Shown piece after piece: positions 1-64,000 of a stretch of 64,000 nucleotides of DNA. Source of the DNA: an uncultured delta proteobacterium (GTDB lineage Bacteria; Myxococcota_A; Polyangia; Polyangiales; Polyangiaceae). Below the pieces are notes generated by a model that saw only the letters and a program-made list of their open reading frames with translations, searched no databases and was not told the DNA's origin. The DNA lies in the NCBI GenBank assembly GCA_963716725.1, contig CAVQUB010000015.1, positions 549,943 to 613,942 of the forward strand, given 5' to 3'. Position 1 is the stretch's first letter; the number at the start of each line of letters is the position of its first letter. A program made the position numbers and the translations under genes.

Positions 1-797
1 AGGATGGTGGCCGCGGCGAACTGGGAGCGCGCATCCCAGTCGTCGATCTCGGCGCGATGCTGCCGCTCGACGAAGCTCTCGCCACGCTGGCGGAGCGATT
101 GGACAAAGGCGACTACGACGCGCCCAAGCCAGTGCTGCGCGCGGAGCTCCCCGTGGCACAGCGGAGCAGCGTCGATCTGACGCTTCGGGCGGGCTGCACC
201 CGCTTCGATGCGGTGGGCGGACGACCGCTGTCAGGCATCGAAGCCTGGCTCTGGGCCGGCGACACCGCGCTGGTCGCGCACGACAGCGGCCCGAACCAGG
301 TGACCCTCTTCTCGTGCAGCGCGGGCGGTCCGGCGCGGTTGGATCTCGAAGCGCTGGCGCGGTCGGGGCCGGTCGTGGTGGAGCAGCGACGATTTCGCAA
401 AGTCGCGGACGTGCTCACCCAGCATCCGTTGGCCGCGAGTCGATTGCTGGGGCGCGTGCTCACGCGCGGTACGGTGCGTCGCGTCGATCAACTCGGTCTT
501 CCGAAGCTGGCGGCGCTGAGCGAGACGAAGCGCGTGGATCTCGATCTGCTGATCCCCATCGCTCGTTGCGCAGACGTGGTGCTGGCGCTTGGGCCCGGGG
601 CGGCGGGAGCCGAAGTGCGCATTGTCGACAAGGCCACCGGCAAGGAAGTGGACCGCGGATTGGGACGCCACCACGCCGCGGCCCGCGGCTGCGCGCTCGA
701 CCGTCGGGGATCCCTTCAGGCCCGCGCCGAGTTGACCGTCACGAGCGGGAGCACCGATGCCTTGGTGCTCACGCGCCAGATCTCGCCGGCCGAATGA
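1..797 (+). CDS. hypothetical protein, 5'-truncated by the window edge
   Basis: The frame of ORF 57..797 is open back to position 3 and has GC-rich codon usage; no motif recognised. Confidence 0.6.
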   Translation, partial: DGGRGELGARIPVVDLGAMLPLDEALATLAERLDKGDYDAPKPVLRAELPVAQRSSVDLTLRAGCTRFDAVGGRPLSGIEAWLWAGDTALVAHDSGPNQVTLFSCSAGGPARLDLEALARSGPVVVEQRRFRKVADVLTQHPLAASRLLGRVLTRGTVRRVDQLGLPKLAALSETKRVDLDLLIPIARCADVVLALGPGAAGAEVRIVDKATGKEVDRGLGRHHAAARGCALDRRGSLQARAELTVTSGSTDALVLTRQISPAE

Positions 798-993
798 TTC
801 TCCTGTAATTGCAGGCAATTGCGGCCGTGTGGCGAGGGGGTCGCGGTGGCTCGCGAAGCTCAAAACCTACAGTGGCGTTTTCCGTGGCTTTCGGGCTAAC
901 CTGCGCCCCGCACTCAGGGTGCAGCAAGATTTCGAGCGGGTTCGGAACTGGGTAAGCAGAGCGAAAGCGGACTGCGGAAAGAGGAGCACACAG

Positions 994-1452
994 ATGATGG
1001 AGCAGCAGACGGGCATTCAGGCACAAGGTGGAGGCTACGGACCGCCTCCGGGCGGGTACGGTCCTCCGGGCGGTGCGCCTGGTGGGTACGGTGCGCCTCC
1101 CGGGATGCCTGGTGCTCCGATGGGGCCTCCCGGCGGGATGCCGATGGCGCCGCCCGGTGGTGGAATGCCCCCCGGCATGGGCGGCGGCGCGCCGCCGGAC
1201 CTCGAGGCACACGTCAAGAAGTGGTTCACGCTGTCGATCGTCTCGATCTTCTGCGGCTGCGGTATGCTCGGCCTGATCAACGTCTGGATGGCGATGCAAG
1301 CCAAGGACGCTTTGGCCAAGGGCGACTCGGCCGGAGCAGCCGAGAAGATCAAGACCGCACGTATGCTCTGCATCGTCGGCTACGTGATCTTCGGTCTGTA
1401 TGTCTTGGGCGGCATCGCCTACGGCATCATGATGGCCATCGCGCTGAGCTGA
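994..1452 (+). CDS. CD225/dispanin-like membrane protein with Pro/Gly-rich N-terminus
   Basis: GAGGAG at 981-986 precedes ATG 994; PPGGYG repeats, then LSIVSIFCGCGMLG...AKDALAKGD..GA..KIKTAR and a TM helix. Confidence 0.7.
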   Translation: MMEQQTGIQAQGGGYGPPPGGYGPPGGAPGGYGAPPGMPGAPMGPPGGMPMAPPGGGMPPGMGGGAPPDLEAHVKKWFTLSIVSIFCGCGMLGLINVWMAMQAKDALAKGDSAGAAEKIKTARMLCIVGYVIFGLYVLGGIAYGIMMAIALS

Positions 1453-1473
1453 GCCGCGACCACGGTCGAAACG

Positions 1474-1511
1474 AGGGCGTCGCCGGTTTCGGCGGCGCCC
1501 TTCTTCTATTT
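1474..1511 (+). terminator. Rho-independent terminator
   Basis: Stem AGGGCGTCGCCG / loop GTTT / CGGCGGCGCCCT followed by TCTTCTATTT, about 20 nt after the stop at 1452. Confidence 0.75.
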
Positions 1512-1583
1512 GCGCCCAGACTCGCTTTTTCCGCTCGATCCGAAAGATCGAGCCCGGCGCCGCGCTCCGGGTACCATCGGAGT

Positions 1584-4052
1584 ATGTCGACCTTACGCTT
1601 TGGGCTCTGCTTTCTGGGCATCGGTGCGGCTGTCGCGAGCGCGTGCGGCGGGGATGACGGTGGCACGGCCGGCCCGAGCGTCGGCGGCACCGCCGGTGAC
1701 GCCTCGCTCGGCGGTACCGGGGGTGGTGGTACTGGCGGCACCGGCGGCGGGGTGAACATCGACTCCGGCGGCGACGACTGCAACGCGCAGAAGCCCTGTG
1801 AAGCCGGCGTGTGCGTCGGCGGCAAGTGCTGTCCTTCGGCGGAGCAGGCCTGCGGCAGCGCCTGCTGCGGCGGCGCTGAGGTTTGCCTCTTCGAACAGTG
1901 CGTCGTGCCGGGCAAGTCGTGTCAGTCCGCAGCCGACTGCGCGACGGGTGAGTATTGCGAGACGGCCCTCGGCACGGCGCCACCCGACGGCGGCGTGTCA
2001 GACGCTGGTGGCGGCGACTCCGGCGCCGCGTGCTCGCAGCCGGTGCCGGCCAACGGCAAGTGCGTGAAGCTGCCGCCCATCTGCGAGGGCGACGGCGGCG
2101 CGCCCGACGGTGGAACCTGCGTGCAGAAGTGTGAGTACAAACCGCCGTCCGGCGTGCTGACCGCGGTCAAGAAGTGGCAGTGGGGCACCGACGCCGCGCC
2201 GAAGCAGTTCCCCGGCTTCGCCGACGTGTGGTCGACGCCCACGGTGGCCCGCGTGGCAGACGCCAACTGCGACGGCAAGGTCGACGAGACCGATCCTCCC
2301 AACGTGATCTTCGTTTCGGGGAACGCCCAGCAAACCTGCTGCTCCTGCGGCACGGCCACCCCGAGCACCTGCCTGACGGGCAAGCTCCGCCTGCTCGACG
2401 GGCAGAGCGGCAAGGAAATCTGGTCCCTCGACAAGGGCAAGGCCGGAGCCCTGGGTTTTGCCGGCCTGTCGGTCGCCCTCGGAGACATCGACGGCGACAA
2501 GAACATCGACATCGTGGCCATGACGGGCGACGGCTACATTGCCGTCGTCGATCACCAGGGCAAGGTCGTGGCGGTGAGCGACAAAGCCGTCGACACCGCG
2601 GTCGCCGGCGCCTTCGGCTGGGGTGGCGGTATCGCCATCGGCGACATGGACGGCGATGGCGCCCCGGAGATCGCCTACGGGCGCAACCTGTTCTCGACCA
2701 AGGGCGGCACCATCACGCGGCTGTGGGTGGGCACTGGCGGCAACGGCGGCGGCGGCGGGCGCGAGCTTTCGTTCTTCGCGGATCTGAACGGCGACGGCAA
2801 GCTCGAGTTGGTCGCGGGCAACACCGCCTACAAGATCGACGGCACGGCGCTCTGGACTGCTCCCCCAACGGTGACCAACGGCTACAACGCCGTCGCGGAC
2901 TTCGACAGCGACGGCAAGCCCGAGGTCGTGGTGGTGTCCGCTGGCAAGCTGTGGGTGCTCGAAGGCGCGACCGGCGCCATCGAGCTCGGCCCCCTCACCC
3001 TGCCCAGCACCGGCGAAGGAGGCCCGCCCACCGTCGCGGACTTCGACGGCGACGGCAAGCGCGAGATCGGCGTCGCCCAACAGGCGAAGTACGCGATGGT
3101 GAAGCCCAACTACGCCACGAGCAAGATCGACGTGGTCTGGACCGCCCCGAACCACGATCTCTCGTCCAGCGTCACCGGATCGAGCGTGTTCGACTTTGAC
3201 GGCGATGGCACCGCCGAGGTCGTCTACAACGACGAGTGCTTCCTCTGGGTGTACGACGGAAAGACCGGCAAAGTTCTGTTCGCGACGCCCACCACCTCGT
3301 TCACGGCAACCGAGGCGTCGCTCGTCGCGGACGTCGATGGCGACGGTCACTCTGAGATCCTGATGGGCTCCAACGGCGCCGATCCCAGCTCGGCGGGTTG
3401 GAAGTGCGACGTCGCGCCGTGGAATCAGCCCGACGCGGCCAATAACCGCCCAGCCTGGAAGGCGCCCCCGGGCAAGCCCGCATTCCGCGGCATCACCGCC
3501 TTCGGCGACAAGCAGAACAGCTGGGTCGGCACGCGCACGGTGTGGAACCAGCACGCCTACTCGGTCTCGAACGTCTGCGACTCCCGCGACAGCGCCTGCG
3601 CTCCTCCGAACCTCTACGGCTCGATCCCCACCGCGCAGAAGCCCAACTGGACTCAGCCGTGGCTCAACAACTTCCGCCAGAACGTGCAAGACAAGGGCAT
3701 CTTCGACGCGCCCGACGTGGTGGTGAAGGTGGACGTGGTCTGCTCGAACCCGATCGTGGTCAAGGTCAGCGTGCGCAACATCGGCCTGGCCGGACTGCCA
3801 GCCGGAGTCACGGTCGCGGTGTTCGTCGACCAGGGCGGTACGCAGACTCAGCTGGGAACGGTCGTGACGACCAAGCCGCTCCTCCCGGGCCAGACTGAGG
3901 TCATCGACTTCACCGTGCCGTCCGGCGCAGCTCAGACCACCGATGGGTTCTTGGCGAAGGTGGTCATCGATCCCAAGAACAAGACCTTCAACGAGTGCCG
4001 AGACGACAACAACGAGAGCGCTGTCGTGAAGCCGAAGTGCGGGCCGCAGTGA
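1584..4052 (+). CDS. lipoprotein with Cys-rich N-terminus, FG-GAP/VCBS beta-propeller repeats and C-terminal CARDB-like domain
   Basis: Lipobox-like ASAC; repeated (A/G)DxDGDGxxE motifs; C-terminal VRNIG...PGQTE...ECRDDNN. Confidence 0.8.
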   Translation: MSTLRFGLCFLGIGAAVASACGGDDGGTAGPSVGGTAGDASLGGTGGGGTGGTGGGVNIDSGGDDCNAQKPCEAGVCVGGKCCPSAEQACGSACCGGAEVCLFEQCVVPGKSCQSAADCATGEYCETALGTAPPDGGVSDAGGGDSGAACSQPVPANGKCVKLPPICEGDGGAPDGGTCVQKCEYKPPSGVLTAVKKWQWGTDAAPKQFPGFADVWSTPTVARVADANCDGKVDETDPPNVIFVSGNAQQTCCSCGTATPSTCLTGKLRLLDGQSGKEIWSLDKGKAGALGFAGLSVALGDIDGDKNIDIVAMTGDGYIAVVDHQGKVVAVSDKAVDTAVAGAFGWGGGIAIGDMDGDGAPEIAYGRNLFSTKGGTITRLWVGTGGNGGGGGRELSFFADLNGDGKLELVAGNTAYKIDGTALWTAPPTVTNGYNAVADFDSDGKPEVVVVSAGKLWVLEGATGAIELGPLTLPSTGEGGPPTVADFDGDGKREIGVAQQAKYAMVKPNYATSKIDVVWTAPNHDLSSSVTGSSVFDFDGDGTAEVVYNDECFLWVYDGKTGKVLFATPTTSFTATEASLVADVDGDGHSEILMGSNGADPSSAGWKCDVAPWNQPDAANNRPAWKAPPGKPAFRGITAFGDKQNSWVGTRTVWNQHAYSVSNVCDSRDSACAPPNLYGSIPTAQKPNWTQPWLNNFRQNVQDKGIFDAPDVVVKVDVVCSNPIVVKVSVRNIGLAGLPAGVTVAVFVDQGGTQTQLGTVVTTKPLLPGQTEVIDFTVPSGAAQTTDGFLAKVVIDPKNKTFNECRDDNNESAVVKPKCGPQ

Positions 4053-4056
4053 TGCG

Positions 4057-5814
4057 TCACTCGTAGGGGTTGGCCTCGAGGCCGCCCGCGGGTTTTCCGC
4101 CCACGGGTTTTCCGCCCACCACCGGCTTCTTGTCGATGGGCCGCGTCACCTGCAAATCCCCCGGCTTGACGGGGGCGCCGCCGACGCTGCGGACCCGGAT
4201 CGCCGTGTTGTCGTTGGGCGTGATCGACTCGGTGATCTCACTGCCGTCGCTGAGACGCACCACCAGCGTCAAGCTCTGATCCGAGCGCGGCAGATCGAAC
4301 TCGGCGCCTTTGTCGCGGAATTTGACGCCCACGACTCCGGGACCGCGGATCTCCGCGATCTCGGTGTCCGCGGTGACCACCACCCGCACGAGGGCAGAGG
4401 GCACGTTCAGCGAGGGCGGTGCCAACGTGCTGCTGCCGCGAGGGCCCGCGCTGCCCGGGGGCGAGGCGGCCTGAGTGCCGCGGCTGACCAGCGTGGCAAA
4501 CACGACCACGAGTCCCAGCGCGAGGCTGCCCAGAGCGCTCGCGAGCACCACCAGCGTGAGGCGCTTCCGCCGTTGGTGCTCGTCCACCTCGGCCTGGGTG
4601 ATCGCCGGGACCACCTTGACGCTGTCGAGCGTCAGCGGAGCGGAAGTGCCCGCGGTGGAGCCGGTGCCGGAACTTTGGGTCTGCCGGAGCGCGCGGAACC
4701 CGGCCGGCGCTCGGGTTCCGGCCAGCACCGCGGCCAGGGCCTTGCGGCGCTCGAGCACCGCTGTCCCGCAGAACTCTTGGACCAAACGCGCGATCTCGGC
4801 GCTGCTGACCAGCTCCGAGTGCACCCTGGCCCAGCCCTCGAAGGCATCAGCCAGAGCCGCCGCGGTGGGCCAGCGATCGTTGGGGCTCGGTGAGAGCGCC
4901 CGCATCACGATGCGCTCGAGCTCCGCCGGAATGCTGGCGTCCACGCTGGAGGGCGACCGGTACTTGCCCTCGGCGACCTCGAGCAAAATCTGTGCGTCGT
5001 TCTCGGCCTTGAACAGGCGCTCGCCGACGAAGAGCTCCCAGGCCACGATGCCCATGGCGAAGACATCGACGCGGCGGTCGATGGCGCCGCCTCGGGCCTG
5101 CTCTGGCGCCATGTAGCGGAACTTGCCTTTGGCCAGGCCGGTTGCCGTGTGCACCGAGCGCTCCGCGGCCTTGGCGATGCCGAAGTCCGTGAGCCGGACG
5201 GTGCCGTCCGAGCCCAGCAAGAGATTGTGCGGCGTCGCGTCGCGGTGGACGACTCCGAGCGGCACGCCGTTCATGTTGGTGATCTCGTGAGCTGCGTGCA
5301 GCCCTGCCAGCGAGTCGATCAAGATGCGGATGGCGGCGGGACGCGAAATCCGCTCGCCGCGCTTGCGAGCCGCGCGCATCACGTTGGCCAGGCTCGGGCC
5401 GTCCACGTAGTCCATCACGAGCAGGTGCTCGCCCTGCGCGTCGTGCACATCTTGAACCGCCACGACGTTGGGGTGGCGGATGAGCGACGCGATCCGCGCT
5501 TCGTCCATGAACGACGCCGCGAGCTCGGGCTCGGCGCCGATGTGAGGGTGCATGCGCTTGATGGCGACCAGGCGCTCGAAGCCCCCTGCCCCGTACTGCC
5601 GGCCGACGTAGACCGTGGCCATGCCGCCCGACGCGACCTCGAGCAAGAGTTCGTAGCGGCCCACCTGCTGCATCCGCGGCACGCCCATGGCGGGCGCGGT
5701 TGCCGTTGGGCTCGAGACATACGCCTCGCGAGCGTCGAGGGCGCGGGTCAGCTCGATTTCGCTCATGGTGAGCTCCTCGAGCGACGCGGTGTCGTCGTTG
5801 GCGCCGTCGGTCAT
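4057..5814 (-). CDS. membrane-anchored Ser/Thr protein kinase
   Basis: ASGGMATVY, VAIKR, HRDATPHN, DFGIAK, GKFRYMAPEQ, DVFAMG; one TM segment; tail ending GLEANPYE. Confidence 0.92.
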   Translation of the reverse strand: MTDGANDDTASLEELTMSEIELTRALDAREAYVSSPTATAPAMGVPRMQQVGRYELLLEVASGGMATVYVGRQYGAGGFERLVAIKRMHPHIGAEPELAASFMDEARIASLIRHPNVVAVQDVHDAQGEHLLVMDYVDGPSLANVMRAARKRGERISRPAAIRILIDSLAGLHAAHEITNMNGVPLGVVHRDATPHNLLLGSDGTVRLTDFGIAKAAERSVHTATGLAKGKFRYMAPEQARGGAIDRRVDVFAMGIVAWELFVGERLFKAENDAQILLEVAEGKYRSPSSVDASIPAELERIVMRALSPSPNDRWPTAAALADAFEGWARVHSELVSSAEIARLVQEFCGTAVLERRKALAAVLAGTRAPAGFRALRQTQSSGTGSTAGTSAPLTLDSVKVVPAITQAEVDEHQRRKRLTLVVLASALGSLALGLVVVFATLVSRGTQAASPPGSAGPRGSSTLAPPSLNVPSALVRVVVTADTEIAEIRGPGVVGVKFRDKGAEFDLPRSDQSLTLVVRLSDGSEITESITPNDNTAIRVRSVGGAPVKPGDLQVTRPIDKKPVVGGKPVGGKPAGGLEANPYE

Positions 5815-6764
5815 CAGAAGCGCCCCCGCGCGCCGACGAAGCTCGGGCCGATGATCAAACCGGCATCCTCCGGCGGGGGCTTGGGCTTCGAGCTGCCTTT
5901 CCAGTTGGTGAAAAATAGCCCGATGACCGCGGTGCCGACTCCGGCCACCGCCGTCGCGCCGAGCAAGAGGTTGGTCCGACTCTGCTTGGCTTGACCGTCG
6001 TCGAGGGCGCTCTGGGACGGATCGGTCTCGAACTCGTCCCGCGCGCGGTTGGTGTCGAGCCCGCTCCAGAGCGTGACGCCGCCCACCACGGCGGTCAGCC
6101 CGATGCCGACGTAGAACCAGGTCGGCGACAGCGCTTTGTCGTCTCTCTTGGTCGTGTCCGCTGCGTTCGGCGGCGGCGCCTCGGTTTCGCCCTCTTCTTC
6201 GAGTTCAACGCGCTCGGATTTGGGCGGCTCGAGCGCGACCTTCACCAGACTGCCCGCCACGACAGTGAGCTTGCGCTGCACGGTCCTGCCGCCGAACTCG
6301 CCGTTGACCGTGTGATCCCCGGGGTCGACGTAGGAGATCTCGACGACGATGGGCTTGCCGTCGAGCTCGACGTTCTTGGCGCCGCGATCGAGGATCTGAA
6401 TTCGGCCGAGCATCGGGGTGAGCTCGGCAATCAAAGCGTTGGCTTTTTCGCGCCGCGAGTCATCCTCGGGGGCATCCCGCAGATAGCGCGCGCACAAGTT
6501 GGCTGCGCGCACCAGTTGACCGGCCTTCTGATGAGCGGTGGCGGCGTTGAACAGCGCCGCCGGATGCGGCGCGATGGCGTGGGCCTCTTCGAAGGCCTTG
6601 GCCGCGACGGCGTACTGGTGGCGCTTGAAGGCCTTCTCGCCTTCCTTGAACTTCTGGGCGGCCTCGGTCTTCGAGTCCTGGGCAATGGCCGGCCCGGGCA
6701 CGGAAAGCGCCAGGGCGAACACGACGAGGGCGAGCGAAGAACGACGCGGCACGGGGCGACCCAC
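5814..6764 (-). CDS. secreted TPR + PEGA-like protein with C-terminal hydrophobic hairpin
   Basis: Signal peptide; TPR-like helices (FKEGEKAF...ALFNAA); PEGA-like VELDG..VDPGDHTV; ends GARGRF. Start is uncertain (6764 or 6752). Confidence 0.7.
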   Translation of the reverse strand: MGRPVPRRSSLALVVFALALSVPGPAIAQDSKTEAAQKFKEGEKAFKRHQYAVAAKAFEEAHAIAPHPAALFNAATAHQKAGQLVRAANLCARYLRDAPEDDSRREKANALIAELTPMLGRIQILDRGAKNVELDGKPIVVEISYVDPGDHTVNGEFGGRTVQRKLTVVAGSLVKVALEPPKSERVELEEEGETEAPPPNAADTTKRDDKALSPTWFYVGIGLTAVVGGVTLWSGLDTNRARDEFETDPSQSALDDGQAKQSRTNLLLGATAVAGVGTAVIGLFFTNWKGSSKPKPPPEDAGLIIGPSFVGARGRF

Positions 6765-6867
6765 ATGGTACCGCCCAGGCTCGCCCGGGGCCAGAGTCGG
6801 TGGGGTTCCGACGCCTTTCGGGGACTCGACACCCCCCGACGCGAGCGCCGGCAGCCCCCGGCAGCGG

Positions 6868-9828
6868 TCAGATGGAACCTCGTCGTCGACGCAGCCCCGC
6901 CGCGCCAATCAGCAACAACAGGGCGACCTTGCCGCTAGAATTCTGCTCGGCACCCGCAGTTCGACAGCCGCAGCCGCCGTCGTCGTCGACATCGAAGGGC
7001 GCTGCCTTCGACCCACCTGCGCCGCCGGACGATGAACCGCCGGACGATGAACCGCCGGACGATGAACCGCCGGACGATGAACCGCCGGACGATGAGCCGC
7101 CGGACGATGAACCGCCGGACGATGAGCCGCCGGACGATGAACCACCAGCTCCGGCGGTTCCACCAGTCGATGCTCCACCGGCTCCGGCAGTTCCGCCGGT
7201 CGAGGTTCCGCCGGTTCCGCCGGTCGAGGTTCCGCCGGTTCCGCCGGTCGAGGTTCCGCCGGTTCCGCCGGTTCCGCCGGTCGAGGTTCCGCCGGTTCCG
7301 CCGGTTCCGCCGGTCGAGGTTCCGCCGGTTCCGCCGGTTCCGCCGGTCGAGGTTCCGCCGGTTCCGCCGGTTCCGCTCGGTTGACAGGTGCCGGACTGGC
7401 AGGTGCCTCCGGCGCAGGCGGAGCCGTCGGCCTTCGGCGGATTGCTGCACGCGCCGCTGGTCGAATCGCAGGTGCCCGCGACGTGACACTGATCGCTCGC
7501 GGTGCATGTCACCGGGTTGCTGCCGGTGCAGATTCCGGTCTGGCACGTGTCGGTTTGCGTGCAGGCGTTGCCATCGATGCACGAGGTGCCGTCGCCTTTC
7601 ACTGGATTGCTGCACGTCCCGTCGATCGGGTTGCAGGTGCCCGCGACGTGGCACTGATCGCTCGCGGTGCACGTCACCGGGTTGCTGCCGGTGCAGGTTC
7701 CGGTCTGGCACGTGTCGGTTTGCGTGCAGGCGTTGCCATCGGTGCACGCATTTCCCGTGGTGCTTCCGCAGGTGCCGTTCACGGCGGCTCCCGCGGCGAC
7801 GCTGCAGGCCTGGCAGTCGGTCATCCCGCCGGCGCAGGCGGTGCCGCAACAAACGCCGTCCACGCAGAAGCCCAAGGCGCACTGCGTCGCGGCCGAGCAC
7901 GGGTCGCCGTTCGCGGACTTCAGGGCGTAGACGTAGGTGCTGCCGGAGCCGTTCCCGTTGTCGTCGTCCTGCGACGAGCCCACCAGCGCGGTGGCGCCGT
8001 CCAGGGCAACAGACCACCCGAACAGGTCCCGAAGCGCCCCGTCGAAGGGCGTGAGTTTCACTGGCGGCGACCAGGTCGTGCCCGCGCGCGTGGAAAGGTA
8101 CGCGCTGCCGGTGTGCGTGGTGGACCCGAGGAATCCGGGCGCGCCCACCAGCGCGACGTTGCCGCTCAACGCCACGGAATGGCCGAACCGGTCATTCGTC
8201 GCGCCGTCGGGCGCGGTGAGCTCGGTTTGTGCTGCCCAGCTCGTGCCCGTACGCAGGAACACGTACGCGCTGCCGGAATTCCAGTCTTTGTCGTCGTCGT
8301 AGATGAACCCGACGAGCGCGGTGTCCCCGCTCAGAGCCACGGAACACCCGAACTGATCATCCGCCGCGCCGCCGGAGGCGACGAGCTTCGCCTGCTCGGT
8401 CCACGCCGGCGTTGGGTTCGCGGTGACCACGAAGACGTAGGCGCTGCCCTTGTTGCCGTCGTCGTAGATGGACCCGACGAGCGCGGTGTCCCCGCTCAGA
8501 GCCACGGAAGACCCAAACTGATCGCCCGCCGCGCCGTCGGAGGCCGTGAGCTTCGCCTGCTGGGACCAGGCCGTCCCCGTGCGCACGAAGACGTACGCGC
8601 CGCCGGATCCCGATCCCTTGGCGTCGTGGCCTACGGCGCCGACGAGGGTGGTGTCCCCGCTCAGAGCCACGGAATACCCGAAATGATCGTCTGCCGCGCC
8701 GTCGGAGGCCGTGAGCTTCGCCTGCTCAGCCCAGGCCGTCCCCGTGCGCACGAAGACGTAGGCGCTGCCGGCGTCCTTTGCCGTGGTGTCGTTCAGGCGA
8801 GCGCCCACGACGGCCGTGTCGCCGCTCAGAGCCAAGGACCAACCGAACTCGTCGCTCGCGACGCCGTCGGAGGCCGTGAGCTTCGCTTGCTGGGACCAAA
8901 TCGTCCCCGTACGCACCAACACGTAGGCGCTGCCCGAGCTCTTGCCCTTGTCGTCGTCGTAGACGGCCCCGACCAGCGCGGTGTCCCCGCTCAGTGCGAC
9001 GGAGTACCCAAAAGCGTCGTCCTCGGCGCCGTCAGAGGCCGTCAGCTTGGCCTGGAAGGTTCCCACCAGCGGATCGATTTCCACCGGGAACTCCGCTCCG
9101 GCGACGTTGACCGCAAGCAGGATGCGGCCGGCCGGCGTGAGGCTCATGCGAGCGGGCAGCGCCGTGCCCTTCGCGTCCTTCGCAAAAAGATCGGAGTAGC
9201 GGTAGCGCTCGCCGCCCGCTGCCTCGAGCACGAGGGCGTCTCCCTCGGCTCGCACCCCAAAGCCCGCGGCCGCGACCTCGAGCACCAGCTCGCCGCCCTG
9301 CGCGGCGCAGGCCGGACGTGCGTCGACCGTGAACCCTTGTTCGAGGCCCATCGGACCGGTGAGGTACCACTCTTCCACCGCCACGCCGTCGACCTGCCGC
9401 GAATAGGCGACGCGGTTGTGTTCGAAGCTGGGCGCTGCGGCCGACACGCTCGCGGTTTCGCCCGCGCAGCCGAGCTGCTCGAGCGCCAGCCCGCCGTGCT
9501 CACCGGATCGCTCCGAGGCGATGTGCGCGCCGAGCGCGTCGTAGCGGACCGAAAAACCGCGCGCTTCGGCGACGAGTTGGTCGCCCCGCCGGCGGACCGC
9601 GTACTCGGGTCCGGCCCCCTGCTGCTGCGCGAAAATCGCTGCTGCGCGCAGCGCGTCGGTCGCGCCCGCGGCCCACTCGCCGGCCAGCGCGACGCTCGCC
9701 GAACTCCGAGCTCCCGCATCGGCGCCGTGCGGCGAGGACCGCTCCGGAGCGTCGCTCGATTGCAGACAGCTGAACCACAGACACGCAACCGCCGCGAACA
9801 GCGGCCATTTCCACGCAGCACGCTCCAT
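6868..9828 (-). CDS. FG-GAP (integrin-alpha-like) repeat surface protein with Cys-rich repeats, Gly/Ser/Thr linker and MYXO-CTERM sorting signal
   Basis: Seven LTASDG..DxFGxSVALSGDTALVG-type repeats; C-terminus GGCGCRTAG...LLLLIGAAGLRRRR. Confidence 0.88.
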   Translation of the reverse strand: MERAAWKWPLFAAVACLWFSCLQSSDAPERSSPHGADAGARSSASVALAGEWAAGATDALRAAAIFAQQQGAGPEYAVRRRGDQLVAEARGFSVRYDALGAHIASERSGEHGGLALEQLGCAGETASVSAAAPSFEHNRVAYSRQVDGVAVEEWYLTGPMGLEQGFTVDARPACAAQGGELVLEVAAAGFGVRAEGDALVLEAAGGERYRYSDLFAKDAKGTALPARMSLTPAGRILLAVNVAGAEFPVEIDPLVGTFQAKLTASDGAEDDAFGYSVALSGDTALVGAVYDDDKGKSSGSAYVLVRTGTIWSQQAKLTASDGVASDEFGWSLALSGDTAVVGARLNDTTAKDAGSAYVFVRTGTAWAEQAKLTASDGAADDHFGYSVALSGDTTLVGAVGHDAKGSGSGGAYVFVRTGTAWSQQAKLTASDGAAGDQFGSSVALSGDTALVGSIYDDGNKGSAYVFVVTANPTPAWTEQAKLVASGGAADDQFGCSVALSGDTALVGFIYDDDKDWNSGSAYVFLRTGTSWAAQTELTAPDGATNDRFGHSVALSGNVALVGAPGFLGSTTHTGSAYLSTRAGTTWSPPVKLTPFDGALRDLFGWSVALDGATALVGSSQDDDNGNGSGSTYVYALKSANGDPCSAATQCALGFCVDGVCCGTACAGGMTDCQACSVAAGAAVNGTCGSTTGNACTDGNACTQTDTCQTGTCTGSNPVTCTASDQCHVAGTCNPIDGTCSNPVKGDGTSCIDGNACTQTDTCQTGICTGSNPVTCTASDQCHVAGTCDSTSGACSNPPKADGSACAGGTCQSGTCQPSGTGGTGGTSTGGTGGTGGTSTGGTGGTGGTSTGGTGGTGGTSTGGTGGTSTGGTGGTSTGGTAGAGGASTGGTAGAGGSSSGGSSSGGSSSGGSSSGGSSSGGSSSGGSSSGGSSSGGAGGSKAAPFDVDDDGGCGCRTAGAEQNSSGKVALLLLIGAAGLRRRRGSI
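7022..7141. repeat. 15-bp tandem repeat x8 (encodes GGSSS on the minus strand)
   Basis: CCGCCGGACGATGA(A/G) in tandem with no spacers. Confidence 0.9.
7190..7375. repeat. coding low-complexity repeat (GGT/GGTST linker)
   Basis: GTTCCGCCG units interspersed with GTCGAG. Confidence 0.85.
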
Positions 9829-9880
9829 GATGATCCCTCGCCTCCCCGTGGCCGCCCCCCAGCGTCCCCACCTCTCGAAG

Positions 9881-9910
9881 ACGCTATCGGCGCTCGGGGC
9901 CACCCGTCAA
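9881..9910 (-). promoter_or_regulatory. putative sigma70-type promoter of the MYXO-CTERM gene
   Basis: Minus strand TTGACG - 18 nt - TAGCGT, about 50 nt upstream of ATG 9828. Confidence 0.5.
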
Positions 9911-9972
9911 TCGCACCACGCGCGAAGGCGGTTTTCGGCCCCGTCTCGCCCACTGGGCGGCCGATCGCAGCC

Positions 9973-10776
9973 TCAGCGCGGCGCCGCCAGGAACGCCACC
10001 AGCGCCCGGTTGTACTCTGCCGCGTGGCTCAGGTTCACGATGTGACCGGCCCCCGGGATCTCGACCAGGTTCGCGCCGGGGATCAGCCGACCCAGAGCGC
10101 GGCAGGCCCCCAGCGACGGAAGGTCCTCGGCGCCGACGATCACCAAAGTCGGGATGGCGAGCTCGGTCAGCCCCGTCATGTCGTTCGGTGCCGGCTGCTG
10201 GGCGATCAGCTCACGCAATACGTGGACCAGCGCGTGGGGACGATGTTCGAGGAAGCCGCTCTTGATCAGATCCGCGGTCCTTGCATCGAAACGGCCCCAG
10301 ATCAGCTCCTGCCCGGCAGCCTCGAGGCCCCGCGCTTCGATGGCATCGGCGAAGCCGCGGGCCCAGGGCACGTGAGCCGGCTCGTCCACCGCCCGGGGAA
10401 ACGCCGACAGCACCAGGCCGGACACGCGCTCGGAGTGCTCGAGAGCGAAGCGCAGCGCGATGCCCGCTCCCATGCTGAGCCCACCGACCACGGCGCGTTC
10501 GGTGTCGAAGGCGTCGAGCACGGCCCCGAGATCTGCGACGAAGAGCTCGGGCTGGTAGGCCGCGGCAGGCTCCGGCGCGTCGCTGCGCGCGTGCCCGCGG
10601 GCATCGAACAGGACCACGCGATGGTTCGCGGCCAGAGCGCGAGCTTGCGGACGGAAGTTGCGAGCGCTGCCGCCGAAGCCGTGGCCGAGCACGACGCAAG
10701 GGCCACGATTACCCCAACACTCGGCGAAGATCGCGACCTCGCCGGACAGTACCCGGACGCTCCTCGGCGCGCTCAA
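9973..10776 (-). CDS. alpha/beta-fold hydrolase
   Basis: HGFGG, DARGHARS, nucleophile GLSMG, GAED, GAGH; TTG start overlaps the upstream stop. Confidence 0.85.
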   Translation of the reverse strand: MSAPRSVRVLSGEVAIFAECWGNRGPCVVLGHGFGGSARNFRPQARALAANHRVVLFDARGHARSDAPEPAAAYQPELFVADLGAVLDAFDTERAVVGGLSMGAGIALRFALEHSERVSGLVLSAFPRAVDEPAHVPWARGFADAIEARGLEAAGQELIWGRFDARTADLIKSGFLEHRPHALVHVLRELIAQQPAPNDMTGLTELAIPTLVIVGAEDLPSLGACRALGRLIPGANLVEIPGAGHIVNLSHAAEYNRALVAFLAAPR

Positions 10777-11933
10777 AGCGCCGCCTCGTAGAGCGCCAGC
10801 ACGTCGTTCTGATCTGGAAAGCGCGGGGTGCCGGTGAGAACGGTGTCGGCCATGGCGTCGTCGACCAGGGTCGCGCAGAGCGCGCGCTCGACGCCCAAAG
10901 CGCCCGCGCGCTGACCGAGGCCCACCCGAACACTGATCTGTTCGACCGCAGCGATGGCGCGGTGGGCGTTCTCCGCGTCACTCACCCCGGGCGCTGCGAC
11001 CCCCAGCGCGATGGCCACCTGGGCGTAACGGGCCTCCGCGATGGCGAAATTGAAGCGCATCACGTGGGGCAAAAAGGTCGCCAGCGCCCGCCCGTGAGCC
11101 ACGTCGAGGCGGACCGTGAGCGGATGGGCCATGGCGTGACAGAGTCCCAGCCCCGAGCTGCCCGCCGCGAGCCCCGCCAGGTGCGCGGCCAGCAACATCT
11201 GGCCGCGGGCCTCGACGTCGGCGCCTGAATCGTAGGCCTTCGGCAAGAAGCTACCCAGGGCAGCCAACGCGCGGAGCGCCAGGGCATCCGAGTAAGGGTT
11301 GTTCCGGTTGCTCGTGATGGCCTCGACGGCGTGCGCCAGCGCGTCCATGCCGCTGGCAGCCGTGATCTCCTGCGGCACCGCGGTGCCGAGCTCGGGATCG
11401 AGCATCACGCATTTGGGCTGCACACTGGGGTGCCCCAGCGGGAACAGACGCTGAGTCCGCGGCTCGAGCAGGTGAGCGATCATGTTCGTCTCCGAGCCAC
11501 TGCCGGCGGTGGTCGGGACCGCGATCACGGGCATGCCCGCGCGGGTCGGGCGGCAGCCGGGCGGATAGTCGCTCACGTTGCCGCCGTTGGTCGCCACCAG
11601 GGCGACGGCCTTGGCCGTATCCATGACCGACCCGCCGCCGACGGCGAGCAGCAGCGAGTCGGGTTCGCTCCTCGCCCGCGCCAGCAGCGTGGCGATCCGG
11701 TCGGCGCAGGGGATCCGCCGCTGGGTCGCTGAGACCTCCACCGCGATGGCGTCGGCCTCGAGCACGGCGCGGATCTTGTGGATGACGCCGGCGAGTTCGA
11801 CGCCGGGATCGGTCACCACGATCACGCGCTTGCGTTCGAGCGCACGTACGGCGCGCGGCAGCTTCTCGACGGAGCCGCAGCCGAAGTGCGCGTGAACGCC
11901 AGATCCAATTTCGAAGACGGATTCGCTCAGCAT
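10773..11933 (-). CDS. iron-containing alcohol dehydrogenase
   Basis: GGGSVMDTAK, PTTAGSGSE, DALAHAVEA, CHAMAH, AHG metal ligands. Confidence 0.92.
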   Translation of the reverse strand: MLSESVFEIGSGVHAHFGCGSVEKLPRAVRALERKRVIVVTDPGVELAGVIHKIRAVLEADAIAVEVSATQRRIPCADRIATLLARARSEPDSLLLAVGGGSVMDTAKAVALVATNGGNVSDYPPGCRPTRAGMPVIAVPTTAGSGSETNMIAHLLEPRTQRLFPLGHPSVQPKCVMLDPELGTAVPQEITAASGMDALAHAVEAITSNRNNPYSDALALRALAALGSFLPKAYDSGADVEARGQMLLAAHLAGLAAGSSGLGLCHAMAHPLTVRLDVAHGRALATFLPHVMRFNFAIAEARYAQVAIALGVAAPGVSDAENAHRAIAAVEQISVRVGLGQRAGALGVERALCATLVDDAMADTVLTGTPRFPDQNDVLALYEAAL

Positions 11934-11998
11934 CTGCTGCGACCCCGAGACGGTAGCAGAGCCACCGACCCAGAGGGGCGCTTCGCGCGATACGCCTC

Positions 11999-12027
11999 TT
12001 GACCCCAGCCGGCGCCGTCTTTACGAC
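11999..12027 (+). promoter_or_regulatory. putative sigma70-type promoter of the helicase gene
   Basis: TTGACC - 17 nt - TACGAC, 15 nt upstream of ATG 12043. Confidence 0.35.
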
Positions 12028-12042
12028 CGCAGCCCTCCGAAC

Positions 12043-14149
12043 ATGCCCGAGCCGAAGCTGAATCCGCCGCAGCGCGCCGCCGTGACCACGCTTTCGGGGC
12101 CGCTTCTGGTGCTCGCCGGCGCGGGCACGGGCAAGACCCGGGTCATCACCTTTCGCATCGCAGCGCTGATCCAGAGCGGCATCCAGCCCAGCCGAATCTT
12201 GGCCGTCACCTTCACCAACAAGGCCGCGCGCGAGATGAAGGATCGCGCCATGGCGCTGATCAAGACGGGGCGTCGACGCGGGAAGGAAGGCCCGGAGATC
12301 TCCACCTTCCACTCGCTCTGCGTCCGTGTGCTGCGCCGTCACGCAGAAAAGCTGGGCTATCCCAAGCGAGTTTTCCATCTACGACCGCGGAGACCAAGAG
12401 TCCGTCGCACGCTCGGCCTTGCGCGACATCCGGGTCGGACACGAGACGCTTCGGCCCGGCGATCTGCTGCACGCCATCGGCGGCTGGAAGAGCGCTTCGG
12501 TGGCGCCAAACGCCGCCGAAGAGGGCGCCGAAGACGACAAGAAGCAGCTCGCTGCCCTGGCTTATCGTCGCTACCAGGATCACCTGCGCGCGAGCGGGGC
12601 CGTCGACTTCGACGATCTACTGCTCAAGACCGAGGAGCTTTTTGACCGCTTTCCCGAGGCTCGCTTCGCCGAGGCCACCCGCTTCGATCACCTCTTGATC
12701 GACGAGTACCAGGACACCAACGGCCTCCAGTACCGCATCGTCAAGGCGCTGGCGGACCGCCACCGCAACCTGTGCGTGGTGGGCGACGACGACCAGTCGA
12801 TCTACGGCTGGCGCGGCGCCGAGGTCACGCACATCCTCAGCTTTCAGCGCGACTGGCCCGAGGCGAAGGTGGTGCGACTCGAGGACAACTACCGCTCCCG
12901 GGCTCCGATTTTCGCCCTGGCCAACACGCTGATCGCTCACAACTCCACCCGGCACGACAAGGTGCTCCGGCCCTCGCGCGAGGGCGGCGAGGCGCCACGC
13001 TTCATTCGATTCGAAGACGAGACCTCCGAGGCCGAGAGCGTGGTGCGCGAGATCGAGCGACGCGTCGACACCGAGAACCCCGAGCGTGTGACGCCCAGCG
13101 ACATCGCCATCTTGTTTCGCACCAACGAGCAGCCGCGGGCCTTCGAGCTCGAAATGCGACGCGCCCGCGTTCCGTACCTGCTGGTCGGCGGCCTGTCCTT
13201 CTACGACCGCAAGGAGGTCCGTGACGTACTGGCCTACCTCAAGGTGCTGGCCAACCCGTCGGACGAGGTCTCGCTGCTTCGGATCTTGAACACGCCGCCG
13301 CGGGGCATCGGCGCCAGCACCGTCGAGACCCTGCTCGAGCAAGCGGTCTCTGCGGGGCAGCCGCTGTGGAAGGTGCTGCCGGAGGCGGTCGAGAGCGGCG
13401 ATATTGCCCACCACGCCGGCGAGCGCATCGAGGCATTTCGCGGGATGATCGAGGGCTATCGTGCGCGACTCGGCGCCGAGCCCCTGGCGGAGGTGGTGAA
13501 GGACCTGATCGCGACCGTCAACTACAAGAGCGAGATCGAGCGGATCTACAAGAACTCCGGCGACGTCGAGTCGCGCTGGCACTCCATCGAGGAGCTGGTC
13601 AACGCGGTGGCTCAGTACGAGAGCCGGACCCCGGAGGCCTCGCTGCTGGGCTTTCTCGAAGAATCCACGCTGGCAGGGCGCGAGGACTTCAAAGACAACG
13701 ACAAAGAGCGCAAGGCCCACGCGGTGACGTTGATGACGATGCACAGCGCCAAGGGGCTCGAGTTCCCCCACGTCTACATGGTCGGCATGGAAGAGGGGCT
13801 CTTGCCCCACTCACGCTCGATCGTCGACGGCCGCAGCATCGACGAGGAGCGACGCCTCTGCTACGTCGGCGTCACGCGCGCTCGGGAGACGCTGACCTTG
13901 ACCCTGTGCAAGGCGCGCATGAAGTGGGGCAAGGCTCGGCCGCAGATCCCGAGCCGTTTCTTGATGGAAATGCGGGGGGAGACCGAGAAGGCCAAGCGCG
14001 CGGCTGAGGCGGCGGAGAAGCTCTTCCGTGGCGAGGGCCCGGGCGGTTCACGCGACGCGACGCCTGGAGACGCGGCGGACGCAAAGCCCGCTCCGAGCAA
14101 GAAGAAACGTGGCAAGACCGGCGCGGCGACGCGCCGAGCGAGGGGGTGA
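12043..14149 (+). CDS. UvrD/PcrA/Rep SF1 DNA helicase, split by one frameshift near 12366
   Basis: Frame 1 carries LNPPQ, LAGAGTGKT, TFTNKAA, TFHSLC; frame 2 carries IDEYQDTN, VGDDDQSIYGWRGA, NYRS, TMHSAKGLEF, EERRLCYVGVTRA. Confidence 0.92.
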
Positions 14150-14153
14150 GACC

Positions 14154-14816
14154 ATGAGTGTTTCAGTAGTCACAGGCGCAAATCGCGGGATCGGGCTCGA
14201 GCTCGCTGGGCAGTTGAAGGCCCGCGGGGCGGACGTCGTAGCGGTCTGTCGCAAGTCGTCCCCAGGGCTCGACGCCTTGGGAGTTCGTGTCGAGGCCGGC
14301 CTCGATCTCGCAGGCCCGGACTTCGAGGCAGAGCTCGCGCGGCGCTTCGCGGGGGACGAGATCGAACTGTTGATCCAGAATGCGGGCGTGCTGATCGCCG
14401 ACGCTCTCGGTGATGCGAGCCGCGAGCAGGTGATGAAGCAGATCGAAATCAACGCGCTCGGCCCCCTCTTGGCGACGCGGGCGCTCTTGCCGCGCATGTC
14501 GGAGGGCGCCAAGGTCGCGCTGATCACCAGTCGCATGGGATCCATCGCCGACAACGACTCGGGCGGATACTACGGTTATCGCATGAGCAAGGCCGCTCTG
14601 AACGCGGCGGGCATGTCCCTGGCGCGGGATCTGGCGCCCAAGGGGATCGCCGTGGTGACGCTGCATCCAGGCTTCGTGCGCACGGAGATGACCGGCAACC
14701 AGGGGCTGATCGACGCCGCAGAGTCCGCCCGAGGGCTCTTGGCGCGGATCGACGAGCTTCGCCTGGAGAACACCGGGCGCTTCCTGCATCAAAACGGTGA
14801 CGAAATCCCGTGGTGA
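14154..14816 (+). CDS. short-chain dehydrogenase/reductase, CsgA (C-factor)-like
   Basis: TGANRGIG, NAG, SRMGS, YRMSKAALN, HPGFVRTEM, C-terminal EIPW. Confidence 0.88.
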   Translation: MSVSVVTGANRGIGLELAGQLKARGADVVAVCRKSSPGLDALGVRVEAGLDLAGPDFEAELARRFAGDEIELLIQNAGVLIADALGDASREQVMKQIEINALGPLLATRALLPRMSEGAKVALITSRMGSIADNDSGGYYGYRMSKAALNAAGMSLARDLAPKGIAVVTLHPGFVRTEMTGNQGLIDAAESARGLLARIDELRLENTGRFLHQNGDEIPW

Positions 14817-15784
14817 GCCGACGGGTCGAGCTCAGCGACGTCGGGCGCCACCTGCTGGTGGCGGGGCTTTGGGTCGCCGCCTTTCTCCTGTTTTCCAGGT
14901 ACGGGGCGCGACTCGTGCCGGTCTCGCTGGCGCGCAACCTGAGTCTTCAGGGCTATCTCACCGTGTTGCAGCTCGTCACGGCTGCCCTCGGCATCGCCCT
15001 GAGCGCCGTGCTCTTGGAGCGACCGCGGGACGCGCTCGGGATCGCTCCGGTGCCGCTCCGCCGCGCGCTGGGGCTCCTGCTGATCGGGCCGGCCATCTAC
15101 GTGATCGCGAGCTACGTGGCGATCTACGTGGCGCTGCCGACGCTGCTCGCTGAGATCGCGGCGCGGGGTCGCCAGGCGGTCCAAGAGTCCACCGGTGAGT
15201 TCGGACGCCAGCTCGCCTCCTCCGGGCTCGGCCTCGCCGTCGTCTGGGGCGTGGTGGTGTCGCCCCTGGCCGAAGAGCTGATGTTCCGCGGAGCCCTGTG
15301 GTCTGCCGTGCAGAGCCTGGTCGACTTCAGCCGGGGACGCCGGGCCGCCGCTGACTCCGCGCCCAGCTCCGCGGACTTGCCCGAAGGCGTGATCGCGCCG
15401 AGCGCGACCCTGTACCTCGCGAGCTCGGTGGGCGCGTTCTTCGTCACCGGCGGCGTGGCAACCTTCGCCAGCGCCGGCGTCTTTGCCCTGATGCACGCCG
15501 ACGTGCCCGGCGGATTGGGCATCGTGCGCTGGGTCAGCGCCCTGGGCCTGGGGCTCGCCACCGGGTTTGCTCGTCACTTCGCCTCGTCTCTGGCCGCTCC
15601 GATCCTGATCCACGCGGCGTTCAACGCCTGCGCCCTGGCAACCACGCGTCGCTGGTTGGTCACCGAGAGCTTTGGCCAGAAGCTCGGCGTTCCCATCTTG
15701 CTCTCCGCGCTGGCGGTCGGATGCCTGATCGCAGCCGCCGCGGTCACCTTCGCGTTCAGGGCCCGACCAGGCCGAGCTTCCTGA
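14810..15784 (+). CDS. CPBP/Abi (CAAX-protease-like) intramembrane metalloprotease
   Basis: EELMFRG, FALMH, HAAFN motifs and multiple TM helices. Confidence 0.85.
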   Translation: MVSRRVELSDVGRHLLVAGLWVAAFLLFSRYGARLVPVSLARNLSLQGYLTVLQLVTAALGIALSAVLLERPRDALGIAPVPLRRALGLLLIGPAIYVIASYVAIYVALPTLLAEIAARGRQAVQESTGEFGRQLASSGLGLAVVWGVVVSPLAEELMFRGALWSAVQSLVDFSRGRRAAADSAPSSADLPEGVIAPSATLYLASSVGAFFVTGGVATFASAGVFALMHADVPGGLGIVRWVSALGLGLATGFARHFASSLAAPILIHAAFNACALATTRRWLVTESFGQKLGVPILLSALAVGCLIAAAAVTFAFRARPGRAS

Positions 15785-16766
15785 TCACTACGTCGCCCAC
15801 CAAGCCCAGCACGTAGAGCACGCCGAAGCGTCGCGTGTGGTGGAAGGCAAATGCCACGAACCACAGCGGCCAGACGTTGGGCGGCAGCTCCGGGGGCGGC
15901 TCCTTGGGGCGACGTGAAGCGTAGGCCTTGAGCGCCAGACGCAGCGCCGGCAGCGCCCCGAGCACCAGCAAGAGCACCGGCGAAAAGTAACGCGTCACCA
16001 CCAGGGCGACGACGAGCCCGTACTGAGAGAGCAGCATGGCCACGGTGGTGGCGCGTGACAGGCGCTCGCCGAGCAAGACCGGCAGCGTGCGGATGCGCTT
16101 GGCCCGGTCGGCTTCGAGCTTGTCGATGTGCTTGCCGAAGAGCACCGCGGTCGCCCCCAGCGCGAAGGGCAGGCTCGCCAGCACGACCTGCCAGTCGAAG
16201 CGCCCGGCGACCACGTAGTAGGTGCCGCCGACCATCAGCGGTCCCCACACCACCAACACCGCCGGCTCCCCCATGCCGATGTACTTCAGGGGCCAGGTGT
16301 AGAAGAGCACGAAGAAGATGCCGACCAAGAACAGCGTCAGCGTGATCTGTCCGCGCTGCGCCACCAGGTAGGTGCCCGCTGCCAGCGCCACGAGCCCGGT
16401 CCCGGCGGCGTACTTGATCACCTGGCCGATGGTCATCAAGCCGTGCTCGAGGGGCTGCGGCCCGTACTGGGTCCGGAAGTAGTTGTCCTTGTCCACGCCC
16501 TTCTTGTGGTCGGTCAGGTCGTTGACCAGGTTGTTGGTGGCGTGGGCGAAGGCGAGCCCGAGGGTGCACGCGCCCCAGAGCGCTGCGTCGAAGCGCCCGT
16601 CGCGGTAGGCCAAGAGCCCCGCGATGCCCGCGGCGATCACGGTCATGATGATCACCGCGGAGCGCGTGGCGATCAGCCAACGGCTCACGAAGTCGAGTTC
16701 GGCCCACTCTTCTTTGCTGACGCGCGGTATGACCGACAGCGCGCGCCCCCACATGGCGACGTTCAT
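15756..16766 (-). CDS. UbiA-family prenyltransferase (MenA-like)
   Basis: NLVNDLTDHKKGVD and HIDKLEADRAKRIRTL Asp-rich motifs; multiple TM helices. Confidence 0.85.
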   Translation of the reverse strand: MNVAMWGRALSVIPRVSKEEWAELDFVSRWLIATRSAVIIMTVIAAGIAGLLAYRDGRFDAALWGACTLGLAFAHATNNLVNDLTDHKKGVDKDNYFRTQYGPQPLEHGLMTIGQVIKYAAGTGLVALAAGTYLVAQRGQITLTLFLVGIFFVLFYTWPLKYIGMGEPAVLVVWGPLMVGGTYYVVAGRFDWQVVLASLPFALGATAVLFGKHIDKLEADRAKRIRTLPVLLGERLSRATTVAMLLSQYGLVVALVVTRYFSPVLLLVLGALPALRLALKAYASRRPKEPPPELPPNVWPLWFVAFAFHHTRRFGVLYVLGLVGDVVIRKLGLVGP

Positions 16767-16779
16767 CGCGGGATATTCC

Positions 16780-17289
16780 TCACAGCCGGTCGAGCTCGGC
16801 GTCGATCTGGTCGTCGTAGGCGTCCCGGCCGCGGGGCTTCTTCTGCTTGTCTTCCGCGAGCTGAGCGGCGCGATCCGCGACGGCGCGGCGGCGCCAGCGC
16901 AACAACATGAACACCGCGCCAATGCCGGCAGCGCCGAAACCGAGCGACAGAATCACGCCCACGTCTTTGAGCGGGTTGCCGGTCGGGACCGCCAGGATGC
17001 GATCGCCGTAGCGCCGGACGAAGTCGGCCTGAATAGCCTCTTGGGTCTCGCCAGCCTTGAGGCGGGTCCGGATTTCGCGACGGAGCTCGTTCGAGACCGG
17101 GGAGCCGTGGATGTCGAGGGTCTGGGTCCAGCAGCAGGGCGCGCGGATTCGACCCTCGATGGCCGACGCGCCCTCGACGACCTCGCTGAAGTCCGCCTTC
17201 GACGCTTCGCCGTGATCCTCGCCGGCCACGGCTCGGGCCGTCCCGAGCGCGAACGCCAGGACGAAGAGCGCGATGCGATGGCGAGCCAT
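16780..17289 (-). CDS. ccmH: cytochrome c biogenesis protein CcmH-like
   Basis: Signal peptide; IRAPCCWTQTL...S..LRREIR..L.AG...I...FVRRYGDRILAVP; C-terminal TM. Confidence 0.75.
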   Translation of the reverse strand: MARHRIALFVLAFALGTARAVAGEDHGEASKADFSEVVEGASAIEGRIRAPCCWTQTLDIHGSPVSNELRREIRTRLKAGETQEAIQADFVRRYGDRILAVPTGNPLKDVGVILSLGFGAAGIGAVFMLLRWRRRAVADRAAQLAEDKQKKPRGRDAYDDQIDAELDRL

Positions 17290-17379
17290 GGGCTGAATCT
17301 GGTGCGGTTGGCCCCCGCCGTCCAGGGCGATTCCGCCCGGGGCTTGCGCTCTCCCTCGCACGTGGGATAAGCCGCCGGC

Positions 17380-17916
17380 ATGTGCCACCGAGCATCGGCG
17401 TTGTTCGCGGTAGCAGTCCTGATCGCCTGCGAGTCCAACCCCCCGGCGCCGGCGGCCGAGACCACGCAGCCAGCGGCCGGGCCATCGGCGACCCCCGCAC
17501 CGTCTGCGGCCCCCACGCGCGTTACGAAGACCTACGGCGCACCGTTGGGCAACACCGCCGCGGTCGTCCTGGCCGACGTGCTCACGAAACCCGACGGTTT
17601 TCAGGGCAAGGACGTGGTCGTCGAAGGCGAGGTCCGCCGCGCCTGCTCCAAGAAGGGCTGCTGGATGGAGATTGCGGAGAGCTCCGGCGCCGACGCCCGG
17701 GGCGCGCGCGTCACCTTCAAGGACTACGGCTTCTTCGTGCCGCTCGACTCGGCCGGCGCCCACGCCAAGCTGCAAGGCGTGGTCGGCGTCGAACTCATGA
17801 AGAAGGGCCACGTCGAGCACCTGGAGGAAGAGGGCGCCAAGGTCGCCAACAAGAACCCCGACGGCACGGCGAAGGAAGTGCAGTTCGTCGCTTCGGGCGT
17901 CGAACTGACGAAGTGA
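17380..17916 (+). CDS. DUF4920-like lipoprotein
   Basis: Lipobox LIAC; VEGEV...CSKKGCWM; FKDYGFFVP; FVASGV. Confidence 0.75.
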   Translation: MCHRASALFAVAVLIACESNPPAPAAETTQPAAGPSATPAPSAAPTRVTKTYGAPLGNTAAVVLADVLTKPDGFQGKDVVVEGEVRRACSKKGCWMEIAESSGADARGARVTFKDYGFFVPLDSAGAHAKLQGVVGVELMKKGHVEHLEEEGAKVANKNPDGTAKEVQFVASGVELTK

Positions 17917-17917
17917 G

Positions 17918-18562
17918 TCAGAACTTGGGGATTCGCAGGGTCTTGCTGATCATGGCGCTGCCGCTGGCCAGGTAGATCAGCACCAGCGGGTGGAACTGCA
18001 ACCCAAAGACCACGACGTTCCCAAAGGGCAGCGCGGCGTGGATGCGGCCCTGCCACGCGAGGATGGCGAGCAGCAGCACGAGCGCTAGGCTGGTGGGGAT
18101 CGGCGTGCCTTCGAAGTGGGTCACCTTGCCGCTATCGTCGCTGAGCTGGGCGGCGGTCGCGTTGTAGCGCGCGAGGCGGCTGATGCCGCAGCCCACGAAG
18201 TACACGAGCACGATGGCGTCGACCCCTCCACGCATGCCGACCGCATAAGCGAGGACCGCCGGGGCGACGCCGAAGGACACCAGATCGGCCAAGGAGTCCA
18301 GATCCGCTCCCAAGAGCGAGTTCTTGCGCCGCCAGCGCGCGACCCGACCGTCGAGGAAGTCGAAGAGCATCGCGAAGGGCAAGAATGCGAACGCCGTCCA
18401 GAGAAAGCGTGCGTCTCGGGAGTCGAGGTATTCGAGAACCGACAGCACGCTGGCCATGCCCGAGAAGCCGTTGGCGAGGGTGATCAGATCCGCCAGCGAG
18501 AACTCGCGCAGCATGCTGAAGCGCCGGCGGGGCCGTTTCGGGCGGGGTGCATCGCTCGTCAC
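17918..18562 (-). CDS. pssA: CDP-diacylglycerol--serine O-phosphatidyltransferase
   Basis: DFLDGRVAR...LGADLDSLADLVSFGVAP, SRLARYN, FEGTPIP. Confidence 0.88.
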   Translation of the reverse strand: MTSDAPRPKRPRRRFSMLREFSLADLITLANGFSGMASVLSVLEYLDSRDARFLWTAFAFLPFAMLFDFLDGRVARWRRKNSLLGADLDSLADLVSFGVAPAVLAYAVGMRGGVDAIVLVYFVGCGISRLARYNATAAQLSDDSGKVTHFEGTPIPTSLALVLLLAILAWQGRIHAALPFGNVVVFGLQFHPLVLIYLASGSAMISKTLRIPKF

Positions 18563-18693
18563 CCCTCCCCTTCAGCACGCCGGACGACCGGCGAAAAGCC
18601 CCAAGAATCGCCCTCCTGGTCGGGCCCCTCCCGCCGAGGTCTGCCGGGGGGTTTCGCGGCAGCCGCGAGGTTGTGGTAGCGCTTCGAACCGCC

Positions 18694-19803
18694 ATGTCGA
18701 AGTCGTCGCTCGCGCTCGGGATCTTGCTCGTCGGCCTCTCGGTCGCGAGCCCGGGATTCGCCGCAGACAGGACCCACGTGGTCGCGGCCGGACACACCCT
18801 CGGCAAGATCGCGAAGCGCTACCGGGTGAGCATCGACGCCCTGTGCGAGGCCAACGGCATCGATCGACGCGCGCGGCTCAAGCCCGGCATGAAGCTGGTG
18901 ATCCCCGACCCGACGACCAAGGGCGATTCGAAAGAGGACGACGACTCAGCCGGCTCGGAGCCTGCTGAGGACACCGATGAGCCCGCGCCGCCGCCCAAGC
19001 CCCCCGCCGAGTCCAAGCCGAGCGACGAATCCAAGCCCAGCGACGAATCCAAGCCCAGCGACGAGAGCGCGGGCGCCAAGAACTTCGGGAACGACGGGCT
19101 CAAGATGCTCGACGTGCCTGGTCACGGTCCAGCGTACTTCTACGAACCCACGGGTCCGGGGCGCAAAGGTCTCAAGCCCGTGATCATGTACTTGCACGGG
19201 CGCGGCGGGAGCCCGCTGCGCGACTGTCGGCGCTGGGCGCCGGTCGCGCGACGCTTCGGTTGGTTGGTCTGCCCCAGCGGCCCCAGCGCCCATGGCGACG
19301 GTCGTGACTGGAGCAACAACTGGTACAGCGGGCAACAAGTCACGTTGGCGACCCTCAAGCAACTGCGCAAAGAGTACGGCCGGCGCGTTCAGCTCGTGGG
19401 CAATACCTTGGTCGGCTTCAGCGAGGGGGCGTACGTCGCGCTCAACGTCGGGGTGCGCGAACCGCGGACCTTCAACCGTTGGCTGATCCTGGCGGGCAAC
19501 ACCTCGTACTGGGGCGGCGCCGGTCTCGAGGAGCTGAAGAAGAACGCCGCGACGCTCAAGCGCGTGTATCTGATCACCGGTGAAGGCGACAGTGTGATCG
19601 AGGGCACCAAGCAGCTCCAGGACTGGCTGGATCGCCACAAAGTCGCGAACCGCGCCTCGACGCCCAAGGACATGGGCCACGAGGTAGCCCTCGAGAAGAA
19701 GGGCGCGATGTACCGCGCGGCCTTGCACTGGCTCGATCGCGGCGGCGGCGGCAAGACCAAGAAGGCTTCCGCCAAGAACAAGTCGGACGCCCGCAAGCGC
19801 TGA
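18694..19803 (+). CDS. secreted LysM + alpha/beta-hydrolase protein
   Basis: Signal peptide; LysM HVVAAGHTLGKIAKRY...NGI...LKPGMKLVIP; acidic linker with ESKPSD x3; LHGRGG, GFSEG, EGD, MGH. Confidence 0.8.
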   Translation: MSKSSLALGILLVGLSVASPGFAADRTHVVAAGHTLGKIAKRYRVSIDALCEANGIDRRARLKPGMKLVIPDPTTKGDSKEDDDSAGSEPAEDTDEPAPPPKPPAESKPSDESKPSDESKPSDESAGAKNFGNDGLKMLDVPGHGPAYFYEPTGPGRKGLKPVIMYLHGRGGSPLRDCRRWAPVARRFGWLVCPSGPSAHGDGRDWSNNWYSGQQVTLATLKQLRKEYGRRVQLVGNTLVGFSEGAYVALNVGVREPRTFNRWLILAGNTSYWGGAGLEELKKNAATLKRVYLITGEGDSVIEGTKQLQDWLDRHKVANRASTPKDMGHEVALEKKGAMYRAALHWLDRGGGGKTKKASAKNKSDARKR

Positions 19804-19805
19804 GA

Positions 19806-20087
19806 TCAGTGCCAGGCGGCGGCGGTCTTGACCGGCTGCCCGCTCTTGTCGTGCTCCATCAGCAGCTGCTCGGCGTGCTGCATGCAGCCGACGCAACTCG
19901 GGAAGCGTGAGCCGTGGTCACAGGTGAGGACCGTTGCCGTCGGCGGGGTGCCCGAGAACTCCGCTTGGTCGAGATGCCGACCGCAGGAGACGCAATGGAT
20001 GTGCTCCGAGTGGGTGTGGGGCCCCGGGCGGTGCGTCGGGTCTTGGGCTTTGCGTTCGCGTTTGGTGAGGCGCTTCTGACGTTTCAT
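19806..20087 (-). CDS. small Cys/His-rich hypothetical protein (possible zinc binder)
   Basis: Basic N-terminus; HIHCVSC, CDH, CVGC, HD; fills the gap between flanking genes. Confidence 0.65.
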   Translation of the reverse strand: MKRQKRLTKRERKAQDPTHRPGPHTHSEHIHCVSCGRHLDQAEFSGTPPTATVLTCDHGSRFPSCVGCMQHAEQLLMEHDKSGQPVKTAAAWH

Positions 20088-20122
20088 TGCGGGCCGCATC
20101 AGAGCCGAGCGACCGCGCACCG

Positions 20123-23100
20123 TCAACCGCCGTCGAGTTCCGAGACGAGCTGTCGGGCTTGGTGGTGGTCGGGGTTGTCCGAGAGGGCCTTGCCCGCGAG
20201 CATGCGCGCGCGCCTTGGGTCGCCCGCGCGCTGGGCGAGCAGAGCGAGCTGGTAGTTTGCGTGGGCCTTGACCTCGGCGGTGAGCACCTCGCCGCTTTCT
20301 TCGTCGCCGACCCGGAGCATCGTCACGCCGCGGAACGCGCGGGATGCGACCTCGAGCTCGTCCATGTCCAGCGCCAACTGTCCGAGCTCCATGGCGAGTC
20401 GGGCGCTCTTCATGTCCATCTCGAAGGCTCGGGTCAGCGACGCCAGGGCGTCGCTGAGAAAGCCCTCGGCCAGCTGGATGCGGCTAATTTCTCGGTACAC
20501 CGGCGAGAGTTCTTTGGAGCGCCGCCCGCGGTAGGAGGCCACCACCTCGCCGAGCAAGCTCATCGCTTCCTCGCCCCGTCCGACGGCGGCGAGGGCTCGC
20601 CCGAGCAGAATCGCGCCATCCGCGCTGTCTGGCGACAGACCTCGCGCCTCGCTCAGCACCTCGACCGCGCGGGCCGGATCGCCATCGGGCATCAACAACA
20701 GATTGCCTGCCTGTAAGAGCAGCTCGAAGCGACGCTGGACCTGCTGCTCGTCGGCCGCCTCCTCGAACACGAAGCGCGCGAGCTCCCGGCTGTCCCCCAC
20801 CACCTCGTACAAGCTGCGCAGTCGTTCGCGGAGGCGCGGTTCTCGAGGAGCGAGCTTGTGCGCGCGTTCGAGCCCGCCGCGGGCGTCACCGAAGCGTCCC
20901 GCGCGGTCGCAGGCCTCGGCCAGCGCCAGGGCCGCCTCGGTCAGTGCGTCCCCTTCTTCGAGCGCGATCAGCTTGCGGTACGCCATGCTCGCGGCGTCCC
21001 AGCGCTCGGCTCGCCCTTCGAGTTCGGCCAGCCGTCGGGCGACCTCGCGATCCTTGGGAACCTGCTTTCCGAGCTCCACCAGCTGCGCACGCGCGGCATC
21101 GACGTCCCCGCTTTGCTCGAGCACTTCGGCCAGCCGGAGCGCGAGTTCTCGGCCGCGATCGGCCTCGGCGTTGGCGATGGCGCGCTCGAGCGCCGGGACC
21201 AGGTCGTGGGCCGCGTCGGCGTCGACGCTGAATGCCTGTTCGAGCACTTGCACGGCTTCCTCGTCCCGGCCGACGTCGGAGAGCAGCGCGGCTCGCGCTC
21301 GCGACACCTGGGGATCGGCGGTCATGTCCCCGAGCGAGTCGAGGATCTCGAGGGCGACGATCGACTCGCCGCCGCAGCGGTGCGCGTCGATCAAGCGTCC
21401 GAGCAGCTCGTGATCGTTCGGGACCACTCGAATCGCGTCACGCAGCACCCGGGCGGCGCCTGCCCAGTCCTCCCGCGCCGCGTAGCGCTCGAGCAAGGGA
21501 TCCCGGAGTTCCACGGTGGTCGGGCTCGCAATGAAACCCAGCTCGAGAGCGCGCTCGGCGCCCGCTTCGTCGCCCTGGTCGCTGCGGAGCGTGAGCAGTC
21601 GGGAGGCGATCTCCACCGCCGGCTCACCTCGCTCCACCCGCAAGAGCGACTCGAGGACGTCCGCGACGACGTAGGCATCGTCTCGGAGCTCGGCCAGGCG
21701 CAGCACCGCGCTCAGCACCTCGCGGTCGGACTTGTCCCAATCGAGCACGGCGACGTAGACGTCGTAAGAGTCGTCCGGGCGAGCTTCGGCCTCGAGCAAT
21801 CTTCCCAATCGCAGCGATTGCGCGACCAGTCGCGGCACGTCTTGCCGGTCCTTGGCGGTGTCGATCTGGGTGACCAAGAGCGCGACGATTAGGTCGGTTT
21901 GGCCGCCGATTTCCAAGATCGAGAGCAAGCGGTCCGCCGCGCGCTTCTGCGACGGGTCTTCCTCGAGGATTTCTTGCAAGATGGTCGTGGCTTCCAGTGA
22001 CCGGGCCTCGTCGAGCAGGATCTCGGCCTGCTCGAAACGCAGCTGCGCGCGGTCCGCGCTGTTCTCGACCAGGGGTACGGTCCGCTCGATGAGTTCCACG
22101 AGTGCTTCGGAGGCGCCCAGCTTTCGGTACACCGAAGCGAGTGGCTCCCACACACCGCGATCCGCGGGATCTTGTTCGAGCAGCGATTCGTAAATCCGTC
22201 GCGCCGTCGCGGCGTCATTGGCGTCGACGAGAGCCCGGCTGGCGACCGCCAGCAGCAATGCCCGGGACTCGTCGGCGTCGAGAACCGCTGCGGCGCGTTC
22301 GCGGAGCGACAACGCTTCGGTGAGTGCGCCGCGTTCATCGCAGAGATCCGCCAGCTCGCAGAGCGCCCAGGCCAGATCCGTGTCGCCCAACCCCGAGTCG
22401 TCGACGTCCCGCAGCGCAGATCTCAAGAGGGCTTCGGCCGCATCCGCCTGTTCGGCACCTTCAGCGAGGGCCACGCCTTCGCGCAGGGCTTCGGGGTGCG
22501 GTCCGGGCAGCGCCACGACTCTCGCCAGCGCGTCGAGCAGGGTCGCGGCGTCGGGTTTCGCCCGGGCAATTCCCTCGAAGAGCGTCACCAGAGCGTCGTT
22601 CGCCGGGTGCGCGTCGAGCGCGCCACGCAGTAGCCGCTCGGCGCGGTCGAGATCGGGGCTCAGCTCCAGCGCGCGCTCCAAGACCTCGATGCCGCGCGCC
22701 AGCGCCGGGGGATCTTGCAGCCGGATTTCCGCCAGTCGATAGAAGGCCTCGGGTTCGATCTCCGCGCTGCCCGAGCTGAGCGCGGCCGACACCCGTCGCT
22801 CGAGCACATCCGCCTCGGCGCTCGCGTCGCCGAGGAAGTCGTAGACTCGACCGAGGGCTGCCCAGGCGCGATCGTCGTCGGCAGCTCCCTCGTCGAGGTC
22901 GCCGTGGATGACCTTGGCGCGATCCCGGATGCGTGCCTCGGCGGAGCTGATCCCGCCCAGGTGCTCGGCGTGCAAAAATGCCAGATCTGCCAAGGCGCTG
23001 GCGGCCTCTGCCGGCGTCTCGGCCCGCGCCAGCCGGCTCTCCACCGATCGAGCCAGGAGATCGTAGCGGCCGCGATTTCGGAGCGCGGCCTCGAGGGCGT

Positions 23101-26100
23101 CGGCTTCCCGCGCGCTCTCCATGGCGGCCTCGAAGGCGGAATCTACGAGCTCCGCCGCTCGCACGTCGTCCTGAGACCGCGCCGCGATCTCCGCCAGGTC
23201 GAGCAAGGCTTCGGCCCGACTCGGGGCGTCGTCGTCATCGCGTCCGAGCACCAGCAAGAGCGCACGGTATTGCTTCTCGGCACGGTCGAGCTGTCCCTCT
23301 TCGAAGGCGAGCTTGGCCAGCGCTTGCAGGATCCCGGGGTGCGCGGGATCGATCTTGTTGGCGAGGGCGAGCTCCGCGATGGCCTCCGCGCGACGGTCGG
23401 CGGCGAGCGAGACCCGCGCCAACTGGAAGTGAACGAGCGCGCGGTCCTTGGGCTTGCGCGTGCCGTAGCGCTCGATCTGGGTCTTGAGCACTGAAAGTGC
23501 GTCGTCGAGGCGGCCGCTGTTCGTGAAGGCCGACGCGAGTCCGAGGCGAAGCGAAGGTTCGTCGGGGTCGAGCTCGATGGCCTGCTCGAGGAGCGGCACG
23601 GCGGCTTCGGCGTTGCCGAGCTTGTCGATGTAGAGCCGCGCCGTCTCCTGCAGGAGCTCGAGCCTTGCCTTGGTACTGGGCGCGCGCTGTGCCTCCGTCG
23701 TGAGCAAGGCCGCCAGGGGCGCGTGGGCCCGAAGCGTCCGGTACAGGTCGGCCAGCCGCTTGCGCACGGCACCCGCATCGAGGGCCGTCGACGCGGCATG
23801 CTCGAGCCGCGCTCGCGCCAGCTCCGGCTGTCCGGCGCGCAGATACGCCTCGGCAAGGCGCAAGGCCCGGGACCCGAGCTCGTCGCGAGTCGAGCGCTCA
23901 CAGAGCCGCTCCAATGCGGCGGCCGCTTCCCCCGGGCGGCCCTCGGCGTCGTGAATACGCGCCAGCGCATCGAGAGCCGCCTCGCTGCCGAGATCTGCCG
24001 CAGCGCGGTGGTTTTCGATGGCGCGATCCTTCGATCCGAGGCGGGTCTCCGCGATCTCAGCGGCCCGGGCGAAGAGGGCCGCCGCCGCGCCCGCGTCGCC
24101 GATCGCTGCCCGCGCCTGGGCCTGGACCTCCCACAGGCTCGCGATTTCGTCGTCCAAGTTCTGCTCCTCCAAGAGCAGGGCGAAACGCGTGACGGCGGCC
24201 TGGGCCACGCGATCGGCAGGGTCCTCGGCAAACAGCCTGCGGAAGTAGGTCAGGGCGCGACTGGCGTCGCCGAGGCGGTCCGAGCACAGGCACGCGGCTT
24301 CCGACAGCAGCTCGCGCCGAGTCTCGGTGGAAAATGGCAGATCCATCGCGGCGAGATGAAGGTCGACCACTGCGGCGTGGTCGCCTTCGTCCCCGAGGCG
24401 CTTGCCCAGCAAGCCCAAGGCAGCCAGCGCTGCGCTGCCGGCGGCCTCGGCGGCTTCCCCCGTGCCGCTCTTCCAGGTCTCGACGGCCCGGGCGAAGAGC
24501 TGCTCGGCGAGCGCACGGCCCCGAGGGCGCTCGGCCGGCGCATCGAGCACGGCCAGCGCCCGCTCCCAGTTGCCGACGCTGGAGAACGCCGCGAGCGCAG
24601 CCTCGAGGTTCGCCGTATGTTCCACGTGAACGGTCCCGAGCGCCGACGAGAGCGTCGCGCGCCGAACCGAGTCCGCCTCCGCCGCGATCTCCTCGGCCGT
24701 GAGCGCCGTCCAGTCCTGCCAACGATCGGCGCCACGATACAGCTCTGCGAGCGCTTCGAAGCTCTCGGTGTCGGGCCCGAGCTCCGACCGAATCGCCTTC
24801 CAGGCGGCGATGGACCGCTCGCGGTCGCCGAGTTGGTCCGCCCACAGGCGAGCCACGAAGGTGCGATCGCGCCGGGCCCCCTCGGGATCGGACAGCGCGG
24901 CGCGCGCTTCGAGCACGTCGATCAGCCCGGGCCAGTCGCCCTGGGCGGCCACCGCGTCGGCAAGTCCGTCGAGGGCCTCCACGTCCGTGGCGTCATCGGC
25001 CAACCGGGCTCGCCACGCGTTGATGGCACGCCCCCAATCCTTGAGCGCTCTGCCACTCACCCGGGCCGCAGCTCCGAGGGCGGCTCGGCGGCGCCCCGGC
25101 TCGTCCTCCAAGTTCGCGAGGCGCTCCAGGACGCCCACGCGTTCTTCGGCGCGCCCTGCGGCTTCCAACAGCGGATCGAGCTCACGCGCAGCTCCGAGCG
25201 CGCGCGCGCCGTCGCCTGCGGCTTCGTCGAGCACGCGTTGATAAAGCTCGATGGCCGCCCCAGCGTCCCCCAAATCGGTCTTTCGAACCGACGCGGATTC
25301 GAGCAAGAGGTCCAGTCGCACCGACGGCTCTTCGGCTCCGCCGGCGATGGAGACGAGCAGCTCGGCCCGCCTTTCGTGATCGCCCGTGCGCCCGGCGAGC
25401 TCGGCGAGGCGCACCCGATGCAAGGTCTCGTGGGGCTCCAGCGCCACCAGCTGCGCGACGCTCTCGAAGGCGCCGCTGAAGTCGCCGATGGCGTCGATTT
25501 TCAACTGGATGATCTTCTCGAGTCGCGAGATGCGCTCCTGTTTGCTGTCGGCGAGCTCGAGCTCGACCTCGAGCATGCGCGCGACCTGAGGGACGTCGTT
25601 GGCAGCCTCGTAACGCTTGCGCAGCAGCTCGGCGGCGGCGTGTCGCACGCTCCTGGCCTTGCTCTTCTTTTTCTTGCTCTCGTCGCCCGGCAGCATGGAC
25701 TCCCGCGCGGATGGAAGCGCGACGAGGCGCTCGAGCAGATCGTGAACCTCCGGCTTCGGCTTCGGGTCACTCAGCAGCCGCTCGAGCAATGCATACGCCT
25801 CGATTGGATCGCCAACGTCGAGCCAGAGGCTCACGAGGCGGACGAGCAGCGCGCCATGTTTGGGCCCCGCCGCCTGCTCCAGCCGGCGACCCAAGAGCGC
25901 AATCAGCGGGCGAGTGCGGCCCTCGCGCTCGTAGAGGCGCTCGAGAGAAGCCTCGATGCGCCCATCCTCCGGGGCCAGCTCCTCGAGGCGCTCGAGGTAG
26001 TCGATGGCCCGGTCCGCGTCGTTCGCGAAGTCTTTGGCGGCCATCGAAGCTTCGCGCAAGAGGTCCACCTTGCGGCCGGTCTCCTCGGTGAGGCCGAGCG

Positions 26101-29100
26101 CCCGATCGTAGAGCGCGAACAGCTCGGGCCAGCGCGCGGCGCTGTTGTACGCCAGCTTCAGGCGGTCGAAGGCCCAATCGGCCCCGGGGCAGAGCTCGAG
26201 CACGCGTGCGAGCAAGGCCACGACGCGCTCGGCATCCTCGAACCATTCTTCGTTGAACTCCACGAAGCGTCGGCCGAGGTCTTCGGCGACCTCCGGCGGC
26301 AGGTCCCGATCGATTGAACGTCCGTAAGCGGCCGCGACCGGCTCCGGACGATTCAGGCGCCGGGCCACCCGCTCGGCGGCGTCCCAGAGATCCGCCTGCC
26401 CCGGGAACTCCTCGGCTCCTGCGAGCGCGAACGCGAGCGTCGCCTCATCGTCGTCTTCGCGGCACTCGAGCAGCTTTCGGTACCAGCGTGCCCGCGCCTC
26501 CGCCAGGGCGTCCACGCCCCGTGCGACGTTGATCAACGACTCGAGCAGCTCGCTGCGCGCCGCTGGGCTCTCGGCGTTTTCGGCGACCTTCTCCAAGAGC
26601 ACGGCGGCCTCGGCGCGTACTGCTTCGAAGGCCAGGAGCGAGCGGGTGAGCCGCATGACCTCGGCGTCTTGGGGGGCGGCATCCAGCAGGTGAGCCAGGG
26701 TGTCCAGCGCCTCGCTCGGCCGATCGAGGCGCTCGATCCAGAGGGAAACCATGGCGATCTCCGCGAGTATTCGCGATTCGCCCTGGCTGCCTTCACGCAG
26801 GCTGCGCAGGGTCGACAGCGCGCCTTCGGCGTCACCGTGGGTCGATTGCAGGCGGGCGAGCTGCGCCAGCGCGTCGAGACGCTCTCCGTCGCGGTCGATC
26901 ACCCGTTTGTACAGCTCGATGGCCGCGGCCGGGTTGCCCAGAGTGGTCTCCTCGGCCAGCGCCCACGCGATGAGCACCGTGGTCGGATCTGCGGCCCGCC
27001 CTGCGCGCCACTCGAAGAGCCAGCGACGATCCGCGATGCGCGCCGGAGTGAGCTCGCCGGTGGCGAGAAAGACCGTGAACGCTTCGGCGGCGGGCTGCAC
27101 GTCGTCGGCGCCGCTCTCGAGCACACGGCGGTAGATGGCCGCCACCTCGTCGCGATGCGAGAGGCTGCTGGTCAGCACCCGGGCTCGAGACAACAACAAC
27201 TGCCGAAGCCGCGCCGGTTCGAGGCCCTCGCGTTCGAGAGCCCCGTCGGTCAGCACGACGAACACCTCGACGGCTCCTTCGGCGACCGCCGGCGCCTCCA
27301 GTGAGAGCACGAGCGAGACCACATCGCGCTCGTCGGTGTTCGTTCGGTGCAATACCTCGAAGGCTTCGGGGATTTTCTGCCAGGCGCCCGAGCCGGCATA
27401 GAGCGCGATCAAGCGGCGAGCAGCCTCCGCTTCGTCGGGGCTGACTCCCAGCACGCGCTCGTACATGCGCTTGGCGCGCTCGTCGTCGCCGGCGGCGTCG
27501 GCGGCCCGGGCGCCTTCGAGCCAAGACTTGGCGGCGGACTCGGCGTCCACCAGCTGCTTGGCCTGGACCAGCCCCAGCTTCTCCAGGAGCGCGGCGCGGT
27601 CCTCCGGCGCGCCCGCCACCGCGATCCGGCGCTCGAGCACGTTCTTCATCGTCTCGGCGTCGCCGTTCGAGTGCGCGAGCAACTCGATGTTCTCGAGCAC
27701 GCTGTCGGAGGGCTCGGCCTTGGCGAGCAGCTCACGGTAGTGCTCCAGCGCCTTGCCGGTGTCGCTCTCGGACGCCACTTCGGCCATCTTCAATAGGGTC
27801 GCGTTGCGGCGCTCGCCCTCGTGGAACTCCAGCGCCCGCTGGAGCTCGGCGTACAACGGCGCCCACTGCCGGGCTTCGGAATAACGCTCGACCAAGGCCT
27901 GGTGCGCCACGGCGTCCCGCGGATCGTCGCCGAGCGCCCGTCGCCAAGTCTCGACGGCTTCGTCGGGCCGTCCAAGCTCACCACCGAGCAAGCGCGCGGT
28001 GGAGTGGAGCAGGTGTTTCTTGCGCGCCCCCTCGGGGTCGCGCGCGAGCGCGTCGCGGTAGAGCGCCAAACGTTCATCGGGGCTGCCCTGCTCGGCCAAG
28101 AGCTCGTCGATGCGCGAGAGAAGCTCCGCGTTGGTCGGATCGTAGGCCAGCGCGCGGCGATAGACGGCGGTGGCCCGCGCCACGTCGCCGCTCTGGACCA
28201 ACGCCTCGGCCGCGGATTGGGCGAGCTCGCACAGCTCTGGGCCGTCCACCGCGTGATCGCCCAGGGCGTCGGCCAAGGCGCGGGCGCGCTCGCTGGGGCG
28301 TCCCGCCTCGGTCCCAAGCGCCTGCACGCGTTCGAGCCAGGCAACAATCGCCGAACGATCGGAGGCAACCACCAAGGCCAGGCCCCGGGCTGCCAGCTCC
28401 AGGCCGCGCACGGGATCCTTCAAGCTCATGGCGGCGATCTCGAGGGCCTCCTCGAGGGCCGCCAGTTGGGTCGCCGGCTCCGCCGTCAGCTCGACGCGCG
28501 TCTCGAGCACACGCAGCAGACCCGTGCCCGGTTCTTCGCTTCGGTAGACGCGTTCGAGCAGGTCCGCGGCCTCGCGTCGTGCGTCGCCGGCCACCAGCAG
28601 CTTCTCGACCGCGGCGCGGCTGACCTTGTCGGCGGGATCGTCGGCGAGGGCCTGCTCGTAGGCGGCGAGGCCGCCGACAACGTCTTCGAGGCGTGAAATC
28701 TTGAGCTGAGCGAGCCGGTGCAGCAGCGCGGCGCGGTCCTCGGGCGGGGCCTGCTCGAGATCACGCTCGATGACCCAAGCCAGCTCCTTCCACTCTTTCT
28801 CCTGCTCGAGCAGCGGAATCATCTGCGCATGCGCGTCGCGCGCGGGCCCGAAGCGAGCAAGGTAGGCCCGCCACGCCGCGAGGGCCGCCGCTCGATCGCG
28901 CCCTTTGGTGGTGCGGAGTTCGGCTGCGCGGAAGGTCAAGTGTCGACCTTCGCCGGGATCTTTCGCGCGGACCGCACGCCGCTCGGTGACGTCGATGAGC
29001 CCCTCGAAATCGCCTTGCTCCTCGTACAAACCTTGCAGCTTCTTCAGGGCGTCATCGGCCCAGGGCGAGTCGACCAGGGCGCGGTACGCGCTGATGGCTT

Positions 29101-30562
29101 TGGCGGGATCATCGAGCTCTCCTTCGGCGAGCTTTGCCAATCGCCGGGCGCAGGCGTTGCGCTGCTCGGGGTCGGTCTCCAGCCGAGCGACGTGCTCGAG
29201 GGCGGCGGCCAACGACCTGGCGTCTCCGGACTTGTCATGGAGCTCCATGAGGTGACGGGCGGCGCTGAGGGTGGCTGACGGATCGGTGCCGTCTTCCACA
29301 ACCTGCTTGAACGCTGCTTCGGCGCGTTTCAGGTCCCCTGAGTGGAAGTAGACCGCGCCGATCTCGGCGCCCACGCGGGCCCGGATCGCGGGATCTTTGC
29401 AGCTGCCCAGGGCGCGATTGAGAAGCTTGGCGGCCTCGGCCGGTTGGTTCAAGCTGAGGCTGAGCTCGACGAAACGCCGACGTGCCTCGTCTTCGCCCGG
29501 CTCGGCGCTCACCACGGGCCCGAGCAACTCCAGGGCACCCGACGGATCGCCGGCGTCTTGCCTGATGAAGGCCAGGCGCCGCTGCACCTCGAGTCGACGC
29601 GGACCGCGCACGGTCTTGAGCTCCAGGTTGAGCATCGCGGCGGCTTGATCGGCCAGGCCGAGCTTGAAATAGGCGTCCGACAGCGCCGCCGCCACCCGGG
29701 CCGCGACCGCCCGATTGTCGAGCAGCCCTTCGGCCAAGCGTCGCGCCTCGGCGTGAGCCGGGGTCTGGGCGAGCAGTGCTTCGATGTGCGGCACCGCGCG
29801 GTGCGGCTCCCCGACGTCTTTGCCGTAGAGCTCGAGCAGCCGCGTCCGCAGCTGAAACGCCTCGACTTCGCCCGGCGCCGGCTCCCGAGCGAGGGAGGCC
29901 TCGAGGAGCTTGATCGACTCGCGGGGCTTGCCCGCGGCGACCAGCCTTTGTTCCAGCGCGTCACGCACCCAGGCGTCGCTGGGATCGATCTTGTGAAGGC
30001 GCGAGAGGGCGTCGACGGTGATCGTCGACATTTCCGGAACGTCGGCTGCAACCTCCACGACCTGCCGCAGGCGCTTGAGCTGTACGGCAGGATCGCGATC
30101 GTGAGTGGCCAGATCGAAGTAGAGCTTGGCCAGTCTGGCGTGGTCGCTACTGTCACCGAAGATCTTCTCGAGGCGCGCGACGGCCTCGGGCTGGCCGGGC
30201 TCCGCCGCGAGCACGCGCTCCGCGTAGCTGACCGCACCGTCCGGATCTCCGAACACGTCGGAGAAGAAGCAGGTGGCCTGGAGGAACACTGCCGCCTGGC
30301 TCTCGGCGGGCAAGAGCTTCACCCGACGATCCTGCGCCAGGCTCTCGTAGGCGAAGGCTAGATCGGCGAGCTTGTCCTGCTCGGACGCGACGGCGTGCAG
30401 CTTCTCGAAGAGCGCGGGAAAGAGCTGCCCCTTGGCGGCGGCGTTCACCAAGCTGTCGAGCACCGCTTGCGGGTTCTCGATGGGCCCGCTCAGGTACTCG
30501 TCCAACTCCTCGATCCGTAGGCTGTGACTGCCCGGTCCCTTGCTGCCCTTCGTGTTCGCCAT
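20123..30562 (-). CDS. giant TPR/alpha-solenoid protein (3479 aa), reminiscent of myxobacterial AgmK-type proteins
   Basis: Uninterrupted ORF of A/L/E/R-rich helical repeats (AL..DP, L..LY, W..L); no signal peptide. Confidence 0.85.
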   Translation of the reverse strand: MANTKGSKGPGSHSLRIEELDEYLSGPIENPQAVLDSLVNAAAKGQLFPALFEKLHAVASEQDKLADLAFAYESLAQDRRVKLLPAESQAAVFLQATCFFSDVFGDPDGAVSYAERVLAAEPGQPEAVARLEKIFGDSSDHARLAKLYFDLATHDRDPAVQLKRLRQVVEVAADVPEMSTITVDALSRLHKIDPSDAWVRDALEQRLVAAGKPRESIKLLEASLAREPAPGEVEAFQLRTRLLELYGKDVGEPHRAVPHIEALLAQTPAHAEARRLAEGLLDNRAVAARVAAALSDAYFKLGLADQAAAMLNLELKTVRGPRRLEVQRRLAFIRQDAGDPSGALELLGPVVSAEPGEDEARRRFVELSLSLNQPAEAAKLLNRALGSCKDPAIRARVGAEIGAVYFHSGDLKRAEAAFKQVVEDGTDPSATLSAARHLMELHDKSGDARSLAAALEHVARLETDPEQRNACARRLAKLAEGELDDPAKAISAYRALVDSPWADDALKKLQGLYEEQGDFEGLIDVTERRAVRAKDPGEGRHLTFRAAELRTTKGRDRAAALAAWRAYLARFGPARDAHAQMIPLLEQEKEWKELAWVIERDLEQAPPEDRAALLHRLAQLKISRLEDVVGGLAAYEQALADDPADKVSRAAVEKLLVAGDARREAADLLERVYRSEEPGTGLLRVLETRVELTAEPATQLAALEEALEIAAMSLKDPVRGLELAARGLALVVASDRSAIVAWLERVQALGTEAGRPSERARALADALGDHAVDGPELCELAQSAAEALVQSGDVARATAVYRRALAYDPTNAELLSRIDELLAEQGSPDERLALYRDALARDPEGARKKHLLHSTARLLGGELGRPDEAVETWRRALGDDPRDAVAHQALVERYSEARQWAPLYAELQRALEFHEGERRNATLLKMAEVASESDTGKALEHYRELLAKAEPSDSVLENIELLAHSNGDAETMKNVLERRIAVAGAPEDRAALLEKLGLVQAKQLVDAESAAKSWLEGARAADAAGDDERAKRMYERVLGVSPDEAEAARRLIALYAGSGAWQKIPEAFEVLHRTNTDERDVVSLVLSLEAPAVAEGAVEVFVVLTDGALEREGLEPARLRQLLLSRARVLTSSLSHRDEVAAIYRRVLESGADDVQPAAEAFTVFLATGELTPARIADRRWLFEWRAGRAADPTTVLIAWALAEETTLGNPAAAIELYKRVIDRDGERLDALAQLARLQSTHGDAEGALSTLRSLREGSQGESRILAEIAMVSLWIERLDRPSEALDTLAHLLDAAPQDAEVMRLTRSLLAFEAVRAEAAVLLEKVAENAESPAARSELLESLINVARGVDALAEARARWYRKLLECREDDDEATLAFALAGAEEFPGQADLWDAAERVARRLNRPEPVAAAYGRSIDRDLPPEVAEDLGRRFVEFNEEWFEDAERVVALLARVLELCPGADWAFDRLKLAYNSAARWPELFALYDRALGLTEETGRKVDLLREASMAAKDFANDADRAIDYLERLEELAPEDGRIEASLERLYEREGRTRPLIALLGRRLEQAAGPKHGALLVRLVSLWLDVGDPIEAYALLERLLSDPKPKPEVHDLLERLVALPSARESMLPGDESKKKKSKARSVRHAAAELLRKRYEAANDVPQVARMLEVELELADSKQERISRLEKIIQLKIDAIGDFSGAFESVAQLVALEPHETLHRVRLAELAGRTGDHERRAELLVSIAGGAEEPSVRLDLLLESASVRKTDLGDAGAAIELYQRVLDEAAGDGARALGAARELDPLLEAAGRAEERVGVLERLANLEDEPGRRRAALGAAARVSGRALKDWGRAINAWRARLADDATDVEALDGLADAVAAQGDWPGLIDVLEARAALSDPEGARRDRTFVARLWADQLGDRERSIAAWKAIRSELGPDTESFEALAELYRGADRWQDWTALTAEEIAAEADSVRRATLSSALGTVHVEHTANLEAALAAFSSVGNWERALAVLDAPAERPRGRALAEQLFARAVETWKSGTGEAAEAAGSAALAALGLLGKRLGDEGDHAAVVDLHLAAMDLPFSTETRRELLSEAACLCSDRLGDASRALTYFRRLFAEDPADRVAQAAVTRFALLLEEQNLDDEIASLWEVQAQARAAIGDAGAAAALFARAAEIAETRLGSKDRAIENHRAAADLGSEAALDALARIHDAEGRPGEAAAALERLCERSTRDELGSRALRLAEAYLRAGQPELARARLEHAASTALDAGAVRKRLADLYRTLRAHAPLAALLTTEAQRAPSTKARLELLQETARLYIDKLGNAEAAVPLLEQAIELDPDEPSLRLGLASAFTNSGRLDDALSVLKTQIERYGTRKPKDRALVHFQLARVSLAADRRAEAIAELALANKIDPAHPGILQALAKLAFEEGQLDRAEKQYRALLLVLGRDDDDAPSRAEALLDLAEIAARSQDDVRAAELVDSAFEAAMESAREADALEAALRNRGRYDLLARSVESRLARAETPAEAASALADLAFLHAEHLGGISSAEARIRDRAKVIHGDLDEGAADDDRAWAALGRVYDFLGDASAEADVLERRVSAALSSGSAEIEPEAFYRLAEIRLQDPPALARGIEVLERALELSPDLDRAERLLRGALDAHPANDALVTLFEGIARAKPDAATLLDALARVVALPGPHPEALREGVALAEGAEQADAAEALLRSALRDVDDSGLGDTDLAWALCELADLCDERGALTEALSLRERAAAVLDADESRALLLAVASRALVDANDAATARRIYESLLEQDPADRGVWEPLASVYRKLGASEALVELIERTVPLVENSADRAQLRFEQAEILLDEARSLEATTILQEILEEDPSQKRAADRLLSILEIGGQTDLIVALLVTQIDTAKDRQDVPRLVAQSLRLGRLLEAEARPDDSYDVYVAVLDWDKSDREVLSAVLRLAELRDDAYVVADVLESLLRVERGEPAVEIASRLLTLRSDQGDEAGAERALELGFIASPTTVELRDPLLERYAAREDWAGAARVLRDAIRVVPNDHELLGRLIDAHRCGGESIVALEILDSLGDMTADPQVSRARAALLSDVGRDEEAVQVLEQAFSVDADAAHDLVPALERAIANAEADRGRELALRLAEVLEQSGDVDAARAQLVELGKQVPKDREVARRLAELEGRAERWDAASMAYRKLIALEEGDALTEAALALAEACDRAGRFGDARGGLERAHKLAPREPRLRERLRSLYEVVGDSRELARFVFEEAADEQQVQRRFELLLQAGNLLLMPDGDPARAVEVLSEARGLSPDSADGAILLGRALAAVGRGEEAMSLLGEVVASYRGRRSKELSPVYREISRIQLAEGFLSDALASLTRAFEMDMKSARLAMELGQLALDMDELEVASRAFRGVTMLRVGDEESGEVLTAEVKAHANYQLALLAQRAGDPRRARMLAGKALSDNPDHHQARQLVSELDGG

Positions 30563-30696
30563 GCGTCCCTTCGACCGGTCCCCGAGCCCGTAACGCTAGG
30601 ACATTTTTGGGAACTGTTGGGCAGCTCTCGCCCCGCGGGCGATTTCACCCGCGGCGAAGGGCTGAGCATTTGCGACGTAGGTGCTTCAGCGCTAGC

Positions 30697-31332
30697 TCAC
30701 TTCGTGCCGTACAGGCGGTCACCCGCATCGCCAAGCCCGGGCAATATGTATCCGTGGTCGTTGAGCCGCGTGTCGATCGCAGGCGTGTAGATCGGCACGT
30801 CGGGATGACGCTCGTGCAGGCTCGCGATGCCCTCCGGCGCCGCGAGCAGGCAGACGTACTTCACGCTCTTCGGGCCGGTCTGCTTGATCCGGGTGACGGC
30901 GGCCGCGGCGCTGTTGCCCGTAGCGAGCATGGGATCCATCACGATCACGTCGCGATCCGCCATCTCGCCGGGGACCTTGAAGAAGTACTCGACCGGCTGC
31001 AGCGTCTCGGGATCGCGGTACAAGCCGATGTGCCCGACGCGAGCGCTGGGCACGATCCGGAGCATGCCGTCGAGCATGCCGGTGCCCGCGCGAAGCACGC
31101 TGATCAGCACGATCTTCTTGCCCTCGAGGACCGGAGCCCGCATCGACTCGAGGGGCGTCTCGATGTCTTCCATCACGAGCGGCAAGTCGCGTGTCACCTC
31201 GTAGGCCATCAACATGCTGAGCTCTTGAAGCAAGGCGCGGAACGAACTGGTGCTCGTGTCCTTGCGACGCATCAGCGTGAGCTTGTGCTGGATCAGCGGG
31301 TGTTTGATCACGAATACGTTGTCTGTGGGCAT
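30697..31332 (-). CDS. upp: uracil phosphoribosyltransferase
   Basis: [47 protein letters not shown]. Confidence 0.97.
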
Positions 31333-31362
31333 CGACTGCTCCAGTTTGGACCCAGCTCTGGG

Positions 31363-32283
31363 TCAGCGACAGACGCGGTTTTTACCACCGAGCTTGGCGC
31401 GATACAGCGCCTCGTCCGCTTTCTGGAACAAGGCGCCCGGTTGTTCCGCGTCGTCCGGGTAGGCCGCGACCCCGATGGAAATGCCCGGCGCGAGGCGGAT
31501 GCCCTCCCGCTCGAAGGCATGGCTGCCGATGGCCGCACGAATTTCCTCGCCCACGGTCGCGCCCGCCAGCGCTCCGTGGCCCGGGATGGCCGCCAGGAAC
31601 TCGTCCCCGCCAAAGCGCGATCCAATGCCTCGGGCGCCGACCACTTGGCCGATGAGCTTGCCCGCGGCGCCGATCACGTAAGCGCCGAACAGATGCCCGT
31701 GGGTGTCGTTGATTTGCTTGATGCCGTCGAGATCCATCACCAACAGCGTCAGTTCGGCGCCTTGCTTCTTGGCGACCTCCAGCATCTGCTCGAGATCGGC
31801 GTCGAATTTTCGGCGCACGAAGAGCCCGGACAGGTCGTCGATGTTGAGCAGCCTCTCGACCACCTGGTTGTAGGCCTGCGTGACGCCGTCTTGGAGCTCG
31901 AAGCGCACGACCGTGGTTCCGATCACGAGGTTGTCGTTCGGGCGAAGCACTGCCTCGGCCACCTTTTCGTCGTTCACGGACACGCCGTTGGTGCTGCCCA
32001 GATCGACCAACGCCCAGCCGTCCCCGCGGTCGTCGATGCAGGCGTGATGCCACGACACCAAGCCGTCCGACAGGCAGAGCGCGGCGTCGGGATCCCGCCC
32101 CACGAGCAGGGTGCGATCGACGATCACCCGCCGGCCGACGTCTCTCTCATTTCCGGAGACGACCACGAGCACGGGGCGGTGCGGCGCCTTCACGCGGCGC
32201 ATCACCTCGCTGGCCACGCCCTCCTCCGCCTTGAGCGTCCGGGGCACGCCCTCGGGACGCCGACCGTGACCCTCGCTCGACAC
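31363..32283 (-). CDS. FHA-domain diguanylate cyclase
   Basis: FHA motifs VGRD, VSWHH, DLGSTNG; GGDEF domain DDLSGL, DLDGIKQINDTHGH, RFGGDEF, ADEALYRAK. Confidence 0.92.
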   Translation of the reverse strand: MSSEGHGRRPEGVPRTLKAEEGVASEVMRRVKAPHRPVLVVVSGNERDVGRRVIVDRTLLVGRDPDAALCLSDGLVSWHHACIDDRGDGWALVDLGSTNGVSVNDEKVAEAVLRPNDNLVIGTTVVRFELQDGVTQAYNQVVERLLNIDDLSGLFVRRKFDADLEQMLEVAKKQGAELTLLVMDLDGIKQINDTHGHLFGAYVIGAAGKLIGQVVGARGIGSRFGGDEFLAAIPGHGALAGATVGEEIRAAIGSHAFEREGIRLAPGISIGVAAYPDDAEQPGALFQKADEALYRAKLGGKNRVCR

Positions 32284-34181
32284 GCTCGTTCTTATACCAC
32301 CGGCCGTCCTCGCCCGGTCGCGCCGGCGGGATCAGCGCCTGCTCTGAGGTGCCGATCAAGTCGCTGCGCCCGGCCATTTTCAGCGCTTCTCGAGCCATGG
32401 GCCAGTGCGCCTCGTCCCACCAGAAGATCAGCGCCTTCATCAGCCGTTTGTCCCGCAAGCCGCGCGCGACGGGCACCGCCTCACCCGTGAAGGGGTCGAG
32501 CCCCGTGTAGAACATGGCGGTGGCGATGGCCATCGGCGTCGGGATGAAGTCCTGCACCTGGCGCGGGCGCATGTCGTTGCGCTTGAGGTAGCGCGCCAGG
32601 TCGATGGTGTCCTTGAGGGTAGAGCCCGGGTGACCCGTGATGAAGTACGGCACCAGGTATTGCTCCTTGCCTGCCGCGTCGCTGGCCTGACAGAAGGCGC
32701 GCGCGAAGCGCTCGTAGGACTCGACCCCGGGCTTCTTCATCTTGTCGAGCACCTTCGGATCGACGTGCTCGGGCGCGACCGAGAGCTGACCGCCGGTGTG
32801 ATGCGCGGCGAGCTCGCGGATGAACTCGGGGCTCCGCTCTGCCAAGTCGTAGCGCACCCCCGAGGCGATGAAGACCCGCTTGATGCCCTTCTCGCTCCGC
32901 ACCTTGCGCAGTAGGCGCACGAGCGGATCGTGGTCAGTGACGAGATTCTCGCAGATCCCCGGGTGCACGCAGGAGAGCCGTCGACACGCCGCCTCGATCT
33001 TCGAGTCTCGACAGTGCAGCTTGTACATGTTCGCGGTGGGCCCGCCGACATCGGTGACCACGCCCGGGAAGCCATCCATCCGCGAGAGTTGCCGCACCTC
33101 GTCGAGCACGCTCTGCTCGGAGCGGCTCTGGATGATGCGGCCCTCGTGCTCGGTGATGCTGCAAAAGGTGCAGCCACCAAAACAGCCGCGCATGGTGACG
33201 ATGGAGTGCTTCACCGTCTCGAAGGCCGGGATCTTCGCCGTGCCGTAGGCGAGGTGCGGTCGGCGCGCGAACGGCAAGTCGTAGAGCCCGTCCATCTCGG
33301 CCTCGGACAGCGGCAGCGGCGGGCGAGTTCAGATACACGGCCTGGTCGCCGTGCACCTGCAGGAGCGGGCGCCCGTTGTGCGCGTTGGTCTCGTTCTGGA
33401 ACAGCCGCCGTCATGCGGGCGAAGGCGCGCTTGTCCTGCGCCGCCTCGTCGAAGGAGGGCAGCACGACCAGCCTTGCCGTCCGTGCACGAAACGACTCGC
33501 GTCGCGCGTCAGCGGCTCCCACTCGCTGCGGTTCTTCTTGACGACCGCGGTGCCGCGCACGTCGGTGAGCTCGGACAGAGGCTCGCCGGCACGCAGGCGC
33601 TCGGCGATCTCCCAAGCGGCTCGCTCGCCCATGCCGAAGACCAGGAGATCCGCCTTGGCGTCGAGCAGCATCGAGCGGCGTACGGAGTCGGACCAGTAGT
33701 CGTAGTGCGCGATGCGGCGGAGCGACGCCTCGATGCCGCCGAGCACCACCGGCAACCCGGGGAAGGCCTGACGGCACAGGTTCGCGTAGACGATGCTGGC
33801 GCGATTCGGGCGCATGTTGGGCGCACCGCCGGGCGAGTATTGGTCTTCGGAGCGGACCTTCTTCTGCGCCGTCAGCTTGTTCAGCATGCTGTCGAGGTTG
33901 CCGGCGCTGACGCCGACGAAGAGCCGCGGACGCCCCATGCACGAGCAGGTCGTCGACCCGGTCCCAGCGCGGCTGCGCCACGATGCCGACCCGAAAGCCC
34001 CGCCCCTCGAGGAAGCGCGCGATCAGCACCGGGCCGAACGCCGGGTGATCGACGTAGGCGTCGCCCGTCACGATCAGGATGTCGAGCTCGTCCCAGCCCC
34101 GCGGGCGTCCATCTCCGCCCGGGTGGTCGGCAGGAAGGCTCCGGGATCGCGCGCTCGGGCGCCGCGGGTCAGCGGGATCAT
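32147..34181 (-). CDS. ygiQ: YgiQ/UPF0313 radical SAM protein, broken by several frameshifts (about 34100, 33940, 33480, 33400, 33320)
   Basis: Successive frames give [74 protein letters not shown]. The 3' end is uncertain. Confidence 0.85.
32291..32299 (-). promoter_or_regulatory. extended -10 element 7 nt upstream of the DGC GTG start
   Basis: Minus strand TGGTATAAG, 7 nt, then GTG 32283. Confidence 0.45.
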
Positions 34182-34238
34182 CGGTGGCGGGGGTATGGCA
34201 CCCGAGGGCTCGCTCGTCGAGGGTCGGACCTCTGGCGA

Positions 34239-35878
34239 TCAGTCGAAGCGGTGGAACCCGGCGGGCGGCGGCTTGGCGGCAGTACCCCCTCCGGTCTTGA
34301 CCTTCTTGGTCTTGGTCAGCGACACGCGGAAGCGCTGGTTCTCGTCGGGCGTGATCTTGTCGATGGCGTCGTCGTAGCCCTCGAGCTTCAGCGTGAACTC
34401 GATGGGAGCATCGCCCTTGGGCAGCGTGACCTCGATGGGTGTCGGCCCGCGCTCCTTGCCGTCGATGGAGAGCGTGGCGCCCTCAGGCTTGCTCAGGACC
34501 TTGATCAGGATTTCGGTGGCCGCTGCCGGGGCCACAACTGCGCTTGGGGATCGCAAAGGAAGCGACACGCAAGGCGCCGGCGCCGCGCGCCAGGGTGACT
34601 CCGCTCGACTTCGGAATGCTCAGCACGATAGCCAGCAGGCCGAGCACGAAGACAGAGACGGCCGCCCCGCCCGCCAAGAGCATCGAGCGCTTTCGCCTCG
34701 CAGCAGCCGCGGCCATGGCCAGAGCGTCCACGCCGGAGCCGGCGTGCGAGCCGCCGAAGGTGAAGCCGCTCTCGAGCCGTTCACGCGGAACCGAGCCGAC
34801 AGCGGAGATTTCGGAGCTCGGTTGCATGCCTTGGAGCTCCGGGATCTCCACGCCCGCGTCGGCTTCGGCGTTGGGAACCGCCCCGACCCGCCCGCCCGCC
34901 CGCACCTGGCTCAGCATCTCGTGCTTCTCCACGATGCGATCGTTGAAGAGCTCATGCATGGTGGCGACGAGGATCTCCTCGGGATCGTTGACTCCCAGGA
35001 GCTCGCGCACGACCGCCATCAAATCCCGGCGCATCTCCGCGGCGGTCGCGTAGCGATGGTCCGCCTGTTTGGACAGCGCCTTCATCGTCACGCGGTCCAG
35101 CGACGGCGGGCAGCCGGGCACGACTTGGCTCGGCGGCACGGGCATCTCGCGACACACCGCTTCGAGCACCCCGAGTTTGGAGTCGCGCTTGAACAGCCGC
35201 CGTCGCGTCAGGAGCTCGTAGAGCACGATGCCCAGAGCAAACACGTCACAGCGTCGGTCGATGGCCTTTCCCCGGCACTGCTCCGGCGCCATGTACTCGA
35301 ACTTGCCTTTGAGTTGCCCGACCTCGGTGTGCGCCGTGCGATCGGCCGCCTTGGCGATGCCAAAGTCCAGGACCCGCACTCCACCGCCGTAGGTGACGAA
35401 GATGTTCTGCGGTGAGACGTCCCGATGCACGAGACCTAGCAGCGCGCCCTCGCCGTCCTTGAGCTCGTGGGCGGCGTGCAGCCCGGCGCAGGCCTCCGCC
35501 ACGATGTAGGCGCAGGTCGCGGCCCCGATCTCCTTCTCGAGCACCAAGCTGCGGCGGACGATGCCGGCGGCGTTCTCGCCCTCCAGGTATTCCATGGTCA
35601 GGAACAGGTTCTGGGCGTCCTGTCCGAGCTCGTGCACCTGCACGACGTTACGGTGCTGGATCCGCGCCGCTAGCCGGGCCTCGTCCAGGAACATGTCCAC
35701 AAAGGCTGGCTGCTCGGCCAAGTGTGGCAGGATCCGCTTGATGACCACGGCGCGCTCGAAACCGCTCGGTCCCCGCAGCCTTCCGAGCAGAATCTCGGCC
35801 ATCCCGCCCACTGCCAGGCGGCCCACGACCTCGTACCGGCCGATGGTCTCTACAGTTGTGGATTCCGCTGCGCGCCAT
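34239..35878 (-). CDS. Ser/Thr protein kinase with TM helix and C-terminal PEGA domain (frameshifts near 35872 and 34560)
   Basis: [44 protein letters not shown]-like [12 protein letters not shown]...GPTP in ORF 34239..34568. Confidence 0.88.
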
Positions 35879-35916
35879 GCCCCCTGCTATGGTTCCAAGC
35901 AGACAAGCCTAGCAAA

Positions 35917-36691
35917 ATGCCTCGCATCGTCACAAGGGTCCTGCCCGGCCTACTACTCTTCGCTGTGCTTGGGTGGCCTACATTGTCCGCCCAAGCGCAG
36001 CCAAAAGCCAAGAAAGACCCAAAGACCGAGGCCGTGGAGCTGTTCGAACAGAGCGTCGACCTGTACCGGCAGGGCAAGTTCGACGAGGCCGCCGCGCTCC
36101 TCGAGCGGGCCTACTCGCTCCACGACGAGCCGGTGCTGCTCTACAACCTGGGCCGCGCCTACGAAGGGCTCGGGGAGAACCAGAAGGCCATCGACGCCTA
36201 CACGAAGTACATCGAGAAGACTCCGGAGGCCAAGGACCGCGGCGCGCTCGAGCGGCGCATCGTCACCCTCAAGGAGCAAATGCGAGAAGGACAAGCAGCG
36301 CGCGGCGCCCAAGCCCCAGCCCGATCCGACCCCCACCCCACTCTCGCCCCAACCTGCTTCGGCACCGAGCAAGGGTCCCGGCGTATTGCCCTGGGTCGTC
36401 GCGGGCGTCGGGGTAGCGGCGGTGGGCGCCGGCTTCTTCGTCGGACTTCAGGCCAAGAGCAAGCGTGACGACGCCCAAGACAACCCGGTCTCGAAGGACG
36501 CGCAAGACGAGTACGACAGCGCCAAGAGCATGGCCACCACCGCCAACGTGCTCTTGATCGCCGGCACGGTGGTCGCAGCGGGCGGCGTGACCTGGGCGCT
36601 CCTGTCGCGCAAGAAGAACGAGCCCGCCGCCGCCGCGACCCTGCACCTGACGCTGACGCCCGGAGGCCTGCGCTTCGGAGGCCGTCTTTGA
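35917..36691 (+). CDS. secreted TPR protein with C-terminal hydrophobic hairpin (frameshift near 36283)
   Basis: Signal peptide; TPR LYRQGKFDEA...LLYNLGRAYE; second frame gives Pro linker, LPWVVAGVG, ATTANVLL, ends GLRFGGRL. Confidence 0.8.
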
Positions 36692-37140
36692 GCGAAACCG
36701 AACCCGACGCGGCGAGCGAAGAGCTGCTCTACGAAGGCCACCCCGCAGTGGTCCCCAGCCTGGGCGCGCTGCTGCTCTGCATCGTGACGCTGGGGATCGC
36801 GCTCTTGGTGCTGTGGGTGCGCGCGCGGGGCAAGCACTACCGAATCACGAGCCAGCGCATCGTGATCGACCTCGGGCTCTTCTCGAAGAAGATGGAGCAG
36901 GTCGATCTCTATCGAATCACCGACTACGTCGTCGAGCGCCCCTTCGGCCAGCGCATCATGGGCACCGGAAACCTGGTGCTCGAGGCCATGGACAGCACGA
37001 GCCCGGTGATCCGACTCGACGCGCTGAAGACCGACGTGGTGGCGCTCTACGAGAAGCTGCGCGTCGCCACCGAGGCCGCCAAGCAGCGACGCGGCGTCCG
37101 GGTGGTCGACTACGGCGAGCCCGGCATTCCGGTGGATTGA
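36688..37140 (+). CDS. bacterial PH-domain (bPH_2-like) membrane protein
   Basis: One TM helix, then YRITSQRI...GLFS...QRIMGTGNL; TTGA overlap with the upstream stop. Confidence 0.8.
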   Translation: MSETEPDAASEELLYEGHPAVVPSLGALLLCIVTLGIALLVLWVRARGKHYRITSQRIVIDLGLFSKKMEQVDLYRITDYVVERPFGQRIMGTGNLVLEAMDSTSPVIRLDALKTDVVALYEKLRVATEAAKQRRGVRVVDYGEPGIPVD

Positions 37141-37144
37141 AGCT

Positions 37145-40110
37145 TCAGGGCACGAACAGCACGTGCTCGCCGCCCGGGGCCACGGCCGCGGCCTGGACCT
37201 CGTCCATCTCGAAGGGCACGTCGTGGCTCTGGTTTCGTGCGCCAGAGCTCCATTTCGTTCTTGAAGAACGGGCTCTCCTGTCGAGATCACCGTGCCGCCC
37301 GGGACCGCATTCTTGATCTTGGGCCCAGTCTTGGTCATCTCGGCGACGAAGCGCTGTACCGGTCCCGACCCGTAGCTGAAGTCCAGGGGTGAGCTCAGGC
37401 CGCGCACGATCCCGAAGTTGCAGGCGTCCACGTTCCACTGGTCGCCGTGTCGTGGGAAGCCGCTCGGAAAGACGGGGTCTGCGTCATCCGGGACGGCGAT
37501 GAACCAGAGCGGGAACAGCGTCTTGAGGCGCAAGCGGTGCAGCGCACCCCAGCGCCACTTGCCGCGGTCTGCGCCGAAGGCCTTGACCAAGTCGTCGACG
37601 GCGTCGAGCAGGGCGATGACCAGTCGGTCGTCCTTCTTCTCGACCGTGCCCGTGGTGGACATGTCGTCCCAGAGCGCGCTCTGACCCGAGGCCGCGTCGT
37701 AGGTCGCCAGCGTGATCGGATCTTGCTCGAGCATGCGCACGAACCCCTTGACCATGTTCGCGGTGCCCAGGTTGCCGACGTCTGCGGCCTTCATCTCGTC
37801 TTCCAGGGCGCGGCCGATGGCCCGCACGAGCCATGCGTTGAAGACGACCGTGGCCTTGGCGGCGCTCGCTTCCTTCGCGTCCAGGCTCAGCGAGTCGTCG
37901 TCCGGGTTCACACCGGAAGCGGCATCGAAGCTCGACTCGGTCTCCCACTTCTTCAGGGTGTCGATCAGATCCGCGACGCCGGCCGCGGCGTAGCGAGGGT
38001 CGGCCACCACAGCGGTGAGATCCGGGTGCGTGCTCGGCGTGGCCTTCTCGGCCTCCGCCTTCTGTAGCGCGGCGACCAGGTGCTTGGAGAGCCGCGCGCC
38101 GAGCCCGGACTTGTGGTCCGCCTGGATGCTGGCCATCTCGTCGGCGGTCATCGCGCCGGCCTTGGCCGCCAGGCGCTGGTGGATGCGGCCGAGGCGCATG
38201 CCCTCGGCGTAGTCGGCGCCGATGTAGAAGGGCTTGCCGTTGGGCAAGAGGTCGTTGGTCGGATCGTTGTCGTTGGTGCTGCCGACTTGGTCGGTGTTGG
38301 CCGTGGCGATCCAGCCCGAGTCCGGGGTCTTCAGCTTCGGAACGTATTTTTCTTCGAGGAACGCGCCGGTCCACTCGTGCTCGCCCTTCTCGCCGTCGAG
38401 CACGAAGGCCGGCAAGGTCCCGGTGAAGGTCTTTGGATCCCAGGCCAGCGCCTTGGGATCGCGATACGGCAGGTTGCCCATCGAGAACATGAACACGTCG
38501 CCGCTCGAGTCGGCGAACATCCAGTTCTGCGCGCCGGTGCCGAAGGACTGCAGGGCGATGCGCGCCTCGGCGACGTTCTTCGCCTCGAGCATGGCGAAGG
38601 TCGCGGGCAGTTCGCCCGTGGCTTGATGCCCGGTCCAGCGAATGCTCAGCACGTTCGAGCCGGCCGCGACCGGTTTGACCTTCTTGTCCGAATCGATCTC
38701 GGGCACCACCGGACCGTGGTGGGGCACAATCAACACGTCCCAGGTGTAGTCGGGTTTCCCGCTGATCTTGATGGTCTCGCTGACCTTCTGGAAGGCGACC
38801 TTCTGTCCTTTGAACATCACGCCGCCGGCGTCGCCCGAGACTTTCTCTTTCCAGACGTCCGTGACGTCGTAGCTGGCGGTGGTCGCGCCCCAGGCCAGGT
38901 GCCGGTTGGCCCCGAGGATGATGCCTGGGATCCCCGGGAACGCCATGCCCGCCACCTCGAAGGTTCCGGCTGTCTCGCTGCCGACGTAGAGATGCGTCGG
39001 CCAGAAGACCATGGGGGAGGTCAGCCCGAGGTGCGGATCGTTGGCGACCATGGCGTTGCCGCTCGCGGTCTTCTTGCCGGCGACGGCCCAGTTGTTGGAG
39101 CCGAAGAACTCGTCGCCACCCATGAAATTGCGAAGGCGCTCGACGGATCGAACGAAGGGCGCCGCGGCCTGGGCCACCGCCGCCGGAAGCCTCGGCGTGG
39201 CCTGCTTGGCGGGCGGAGACTTCAGCGGTGGCTTGGCGCTCGGCTGCTGCCAGCGGTCGGCGGGGAGCGGATCGTCTTTGAATCCATTCAGGGGCGTGGC
39301 GGGATCCAAGGGATCGAAGCGGTACACGTCGACCAGCAACCCCGCGCGAGCCTTGGCCGCTGGATCGCTGGCGCTGGCGCTGAACACAGTCCGGACCTTC
39401 TCCACCTTCTCGCTGGCGCTGATCTCGCTGTCGCCGTCGTAGGACAGGGACCAGGTCTGAAGCCGCGCCATGGCCAAGGTGTCGATGGGCGACCAGTCGG
39501 TGAACGCGCTCGGGTCCATGCCGGTCAGCTCCTGCGGCGGTTTGAGCTTGCCCTGGCGGTAGCCGCGATTCCACTGCGTGACGCCGTCGGCGAAGGCGTC
39601 GAGCAGCTTCTTGTCGCGGCCGGTGGGATCGAGCGCTTCGTACATGGCCTTCGCCGCGCGGTGCAGCCCGATGGTGCGCATGGCGATGTCGTCGTCGATC
39701 TGCGCGGCATCCAGCCCGGCGAAGAGCTCCGCCAGACGACCCGTCGCCACGCGTCGCGCGAGCTCGAGCTGGAACCCGCGATCACGCGCCATCAGGAAGC
39801 CCTCGACGCGCACGGCGTCTTCCAGGTTGCGCGCGTAGATGTGCATCCAGCCGTGTCGGTCGCGCACGGCGTTCACCGGCGCGACGAGCCCCTGGATCTG
39901 ACTGGTATCGGTGACCGGAACGCGCTCGCCGAACACGCCCTTGTCGACGCCCGCGTCGACGTCGGGGCTCGCGTCGGCCCCGCCCGTGCCGCCGCTGCCG
40001 CCGGTGCCGGGCTTCGAGCCCACCTCTTCATCGTCGCCGCAGCCGGCGAAGGCTACCAGGGGGGAGGCGCAGAGCAGAGTGAGGGCAAAGCGGTGTCGAA
40101 GACGCAACAT
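37145..40110 (-). CDS. penicillin acylase / AHL-acylase family (S45 Ntn-hydrolase) lipoprotein; frameshifts near 37230-37285
   Basis: Lipobox FAGC; RDRHGWMHIYA; catalytic GSNNWAV; ANDPHL; ATAN; WRWGALH. Confidence 0.9.
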
Positions 40111-40155
40111 GCCGACGGTTCTTGGCCAGCTTCGCTGGCGCCGCAAGTCGGGGCT

Positions 40156-40623
40156 TCAGGCCCGACCGAATTGCTCGACGCCCAGCCGCGCCAGCGCGTC
40201 GGCGCGCTCGTTCTCCGGGTGCCCGGCGTGCCCCTTGACCCAGCGCCACTCGACCCGGTGGTCACCGATGGCGGCCTCGAGCCGCTGCCAGAGGTCGACG
40301 TTCTTCACTGGCTTCTTGTCCGCGGTCTTCCAGCCCCGCGCCTTCCAGCGTGGGAGCCACTCGGTGATGCCGTCCCGCACGTACTTGCTGTCGGTGTGCA
40401 GGCGCACCCGCACCGGTCGCTTCAGGGACTCGAGGGCCTGGATCGCGGCCATGAGCTCCATGCGGTTGTTGGTCGTGTCGGGCTCACCGCCGTGGAGCTC
40501 TCGCTCTTTGCCTTGGTAGCGTAAGAGCGCGCCCCAACCGCCGGGACCCGGGTTGCCCGAGCACGCGCCGTCGGTGAAGACGTCGGTGAAGCCGTTGTCT
40601 GCGCTGTCGTCCTGCTTGGCCAT
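40156..40623 (-). CDS. rnhA: ribonuclease HI
   Basis: [51 protein letters not shown]. Confidence 0.97.
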
Positions 40624-40748
40624 GGAACCTCGTCCACCTCTACCACTCGTCTGTCCCGGCGAGAATGATCCAGTCGCGCGCGATCCCTTCGTGCGGGAGC
40701 CGCGAGCGTGGCCGGAGCCGCTGAAGGCTGATATCCTGGCTCTGTGAG

Positions 40749-41603
40749 GTGCTCATGCGATCGTTGATGCTTTCCGTGAGCGCTCTGGCGCTGGTCACGC
40801 TGCTGGGCTGCGGCGGGGATGACGGCGGGGACGTCGCGGACAACGGCGCCGGCGGCAAGCTGAACATCGGCGGCCAGGGCGGCGGTTCGGGTGGCTCCGG
40901 CGGTTCCATCAACCTGGGAGGCACCGGCAACGGCAGTGGCGGCGGCGCTGCCTCGGGGTCGGGCGGCGACGGCTTCTGCGGCAGCAAACTCACCGGCACC
41001 ATCCGGGACTTCAAGATCGACCACCCCGATTTCGAGTACACGATCGGTGGCGATCCGGGCATCGTCGCCGACACCCTCGGCGCGGACGACAAACCGGTCT
41101 ACGCCGGGCAGTCCGGCAACCCGACCACCACGGGCAAGGCCGCCTTCGATCAGTGGTTCAACGACGTCGCCGGCGTCAACCAGAAGACGCTCTTGCCTCT
41201 TCAGCTCACGAAGTCCGGCGGCAACGTCTACACCTACGACAACTCGGCGTTCTTCCCCATCGACAGCACACTCTGGGGCAACGAAGGCAACCCGCACAAC
41301 TTCCACTTCACCTTCGAGCTGCACACCAAGTTCGTCTACCTCGGCGGTGAGGTCTTCACCTTCACTGGCGACGACGATCTCTGGGTGTTCATCAACAAGA
41401 AGCTCGCCATCGATCTCGGCGGCGTCCACGGCGCGATGAATGGCCAGGTCGATCTGGATGCAAAGGCGAGCGAGCTCGGGATCCAGAAGGGCCAGACCTA
41501 CCCGCTCGACTTCTTCTTTGCGGAGCGGCACACGAGCGAGTCGAACTTCCGGATCGACACCACCATCGCTTCCTTCGTCGACTGCGGCCCCGTGGTGCAG
41601 TAG
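40749..41603 (+). CDS. fibro-slime (PA14-related) domain lipoprotein
   Basis: Lipobox [50 protein letters not shown]. Confidence 0.9.
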
Positions 41604-41669
41604 TCGAAAACGGCCTGGAACACGGCGCTTTTCGCCGATTCTCGACCGCCCGTGATAGGCTGATTCGAG

Positions 41670-42760
41670 ATGAGAACCTTCTTCCGCCTGCTTGGCGCGT
41701 CGGCGGTGGTGGCACTCACGGCGTCGGCCTGTACCAACGACTACGAGGACTTCGAGTTCACCGGGACTGGCGGCGGGTCCTCGGGCACGGGCGGGGCAAC
41801 GACCGGAGGCGCGGGCGGGGCAACGACCGGGGGCACCGGCAGGCGCAACCACCGGAGGCACCGGGGGCACGGGCGGCGCAACGACCGGAGGCACGCGGAG
41901 GCGCAACCACCGGAGGCACCGGAGGCACGGGCGGCGCAACGACCGGAGGCACCGGGGGCACGGGCGGCGCAACGACCGGAGGCACCGGGGGCACGGGCGG
42001 CGCGGCCTGCACGGGCAACGACAAGCTCTGCAACGGTCAGTGCGTCGCCACCAATGATCCAAAGTACGGCTGCGGGCCGACGGCCTGCGATCCCTGCCTG
42101 CTGCCCAATGCGAGCACCCAGTGCGTGAGTGACAAGTGCACGCTCCAGACCTGCACCAAGGGCTACGACAGCTGCGACGCCAACCCGGGCAACGGCTGCG
42201 AGCAGAAGCTCGACACGACGGACCACTGCGGCGACTGCGCCCGCAAGTGCAGCACCCAGAACTCCACCTCCGCGGCCTGCGCCGACGGGTCGTGTCGGCA
42301 CAGCTGCGCGGCCGGCTACGGCGACTGCTCGCAGCCCACTTCCGGCCCCGACAACGGCTGCGAGACCAACCTTGGGACCACGAAGAACCAGTGCGGGGCC
42401 TGCGGGAACAACTGCGGCTCACAGGGCGCGTCGGGCGGCTTTGGGTGCAAGGCCGGCGCCTGCGGATGCAGCGAGAACTCCCAGTGTCTGACCACGGGCG
42501 GCCTCGCGGCTTCGAGCTGCGACGTCACGACGGGGCAATGCGTCTGCGACGGGGCGACCTGCAACGCCGGTGAGGCCTGCGGCAAGAACGGGCCCAACAC
42601 CGTCTGCGAATGCAACGGCAACTCCGCCTGCACTGCCGGGGAAACCTGCTGTCCAGGTGGGACGGGCTGCGTCGACACCAGCAAAGACGCCAAGAACTGC
42701 GGCGGCTGCAAGATAGCCTGCGCTGCGGGCAAGACCTGCAACGCCGGCAAGTGCCAGTGA
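41670..42760 (+). CDS. Cys-rich lipoprotein with Gly/Thr linker (frameshifts in the repeat linker, about 41841 and 41897)
   Basis: Lipobox ASAC; GGATTGG repeats; repeated NGCE...CGxC modules in the frame of ORF 42125..42760. Confidence 0.75.
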
Positions 42761-44055
42761 CCCTAGAGAAGCGCGAGCTGGTCTTCGCCCGGACCTGGTA
42801 CTGGCTGGGCGCGCTCTTGCTCGTGGGCGTGGGGCTCTACGCCCTGCGTGACGTGCTGACGCCGATCTTCCTCGCCTTCACCATCGCCTACATCCTCGAT
42901 CCGGTGGTCGACCGCCTCGAGCGCTGGCGCATCCCGCGCGGTGCGGCCATCGCCATCGTGCTCCTGGGTTTCACCGCGGCGGTGGCGGCGTTTCTGCTCT
43001 TGGTGATCCCCGAGATCGTCAGAGACATCGCCGGCGTTGCCAAGGAACTGCCGGGCCACGTGCAGCGGGGCCTGGTTCGTCTCGAGCCGATCCTGAAGCA
43101 ACAAGGCATTCAGCTGCCGAGCACCACCGACGAGTGGGTCGCTCAATTGAAGAGCAAGTCCGACTCGATCTCGGCGAGCCAACTGGCGCCGGTCGGCGAC
43201 GCGCTCAAGGCGCTGATCGGCGGCACGGTATCGGCCTTCGGCGCGGTGTTTGGCGCCCTGATCGTGCCGATCTTGGCGGTGTACCTGCTGGCAGATTTCG
43301 ACCGCATGATCTCCGGGGCCCGTGAGCTCGTGCCCCTGCGATTGCGGGAGAGCGTCGAGTCCGTCGCGGGCGAAATCGATCACACCCTCAGTCAGTTCAT
43401 GCGCGGCCAACTGACGGTCATGCTGATCTTGGCGGTGCTCTACGGCGGATCCTACTGGCTGCTCGGCGTGCGTCTGGCCATTCCCATCGGCATCGCCGCA
43501 GGCGTCTTGAACTTCGTGCCCTACGTCGGCGGCGCGTTCGCGGTCGTGGCGGGCATCTCCATGTCGCTGATCGGCGGCGGAGGCATCGCCCAGATTGCGG
43601 GCGTGGTGATCGCCTACGTGGTGGTGCAGACCCTCGAGGGCTTCGTGATCACGCCGCGCATCGTCGGCGAGAGCGTGGGCCTGCGCGAGATCTGGGTCCT
43701 CTTGGCCCTCTTCGTCGGCGGCGAGGTGTTCGGGTTCTTGGGAGTGCTGCTGGCGGTTCCCGCGGCGGCGGTGCTCAAGATCTTCGTCTCCCGCGCCCTG
43801 GCTCACTACCGCGAGAGCCTGGTGTTCCTGGGCCCCGCCGATGGGATCATTCCGGCGCTCGCGGTCCCCCCCGACGAGCCCGACGAGCCCGACGAGCCCG
43901 ACGAGCCCGACGAGCCCGACAAGCCCGACGAAGCGCCTGCGGCTCCCGTTCGGGACGAGCCGGAGGAAGTGGAGACCCTTGGAGCGGGCGCCGAGGCGCC
44001 AAAGCCCGACTCGAGCGGTGGAGGCAGCTCGGGGCCCGACGAGCCGCCGCTCTGA
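42757..44055 (+). CDS. AI-2E (PerM) family transporter
   Basis: IAYILDPVV, FMRGQL, NFVPYVG, QTLEGFVITPRIVG, GFLGVLLAVP; acidic PDE-repeat tail. Confidence 0.9.
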   Translation: MTLEKRELVFARTWYWLGALLLVGVGLYALRDVLTPIFLAFTIAYILDPVVDRLERWRIPRGAAIAIVLLGFTAAVAAFLLLVIPEIVRDIAGVAKELPGHVQRGLVRLEPILKQQGIQLPSTTDEWVAQLKSKSDSISASQLAPVGDALKALIGGTVSAFGAVFGALIVPILAVYLLADFDRMISGARELVPLRLRESVESVAGEIDHTLSQFMRGQLTVMLILAVLYGGSYWLLGVRLAIPIGIAAGVLNFVPYVGGAFAVVAGISMSLIGGGGIAQIAGVVIAYVVVQTLEGFVITPRIVGESVGLREIWVLLALFVGGEVFGFLGVLLAVPAAAVLKIFVSRALAHYRESLVFLGPADGIIPALAVPPDEPDEPDEPDEPDEPDKPDEAPAAPVRDEPEEVETLGAGAEAPKPDSSGGGSSGPDEPPL

Positions 44056-44514
44056 TCAGCTGCAAGCGCAGCCAGCGCGATCGACCCGGGTTACCGCGTC
44101 CGCCACCTTCTGCTTCGCCCATTCGCAGCGTTCGTGGGTGGGCGTCGTGAGCTCGCAGATCCGCTCTTGGGAACGCCGCATCGAGGCCAATGCCTTGCAC
44201 GCGGTCTCGCAGGGAGAGCTCGGCTGCGAAGGCGACTGTTCAGCGGAAAGTCCGCCTGGTTCATGCACGGCGGGCTTCTTCTGCGTTCCCTCTGGCTCGG
44301 GCCCGGGCTGTCCCCCGGCGGGTGTGGCGGGCGAGTCCGCCCCGAGCTGGGCCGACAACGAACGCTCCGCCGTCTCGATCTGCTCGGCGAGGGCGTCGAG
44401 GTCACTCGGCGCGTCCCGCGCGCTCGATGGGCTCGCGGCTTCTCCGGGAGCGCCGCCACAAGCAGCCAGCGTCGCGACCCCAAGAACCAGAAGCACCCGC
44501 TTGCTCGCCAACAT
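44056..44514 (-). CDS. hypothetical lipoprotein
   Basis: Lipobox LAAC; C-terminal CETACKALASM...RICEL...RC...C. Confidence 0.7.
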   Translation of the reverse strand: MLASKRVLLVLGVATLAACGGAPGEAASPSSARDAPSDLDALAEQIETAERSLSAQLGADSPATPAGGQPGPEPEGTQKKPAVHEPGGLSAEQSPSQPSSPCETACKALASMRRSQERICELTTPTHERCEWAKQKVADAVTRVDRAGCACS

Positions 44515-44538
44515 CGCCGGCGATGCTAGCGCAAGAAC

Positions 44539-44766
44539 TCAGCCGCGGAGCTCTTTGTCGGCGCGCTGCCGGTTGTCTTCTTCTTCCGGCATCAGCGAAA
44601 AAACGAGCACGGCGCCGACGACCGGGACGAGCCAGATGAGCTTCGATTGGAGGATTTTTTGGCTGCGCTCGAAGGATCCGTTGCGCCAGACCTTCACAGT
44701 GAGCCAGATTTGCGCGGCCACCAGGCCGGAAATCAGGATGCCGTAGACTACGTCGAAGCCCGTCAT
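44539..44766 (-). CDS. small two-TM membrane protein (PLDc_N-like)
   Basis: MTGFDVVYGILISGLV...QKILQSKLIWLVPVVGAVLVF. Confidence 0.6.
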   Translation of the reverse strand: MTGFDVVYGILISGLVAAQIWLTVKVWRNGSFERSQKILQSKLIWLVPVVGAVLVFSLMPEEEDNRQRADKELRG

Positions 44767-44844
44767 GGTGAAGGGGATGTAGCCACTGGAGCGGGTCGGC
44801 GCAAGGCCCGTGCAGGGGTCTGGGTTAACGCCTAGGCTTGTGGG

Positions 44845-45027
44845 GTGGCGACTGATGCGCCCCTGATCGCCCGGCTCGGCCCGACCAACACCGGCAAGAC
44901 GCACCGTGCCGTCGAGCGCGTGCTCGAGCACGAAAGCGGACCGCTGCGCGTCGCTGATCCGCCTCGCCGTGGTCGAAAGCGCAGCAGGCTTCGCCTGCGC
45001 ACCACTGGCAATTTGGGGACGGAGTGA
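44845..45027 (+). pseudogene. remnant of a Suv3-like SF2 helicase
   Basis: LGPTNTGKTHRAVERVLEHESG matches Suv3-family motif I, but the ORF is only 60 aa. Confidence 0.65.
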
Positions 45028-45030
45028 GCC

Positions 45031-45573
45031 ATGGGTCGCTATCGCGCCCGCGACCTGCTCCTGCCACCGAGCCTGATGTCTCTGGCCCGTGTGCCGCTGG
45101 CGCTCTGCTTTGCGTGGGCGAACGGCCACCCGATGTTGCAGCTCGCGGTCCTTGCCCTCGCCGGAGCGTCGGACGTAGCCGACGGGTGGTGGGCGCGCCG
45201 CCACGGGCAGGTCACTGCCACGGGCGCGGTCGTCGATCCGATCACCGACAAGCTCTTCGTGCTGACGGTAGTGCTGTCGCTGGTCTTGTCGAACCGGCTC
45301 GAGGCTTGGGCCATCGTGCTGCTCGCGACCCGAGAGATCGGCGAAGCGCCGCTGGTCCTGTGGTGGACGCTCTCGCAAGAAAAGCGCCGGGCGCGGACCG
45401 AGCAGCCCATGGCCAACCTGCCGGGCAAGGCCGCCACGGTGCTCCAGTTCGCAACCGTTGCGCATGCGCTGTTCGGAGGCCGCTACCTGGATCAGCTCTT
45501 GTACGCGACGGCGGTGGCGGGGGGCCTCGCGGCGCTCAGCTACTGGCTGCGAGAATTGCGCGTTTTGCGCTGA
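45031..45573 (+). CDS. CDP-alcohol phosphatidyltransferase (PgsA-like)
   Basis: SDVADGWWARR...GAVVDPITDK, RE, GKAATVLQ. Confidence 0.88.
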   Translation: MGRYRARDLLLPPSLMSLARVPLALCFAWANGHPMLQLAVLALAGASDVADGWWARRHGQVTATGAVVDPITDKLFVLTVVLSLVLSNRLEAWAIVLLATREIGEAPLVLWWTLSQEKRRARTEQPMANLPGKAATVLQFATVAHALFGGRYLDQLLYATAVAGGLAALSYWLRELRVLR

Positions 45574-45663
45574 TGCAGCGGGACCCATGTCGGTTGTTGT
45601 GAGCGCTAACTTCGGTTGTTTTTGAGAATGGAGCGCCCCTTCCCGTGCTAGTTCGGGGATGCC

Positions 45664-46941
45664 ATGACCACTGCAAAGCTCGTCTACGACGGTAAAGACT
45701 ACACGCTTCCGGTGATGGAGGGCTCCGAGCAGGAGCGCGCCATCGACATCCGAAAATTGAGAGCGGAATCCGGCCTCGTGACCTTCGACGATGGCTACGG
45801 CAATACCGGCTCGTGCAAGAGCGCCATCACGTTCATCGACGGTGACAAGGGCATCCTCCGCTACCGCGGCTATCCCATCGAAGAGGTCGCCGAGCGCGCT
45901 CGCTTCACCGAGGTCTGCTACCTGCTCATCTACGGCAAGCGTCCGAGCCTCGAAGAGCTGGCGGCGTGGCGTCAGAAGATGACGATGCACACGCTGATCC
46001 ACGAGGACATGAAGAAGTTCTACGAGGGCTATCCGCCAAACGCGCATCCCATGTCCATCATGGCGGCGATGGTCGCGTCACTGTCCAGCTTCTACCCGGA
46101 CACAGCCGAAGACCTCGACCTCAACATCATCCGCATCCTGGCCAAGAGCAAGACGCTGGCGGCCTTCGCCTACAAGAAGTCCATCGGGCAGCCCTTCGTC
46201 TATCCGCGCAACGACATGTCCTGGCCCGCCAACTTCTTGCGGATGATGTTCGCCGTCCCCGCCGAAGAGTACGAAGTGCCAAAGGCCTACGAGGACGCGG
46301 TGAACTTGCTCCTGATCTTGCACGCGGATCACGAGCAGAACTGCTCGACGTCCACCATGCGCATGGTCGGATCGAGCGAAGCCAATCTCTATGCGTCGCT
46401 TTCGGCGGCCATCTGCGCGCTTTGGGGTCCGCGCCACGGCGGGGCCAACCAGGCCGTGCTCGAGATGCTCGAGGAGATCCGCGTGAGCGGCGGCGACTAC
46501 AAGGGCTTTTTCGATCGGGTCAAGTCCGGCGACAGCAAGACCCGTTTGATGGGCTTCGGTCACCGCGTCTACAAGAACTTCGACCCGCGCGCGCAGCTGC
46601 TCAAGGCGGCAGCGGATCGCATCTTCAACGAGCTTGGCATCAACGATCCGCTGCTCGAGCTCGCGAAGCACCTCGAAGAGATCGCGCTGCGCGACGAGTA
46701 CTTCGTGAAGCGAAAGCTCTACCCGAACGTCGACTTCTACAGCGGCATCATCTACCGAGCGATGGGTATCCCCACCGACATGTTCACGGTCATGTTCACC
46801 CTCGGGCGCATTCCCGGCTGGATCGCCCACTACCTGGAGCAGCGGAACGACCCCGGGGGCTATCGGATCCACCGACCACGGCAGATCTACACGGGTGAGA
46901 CCCAGCGTGTCTTCGAGGACTGGGGCACCCGCAAGCTCTGA
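45664..46941 (+). CDS. gltA: citrate synthase
   Basis: LRYRGYPIE, HADHEQNCST, GPRHGGAN, GFGHRVYKNFDPR, YPNVDFYSG, RPRQIY. Confidence 0.97.
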   Translation: MTTAKLVYDGKDYTLPVMEGSEQERAIDIRKLRAESGLVTFDDGYGNTGSCKSAITFIDGDKGILRYRGYPIEEVAERARFTEVCYLLIYGKRPSLEELAAWRQKMTMHTLIHEDMKKFYEGYPPNAHPMSIMAAMVASLSSFYPDTAEDLDLNIIRILAKSKTLAAFAYKKSIGQPFVYPRNDMSWPANFLRMMFAVPAEEYEVPKAYEDAVNLLLILHADHEQNCSTSTMRMVGSSEANLYASLSAAICALWGPRHGGANQAVLEMLEEIRVSGGDYKGFFDRVKSGDSKTRLMGFGHRVYKNFDPRAQLLKAAADRIFNELGINDPLLELAKHLEEIALRDEYFVKRKLYPNVDFYSGIIYRAMGIPTDMFTVMFTLGRIPGWIAHYLEQRNDPGGYRIHRPRQIYTGETQRVFEDWGTRKL

Positions 46942-46964
46942 ATCTGGGATTTGTAGCTTGAGCT

Positions 46965-48173
46965 TTGCTAGGCTCGCCGGTCGCCGTGGGTAACGACGAT
47001 CTCGATGGACTCTGGGAAGTACCCGAAGACGAGGCGCAGGCCGCCCCGAAGGCGGTCGTGCCTGCAGCAGCGGCCAAGCCTGAGGAGCCGAAACCGGCGG
47101 AGCCCAAGCCTCCGCCTCCTGCGAAGCCGGTCTCCGTAGCGCCTCCGCCTCCTGCGAAGCCGGTCTCCGTAGCGCCTCCGCCTCCTGCGAAGCCGGTCTC
47201 CGTAGCGCCTCCGCCTCCTGCGAAGCCGGTCTCCGTAGCGCCTCCGCCTCCTGCGAAGCCGGCGCCGGTGGCGGCAAGACCCGTCTCCGTGCCTCCGCCC
47301 GCTCCCCCCTCGAGCATGCGTCCGCCCCCGGCAGCGGATCCGGAGGTCGACTCGGGCTGGGACGCGACGCCGGCGCCCCCGCGCGCGACCGCCTCCCCCA
47401 CTCCCCGACCCGCGCCCGCGCCCGCTGCCGTTGCGAAGCCCGCGCCCGCTGCCGTTGCGAAGCCCGCGCCCGCTGCCGTTGCGAAGCCCGCGCCCGCTGC
47501 CGTTGCGAAGCCCGCGCCCGCTGCCGTTGCGAAGCCCGCGCCCGCTGCCGTTGCGAAACCCGGCCCCGCACCGTTGGCCAAGCCCACGGCGAGCCCGGCA
47601 TCATCGGGCTCGCGCGCTTCCAGCGATCCCGCCCCACGCCTCGGCGGCGCGTCAAAGCGCGAACGGCGCGATCACCAGCGTCGCGAGCGCGCAGCCGCCG
47701 CCAGCCGCAAGGCCGATCGACGCCGCACGAAGAAGAGCGAGCGCGCGGAGCGGTTGAAAGCAGAGCAAGAGACTCGTCGCGCTGCGCAGGAAGAGACCCG
47801 CGTGAAAGCGGATGCGGAGCGTCGCGAGCGCGAGGCCGAGCGCGCGGCGCACGCAAAGGCCGAAGCGCGTGAATCCAAGCGCGCGGCCCGGGCGCGGCGC
47901 GAAGCCGACGAGAGCGAGCCGGAGTCGAGCCGAACCACGCCCAAGGCGGAGGGCAAGCGCGAGACGCGGGCCCACCGGCGCCACCCGGAGGCGACCGACC
48001 ACGTCGGGCCCAAGCTGACGCCTTCGCCCAAGAAGGAGAAGCCCGTCGCGAGCCCGAAGGGCCGTCGCGCGAGCAAGTCGGCCAAGGCCGCGATGAGCCC
48101 CGCGGTCATCTTCGCGATCATCGCCGCCGTCGCGCTGGCGGTGGTGATCTTGGCCGTCTGGCAGAAGCGATAG
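46965..48173 (+). CDS. Pro/Ala-rich, charged low-complexity protein with C-terminal TM anchor
   Basis: Tandem repeats, R/E/A-rich helical region, hydrophobic C-terminus; the start may be GTG 46986. Confidence 0.7.
   Translation: MLGSPVAVGNDDLDGLWEVPEDEAQAAPKAVVPAAAAKPEEPKPAEPKPPPPAKPVSVAPPPPAKPVSVAPPPPAKPVSVAPPPPAKPVSVAPPPPAKPAPVAARPVSVPPPAPPSSMRPPPAADPEVDSGWDATPAPPRATASPTPRPAPAPAAVAKPAPAAVAKPAPAAVAKPAPAAVAKPAPAAVAKPAPAAVAKPGPAPLAKPTASPASSGSRASSDPAPRLGGASKRERRDHQRRERAAAASRKADRRRTKKSERAERLKAEQETRRAAQEETRVKADAERREREAERAAHAKAEARESKRAARARREADESEPESSRTTPKAEGKRETRAHRRHPEATDHVGPKLTPSPKKEKPVASPKGRRASKSAKAAMSPAVIFAIIAAVALAVVILAVWQKR
47109..47262. repeat. 33-bp perfect tandem repeat x4.7 (PPPPAKPVSVA)
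   Basis: CCTCCGCCTCCTGCGAAGCCGGTCTCCGTAGCG units at 47109, 47142, 47175 and 47208, plus a partial copy. Confidence 0.9.
47415..47558. repeat. 24-bp tandem repeat x6 (PAPAAVAK)
   Basis: CCCGCGCCCGCTGCCGTTGCGAAG units. Confidence 0.9.
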
Positions 48174-48179
48174 CCGCGG

Positions 48180-49253
48180 TCAGAGCGCGACTTCGCTGAG
48201 CTTGATCTTGCTCTCGGCGTGCACGCCGAGGCCGAGGCTGGCGGCCTCGGCGATGTACTTGGGCTCGCGCCCGACCTGCGCCAGGGTCTTCATGCCGTTC
48301 TCGGTGCGCGCTTTGTCGACGACCTTCCAGCCGATGGTGTCCATCGCCACCGGATCGGTGGTCGCGTACACCGCGCCGTAGGGGATCCGGCGTTTGGGGT
48401 CTTTGTCGAGGGGCCCCTTGTCGTAGATGATCTTGAAGGCGTCGATGATGTGTAGGCGCACGCGGCTCTTCATGATCTCGTGGTTGTAGAGCGCTGCGAT
48501 TTGCTCATGGGCGCCGGCGCCGTGATGTTTGCCCGGGTTGGTGATGGACCCGTGGGTCATGTTCTTGAGGCAGCCGGTGAAGCCGCAGATCGAGTGGTCT
48601 TTGATCTGCGTGAAGTTGATGACCGCGGTGGCCTCCGTCAGGAACCTCACGTACTGCGTCTCGACGTTTTTGTAGACCTTGACCTTGGGCATATCCACCA
48701 CGCTGTTCATGTGGATGCCGGTCTTCACGCCCGCAGGCAGCTTGTTGCCCTTGCCGCCGATTCGCGTGCCCTTCAGGTAGCTGGGGAACTGCTCGTAGAC
48801 GGTGATCTTCTCGGGCGGCACGCCCAGCTTGATCAGCGCGTCGATCAGCGGCATCACCACCTCGGCGTTGGCTGCCATGGTCGCGCCGGACTGCCCGGCG
48901 ATGCCGTTGGGCTTGATCGCGACGACGTCGTCCTTGTGGATGAACTTGCCCAGCGCGTCGACCAAGTTGGCTGCGCCGGTGAGCTCCATCAGCGCCCGCT
49001 CGACCATGTTCTTGGCCACGTCCGCCTTGGGCCAGATCTGATTTTGCTGCATGATCGAGGCGAAATCGCCGCCCTTCGTCACCTTGACGATGCGACCGGG
49101 TTTGTTCATGGGTTTGAACCCGGCTGGCGGCTTGGCGGCGAGGCTCGCCGGTTCGTCCGCGCGGACACCGGTCGCGAGTGAGGCGGTGGCCAGCGCCGCA
49201 GCACCACCGATCAGGGAACGTCGGGAAAGGCTCGAGTCAATTTGCTTCGCCAT
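48180..49253 (-). CDS. DUF362-domain protein with Tat signal peptide
   Basis: SRRSLIGG twin-arginine signal; VAIKPN; KDH..CGFTGCLKN; DPVAMD. Confidence 0.8.
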   Translation of the reverse strand: MAKQIDSSLSRRSLIGGAAALATASLATGVRADEPASLAAKPPAGFKPMNKPGRIVKVTKGGDFASIMQQNQIWPKADVAKNMVERALMELTGAANLVDALGKFIHKDDVVAIKPNGIAGQSGATMAANAEVVMPLIDALIKLGVPPEKITVYEQFPSYLKGTRIGGKGNKLPAGVKTGIHMNSVVDMPKVKVYKNVETQYVRFLTEATAVINFTQIKDHSICGFTGCLKNMTHGSITNPGKHHGAGAHEQIAALYNHEIMKSRVRLHIIDAFKIIYDKGPLDKDPKRRIPYGAVYATTDPVAMDTIGWKVVDKARTENGMKTLAQVGREPKYIAEAASLGLGVHAESKIKLSEVAL

Positions 49254-49569
49254 CTGAGACCTCAGTGCCCGAAATGGGCGCACTGAGCATAGGGCCAGGA
49301 GCGCGGGTTGGCGAGGTGGGGGCGGACGATCTGCCCCGGGTGAGCCAAGAAACACCGAAGAAAGCGGCCATTGCCAGGGCCGCCACGGGCGCCGCGACGA
49401 AAACCAACAGGCGCAGCCCGACGAAGACCACTGCGAAGATCAACGCCGCCGCCCCGCTGTGAGGCCCCGGCGAGAGCAGCGCCGCCACGAAGCTCCAACC
49501 GGCGGCGATCCGCAACATGACGGCGTGCAGGAGCAACGCAGCCGCGACGCCGATCAGCAGGCGCTTCAC
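49237..49569 (-). CDS. small membrane protein
   Basis: GTG start overlaps the stop of the upstream gene; 2-3 TM helices. Confidence 0.6.
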   Translation of the reverse strand: MKRLLIGVAAALLLHAVMLRIAAGWSFVAALLSPGPHSGAAALIFAVVFVGLRLLVFVAAPVAALAMAAFFGVSWLTRGRSSAPTSPTRAPGPMLSAPISGTEVSDGEAN

Positions 49570-50714
49570 CCTCGCCTCCAGGCGCTGGCCGGCTGCGCCG
49601 TGAGCATGGCGAAGACGATGGCGTTCCCGAGCGGGCCGCCGGAAGCAAAGCTGAACTCGGCACCCGGTGACGTGGGCGCGCCAAACAGGTGAAACGCGCG
49701 ATACAGCTGGTCGAAACAAGCGCGATCGCCGTGCACACGACAGCCGGACAATCCAAACCCCATGGCAGAGATGCTCCAGCCGAAGACCAGCGGACCCGAG
49801 TCGATGTCCCCTCGCCCGTGGGCCGATCCCGGCGCGTACTCGCGCACCACGCCGAAGCCGGCCACGTCCCCCGCCAAGTGGTCGCGCACCGCGCGATGCA
49901 GCGCCCATGAGCTGGCCTCGTCCGCGAAGGACAGATAGTAGGCCGCGAGGGCCGTGCCGGAACCGCGCGGCGCGTCGGCCGGCGTGCGATCGGGGCGCAG
50001 GGCTTGGCTCAGGAGCCCGGTCCTCGGATCGACGAAGCGCGTCGCGACCTGCTCGAGGTACTGCGCGACCACCGGCGGCGGCTCGCGCCCGAGCGCCCGA
50101 GCGCGCAGGGCCAACGAGGCGATCGCTGCTGCGTTGTCCACCGGGTAGATTTCTCCCGGATAGGTCTCGATCACGTGGGCCGGGGCCGCAGCGAGTCGGC
50201 GCTCGAGGGCGACGCTGATGCGATCGTTCAACGCAGAGAATCGCGACTCGGGCTCGACGAATCGGCGCACCGACAGCGCGAGATTCGCGTAACCGAGATA
50301 GGCCCCGTGACCCCCTTCGCCGTCCAGGGAGTCGAGCGGATCTTCTTGCCAGGCCTCGGCATCGAAGCCGCGCGCCGGAGCAGACAGCACCGCGTCGAGC
50401 GCTAGGTCCATCCGCGCGAGGGCTTCGGGCGCGAGACTGGGATGCGCGCGAGCCGTCTGCCCGAAGCCCATCGCGGCCATCATCGCCGTCCCGAAGGTCC
50501 ACTCGCCATCGAAGCGCCGCGAGCCGGTGCGAAACCGCGAAGGTCCGAGCTCCCGCAGGTGGCGGTCTACGTTCGTGCCGAATGCCTGAACGCGGCCGCG
50601 GTCGCCGTCCCAGAACGCCGCCGCCCCGGACTCGCAGAGCCGGTGCGGGATCATCAGAAACGCCGCAACGATCACGGCCAAAGTGAGCGCCCAGCAGAGG
50701 ATGCGTCGACCCAT
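49566..50714 (-). CDS. linalool dehydratase/isomerase-like (alpha/alpha barrel) protein
   Basis: N-terminal hydrophobic segment; AYLGYANL, ETYPGEIYPVDN, RGSG, VREY, GDIDSGP, LGNAI. Family recalled from memory, not searched. Confidence 0.55.
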   Translation of the reverse strand: MGRRILCWALTLAVIVAAFLMIPHRLCESGAAAFWDGDRGRVQAFGTNVDRHLRELGPSRFRTGSRRFDGEWTFGTAMMAAMGFGQTARAHPSLAPEALARMDLALDAVLSAPARGFDAEAWQEDPLDSLDGEGGHGAYLGYANLALSVRRFVEPESRFSALNDRISVALERRLAAAPAHVIETYPGEIYPVDNAAAIASLALRARALGREPPPVVAQYLEQVATRFVDPRTGLLSQALRPDRTPADAPRGSGTALAAYYLSFADEASSWALHRAVRDHLAGDVAGFGVVREYAPGSAHGRGDIDSGPLVFGWSISAMGFGLSGCRVHGDRACFDQLYRAFHLFGAPTSPGAEFSFASGGPLGNAIVFAMLTAQPASAWRRG

Positions 50715-50831
50715 GCCGGCTTGGACGACTGCGAGACCCGGAAGATTCCGGCTGCGCGGTTTCTCCACGGTTCCTCCATGGGAAGTGGCGAGGCTTGGAT
50801 GCCGTCACTCCATGGGGTTAAGCTGGTCCCG

Positions 50832-52049
50832 ATGCGAGGGCTGGTGGCGATGGCGGCGGTGGCGACGCTCTCGTGCACCTCGATCGCAGGGCTCGATGGT
50901 CTCGAGAAGGTGGACTGCGTCGACAATTGCGCTGGCGCCGGAGGCGGGAGCGGGGCCGGCGGCACCGGCGCGCTGGTCCCGAGCTCGGTCTGGGTGGGCC
51001 GCAAGTCCAGCTGCGTCGTCATGTCCGACAAGACGCTCCGCTGCTGGGGCGCAAACCCCGGCACCTTGCCGGGGACCCTCTCGTCAACGCCAGTCCTGGT
51101 CGGCAAGCTGAAGGATGTCGCCACCCTGTCGCTGGGGCTCGGCCACACCTGCGCGGTCGATGGATCGGGCGTCGTGTGGTGTTGGGGATTGAACGACTAC
51201 GGGCAACTCGGCGACGGCTCGACGAGTCCGAGCCCCGAGCCCAAGTCCGTGCCTGGCCTGCCCGCCATCGATACGGTCAGCGCGGGCGCGACGCATACCT
51301 GCGCGTACTCGAGCCCGGACGCCGATCCGGTCCAAGCGTTTTGTTGGGGCCGGAACGACTTCGGCCAACTTGGGGATGGCACCACCACCGACAGCCCAAA
51401 CCCAGTCAAGCTCTCGCTGCCGCAAGGCGGCAAGATGTTCCGCATGAGCCCGGGAGCTGGGTTCACGCCCGCCATTGTCAATGTCGGCGGTGTGCTCGAG
51501 GCGTGGTGCTGGGGCAGAAACGACAAGGGTCAGTGCGGCCAGCCCACGAGCACGCAGGTCGTGCAAATTCCCACCAAGATCCCAGGCGTGCCTCAACTCG
51601 AGCGCGTCTACGGCGGAACGGATCACGTCTGCAGCCGGACCGTGGGCACCAAGATCCCTTGGTGCTGGGGTGCCAACGAGAACGGCCAATTGGGAGTGGG
51701 TACGAGCAGCGCTTCGGAGGCGCCGAACGCGGTCCCGGGCAGCGTCACCATCGACACCATGTACGTCGGCAGCCGACACTCGTGTCTCGTCAGGAGCGCC
51801 ACGCCCACCGCAGATTGCTGGGGCGCCAACGACCTCGGGCAGTTCGGCGGAGCCATCGGCCTCGATGTGCTCACGCCCACGGCGGCGCCCTATCTCGACG
51901 ACGGGCAGACCGCGATGCGCCAAGCCGAGCACGGCTGCCGGCTCCGGGACGGCGTCGTCACCTGTTTCGGGGCCAACGAGAGCGGCCAGTTGGGAAACGG
52001 CAAAACCGAGACGTTCAGCCCGCCGACGCCGGTCGTTCTGGGTCCCTGA
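50832..52049 (+). CDS. RCC1-repeat lipoprotein
   Basis: Lipobox TLSC; repeated HTCA...CWGxNxxGQLGDG. Confidence 0.9.
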   Translation: MRGLVAMAAVATLSCTSIAGLDGLEKVDCVDNCAGAGGGSGAGGTGALVPSSVWVGRKSSCVVMSDKTLRCWGANPGTLPGTLSSTPVLVGKLKDVATLSLGLGHTCAVDGSGVVWCWGLNDYGQLGDGSTSPSPEPKSVPGLPAIDTVSAGATHTCAYSSPDADPVQAFCWGRNDFGQLGDGTTTDSPNPVKLSLPQGGKMFRMSPGAGFTPAIVNVGGVLEAWCWGRNDKGQCGQPTSTQVVQIPTKIPGVPQLERVYGGTDHVCSRTVGTKIPWCWGANENGQLGVGTSSASEAPNAVPGSVTIDTMYVGSRHSCLVRSATPTADCWGANDLGQFGGAIGLDVLTPTAAPYLDDGQTAMRQAEHGCRLRDGVVTCFGANESGQLGNGKTETFSPPTPVVLGP

Positions 52050-52098
52050 GGGCAGCGCTCGCTGGTCTCGCGTCGCCGTTTCCCCCTATGATGAGCGC

Positions 52099-53367
52099 GT
52101 GACCGAGCTTGAAGTGGGGACCGAGGTCACCCCGACGATCCGGCTCGAGCGCCGCTTGGGCGCCGGAGGCATGGGCTCGGTTTGGGTCGCCAATCACGCC
52201 GCGCTCAGGACCGAGGTGGTGGTGAAGTTCCTCGCGGACCGCTTGACCGACGATCCCACGAGCCAGGCGCGCTTTGCTCGCGAGGCCTCCGCCGCCGCCC
52301 AGGTCAAGAGCCCCCACGTCGTGCAGATGCTCGATCACGGCATCATGCCGGGAGGGCACCCCTTCATCGTGATGGAGCTGCTCGAGGGGCGAGACCTGGC
52401 CCAGGAGCTCAAGCGCCGCACGCTCTCACCCGCCGAGGTCGCCCACGTCGTCGAGCACGTGGCCTTGGCGCTCAGTCGCGCACACGCGCGAGACATCGTT
52501 CACCGTGACATCAAGCCGAACAACATCTTTTTGTGCGACGTCGGCACGGGCACGCCCTTCGTCAAGCTGCTCGACTTCGGGATCGCCCGCGAGGGTGACC
52601 AGAACCTGACCACCACCGGAACCCTGGTGGGCACGCCGGCGTTCATGAGCCCGGAACAACTCTCGGGCAAACCCGTCGACGGTCGCGCAGATCTTTGGTC
52701 TTTGGCCATGGTCGCGCTCAAAGCGCTCACGGGAAAGAACCCCTTCGAGCGCCCGACCATCCCGGAGACCATGGGCGCGGTGTTGCATGGCGTTCTGCCG
52801 GTGCCCTCGCAGCTCGTGGCGAGTCTCCCCGCCGGCATCGACGCCTGGTTCGCCCGCGCTTGCGCCCGCGAACCGAGCGCGCGCTTCGCGAACGCCCTCG
52901 AGCTGTCGGAAACCCTGTGGACGGCCATCGGTCTTCCCAAGAACATCCAGTCGACGCCGAGCGCGAGCCTCGGGCCCCTGCCCGCGCCTGCGGCCACCAC
53001 GATCTCCATCACTCCCGCCGAGCCCGTCACCGAAGGAACGCTGCGCTCGACGGTCGATGCCCGCGTTCCCCCGCCCAGCTCCGCGACCAAAGCGCGCTCA
53101 CGGGCTGTGCTGATGGCGGGCGGACTCATCGCCACGCTGCTGATCGCCGTCGCCGCCTATGAGCTGGGGGCGCAGCGATCGGAGCCCGTGGCGAGCTTGG
53201 CGCGCGCACTGCCCGCCGTCGCCGCATTCGTCGAGCCCCGGCCCGAGCCCCAGGCAAAACCCGCGGCCGCGGCGCCCCCGTCCGCATCCGCAGAGCCGAA
53301 ACCCGCTCCCCCCAAGTCGCTGGTCAAGCAGCCAAAGAAGGGCGACGACGATGACCTGGGCTTCTGA
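52099..53367 (+). CDS. membrane-anchored Ser/Thr protein kinase
   Basis: LGAGGMGSVW, VVKF, HRDIKPNN, DFGIA, GTPAFMSPEQ, DLWSL; TM helix; tail ending DDDDLGF. Confidence 0.93.
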   Translation: MTELEVGTEVTPTIRLERRLGAGGMGSVWVANHAALRTEVVVKFLADRLTDDPTSQARFAREASAAAQVKSPHVVQMLDHGIMPGGHPFIVMELLEGRDLAQELKRRTLSPAEVAHVVEHVALALSRAHARDIVHRDIKPNNIFLCDVGTGTPFVKLLDFGIAREGDQNLTTTGTLVGTPAFMSPEQLSGKPVDGRADLWSLAMVALKALTGKNPFERPTIPETMGAVLHGVLPVPSQLVASLPAGIDAWFARACAREPSARFANALELSETLWTAIGLPKNIQSTPSASLGPLPAPAATTISITPAEPVTEGTLRSTVDARVPPPSSATKARSRAVLMAGGLIATLLIAVAAYELGAQRSEPVASLARALPAVAAFVEPRPEPQAKPAAAAPPSASAEPKPAPPKSLVKQPKKGDDDDLGF

Positions 53368-54313
53368 TCGCGTCCTCGCGTCGATCGTCGCGCTGTCGCT
53401 CTTGGGAGCTTCGCCGGTCATCGCCGCGCCGACCGCCCAGGAGAAAGAGACCGCGCGCCAGCTCGTCAAGTCGGGCCGCGACAAGAAGAAGTCGGGAGAC
53501 GTCGCCGCTGCACTCGATGACTTCAAGGCCGCACACGCCATCATGGATGTTCCCACGACGGGACTCGAGCTCGGCAAAGCGCAGATCGAAGCACGCCGCT
53601 GGGTCGAAGCTCGCGATACCCTGCTCGCCGTCGCACGCTCCGCACCGGCTCCGAGGGAGTCCCCGGTGTTTGCCAAAGCGCGCACCGAAGCCAAGGCCTT
53701 GGCCAAGGATCTCGAGCCGAAGATCCCCCAGCTCACCCTCGAATTGGAGCACGCACCCCCGGGCGTCCGCGTGCTGGTGGACGACGCTGAAATCGCGCCC
53801 GCGGCGCTCTCGTCACCGCTGGCGCTCAACCCGGGCAAACACGTCGTGCGGGCGACCCTCGCTGCTCGGGAAGAACGCGCCGAGGTCGAACTCGACGCGG
53901 GACAGACCCGCAAGCTCAGCATGGATCTGTCCAAGCTGGCGGATCCCAAAGGGCGGAAGCGGAAGACCGAGCAGGTTGCTGCGACCTCGTCCGGCACGAG
54001 TCCCTGGGTCTACGTCGGTTTCGGCGTGGCCGGAGCGGGAGTGTTGGTGGGTGGCGTGACCGGCGCGCTCGCGCTCTCGAAGGGCTCGACAGTGGACGAG
54101 GGGTGCGTCGACGCTCGCTGCCCACCCTCGACCCATGACGACATCGATTCGGGTCGGATACTGGGCAACGTGTCCACGGTGGCCTTCATCGTCGCGGCGG
54201 TGGGCGCGGGCATCGGCGGGGTCGCTCTGCTCAGCTCGGGCAAGGAGAAGGCGGCTCCGAAGGTCCAAGCTTGGGTGGCCCCCGGGAGCGCTGGCCTGCG
54301 CGGGCGGTTCTGA
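53351..54313 (+). CDS. secreted TPR + PEGA-like protein with C-terminal hydrophobic hairpin
   Basis: Signal peptide; FKAAHAIMDVPTTGLELG; LNPGKHVV; PWVYVGFGVAG; ends GLRGRF; overlaps the kinase stop. Confidence 0.8.
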   Translation: MTWASDRVLASIVALSLLGASPVIAAPTAQEKETARQLVKSGRDKKKSGDVAAALDDFKAAHAIMDVPTTGLELGKAQIEARRWVEARDTLLAVARSAPAPRESPVFAKARTEAKALAKDLEPKIPQLTLELEHAPPGVRVLVDDAEIAPAALSSPLALNPGKHVVRATLAAREERAEVELDAGQTRKLSMDLSKLADPKGRKRKTEQVAATSSGTSPWVYVGFGVAGAGVLVGGVTGALALSKGSTVDEGCVDARCPPSTHDDIDSGRILGNVSTVAFIVAAVGAGIGGVALLSSGKEKAAPKVQAWVAPGSAGLRGRF

Positions 54314-54316
54314 ACC

Positions 54317-54913
54317 ATGAGGAAGTTTCGACGGATCTGCGTGTATTGCGCGTCGAGCAACCGGGTCGACGAGGTCTGGCGAGAGTCCGCCCGCGACATG
54401 GCCAAGTGCCTCGCGCGACGCGGCGTCGGCGTCGTCTTCGGAGGCGGCAGCGTCGGGCTGATGGGCGCGCTGGCCGACGCCGCCCTGGCCGAGGGCGTCG
54501 AGGTCATCGGCGTGATCCCACGAAAGCTCCTGGATCTCGAGCTCGGACACCGCGGCGTGACCGAGTTGGTCGTCGTCGACACGATGCACGAACGCAAGCA
54601 CCGCATGGCGGAGCTGAGTGACGGCTTCGTTGCGCTGCCCGGCGGCTGGGGAACCTTGGAGGAGATCTTCGAGGTCACCACCTGGACCCAGCTCGGATAC
54701 CACGACAAACCCGTCGGCCTGCTCAACGTCGGCGGCTACTACGACCACCTGCTGGCGTTCCTCGACCACTCGAGCGAGCTCGGCTTCATCCGCCGCGAAC
54801 ACCGGCCCATCCTGCAATCGGCCACCGATCCGGACGAGCTGCTCGAGCGGCTTGCTGTGGTCGATCTGCCGAAGCTCGACGGGGCGGTGCTCAAAGGACC
54901 GGCGGGACCGTGA
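54317..54913 (+). CDS. LOG family (TIGR00730-type) nucleotide phosphoribohydrolase
   Basis: ICVYCAS, GGGSVGLMG, MHERK, PGGWGTLEE. Confidence 0.93.
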   Translation: MRKFRRICVYCASSNRVDEVWRESARDMAKCLARRGVGVVFGGGSVGLMGALADAALAEGVEVIGVIPRKLLDLELGHRGVTELVVVDTMHERKHRMAELSDGFVALPGGWGTLEEIFEVTTWTQLGYHDKPVGLLNVGGYYDHLLAFLDHSSELGFIRREHRPILQSATDPDELLERLAVVDLPKLDGAVLKGPAGP

Positions 54914-55032
54914 AGCCCCTTCGAAGCAGGCGCTGCTGACCGACTGGCGTGCCGCCTCAGGCGGGACCGCGCCCGACCTGTTGCAAGTGAGCGGGGGTGT
55001 CGACGCGGGCTGGACGGCCCCATGTCTCCGGG

Positions 55033-56853
55033 ATGGAGAGCGGTCAAGCCGACTCGAGAGCGGCGGCGCGCCGCTTCGCCCGGCGGGCGACACTCGGGGC
55101 CGCGGCCTTGCCCCTGGCCGCAATGATCGATCGAGTCCTCGGGCTGGGAGCGGCGAGCGGTCCGCCCATGGTCGAGGTGACGGCCCTCACGCTGCTGGCG
55201 GCGTCGCTCGGAGTTTGGACGAGCATCGATCGGCCCCGCCCCGAGCCTCCACTGGGCGCGCCGCTGGCCTTGGGCTTGATCGTGTCGGCGAGCGGCGCCT
55301 TTGCCCTCATCGCCTACCTCGCGGGGGTCGGTCTGACGGCGTCGCTGCCCTCCCCACACACCGGAGTGAGCCTGCTCTTCATCGGTGCTGCCATCGCCTG
55401 CAACCACGCGCGCCCCAAGGCGGCGCTCCCGCCCTCGCAGTGGCTCGCGATGGCGAGTCTGTTCGTCGCTACCCTCGCGCTCTCGGGTCACTTGTACGGT
55501 TTCACGCCGTTGTTCCAGCTTCACGCTGTAGCGGGCATGGCGCTCCCGACCGCGCTCGCCGTCGCGCTCTTGTGCGCGGGGCTCTTCGCGTCGCGACCCA
55601 GCACCGGGGTCTTCCGCTTCCTGGCCGGCGAGGGCGCGGGCTCCTGGCTGCTCCGGCGCTTGATGCCGGTGGCCTTGCTCTTGCCGTGGGCTGCGGAGCT
55701 CCTCGCTCACTTGGGGGCCCGCGCGGGGCTCTGGTCGGCCAGCGCGGTACGACCGGCGAGCATGCTCTTTGGCATGTTCGCCATCGTCGGGGTGGCCTTC
55801 GGCCTCGCCCTCGCCCTCAATCGGGTCGACGCTCGCCGCCGGGCGGTCGAAGCCACCCTGCGCGCTCACCAGCTGCACCTCGAAGAGATCGTCGTCGAGC
55901 GCACTCGCGAAATTGCCGTGTCCGAGCTGCGCTACCGCGGGCTCGTCGAGCGCGCTCCGGACTGCATCTTCACGGTGGACCACGAGCAACGCGTGCAGCT
56001 GACGAACGAGGCCGCTGAGCGTCTCTTCGGCATGAACCGAGAGCAGCTGATCGGCTGCGAAGTGGGGCAACTGCTGACCTCGGCGACGGATGGAGGCGCT
56101 GGAACGCTGGCGGAAGTGGCGGCCCGCGCCGCCCGGGGCGTGGTCGCGATGAACGTCAAGGGAGCGAAGGGCGAGCTCATCGACGTCGAAGTGTCCGTCG
56201 CTGCCGACGCCAGCGCCGCCGAGCCACTGACCACGCTGTTCGTGCGCGACGTCTCCGAGCGCAAGCGAGGCGAGGCCCAAATGCGAGTGCAGTCCACCGC
56301 CCTCGGCTCGGCGCACAACGCCATCGTGATCACGGGCACCGACGGGTTGATCCATTGGGTCAATCCTGCCTTCACGCGCCTCACCGGCTACCAAGCCGAG
56401 GAGGTCTTGGGCAAGAACCCCCGAGTCCTCAAATCCGGCTCCCACGATCGCGATCTGTACGCGGGCCTCTGGGACTCCATCCTCGCGGGCCGGGTCTGGT
56501 TCGGCGAGATGGTCAATCGGAGGAAGGACGGCACGCTCTACACCGAAGAGCAGACCATCACGCCGGTGACGGATGCCAGCGGCGCCATCACCCACTTCAT
56601 CGCCATCAAACACGACGTCACGGCCCGGCGTGAAGCCGACGCTGAACGGGAGCGCATGCTGGGGGAGTTGCGGGCGGCCGCAGACAACATCCGAACGCTG
56701 AGCGGGCTCTTGCCCATCTGCTCGTGGTGCAAGAAGATCCGAGATGACAGCGGATACTGGAACCTGATCGAGGCTTACATCAGCAAGCACACCGACACCC
56801 AGTTCACGCACGGGGTCTGCCCCGAGTGTTTCGAGAAGCACTACGCGGAGTGA
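55033..56853 (+). CDS. multi-TM sensor with two PAS domains and a C-terminal Cys-motif domain
   Basis: About 7 TM helices; PAS motifs NEAAERLFG and VNPAFTRLTGY..E.LGKNPR; tail LPICSWCKKIRD...FTHGVCPEC. Start is uncertain (54997-55033). Confidence 0.85.
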   Translation: MESGQADSRAAARRFARRATLGAAALPLAAMIDRVLGLGAASGPPMVEVTALTLLAASLGVWTSIDRPRPEPPLGAPLALGLIVSASGAFALIAYLAGVGLTASLPSPHTGVSLLFIGAAIACNHARPKAALPPSQWLAMASLFVATLALSGHLYGFTPLFQLHAVAGMALPTALAVALLCAGLFASRPSTGVFRFLAGEGAGSWLLRRLMPVALLLPWAAELLAHLGARAGLWSASAVRPASMLFGMFAIVGVAFGLALALNRVDARRRAVEATLRAHQLHLEEIVVERTREIAVSELRYRGLVERAPDCIFTVDHEQRVQLTNEAAERLFGMNREQLIGCEVGQLLTSATDGGAGTLAEVAARAARGVVAMNVKGAKGELIDVEVSVAADASAAEPLTTLFVRDVSERKRGEAQMRVQSTALGSAHNAIVITGTDGLIHWVNPAFTRLTGYQAEEVLGKNPRVLKSGSHDRDLYAGLWDSILAGRVWFGEMVNRRKDGTLYTEEQTITPVTDASGAITHFIAIKHDVTARREADAERERMLGELRAAADNIRTLSGLLPICSWCKKIRDDSGYWNLIEAYISKHTDTQFTHGVCPECFEKHYAE

Positions 56854-56875
56854 GTGGCGACCGGTCGATGCCCGA

Positions 56876-57709
56876 TCAGTCGCGGCCTTCGGCGGCCAAG
56901 AACTCCAGCAGGGCCTGCCGAAACTCCGGATGGCCCGGCACCCGCACGTGATCGGCGCCGCGGATCACCCTTGCTTGGGCATGCGGCACCGCTTTCGCGA
57001 GGGCGCGTGCCCCGTTGAGCAAGGGGTCGCGCTCACCCACGATGCTGCAGACTGGAAGGCGCAGCGTCGCCAGATCCGCATCCGAGACGGCCAACTCGGG
57101 CACCCCGCGGATCACGCCGATCAGCGCTCGCTGGTCGTTGAGGAAGCGCGTCACGAGCTGCACCCAAGTGCGATGCGCGAAGGACGGCCGCTCGCGGGAG
57201 CCGCCCAGGTGCACGCTCAAGGGGCCGATGCCGCGCCCCGCCTCGAGCTCGTCCGCCAGCTTGGGGATCGCCTCCAGAATCGAGGGGCCCGCGCCCTCCG
57301 CCGACTCGAAGCCCGCGCCAAGCACACCGACGCCCAGCAACCGCTCCTGAGCCACGCAGGCGAGCTTGAGCGCGACGAAGCCGCCCAGCGAGTAGCCGAG
57401 CACGTGCGCACGGTCGATGCCGAGGTGGTCCAGGAGTCGGATCACGTCCTGGACCATGCATGCTCCGTACGCGCCCGCGTCCCGGGGCTTGTCGCTCTGG
57501 CCATGACCGCGCTGATCCACGGTGATCACCCGGTGCTTCGAGCGCAGCGCGCGGATCAGGCCCGGGATGCGGAAGTTCAGATCGCCGCTGACCGCGAAGC
57601 CGTGCACCAAGACCACCGGCGTGCCGGCGCCCTCGTCGGTGAAGAAGAGTCGCACGCCCGCCGAGTCGAAACGGGCGCCGCGGGACCAGCTCGATCGGGA
57701 GCGAAACAC
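56876..57709 (-). CDS. alpha/beta-fold hydrolase
   Basis: VHGF, DQRGHGQS, GYSLG, GERD, GADH. Confidence 0.88.
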   Translation of the reverse strand: MFRSRSSWSRGARFDSAGVRLFFTDEGAGTPVVLVHGFAVSGDLNFRIPGLIRALRSKHRVITVDQRGHGQSDKPRDAGAYGACMVQDVIRLLDHLGIDRAHVLGYSLGGFVALKLACVAQERLLGVGVLGAGFESAEGAGPSILEAIPKLADELEAGRGIGPLSVHLGGSRERPSFAHRTWVQLVTRFLNDQRALIGVIRGVPELAVSDADLATLRLPVCSIVGERDPLLNGARALAKAVPHAQARVIRGADHVRVPGHPEFRQALLEFLAAEGRD

Positions 57710-57726
57710 GCCCTGCAGGCTAGCAA
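57689..57726. repeat. 38-bp direct repeat, copy 1
   Basis: GCTCGATCGGGAGCGAAACACGCCCTGCAGGCTAGCAA, identical to 58658..58695. Confidence 0.95.
57717..57725 (-). promoter_or_regulatory. extended -10 element of the hydrolase gene (inside the repeat)
   Basis: Minus strand TGCTAGCCT, 7 nt, then GTG 57709. Confidence 0.5.
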
Positions 57727-57828
57727 CTTCTGACGGACTCCGCCTCGCGCAAAGGGGCCGACGCGGCGTAGCCGCGCCGACCTTTGCCCTGGGGCGCAGA
57801 TTCGCGGTTTGCGCTACGCTCCGGACCA

Positions 57829-58080
57829 GTGCTCTCCGACACCGATCCGCGCACCCTCGCAGTCATGATCGAGGGCTATCGGCGCATGTCGCTGGCCGAG
57901 AAATTCGAGCGAGTGCAGCAACTCAATGAGGCGGTGCTCTCCCTCGCCGCCGCGCGGATCCGCCGCGAGCATCCGGGCATCGAGGAGCGAGAGTTGCGAC
58001 TGCGGCTCGCCTCGCTGTGGCTGGACGCCGCCACCATGAAGCGCGCGTTTGGCTGGGATCCGGACGCAGCCGATCGATGA
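57829..58080 (+). CDS. small helical protein, putative partner/antitoxin of the downstream nucleotidyltransferase
   Basis: LSDTDP...YRRMSLAEK...IRREHPG..E.ELRLRLA; ATGA overlap with the next gene; TACGCT 8 nt upstream of the GTG. Confidence 0.7.
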   Translation: MLSDTDPRTLAVMIEGYRRMSLAEKFERVQQLNEAVLSLAAARIRREHPGIEERELRLRLASLWLDAATMKRAFGWDPDAADR

Positions 58081-58655
58081 GCGCTCTCGCCGAGCCCATT
58101 CTCGTCACGCTCGAAGTCACGGCCGCACTCGAGCAACTGGGGGCGCTGTACCTGGTCGGCGGATCGCTTGCCAGCTCGTTGCACGGCATTCCACGCTCCA
58201 CGCAGGACATAGATTTGCTGGTAGAACTGCCGGGCAAACACGTCGACCGCTTGGCAGAGTTGCTCGAAGATCGCTTCTACGTGGACCGTGACATGATGCA
58301 CGACGCGGTCTTGCGGCGGTCGAGCTTCAACCTGCTCCACTTGGCAACCATGTTCAAAGTAGACGTGTTCGTATCCGATCGCGGTGAGCTCGCGCGCGAA
58401 GAGATGGCGCGCCGCCAGCGTGTCGAGGTCGGAACGCCCCCGCAGCCCATTTGGGTGTGTAGCGCCGAAGACATCGTCGTGCAGAAGCTCGATTGGTTCG
58501 AGAAGGGCGACCGCATCTCCGAGCGACAATGGGGAGATCTGATCGGGGTACTTCGAGTCGGCAAAGACAAGCTCGACCAGCAGTACATGCGGCGCTGGGC
58601 GGCGCATCTGGGCGTGCTGGAGCTTCTCGAAAGCGCGGTGGCTGAAGCCGGATAG
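58077..58655 (+). CDS. nucleotidyltransferase (pol-beta superfamily, AbiEii/MenT-like fold)
   Basis: YLVGGSLAS..HG.PRSTQDIDL (GS + DxD), KVDVF, AEDIVVQKL, QWGDL. Confidence 0.8.
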   Translation: MSALAEPILVTLEVTAALEQLGALYLVGGSLASSLHGIPRSTQDIDLLVELPGKHVDRLAELLEDRFYVDRDMMHDAVLRRSSFNLLHLATMFKVDVFVSDRGELAREEMARRQRVEVGTPPQPIWVCSAEDIVVQKLDWFEKGDRISERQWGDLIGVLRVGKDKLDQQYMRRWAAHLGVLELLESAVAEAG

Positions 58656-58657
58656 CC

Positions 58658-58695
58658 GCTCGATCGGGAGCGAAACACGCCCTGCAGGCTAGCAA
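58658..58695. repeat. 38-bp direct repeat, copy 2
   Basis: Identical to 57689..57726; starts 3 nt after the NTase stop codon. Confidence 0.95.
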
Positions 58696-58766
58696 ATTTC
58701 CGCTGCTTTCGCCTCGCGCGACGCCCCGGGGCGGCGTAAAGTCCGCGGTCCTTGCCCTTCGCAGAG

Positions 58767-61031
58767 GTGACCACCGTGACCGCCGACCGCCCCAAGGACT
58801 TCATTCGCGACATCATCGACGCCGATCTGGCCAGCGGTCGGCACCAGAGGGTCGTCACGCGCTTCCCGCCGGAGCCCAACGGCTACCTGCACATTGGCCA
58901 CGCCAAGAGCATCTGCCTCAACTTCGGCATCGCGCGGGACTACGGCGGAGCCTGCCACCTGCGCTTCGACGACACCAACCCGTCGACCGAGAGCGTCGAG
59001 TACGCCGAGGCCATCAAGGCCGACGTGCGCTGGCTCGGCTTCGATTGGGGCGACCAGCTGTTCTACGCCTCGGACTACTACGCGCGCCTGTACCAGCTGG
59101 GCGAATCACTGATCGAGAAGGGCCTGGCCTACGTCTGCGATCTCGACGAAACGCAGATCAGCGAATACCGAGGCACCATCACCGAGCCCGGGCGACCCAG
59201 CCCGTTTCGCGACCGTTCGGTAGCGGAGAACCTAGACCTGTTTCGGCGCATGCGCGCCCGCGAATTTGCCGACGGCTCCCGGGTCTTGCGCGCAAAAATC
59301 GACATGGCGTCGCCCAACATGAAGCTGCGCGACCCCCTGCTCTACCGCATCAAACACGTCCACCACTACCGCACCGGCGACACCTGGTGCATCTACCCGC
59401 TCTACGACTTTGCGCACCCGCTCTCGGACGCGATCGAGGGCATCACGCACTCGATCTGCACCCTCGAGTTCGAGAACAACCGGGACATCTACGACTGGCT
59501 GGTCGATCACCTGGAGCTGCCCGCGCGCCCGCGGCAATACGAGTTCGCGCGCCTGAACCTGACCTACACCGTGATGAGCAAGCGCAAGCTGCTCGAGCTG
59601 GTCGAGGGCGGCAAGGTCGACGGCTGGGACGATCCGCGCATGCCCACCCTGGCGGGCCTGCGCCGGCGCGGCGTGACCGCCGAGGCGCTGCGCGCGTTTG
59701 CTACCCGAGTCGGCGTCGCCAAGAACAACAGCACCGCCGAGCTGGCCCTGTTCGAGCACACGCTGCGCGACGATCTCAACGAGCAATCGCCTCGGGTGAT
59801 GTGCGTGATCGATCCGGTCAAGGTCGTGATCGAGAACTATCCCGAGGGACAGGTCGAACAGCTCGACGCGGCCTATTGGCCCCACGACGTGCCCAAAGAA
59901 GGCAGCCGCAAGCTGCCCTTCAGCCGCGAGCTGTGGATCGATCGCGCGGACTTCTCCGAGAACCCACCGAAGGACTTCTTCCGGCTCGCCCCGGGGCGGG
60001 AAGTCCGGCTGCGTCACGCCTACGTGATCCGTTGCGAGCGCGTGATCAAAGACGCTGCCGGCGCTGTGACCGAGATCGTGTGCAGCTACGACGCAGCCAC
60101 CCAAGGCGGGGACAGCGGCGGGCGCAAGATCAAGGGCACCCTCCACTGGGTCAGCGCCGCGCAGGCGGTGGACGTCGAGGTGCGGCTTTACGATCGCCTG
60201 TTCAAGGCAGAGTTTCCCGGCGCGGAAGACGGCGATCCCCTCGCCGATCTCAACCCGAGCTCGCTGACGGTGCGGCGCGGGAGCAAAGCCGAGCCCACCT
60301 TGGGCAGCGCTGCCGCAGGCGATCGATTCCAGTTCGAGCGCGAGGGTTTCTTCTTCGTCGATCCGGTTTCTAGCAAGCCCGGCGCGCCGGTCTTCAACCG
60401 CACGGTGAGCCTCAAAGACACCTGGGCCAAGGTCCAACAAAAGGCCGAGCCCAAAGCCGAGCGCGCGGAGAAGACCAAGGGTGCTACCGCGACCGCTCGT
60501 GAGGCGATCTCGCCTGCCGCCCAGGCCCTCGTGGACTCCCACGGCCTCTCGCCCGAAGACGCCCGCGTGCTGGCCGAGCCGGGGCCGCTGCGCACGCTCT
60601 TCGACGCGGCGCTGGGCTCGAATGCCAACGCCCGGGGGCTCGCAGCGTGGATCGTCAACGAGCTGCCTTCGGAGATCCGCGGCGGCGCCGCCCTGCCCTT
60701 CGGCGCTGCCGAAATCGCCGAGCTGGTGACGCTGATCGACGACGGCACGCTGAGCGGATCCATGGGCAAGAAGGTGCTCGCCGACATGCTGCGCGGCGGG
60801 GGCTCGCCCAAGGCCATCGCCGACAAACAAGGTCTCAAGCAAATCGCCGATCCGGCGGCCCTCGCGCCCGTGGTCGACGCTGTGCTCGCGGCCAACGCCG
60901 ACACGGTCGCGCGCTATCGCGCCGGCAACAAGAATGTGCTCGGCGCCCTCACGGGCATGGTGATCAAAGAAACGCGCGGCCGGGCGAATCCAAAGCTGGT
61001 CAATCAGCTCCTACTCGACAGGCTCGGTTGA
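58767..61031 (+). CDS. glnS: glutamine--tRNA ligase fused to a C-terminal GatB/YqeY domain
   Basis: [59 protein letters not shown]-terminal [26 protein letters not shown]. Start is 58752, 58767 or 58776. Confidence 0.95.
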
Positions 61032-61570
61032 CCGCCAAAAAGCCCAAAGAGAAGCCCAGGATCCCCTGGCAAAAGCGCGCCCGCCGCATCGCGATGGAGG
61101 TCGCGATCGTCGTCGGCATCTACTTCGCCATCACCGCTTGGCAGGGCCAGAACCTGCTCGGCTCGAGCACGCCCGCGCCGGCCTTCACGCTGACCGGGCT
61201 CGACGGCAAGCAGGTCGCGCTCGCCGACTTGAAGGGCAAGCGCGTACTGCTGCACTTCTGGGCCACCTGGTGCGGGGTCTGCAAGCAAGAGCACGGCGCG
61301 CTGAACGCGGTCCAAGCGGGACTCGCCTCCGACGAAATCCTGCTCAGCGTGGTCGCCGACGCGGACGATCCCGAAGCGATCCGCAAGTACGCGGCCGAAG
61401 CCGGCATCCGCTACCCCGTGTTGCTCGCCGACGACGCCGTCGTGCGCAGCTACCGGGTGGGCGCCTTCCCGACCAACTACTTCGTATCCAAGGAAGGCCA
61501 GATCACGGGCCACACCATCGGCATGAGCACGCGCGTCGGGATGGGTGCGCGGCTGGGGTGTGCGCGGTGA
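61028..61570 (+). CDS. TlpA-family thiol-disulfide oxidoreductase
   Basis: N-terminal [28 protein letters not shown] overlap with the glnS stop. Confidence 0.88.
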
Positions 61571-61633
61571 GGGTGCGCCAGCCTCCTGCCGGTCCGTTCA
61601 CGTGCGACGCGCCCGGCCAAGTGATATGTCTGG

Positions 61634-61993
61634 ATGACGGTGGAACTGAGTCCGTACATCGAAGGGCTCCGGGCCCGCCGCGAGGCCGAGCGCTGCGCCG
61701 CCGAGGAACGCGCAGCGACGGCGAACGTGGTCGCGCGACGCTGCGCTGAGCACCTGCGTGAACGCTTCGGCGTGACCCGCGTTTTTCTGTTCGGATCGCT
61801 CGCGCGCGGCGAGTTTCACGCGACCTCGGACATCGATCTGGCGGTCGAGGGCCTCCCACCCGAGCAGCTGTTTCGAGCCGGCGCCGATCTCGCCAAGATC
61901 GCGGGGGAGATCGAGGTCGACCTCGTCCCGTTGGAGCAGGCGTCGCCGGGGTTGCGCGCCGAGATCCGAGACGAGGGCGTCGAGTTGCCATGA
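61634..61993 (+). CDS. minimal nucleotidyltransferase (MNT; MntA-like antitoxin)
   Basis: VFLFGSLARG....SDIDLAVEG...VDLV; 119 aa. Confidence 0.88.
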   Translation: MTVELSPYIEGLRARREAERCAAEERAATANVVARRCAEHLRERFGVTRVFLFGSLARGEFHATSDIDLAVEGLPPEQLFRAGADLAKIAGEIEVDLVPLEQASPGLRAEIRDEGVELP

Positions 61994-62147
61994 CCCCGAC
62001 TGCCAACCTCGAGTTGGAGCGGGCGGCTTCGAACTCGACTGGTCGCGGCTCATGTCCTTGGTCGCCAGCGTGGTGCCGACCTTTGGAAATGCACGCGCAG
62101 AGGTCGAGCGGTTTCTGGAATTCCTGGACCTGGCTGCCAGGAACTGA
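61990..62147 (+). pseudogene. internally deleted HEPN (HepT-like) toxin remnant
   Basis: ATGA-coupled start MTPTANLELER joined out of frame at about 62024 to GFELDWSRLMSLV...AEVERFLEFLDLAARN* (62025..62147). Confidence 0.65.
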
Positions 62148-62210
62148 CGGTCCCCTCACCTCGCGACGACGTCGGCTGGGTGTGCGCGTGGCCGCGTCGC
62201 CCGTCACGTA

Positions 62211-62285
62211 TGTCATCGGTCTGTTTCGACACCCATGTTCCCGGTCTTGTTTGTCACCGATGTAGCCGGTCCGGACCGTCGATTT
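62211..62285 (+). repeat. three tandem imperfect 25-bp repeats, putative transposon left end
   Basis: TGTCATCGGTCTGTTTCGACACCCA / TGTTCCCGGTCTTGTTTGTCACCGA / TGTAGCCGGTCCGGACCGTCGATTT at 62211, 62236 and 62261. Confidence 0.6.
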
Positions 62286-62474
62286 GTGTTGAGATCTAAC
62301 CGGCCAATCTCGGGTCGCCGATATGGGCGATTCGTTCTGTTCCCTCTGCCCCGAGTTGGCCCGTGCCGTGTCGAATCAGCCATGATCACGGCGGAAGAAA
62401 GTGAGAGGGCCCGGATGGTCACTTCCGAGCCCTCAGGTCGTCGCGGTGGTCGCGGTCGACGGCGCTACCCTCGC

Positions 62475-62833
62475 ATGCCACCCCGTGCTGCGGCCAGCTT
62501 TCTGCATTCGCAGCGGTGGTCGTTTTTCAGCAGGCGAAGTGTTCTCGCGATGAGTGCCACAACGTGCTCGACGTTTGCCCGGCGTGCAACTACGGCAGGC
62601 TGTTCTGCGAGCGGAGTGCCGACGCTTGTCGCGCGAAGCGTCCGTGCGCCGGTACCGCACGCAGCAAGCTGGGGCACCGACGACGGCGGCGCGAGTGGCT
62701 CGCTGGCGTGAGCAGCAGAAGAATGTAACGCACAGCACGGCCGAAAAGTTGGCCATCGTGAGATGGTCGTCCCGTTCGTAGCCGAGGCCGTCGTTGGGGC
62801 GGCATCGAGCTCGGAGCGGGAGTCGACCCATGA
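62475..62833 (+). CDS. Cys-rich (zinc-finger-like) basic protein, frameshifted
   Basis: Frames give CSRDEC..VCPACNYGRLFC...C, then REASVRRYR...AARVARWRE...VTH. Both ends are inferred. Confidence 0.5.
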
Positions 62834-63206
62834 GCTCGATTTGGATGGGCGTTGCACCTGGGCCCCAGGGAGATGCGCGTGCTCGCAATGGCCGGCCCGA
62901 GCGAGACGATTCTAAAGGCCCGGTTGCTGCGCCCGCCGACGCACCCTCGGGCGTTGCCGCTTCTGCTCGAGGCGCTGGCGCTGTGGCAGGGGCAACCGGT
63001 CCGCGTTGCGCTCGCTGCGGAAGAGCGGGGCGTCGAAGCGGACTTGTCAGCCTACGATGGGATCCCAATCGACGACGGGGCGCCGCTGTACACCGTGGAC
63101 TGGGTACCACCGCCCGCTCGCGTTCGTCGCCGTCATCGCGACCTCGTGCGGCGTCGGTGACTTCTGCGATTTGAGGCAGCTGCTGCTCTTCGGAGTGCCT
63201 CGATGA
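62830..63206 (+). CDS. hypothetical protein, frameshifted
   Basis: MSSIWMGVAPGP + MRVLAMAGPSETILKARL...ALPLLLEALALWQG + GVGDFCDLRQLLLFGVPR*; ATGA overlaps at both ends. Confidence 0.55.
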
Positions 63207-63503
63207 CCGCGCCCAGCCCCGACGGCGCGAGCAGCGCCACGGCCGTGCCTCGCAGCGCTCGAGGTGCGCAATCTCACGCCACTGCTCGACGACGTCTGCC
63301 GTCGTCGTGGCGTCGTTCGGGAAGAGCTCTGCGGCCGAGCGCGGACCTCGAGCGTGTCACGTGCGCGCCAGGAGCTCTGGTGGCTGATCCGCAATCAGTT
63401 CGATCGCCACTACAGCCTTCTCGAGATTGCATCGCTGTTCCGTCGCGACCACACGACCGTGCGCCACGGCATCCGAGCTCATCAGCGACGTGCAGTCCCA
63501 TGA
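63203..63503 (+). CDS. stand-alone DnaA domain IV-like helix-turn-helix protein (frameshift near 63247)
   Basis: EELCGRARTSSVSRARQELWWLIR.....SLLEIASLFRRDHTTVRHGI matches the DnaA C-terminal pattern ARQ..MYL.R...SL.EIG..F.RDHTTV.HA. Confidence 0.75.
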
Positions 63504-64000
63504 CCAGCAGCCTGCAATGCGACCTCGGTACCGCCTTGCGCGTGGTCGCGCACTCGGAGATTGGCCATTCGCTCGTGGATGCCAATGGCGTGGTCGCCGA
63601 GGTTCATGAGTTTCTCTCGGCACTCGGGGTCCGCGGATTATCCCGGCGTACGGTCCGGGCGTACGCATATGATCTGCTGCTGCTCTATCGATCGATGCGT
63701 GCTCGGGGCGCTCGCTTCGGCAGCTCGAGGCACGCGACTTGTTGGGGTTCATCGCAGCGCAACGCAAGGCCGGCGCAGAGCCACGCTCAATCAATCGCCG
63801 GTTGACCACAGCCCGCCTTCTGTATCGCTTCTGGATGAATCGAGAGCTCGGCGTCGGCTCTCGCGTGAGCTTGCCCGCTGCGCACTACAAGGGGCCCGGT
63901 CGTGATCACTACCTCGGCATTCACCGGCTCCGACGACGCGGCGTGCTCAGCTCCGTGTCCGAAGAGCCGCGCAAGCTCGTCGAGAGCGAATGCGTACGTC
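63500..64000 (+). CDS. tyrosine recombinase/integrase, N-terminal SAM-like region (frameshifted, 3'-truncated)
   Basis: EFLSALGVRGLSRRTVRAYAYDL...DLLGFI.....GAEPRSINRRLTTARLLYRF. The catalytic domain lies outside the window. Confidence 0.7.

Follow-up and report, generated by a model that had tools for sequence, protein, structure and literature searches.

A compact, cargo-free mobile element that probably moves by tyrosine recombination in an uncultured Polyangiaceae myxobacterium

Transposons with two tyrosine recombinases, such as Tn554, the SEs (strand-biased circularizing integrative elements) and the actinobacterial pairs, are few in number and their mechanism is poorly understood. According to Van Houdt et al. 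2012 (PMC3414803), tandem recombinase pairs form an actinobacterial class related to Tn554, the long recombinase of this class carries an extension of more than 400 aa, and some Tn554-related elements lack TnpC. The nearest named relatives of the two recombinases described below are found on Rhodococcus and Mycobacterium plasmids, where a gene for a 351 aa recombinase overlaps a gene for a 651 aa one. In a third group, the RIT elements, two sequential core-binding domains are special to RitA, according to Smyshlyaev et al. 2021 (PMC8138268).

The window, that is, the whole stretch of 64,000 nucleotides analysed here, comes from an uncultured Polyangiaceae myxobacterium. Its 3' end very probably lies inside a contig-truncated, damaged copy of a compact, cargo-free mobile element of about 3.68 kb that moves by tyrosine recombination. 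The contig ends at window position 64000 and the window copy (C15) is cut there. The parts of this copy and of its left flank, all on the forward strand, are as follows.

62217..62271, + strand: 25-nt tandem repeat (Tandem Repeats Finder) in the left flank, outside the mobile unit; the TGT units of a preliminary description of this DNA lie at about 62213-62288.
62289..62296, + strand: left junction: TTG (62289-62291), also present at the right junction, and then the invariant AGATC.
62297..62309, + strand: left terminal inverted repeat, TAACCGGCCAATC; in the window copy its right-end partner is beyond the contig end.
62310..62515, + strand: leader, from the left end to the first gene; by eye like that of the C1 IS21-type element.
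62516..62829, + strand: Cys-rich gene (six-Cys, zinc-ribbon-like) that starts with GTG, the end given here being tentative; frameshifted in this copy.
62830..63206, + strand: gene of the P0002 family (124-136 aa, function unknown); frameshifted in the window.
63203..63503, + strand: gene for a solo DnaA domain-IV-like helix-turn-helix protein, 99 aa when intact (PF08299).
63500..64000, + strand: 5' part of the gene for tyrosine recombinase A (intact length 349 aa); frameshifted near 63700 and cut by the contig end.

Over 1.7 kb, the window copy differs from the other copies by about 10 single-base indels and a 13-nt gap, which may be either decay or consensus errors at the contig end. The preliminary description, which was made from the letters of the window, had implied a need for frame correction, and all four genes of the window copy do need it; in the DnaA domain-IV gene the N-terminal part is frameshifted and the frame at 63264-63503 is open. 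Of the three ATGA overlaps that were said to chain the genes, those at 63203-63206 and 63500-63503 are real, but position 62830 is a start only, the ATG of the second gene, because the TGA at 62831-62833 is off-frame for the Cys-rich ORF as read in the intact copy. The AT-rich composition reported for this region is seen at 62000-62600 (GC 0.61-0.62) and at 63400-64000 (0.635), but the stretch between them, at 0.66-0.69, is backbone-like. The first gene had been called Cys-rich, in agreement with the six-Cys motif that it encodes, and the fourth was correctly recognized as the N-terminus of a tyrosine recombinase.

The intact copy is about 3.68 kb long, with a perfect 13-nt inverted repeat at both bounds. 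The repeats enclose all five genes of an operon, which encodes the Cys-rich protein, the unknown protein, the DnaA domain-IV helix-turn-helix protein and two recombinases, A of 349 aa and B of 460 aa. The ORFs of the two recombinases are on the same strand and 9 nt apart in C1, the complete recombinase A gene together with recombinase B is seen in C1, C33 and C31, and the gene nearest to the right end is that for recombinase B. The element carries no conjugation genes. The preliminary description knew of no family with this gene order, and none with the five-gene order was found in the literature searched, most subscription journals and ISfinder lying outside the scope of that search.

Both recombinases match the Phage_integrase domain of Pfam (E 1.4e-28 for recombinase A and 5.6e-22 for recombinase B), and the catalytic residues (R, K, HxxR, H and Y) do not vary in recombinase B and can be read in all homologues of recombinase A. 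The N-terminal 106 aa and C-terminal 86 aa extensions of recombinase B have no Pfam match even at E 10. Residues 9-89 are homologous to the core-binding domain of the same protein (residues 104-190; hhalign probability 97%, E 8.8e-11) and the structural model has two four-helix units; we read recombinase B as a protein whose core-binding domain is duplicated and whose C-terminal part forms a helical hairpin. Identity with chromosomal XerC/XerD was rejected at 151.9 and 106.2 bits on the NCBIfam XerC model, as compared to an equivalog cut-off of 335, and is also contradicted by the recombinase genes being multi-copy and inside a mobile unit. An integron integrase was rejected at 65.8 and 53.5 bits against an NCBIfam cut-off of 265, and since this score is far below the cut-off, an integron-like reading of the repeated flank pieces was dropped as well.

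The proposal that this locus is a mobile element was borne out: there are additional copies, other genomes keep the synteny, and both a right end that matches and an empty site were found. A search of the assembly (G000) found three more copies (C1, C31 and C33), which with the partial C15 copy makes four, at 96-99.6% identity. The C1 copy interrupts a gluconolactonase-like gene, and its insertion site is empty in four same-genus genomes out of the six others searched, where the gene is open (362-396 aa) and the flanks abut; of the remaining two, G004 matches in part, with a stop, and G006 gives no match. The empty site in G003 reads GACGG-CAAT-CTCTATTTC, and CAAT is found at both junctions of the C1 copy and once in the empty site, a comparison that places the crossover within ATTG/CAAT. 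The stretch common to both junctions is 3-4 nt only. In an independent groundwater run, contigs diverge exactly at the right-end boundary and the left junction is crossed without difference, and the same ends stand beside unrelated flanks in L020, L021, L028 and run X5. For the left flank of the window copy, no empty site was found in the six other same-genus genomes.

The copies might instead have spread by segmental duplication or homologous recombination only, with the recombinases acting in, for example, inversion or dimer resolution. Flank pieces are common to C15, C31 and C33, the last two having 5.9 kb in common at 98.4%; both G003 copies likewise have flanks in common, and no circular junction or excision joint was detected in the Logan contigs of four runs, contigs being a form of data that drops rare forms. 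This explanation is nevertheless very unlikely, given that the C1 copy is a clean in-gene insertion with different flanks and an empty site in four relatives, that the same ends recur at unrelated flanks, and that the inverted repeat lies exactly at the boundaries. In this metagenome-assembled genome, C31 and C33 may represent a single locus in different strains. Because the common flanks mean that not all copies are independent, we count about five independent insertions: C1; the C15/C31/C33 group; G003; L020; and L021 or L028.

The ends of the element differ from those that were first proposed. The preliminary description noted three 25-bp repeats starting with TGT and took them for the end of a DDE-type element. 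A 25-nt period is real, with 2.2 copies at 62217-62271 (80% matches, score 66), and Tandem Repeats Finder reports a similar array at the C31 copy; the third unit, however, shares only TGTnnCCGGTC with the others, and a fourth is the element's own end. As delimited by the empty site and the 13-nt inverted repeat, the mobile unit does not include the TGT repeat, which is missing from four of the seven left ends seen (C1, G003a, G003b and L020) and is present only at related flanks. A motif scan of the genome found no clusters of the repeat elsewhere, apart from one unrelated simple-repeat cluster in C4; blastn-short found no match in the homologous loci examined, and the assembly holds no inverted partner. 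All seven left ends read TTGAGATC ahead of the inverted repeat, and the AGATC beside the left end is invariant in every one of them. The 13-nt inverted repeat has exactly two occurrences, inverted and one per end, in C1, C31 and C33; allowing up to 3 mismatches, the interior of the element holds no additional copy of the arm. In L020, L021, L028, L006 and G003 the right end conserves it with no more than 3 changes. A right end in ACA had been predicted, but the right end of the element finishes in ...GGTTAATTG.

These results bear on the composite element that had been proposed, in which a DDE-type (IS21/Mu/Tn7-like) TGT end belongs to a downstream DDE transposase that the tyrosine recombinase serves as a resolvase or integrase. 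Such a composite would fit the 25-nt repeat starting with TGT and a trio of helper genes (the three small genes upstream of the recombinases) that is common to true IS21 elements with TGT...ACA ends (L025). Of the second recombinase, DDE transposase and AAA ATPase expected downstream, however, only a second tyrosine recombinase is present; the complete copies hold no gene for a DDE transposase, IstA, IstB, rve or an AAA ATPase. Together with a repeat that is external to the unit and unpaired, and a right end that is not ACA, this leaves the composite extremely improbable. A different possibility is that the TGT repeat and the right flank of C31 and C33 are remnants of an older IS21-type shell, which lost istA and istB and gained the recombinase pair, so that the repeat would be a vestigial IS21 left end. 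IS21 ends carry multiple repeats, and the helper genes are common to both element types, whose leaders also look alike by eye. We consider this history improbable, however, as the TGT repeat resembles neither of the IS21-type left ends examined (those of L025 and of the element in C1 of G000) and is missing from distant family members, and the right flank is the region upstream of an HNH-like gene, which is unoccupied elsewhere.

The reading we prefer, a compact element moved by tyrosine recombination, also has a recurrent target. Most copies other than C1 are at a TTGAC motif that lies upstream of a multi-copy HNH-like gene, at a distance of approximately 190 nt. Eight of nine right ends continue as ATTGAC, and unoccupied homologous sites (15 matches in G001 and 7 in G000) read TTGAC at the same position; the attB half-sites are unlike the element's arms. 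In the mechanism that we propose, the two recombinases would bind the two inverted arms, and the ends, when joined head-to-tail, would form a classical core site in which a 9-nt spacer separates two 13-nt arms. The element would be excised as a circle and would integrate by crossover in the 3-4 nt, (A)TTG, that it has in common with the target. The TTGAC motif would be the preferred target, with many equivalent landing sites per genome since the HNH-like gene is multi-copy, and other sites containing ATTG, such as that in the gluconolactonase-like gene in contig C1, would be used occasionally. A point against this scheme is that classical tyrosine recombination has a 6-8 nt overlap, longer than the 3-4 nt stretch at the element's junctions. 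Because its ends are clean, an empty site is available and one genome offers many natural landing sites, the element is a convenient test system for recombinase pairs.

The five-gene order is conserved in G003, which has two copies at 80-83% nucleotide identity, and in the metagenome contigs L020, L021, L022 and L028, with recombinase identity down to 58-66%. L006 and G322 have the recombinase pair alone. The family is rare: with G000 counted in, it was found in 3 of 41 relatives' genomes (E<=1e-30) and in 2 of 301 genomes in a survey of the phylum (E<=1e-60).

We take the helper genes for a portable module that probably regulates the element or links it to the host rather than catalysing its movement. 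The Cys-rich gene is open for 214 aa in the frame of the intact copy, running over the second gene; its product, searched whole or as the N-terminal part, belongs to no Pfam or NCBIfam family, and homologues are encoded upstream of IstA in the IS21-type loci L025, L033 and G000 C1. The P0002 protein is 86-89% identical among tyrosine-recombinase elements (34% in L028) and 33-63% identical in IS21-type elements. It has no Pfam or NCBIfam family; besides hypothetical clusters from Myxococcota, the Atlas offers no more than a weak lead to IS110 (0.88), and the AlphaFold model (mean pLDDT 56) gave nothing clear in a wide PDB search (best Z 4.8). The third gene had been described as encoding a solo DnaA domain IV, and on the intact copy its product matches Pfam Bac_DnaA_C (PF08299) with an E value of 8.4e-13 and 48.6 bits, as compared to a cut-off of 31.5. 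NCBIfam DnaA models match it only at the C-terminal part of DnaA (model positions ~350-415), and its relatives make up 47 protein clusters of 63-110 aa. DnaA boxes (TTATCCACA, up to 2 mismatches) are not enriched in the element, with 2 matches vs 3.3 expected.

The same trio is found in IS21-family elements of the same bacteria, one of them in G000. In the IS21-type layout (L025, L033 and G000 C1), the Cys-rich and unknown genes are upstream of istA and the DnaA domain-IV gene is downstream of istB; in rve+AAA_22 elements the DnaA domain-IV gene is found without the other two helpers. The L025 element starts with TGT and finishes with ACA. By tblastn, its IstA and IstB match G000 only at C1 287437-289772, plus an IstA fragment in C5, and nowhere inside the element. 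IstB is a DnaA/DnaC-like AAA+ ATPase that matches the Bac_DnaA ATPase family of Pfam (E 3.6e-6). The domain-IV protein normally follows IstB, and the pair resembles a split DnaA.

The presence of the helper trio in both element types points to an exchange of accessory modules between transposon classes. We suggest, tentatively and as a doubtful rather than a favoured idea, that the trio is a portable transposon module that serves chemically unrelated machineries (DDE transposase plus AAA+ ATPase in one case, a tyrosine-recombinase pair in the other) and that it may couple transposition to replication or to host factors bound to DNA. If this were true, one transposon class, in the form of the tyrosine-recombinase element, would have captured the control module of another. 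The trio also gives a testable handle on a widespread family of solo DnaA domain-IV proteins.

The comparison with known systems is therefore one of partial likeness. IS21 elements have all three helper genes in common with the element, but they have the IstA DDE transposase and the IstB ATPase between TGT...ACA ends, whereas the element has neither protein and other ends. RIT elements also consist of tandem recombinase genes flanked by inverted repeats, and the double core-binding domain of RitA type is present in recombinase B, a likeness to Rit proteins by description. However, RIT elements have three overlapping genes, ritA-ritB-ritC, whereas the element has two recombinase genes only (C1, C33, G003, L021 and L028), and the double-domain protein is encoded last in the element whereas ritA is first in RIT elements.

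The SEs, as described in 2023 (PMC10214605), resemble the element by description in that they pair an ordinary RHRY recombinase with a larger one, have short inverted repeats at their ends (13-19 bp, imperfect or perfect, as compared to 13 nt), show a marked target preference with occasional other sites, and lack mobilisation genes. According to the same paper, the SE core is intA-tfp-intB plus srap, whereas the recombinase genes of the element are adjacent with no gene between them. SEs and Tn554 have a variable 6-bp footprint beside one end; in the element, AGATC stands beside all seven left ends seen and the junctions have 3-4 nt in common.

The actinobacterial pairs are closer in sequence. 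Recombinase A is 35-38% identical to those on the plasmids (144-164 bits, as compared to ~95 bits for XerD) and recombinase B 30-35%, and the best plasmid matches of both are neighbouring genes on the same records, for example NZ_CP079228.1 (351 aa and 651 aa). Both proteins are thereby related in sequence to the actinobacterial class of Tn554-related transposons; TnpA and TnpB of Tn554 itself are likened by description only. As described in PMC3414803, the actinobacterial class resembles the element in its adjacent same-strand recombinase genes, with one of typical size first and a longer one second, and in lacking conjugation genes. The Tn554-related class has a TnpC/DUF6262 gene, whereas Pfam finds no such protein among the five products of the element; a DUF6262 gene adjoins a Dietzia homologue. 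The long recombinase has 460 aa here, with a duplicated core-binding domain of ~105 aa, and ~650 aa on the plasmids. Unlike the actinobacterial class, the element has three unrelated small genes upstream of the recombinases, is IS-sized and cargo-free, and resides in a Polyangiaceae myxobacterium rather than in actinobacteria. It thus adds a very small, cargo-free two-recombinase transposon from another phylum.

The genes at the right edge of the window belong to a real mobile element, a variant of the two-tyrosine-recombinase transposons, whose ends, empty site, recurring target and gene set are established. A BLAST search with window positions 62001-64000 recovered three further copies in the source genome (G000, contigs C1, C31 and C33; 96-97.5% identity), and extension from C31 gave an element of ~3.68 kb. 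Of these three, C1 and C33 are clean and C31 has several 1-nt indels. A stretch of 5.9 kb, which takes in the flanks, is common to C31 and C33 at 98.4%, and the two may represent one locus in two strain variants; flank pieces of C15, the contig of the window, are common to both. Alignment of the ends showed that the common core starts with TTGAGATC then TAACCGGCCAATC and ends with GATTGGCCGGTTA then ATTG. The ends thus form a perfect 13-nt terminal inverted repeat, and the rest of the element lacks this sequence.

Genes of the element in the intact C1 copy
Gene 1: six-Cys protein; no family found
Gene 2: 124-136 aa protein; no family found
Gene 3: 99 aa DnaA domain-IV protein (Bac_DnaA_C, E 8.4e-13)
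Gene 4: recombinase A, 349 aa; SAM-like and catalytic domains
Gene 5: recombinase B, 460 aa; SAM-like and catalytic domains, N- and C-terminal extensions

Recombinase B is the second recombinase that had been expected downstream. Both recombinases keep the catalytic residues and score far under the XerC/XerD and integron-integrase cut-offs.

The window covers 549943-613942 of C15, its base 64000 being the last base of the contig, and the element is therefore interrupted by an assembly break, of a sort typical where DNA is repeated (35 contigs, 7.9 Mb, GC ~68%). Reading of 61500-64000 and an ORF listing bore out the chain of four genes, all on the same strand, and the ATGA overlaps at 63203 and 63500; of the overlap claimed at 62830, the ATG is there. 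Frameshifts break all four genes of this copy, and alignment with the other copies showed about ten 1-nt indels and one 13-nt gap, which are either decay or consensus errors at the contig end. Low GC, as claimed in the preliminary description, was found at 62000-62600 (0.61-0.62) and 63400-64000 (0.635) only.

That description had also read three 25-bp repeats starting TGT as a DDE-type left end. Tandem Repeats Finder confirmed a 25-nt period (62217-62271, 2.2 copies, 80% matches), but the third unit is weak and a fourth is actually the end of the element. The repeat sits in the left flank of the C15, C31 and C33 copies and lies outside the mobile unit, because it is absent at C1, at both copies in another genome of the genus (G003a and G003b) and at metagenome contig L020; no further copy resembling this flank was found. 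The inverted-repeat ends exclude the TGT repeat, and neither a DDE transposase nor an AAA ATPase, both expected downstream, was found inside the intact element, so the DDE-type end was rejected.

Several other features lie to the left of the window copy.

58752-61031: glutaminyl/glutamyl-tRNA synthetase-type gene, 759 aa, with a C-terminal GatB/YqeY domain
61429-61575: 3' end of an AhpC/TSA-redoxin gene and following bases; recurs at C31 22249-22395 (92%), C31 14832-14924 and in C33
61634-61993: minimal nucleotidyltransferase gene (Pfam NTP_transf_2, 8.4e-13)
61990-62147: short ORF, possibly a truncated partner

The redoxin repeats mean that the C15 and C31/C33 loci have more than the element in common. 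The nucleotidyltransferase and short ORF, of which 76 nt recur at C31 466-541 (96%), look like a toxin-antitoxin-type pair.

An empty site was found for the C1 copy, which interrupts an SMP-30/gluconolactonase-like gene. Searches with the C-terminal part of this gene found uninterrupted frames (362-396 aa) in four of six other genomes of the genus, and in these four the two C1 flanks adjoin directly; of the remaining two, G004 gave a partial match containing a stop and G006 gave none. The G003 empty site reads GACGG CAAT CTCTATTTC, with one CAAT, whereas the C1 copy has CAAT (ATTG in element orientation) at both junctions, and therefore insertion occurred with 4 nt shared or duplicated. Contigs of three public runs, one from an independent study, diverge precisely at the right-end boundary, and two independent runs span the left junction without difference; the contigs of the public runs contained neither a circle nor an excision joint. 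In run X1, a 103-nt contig matches only 44 nt of the right end (4 differences), with unrelated, AT-richer sequence on both sides, and could represent either a solo end or one terminus of a related element.

The right ends continue as ATTGAC in 8 of 9 cases, the exception being C1 (ATTGCC), a secondary target. At C31, C33, G003 and L020 the right flank consists of the region upstream of a multi-copy HNH-like gene (E 3.9e-4, a weak match just below the Pfam cut-off), and the G003 left flank carries on the same region. Unoccupied sites read ...TTGTTGACGCGTTTC... in G001, another genome of the genus (15 matches), and ...TTCTTGACGCGTTTCC... at 7 places in the source genome. Occupied and unoccupied sites thus place the landing at TTG(A) of the motif, ~190 nt before the ATG of the HNH-like gene. 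C15, C31 and C33 have a left flank that differs from this region, and no empty site for it was found in relatives. The HNH-like protein is encoded by a ~1.5 kb repeat (C33 25846-27406; also in C2, C3, C4, C5, C6 and C13), some copies of which start with (GCCCTC)n repeats. We take this repeat to be reminiscent of REP13E12 of mycobacteria, which acts as a prophage attachment site.

The two recombinases would bind the inverted arms, which on head-to-tail joining would lie on either side of a 9-nt spacer, and strand exchange would take place within the short shared (A)TTG (3-4 nt identity).

The DnaA-IV protein is related to 47 protein clusters of 63-110 aa, and its gene context was classified at 52 fetched loci with an alignment.

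Context of the DnaA-IV gene, 52 loci
Tyrosine-recombinase pair downstream: 4
IS21-type: 27 (26 with an IstB-like gene directly upstream, 1 IstA-DnaA-IV-IstB)
rve transposase and AAA_22 ATPase upstream: 7
rve alone or AAA_22 alone: 2
Too short or unclear: 12

The rve/AAA_22 rows derive from Pfam searches of 37 ORFs, namely 35 selected from 79 long plus-strand ORFs of 11 loci and 2 shorter ORFs of L014. Among IS21-type loci reaching far enough, istA is preceded by the Cys-rich and unknown genes in L025, L033 and C1 286.5-289.9 kb, and in part in L039; the ends of L025 are true TGT...ACA. With helper genes upstream of istA and after istB, the trio therefore accompanies DDE elements and the recombinase pair alike, and the IS21 link proposed earlier holds for the genes and fails for the ends.

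The C1 locus (L090, ~286567-289900) is an IS21-family element with the order Cys-rich, unknown protein (62% identical to that of the element), IstA (internal stop), IstB, and ends with the contig exactly at the expected DnaA-IV gene position. In L035 the DnaA-IV gene separates istA from istB instead of following istB. Transposons with an rve-type DDE transposase and AAA_22 ATPase followed by the DnaA-IV gene (L015, L019, L027, L029, L030, L047, L054; in part L038 and L016) are a third kind of carrier. The L014 context is unlike the three main types, the gene adjoining an opposite-strand tyrosine recombinase and a ~1060 aa ORF, by eye a primase-helicase-like protein.

The five-gene order is conserved in G003 and in metagenome contigs L020, L021, L022 and L028, in a family that is rare (3/41 and 2/301 genomes, the source genome counted in both). 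The best plasmid-collection matches of both recombinases are neighbouring genes on the same Rhodococcus and Mycobacterium records, for example a 351 aa and a 651 aa gene that overlap, and a DUF6262 gene follows a Dietzia homologue. Van Houdt et al. 2012 (PMC3414803) describe a Tn554-related actinobacterial class with exactly such pairs. Unlike theirs, the extension of recombinase B duplicates the core-binding domain (hhalign 97%, E 8.8e-11; a structure model shows two four-helix units). A double core-binding domain is reported for RitA by Smyshlyaev et al. 2021 (PMC8138268), which recombinase B resembles in this feature. Strand-biased circularizing integrative elements leave 6-bp footprints and carry other accessory genes (PMC10214605). 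Tn554 has a variable footprint, whereas AGATC beside the left end of the element is the same in all 7 left ends seen, which may point away from a footprint of the Tn554 style.
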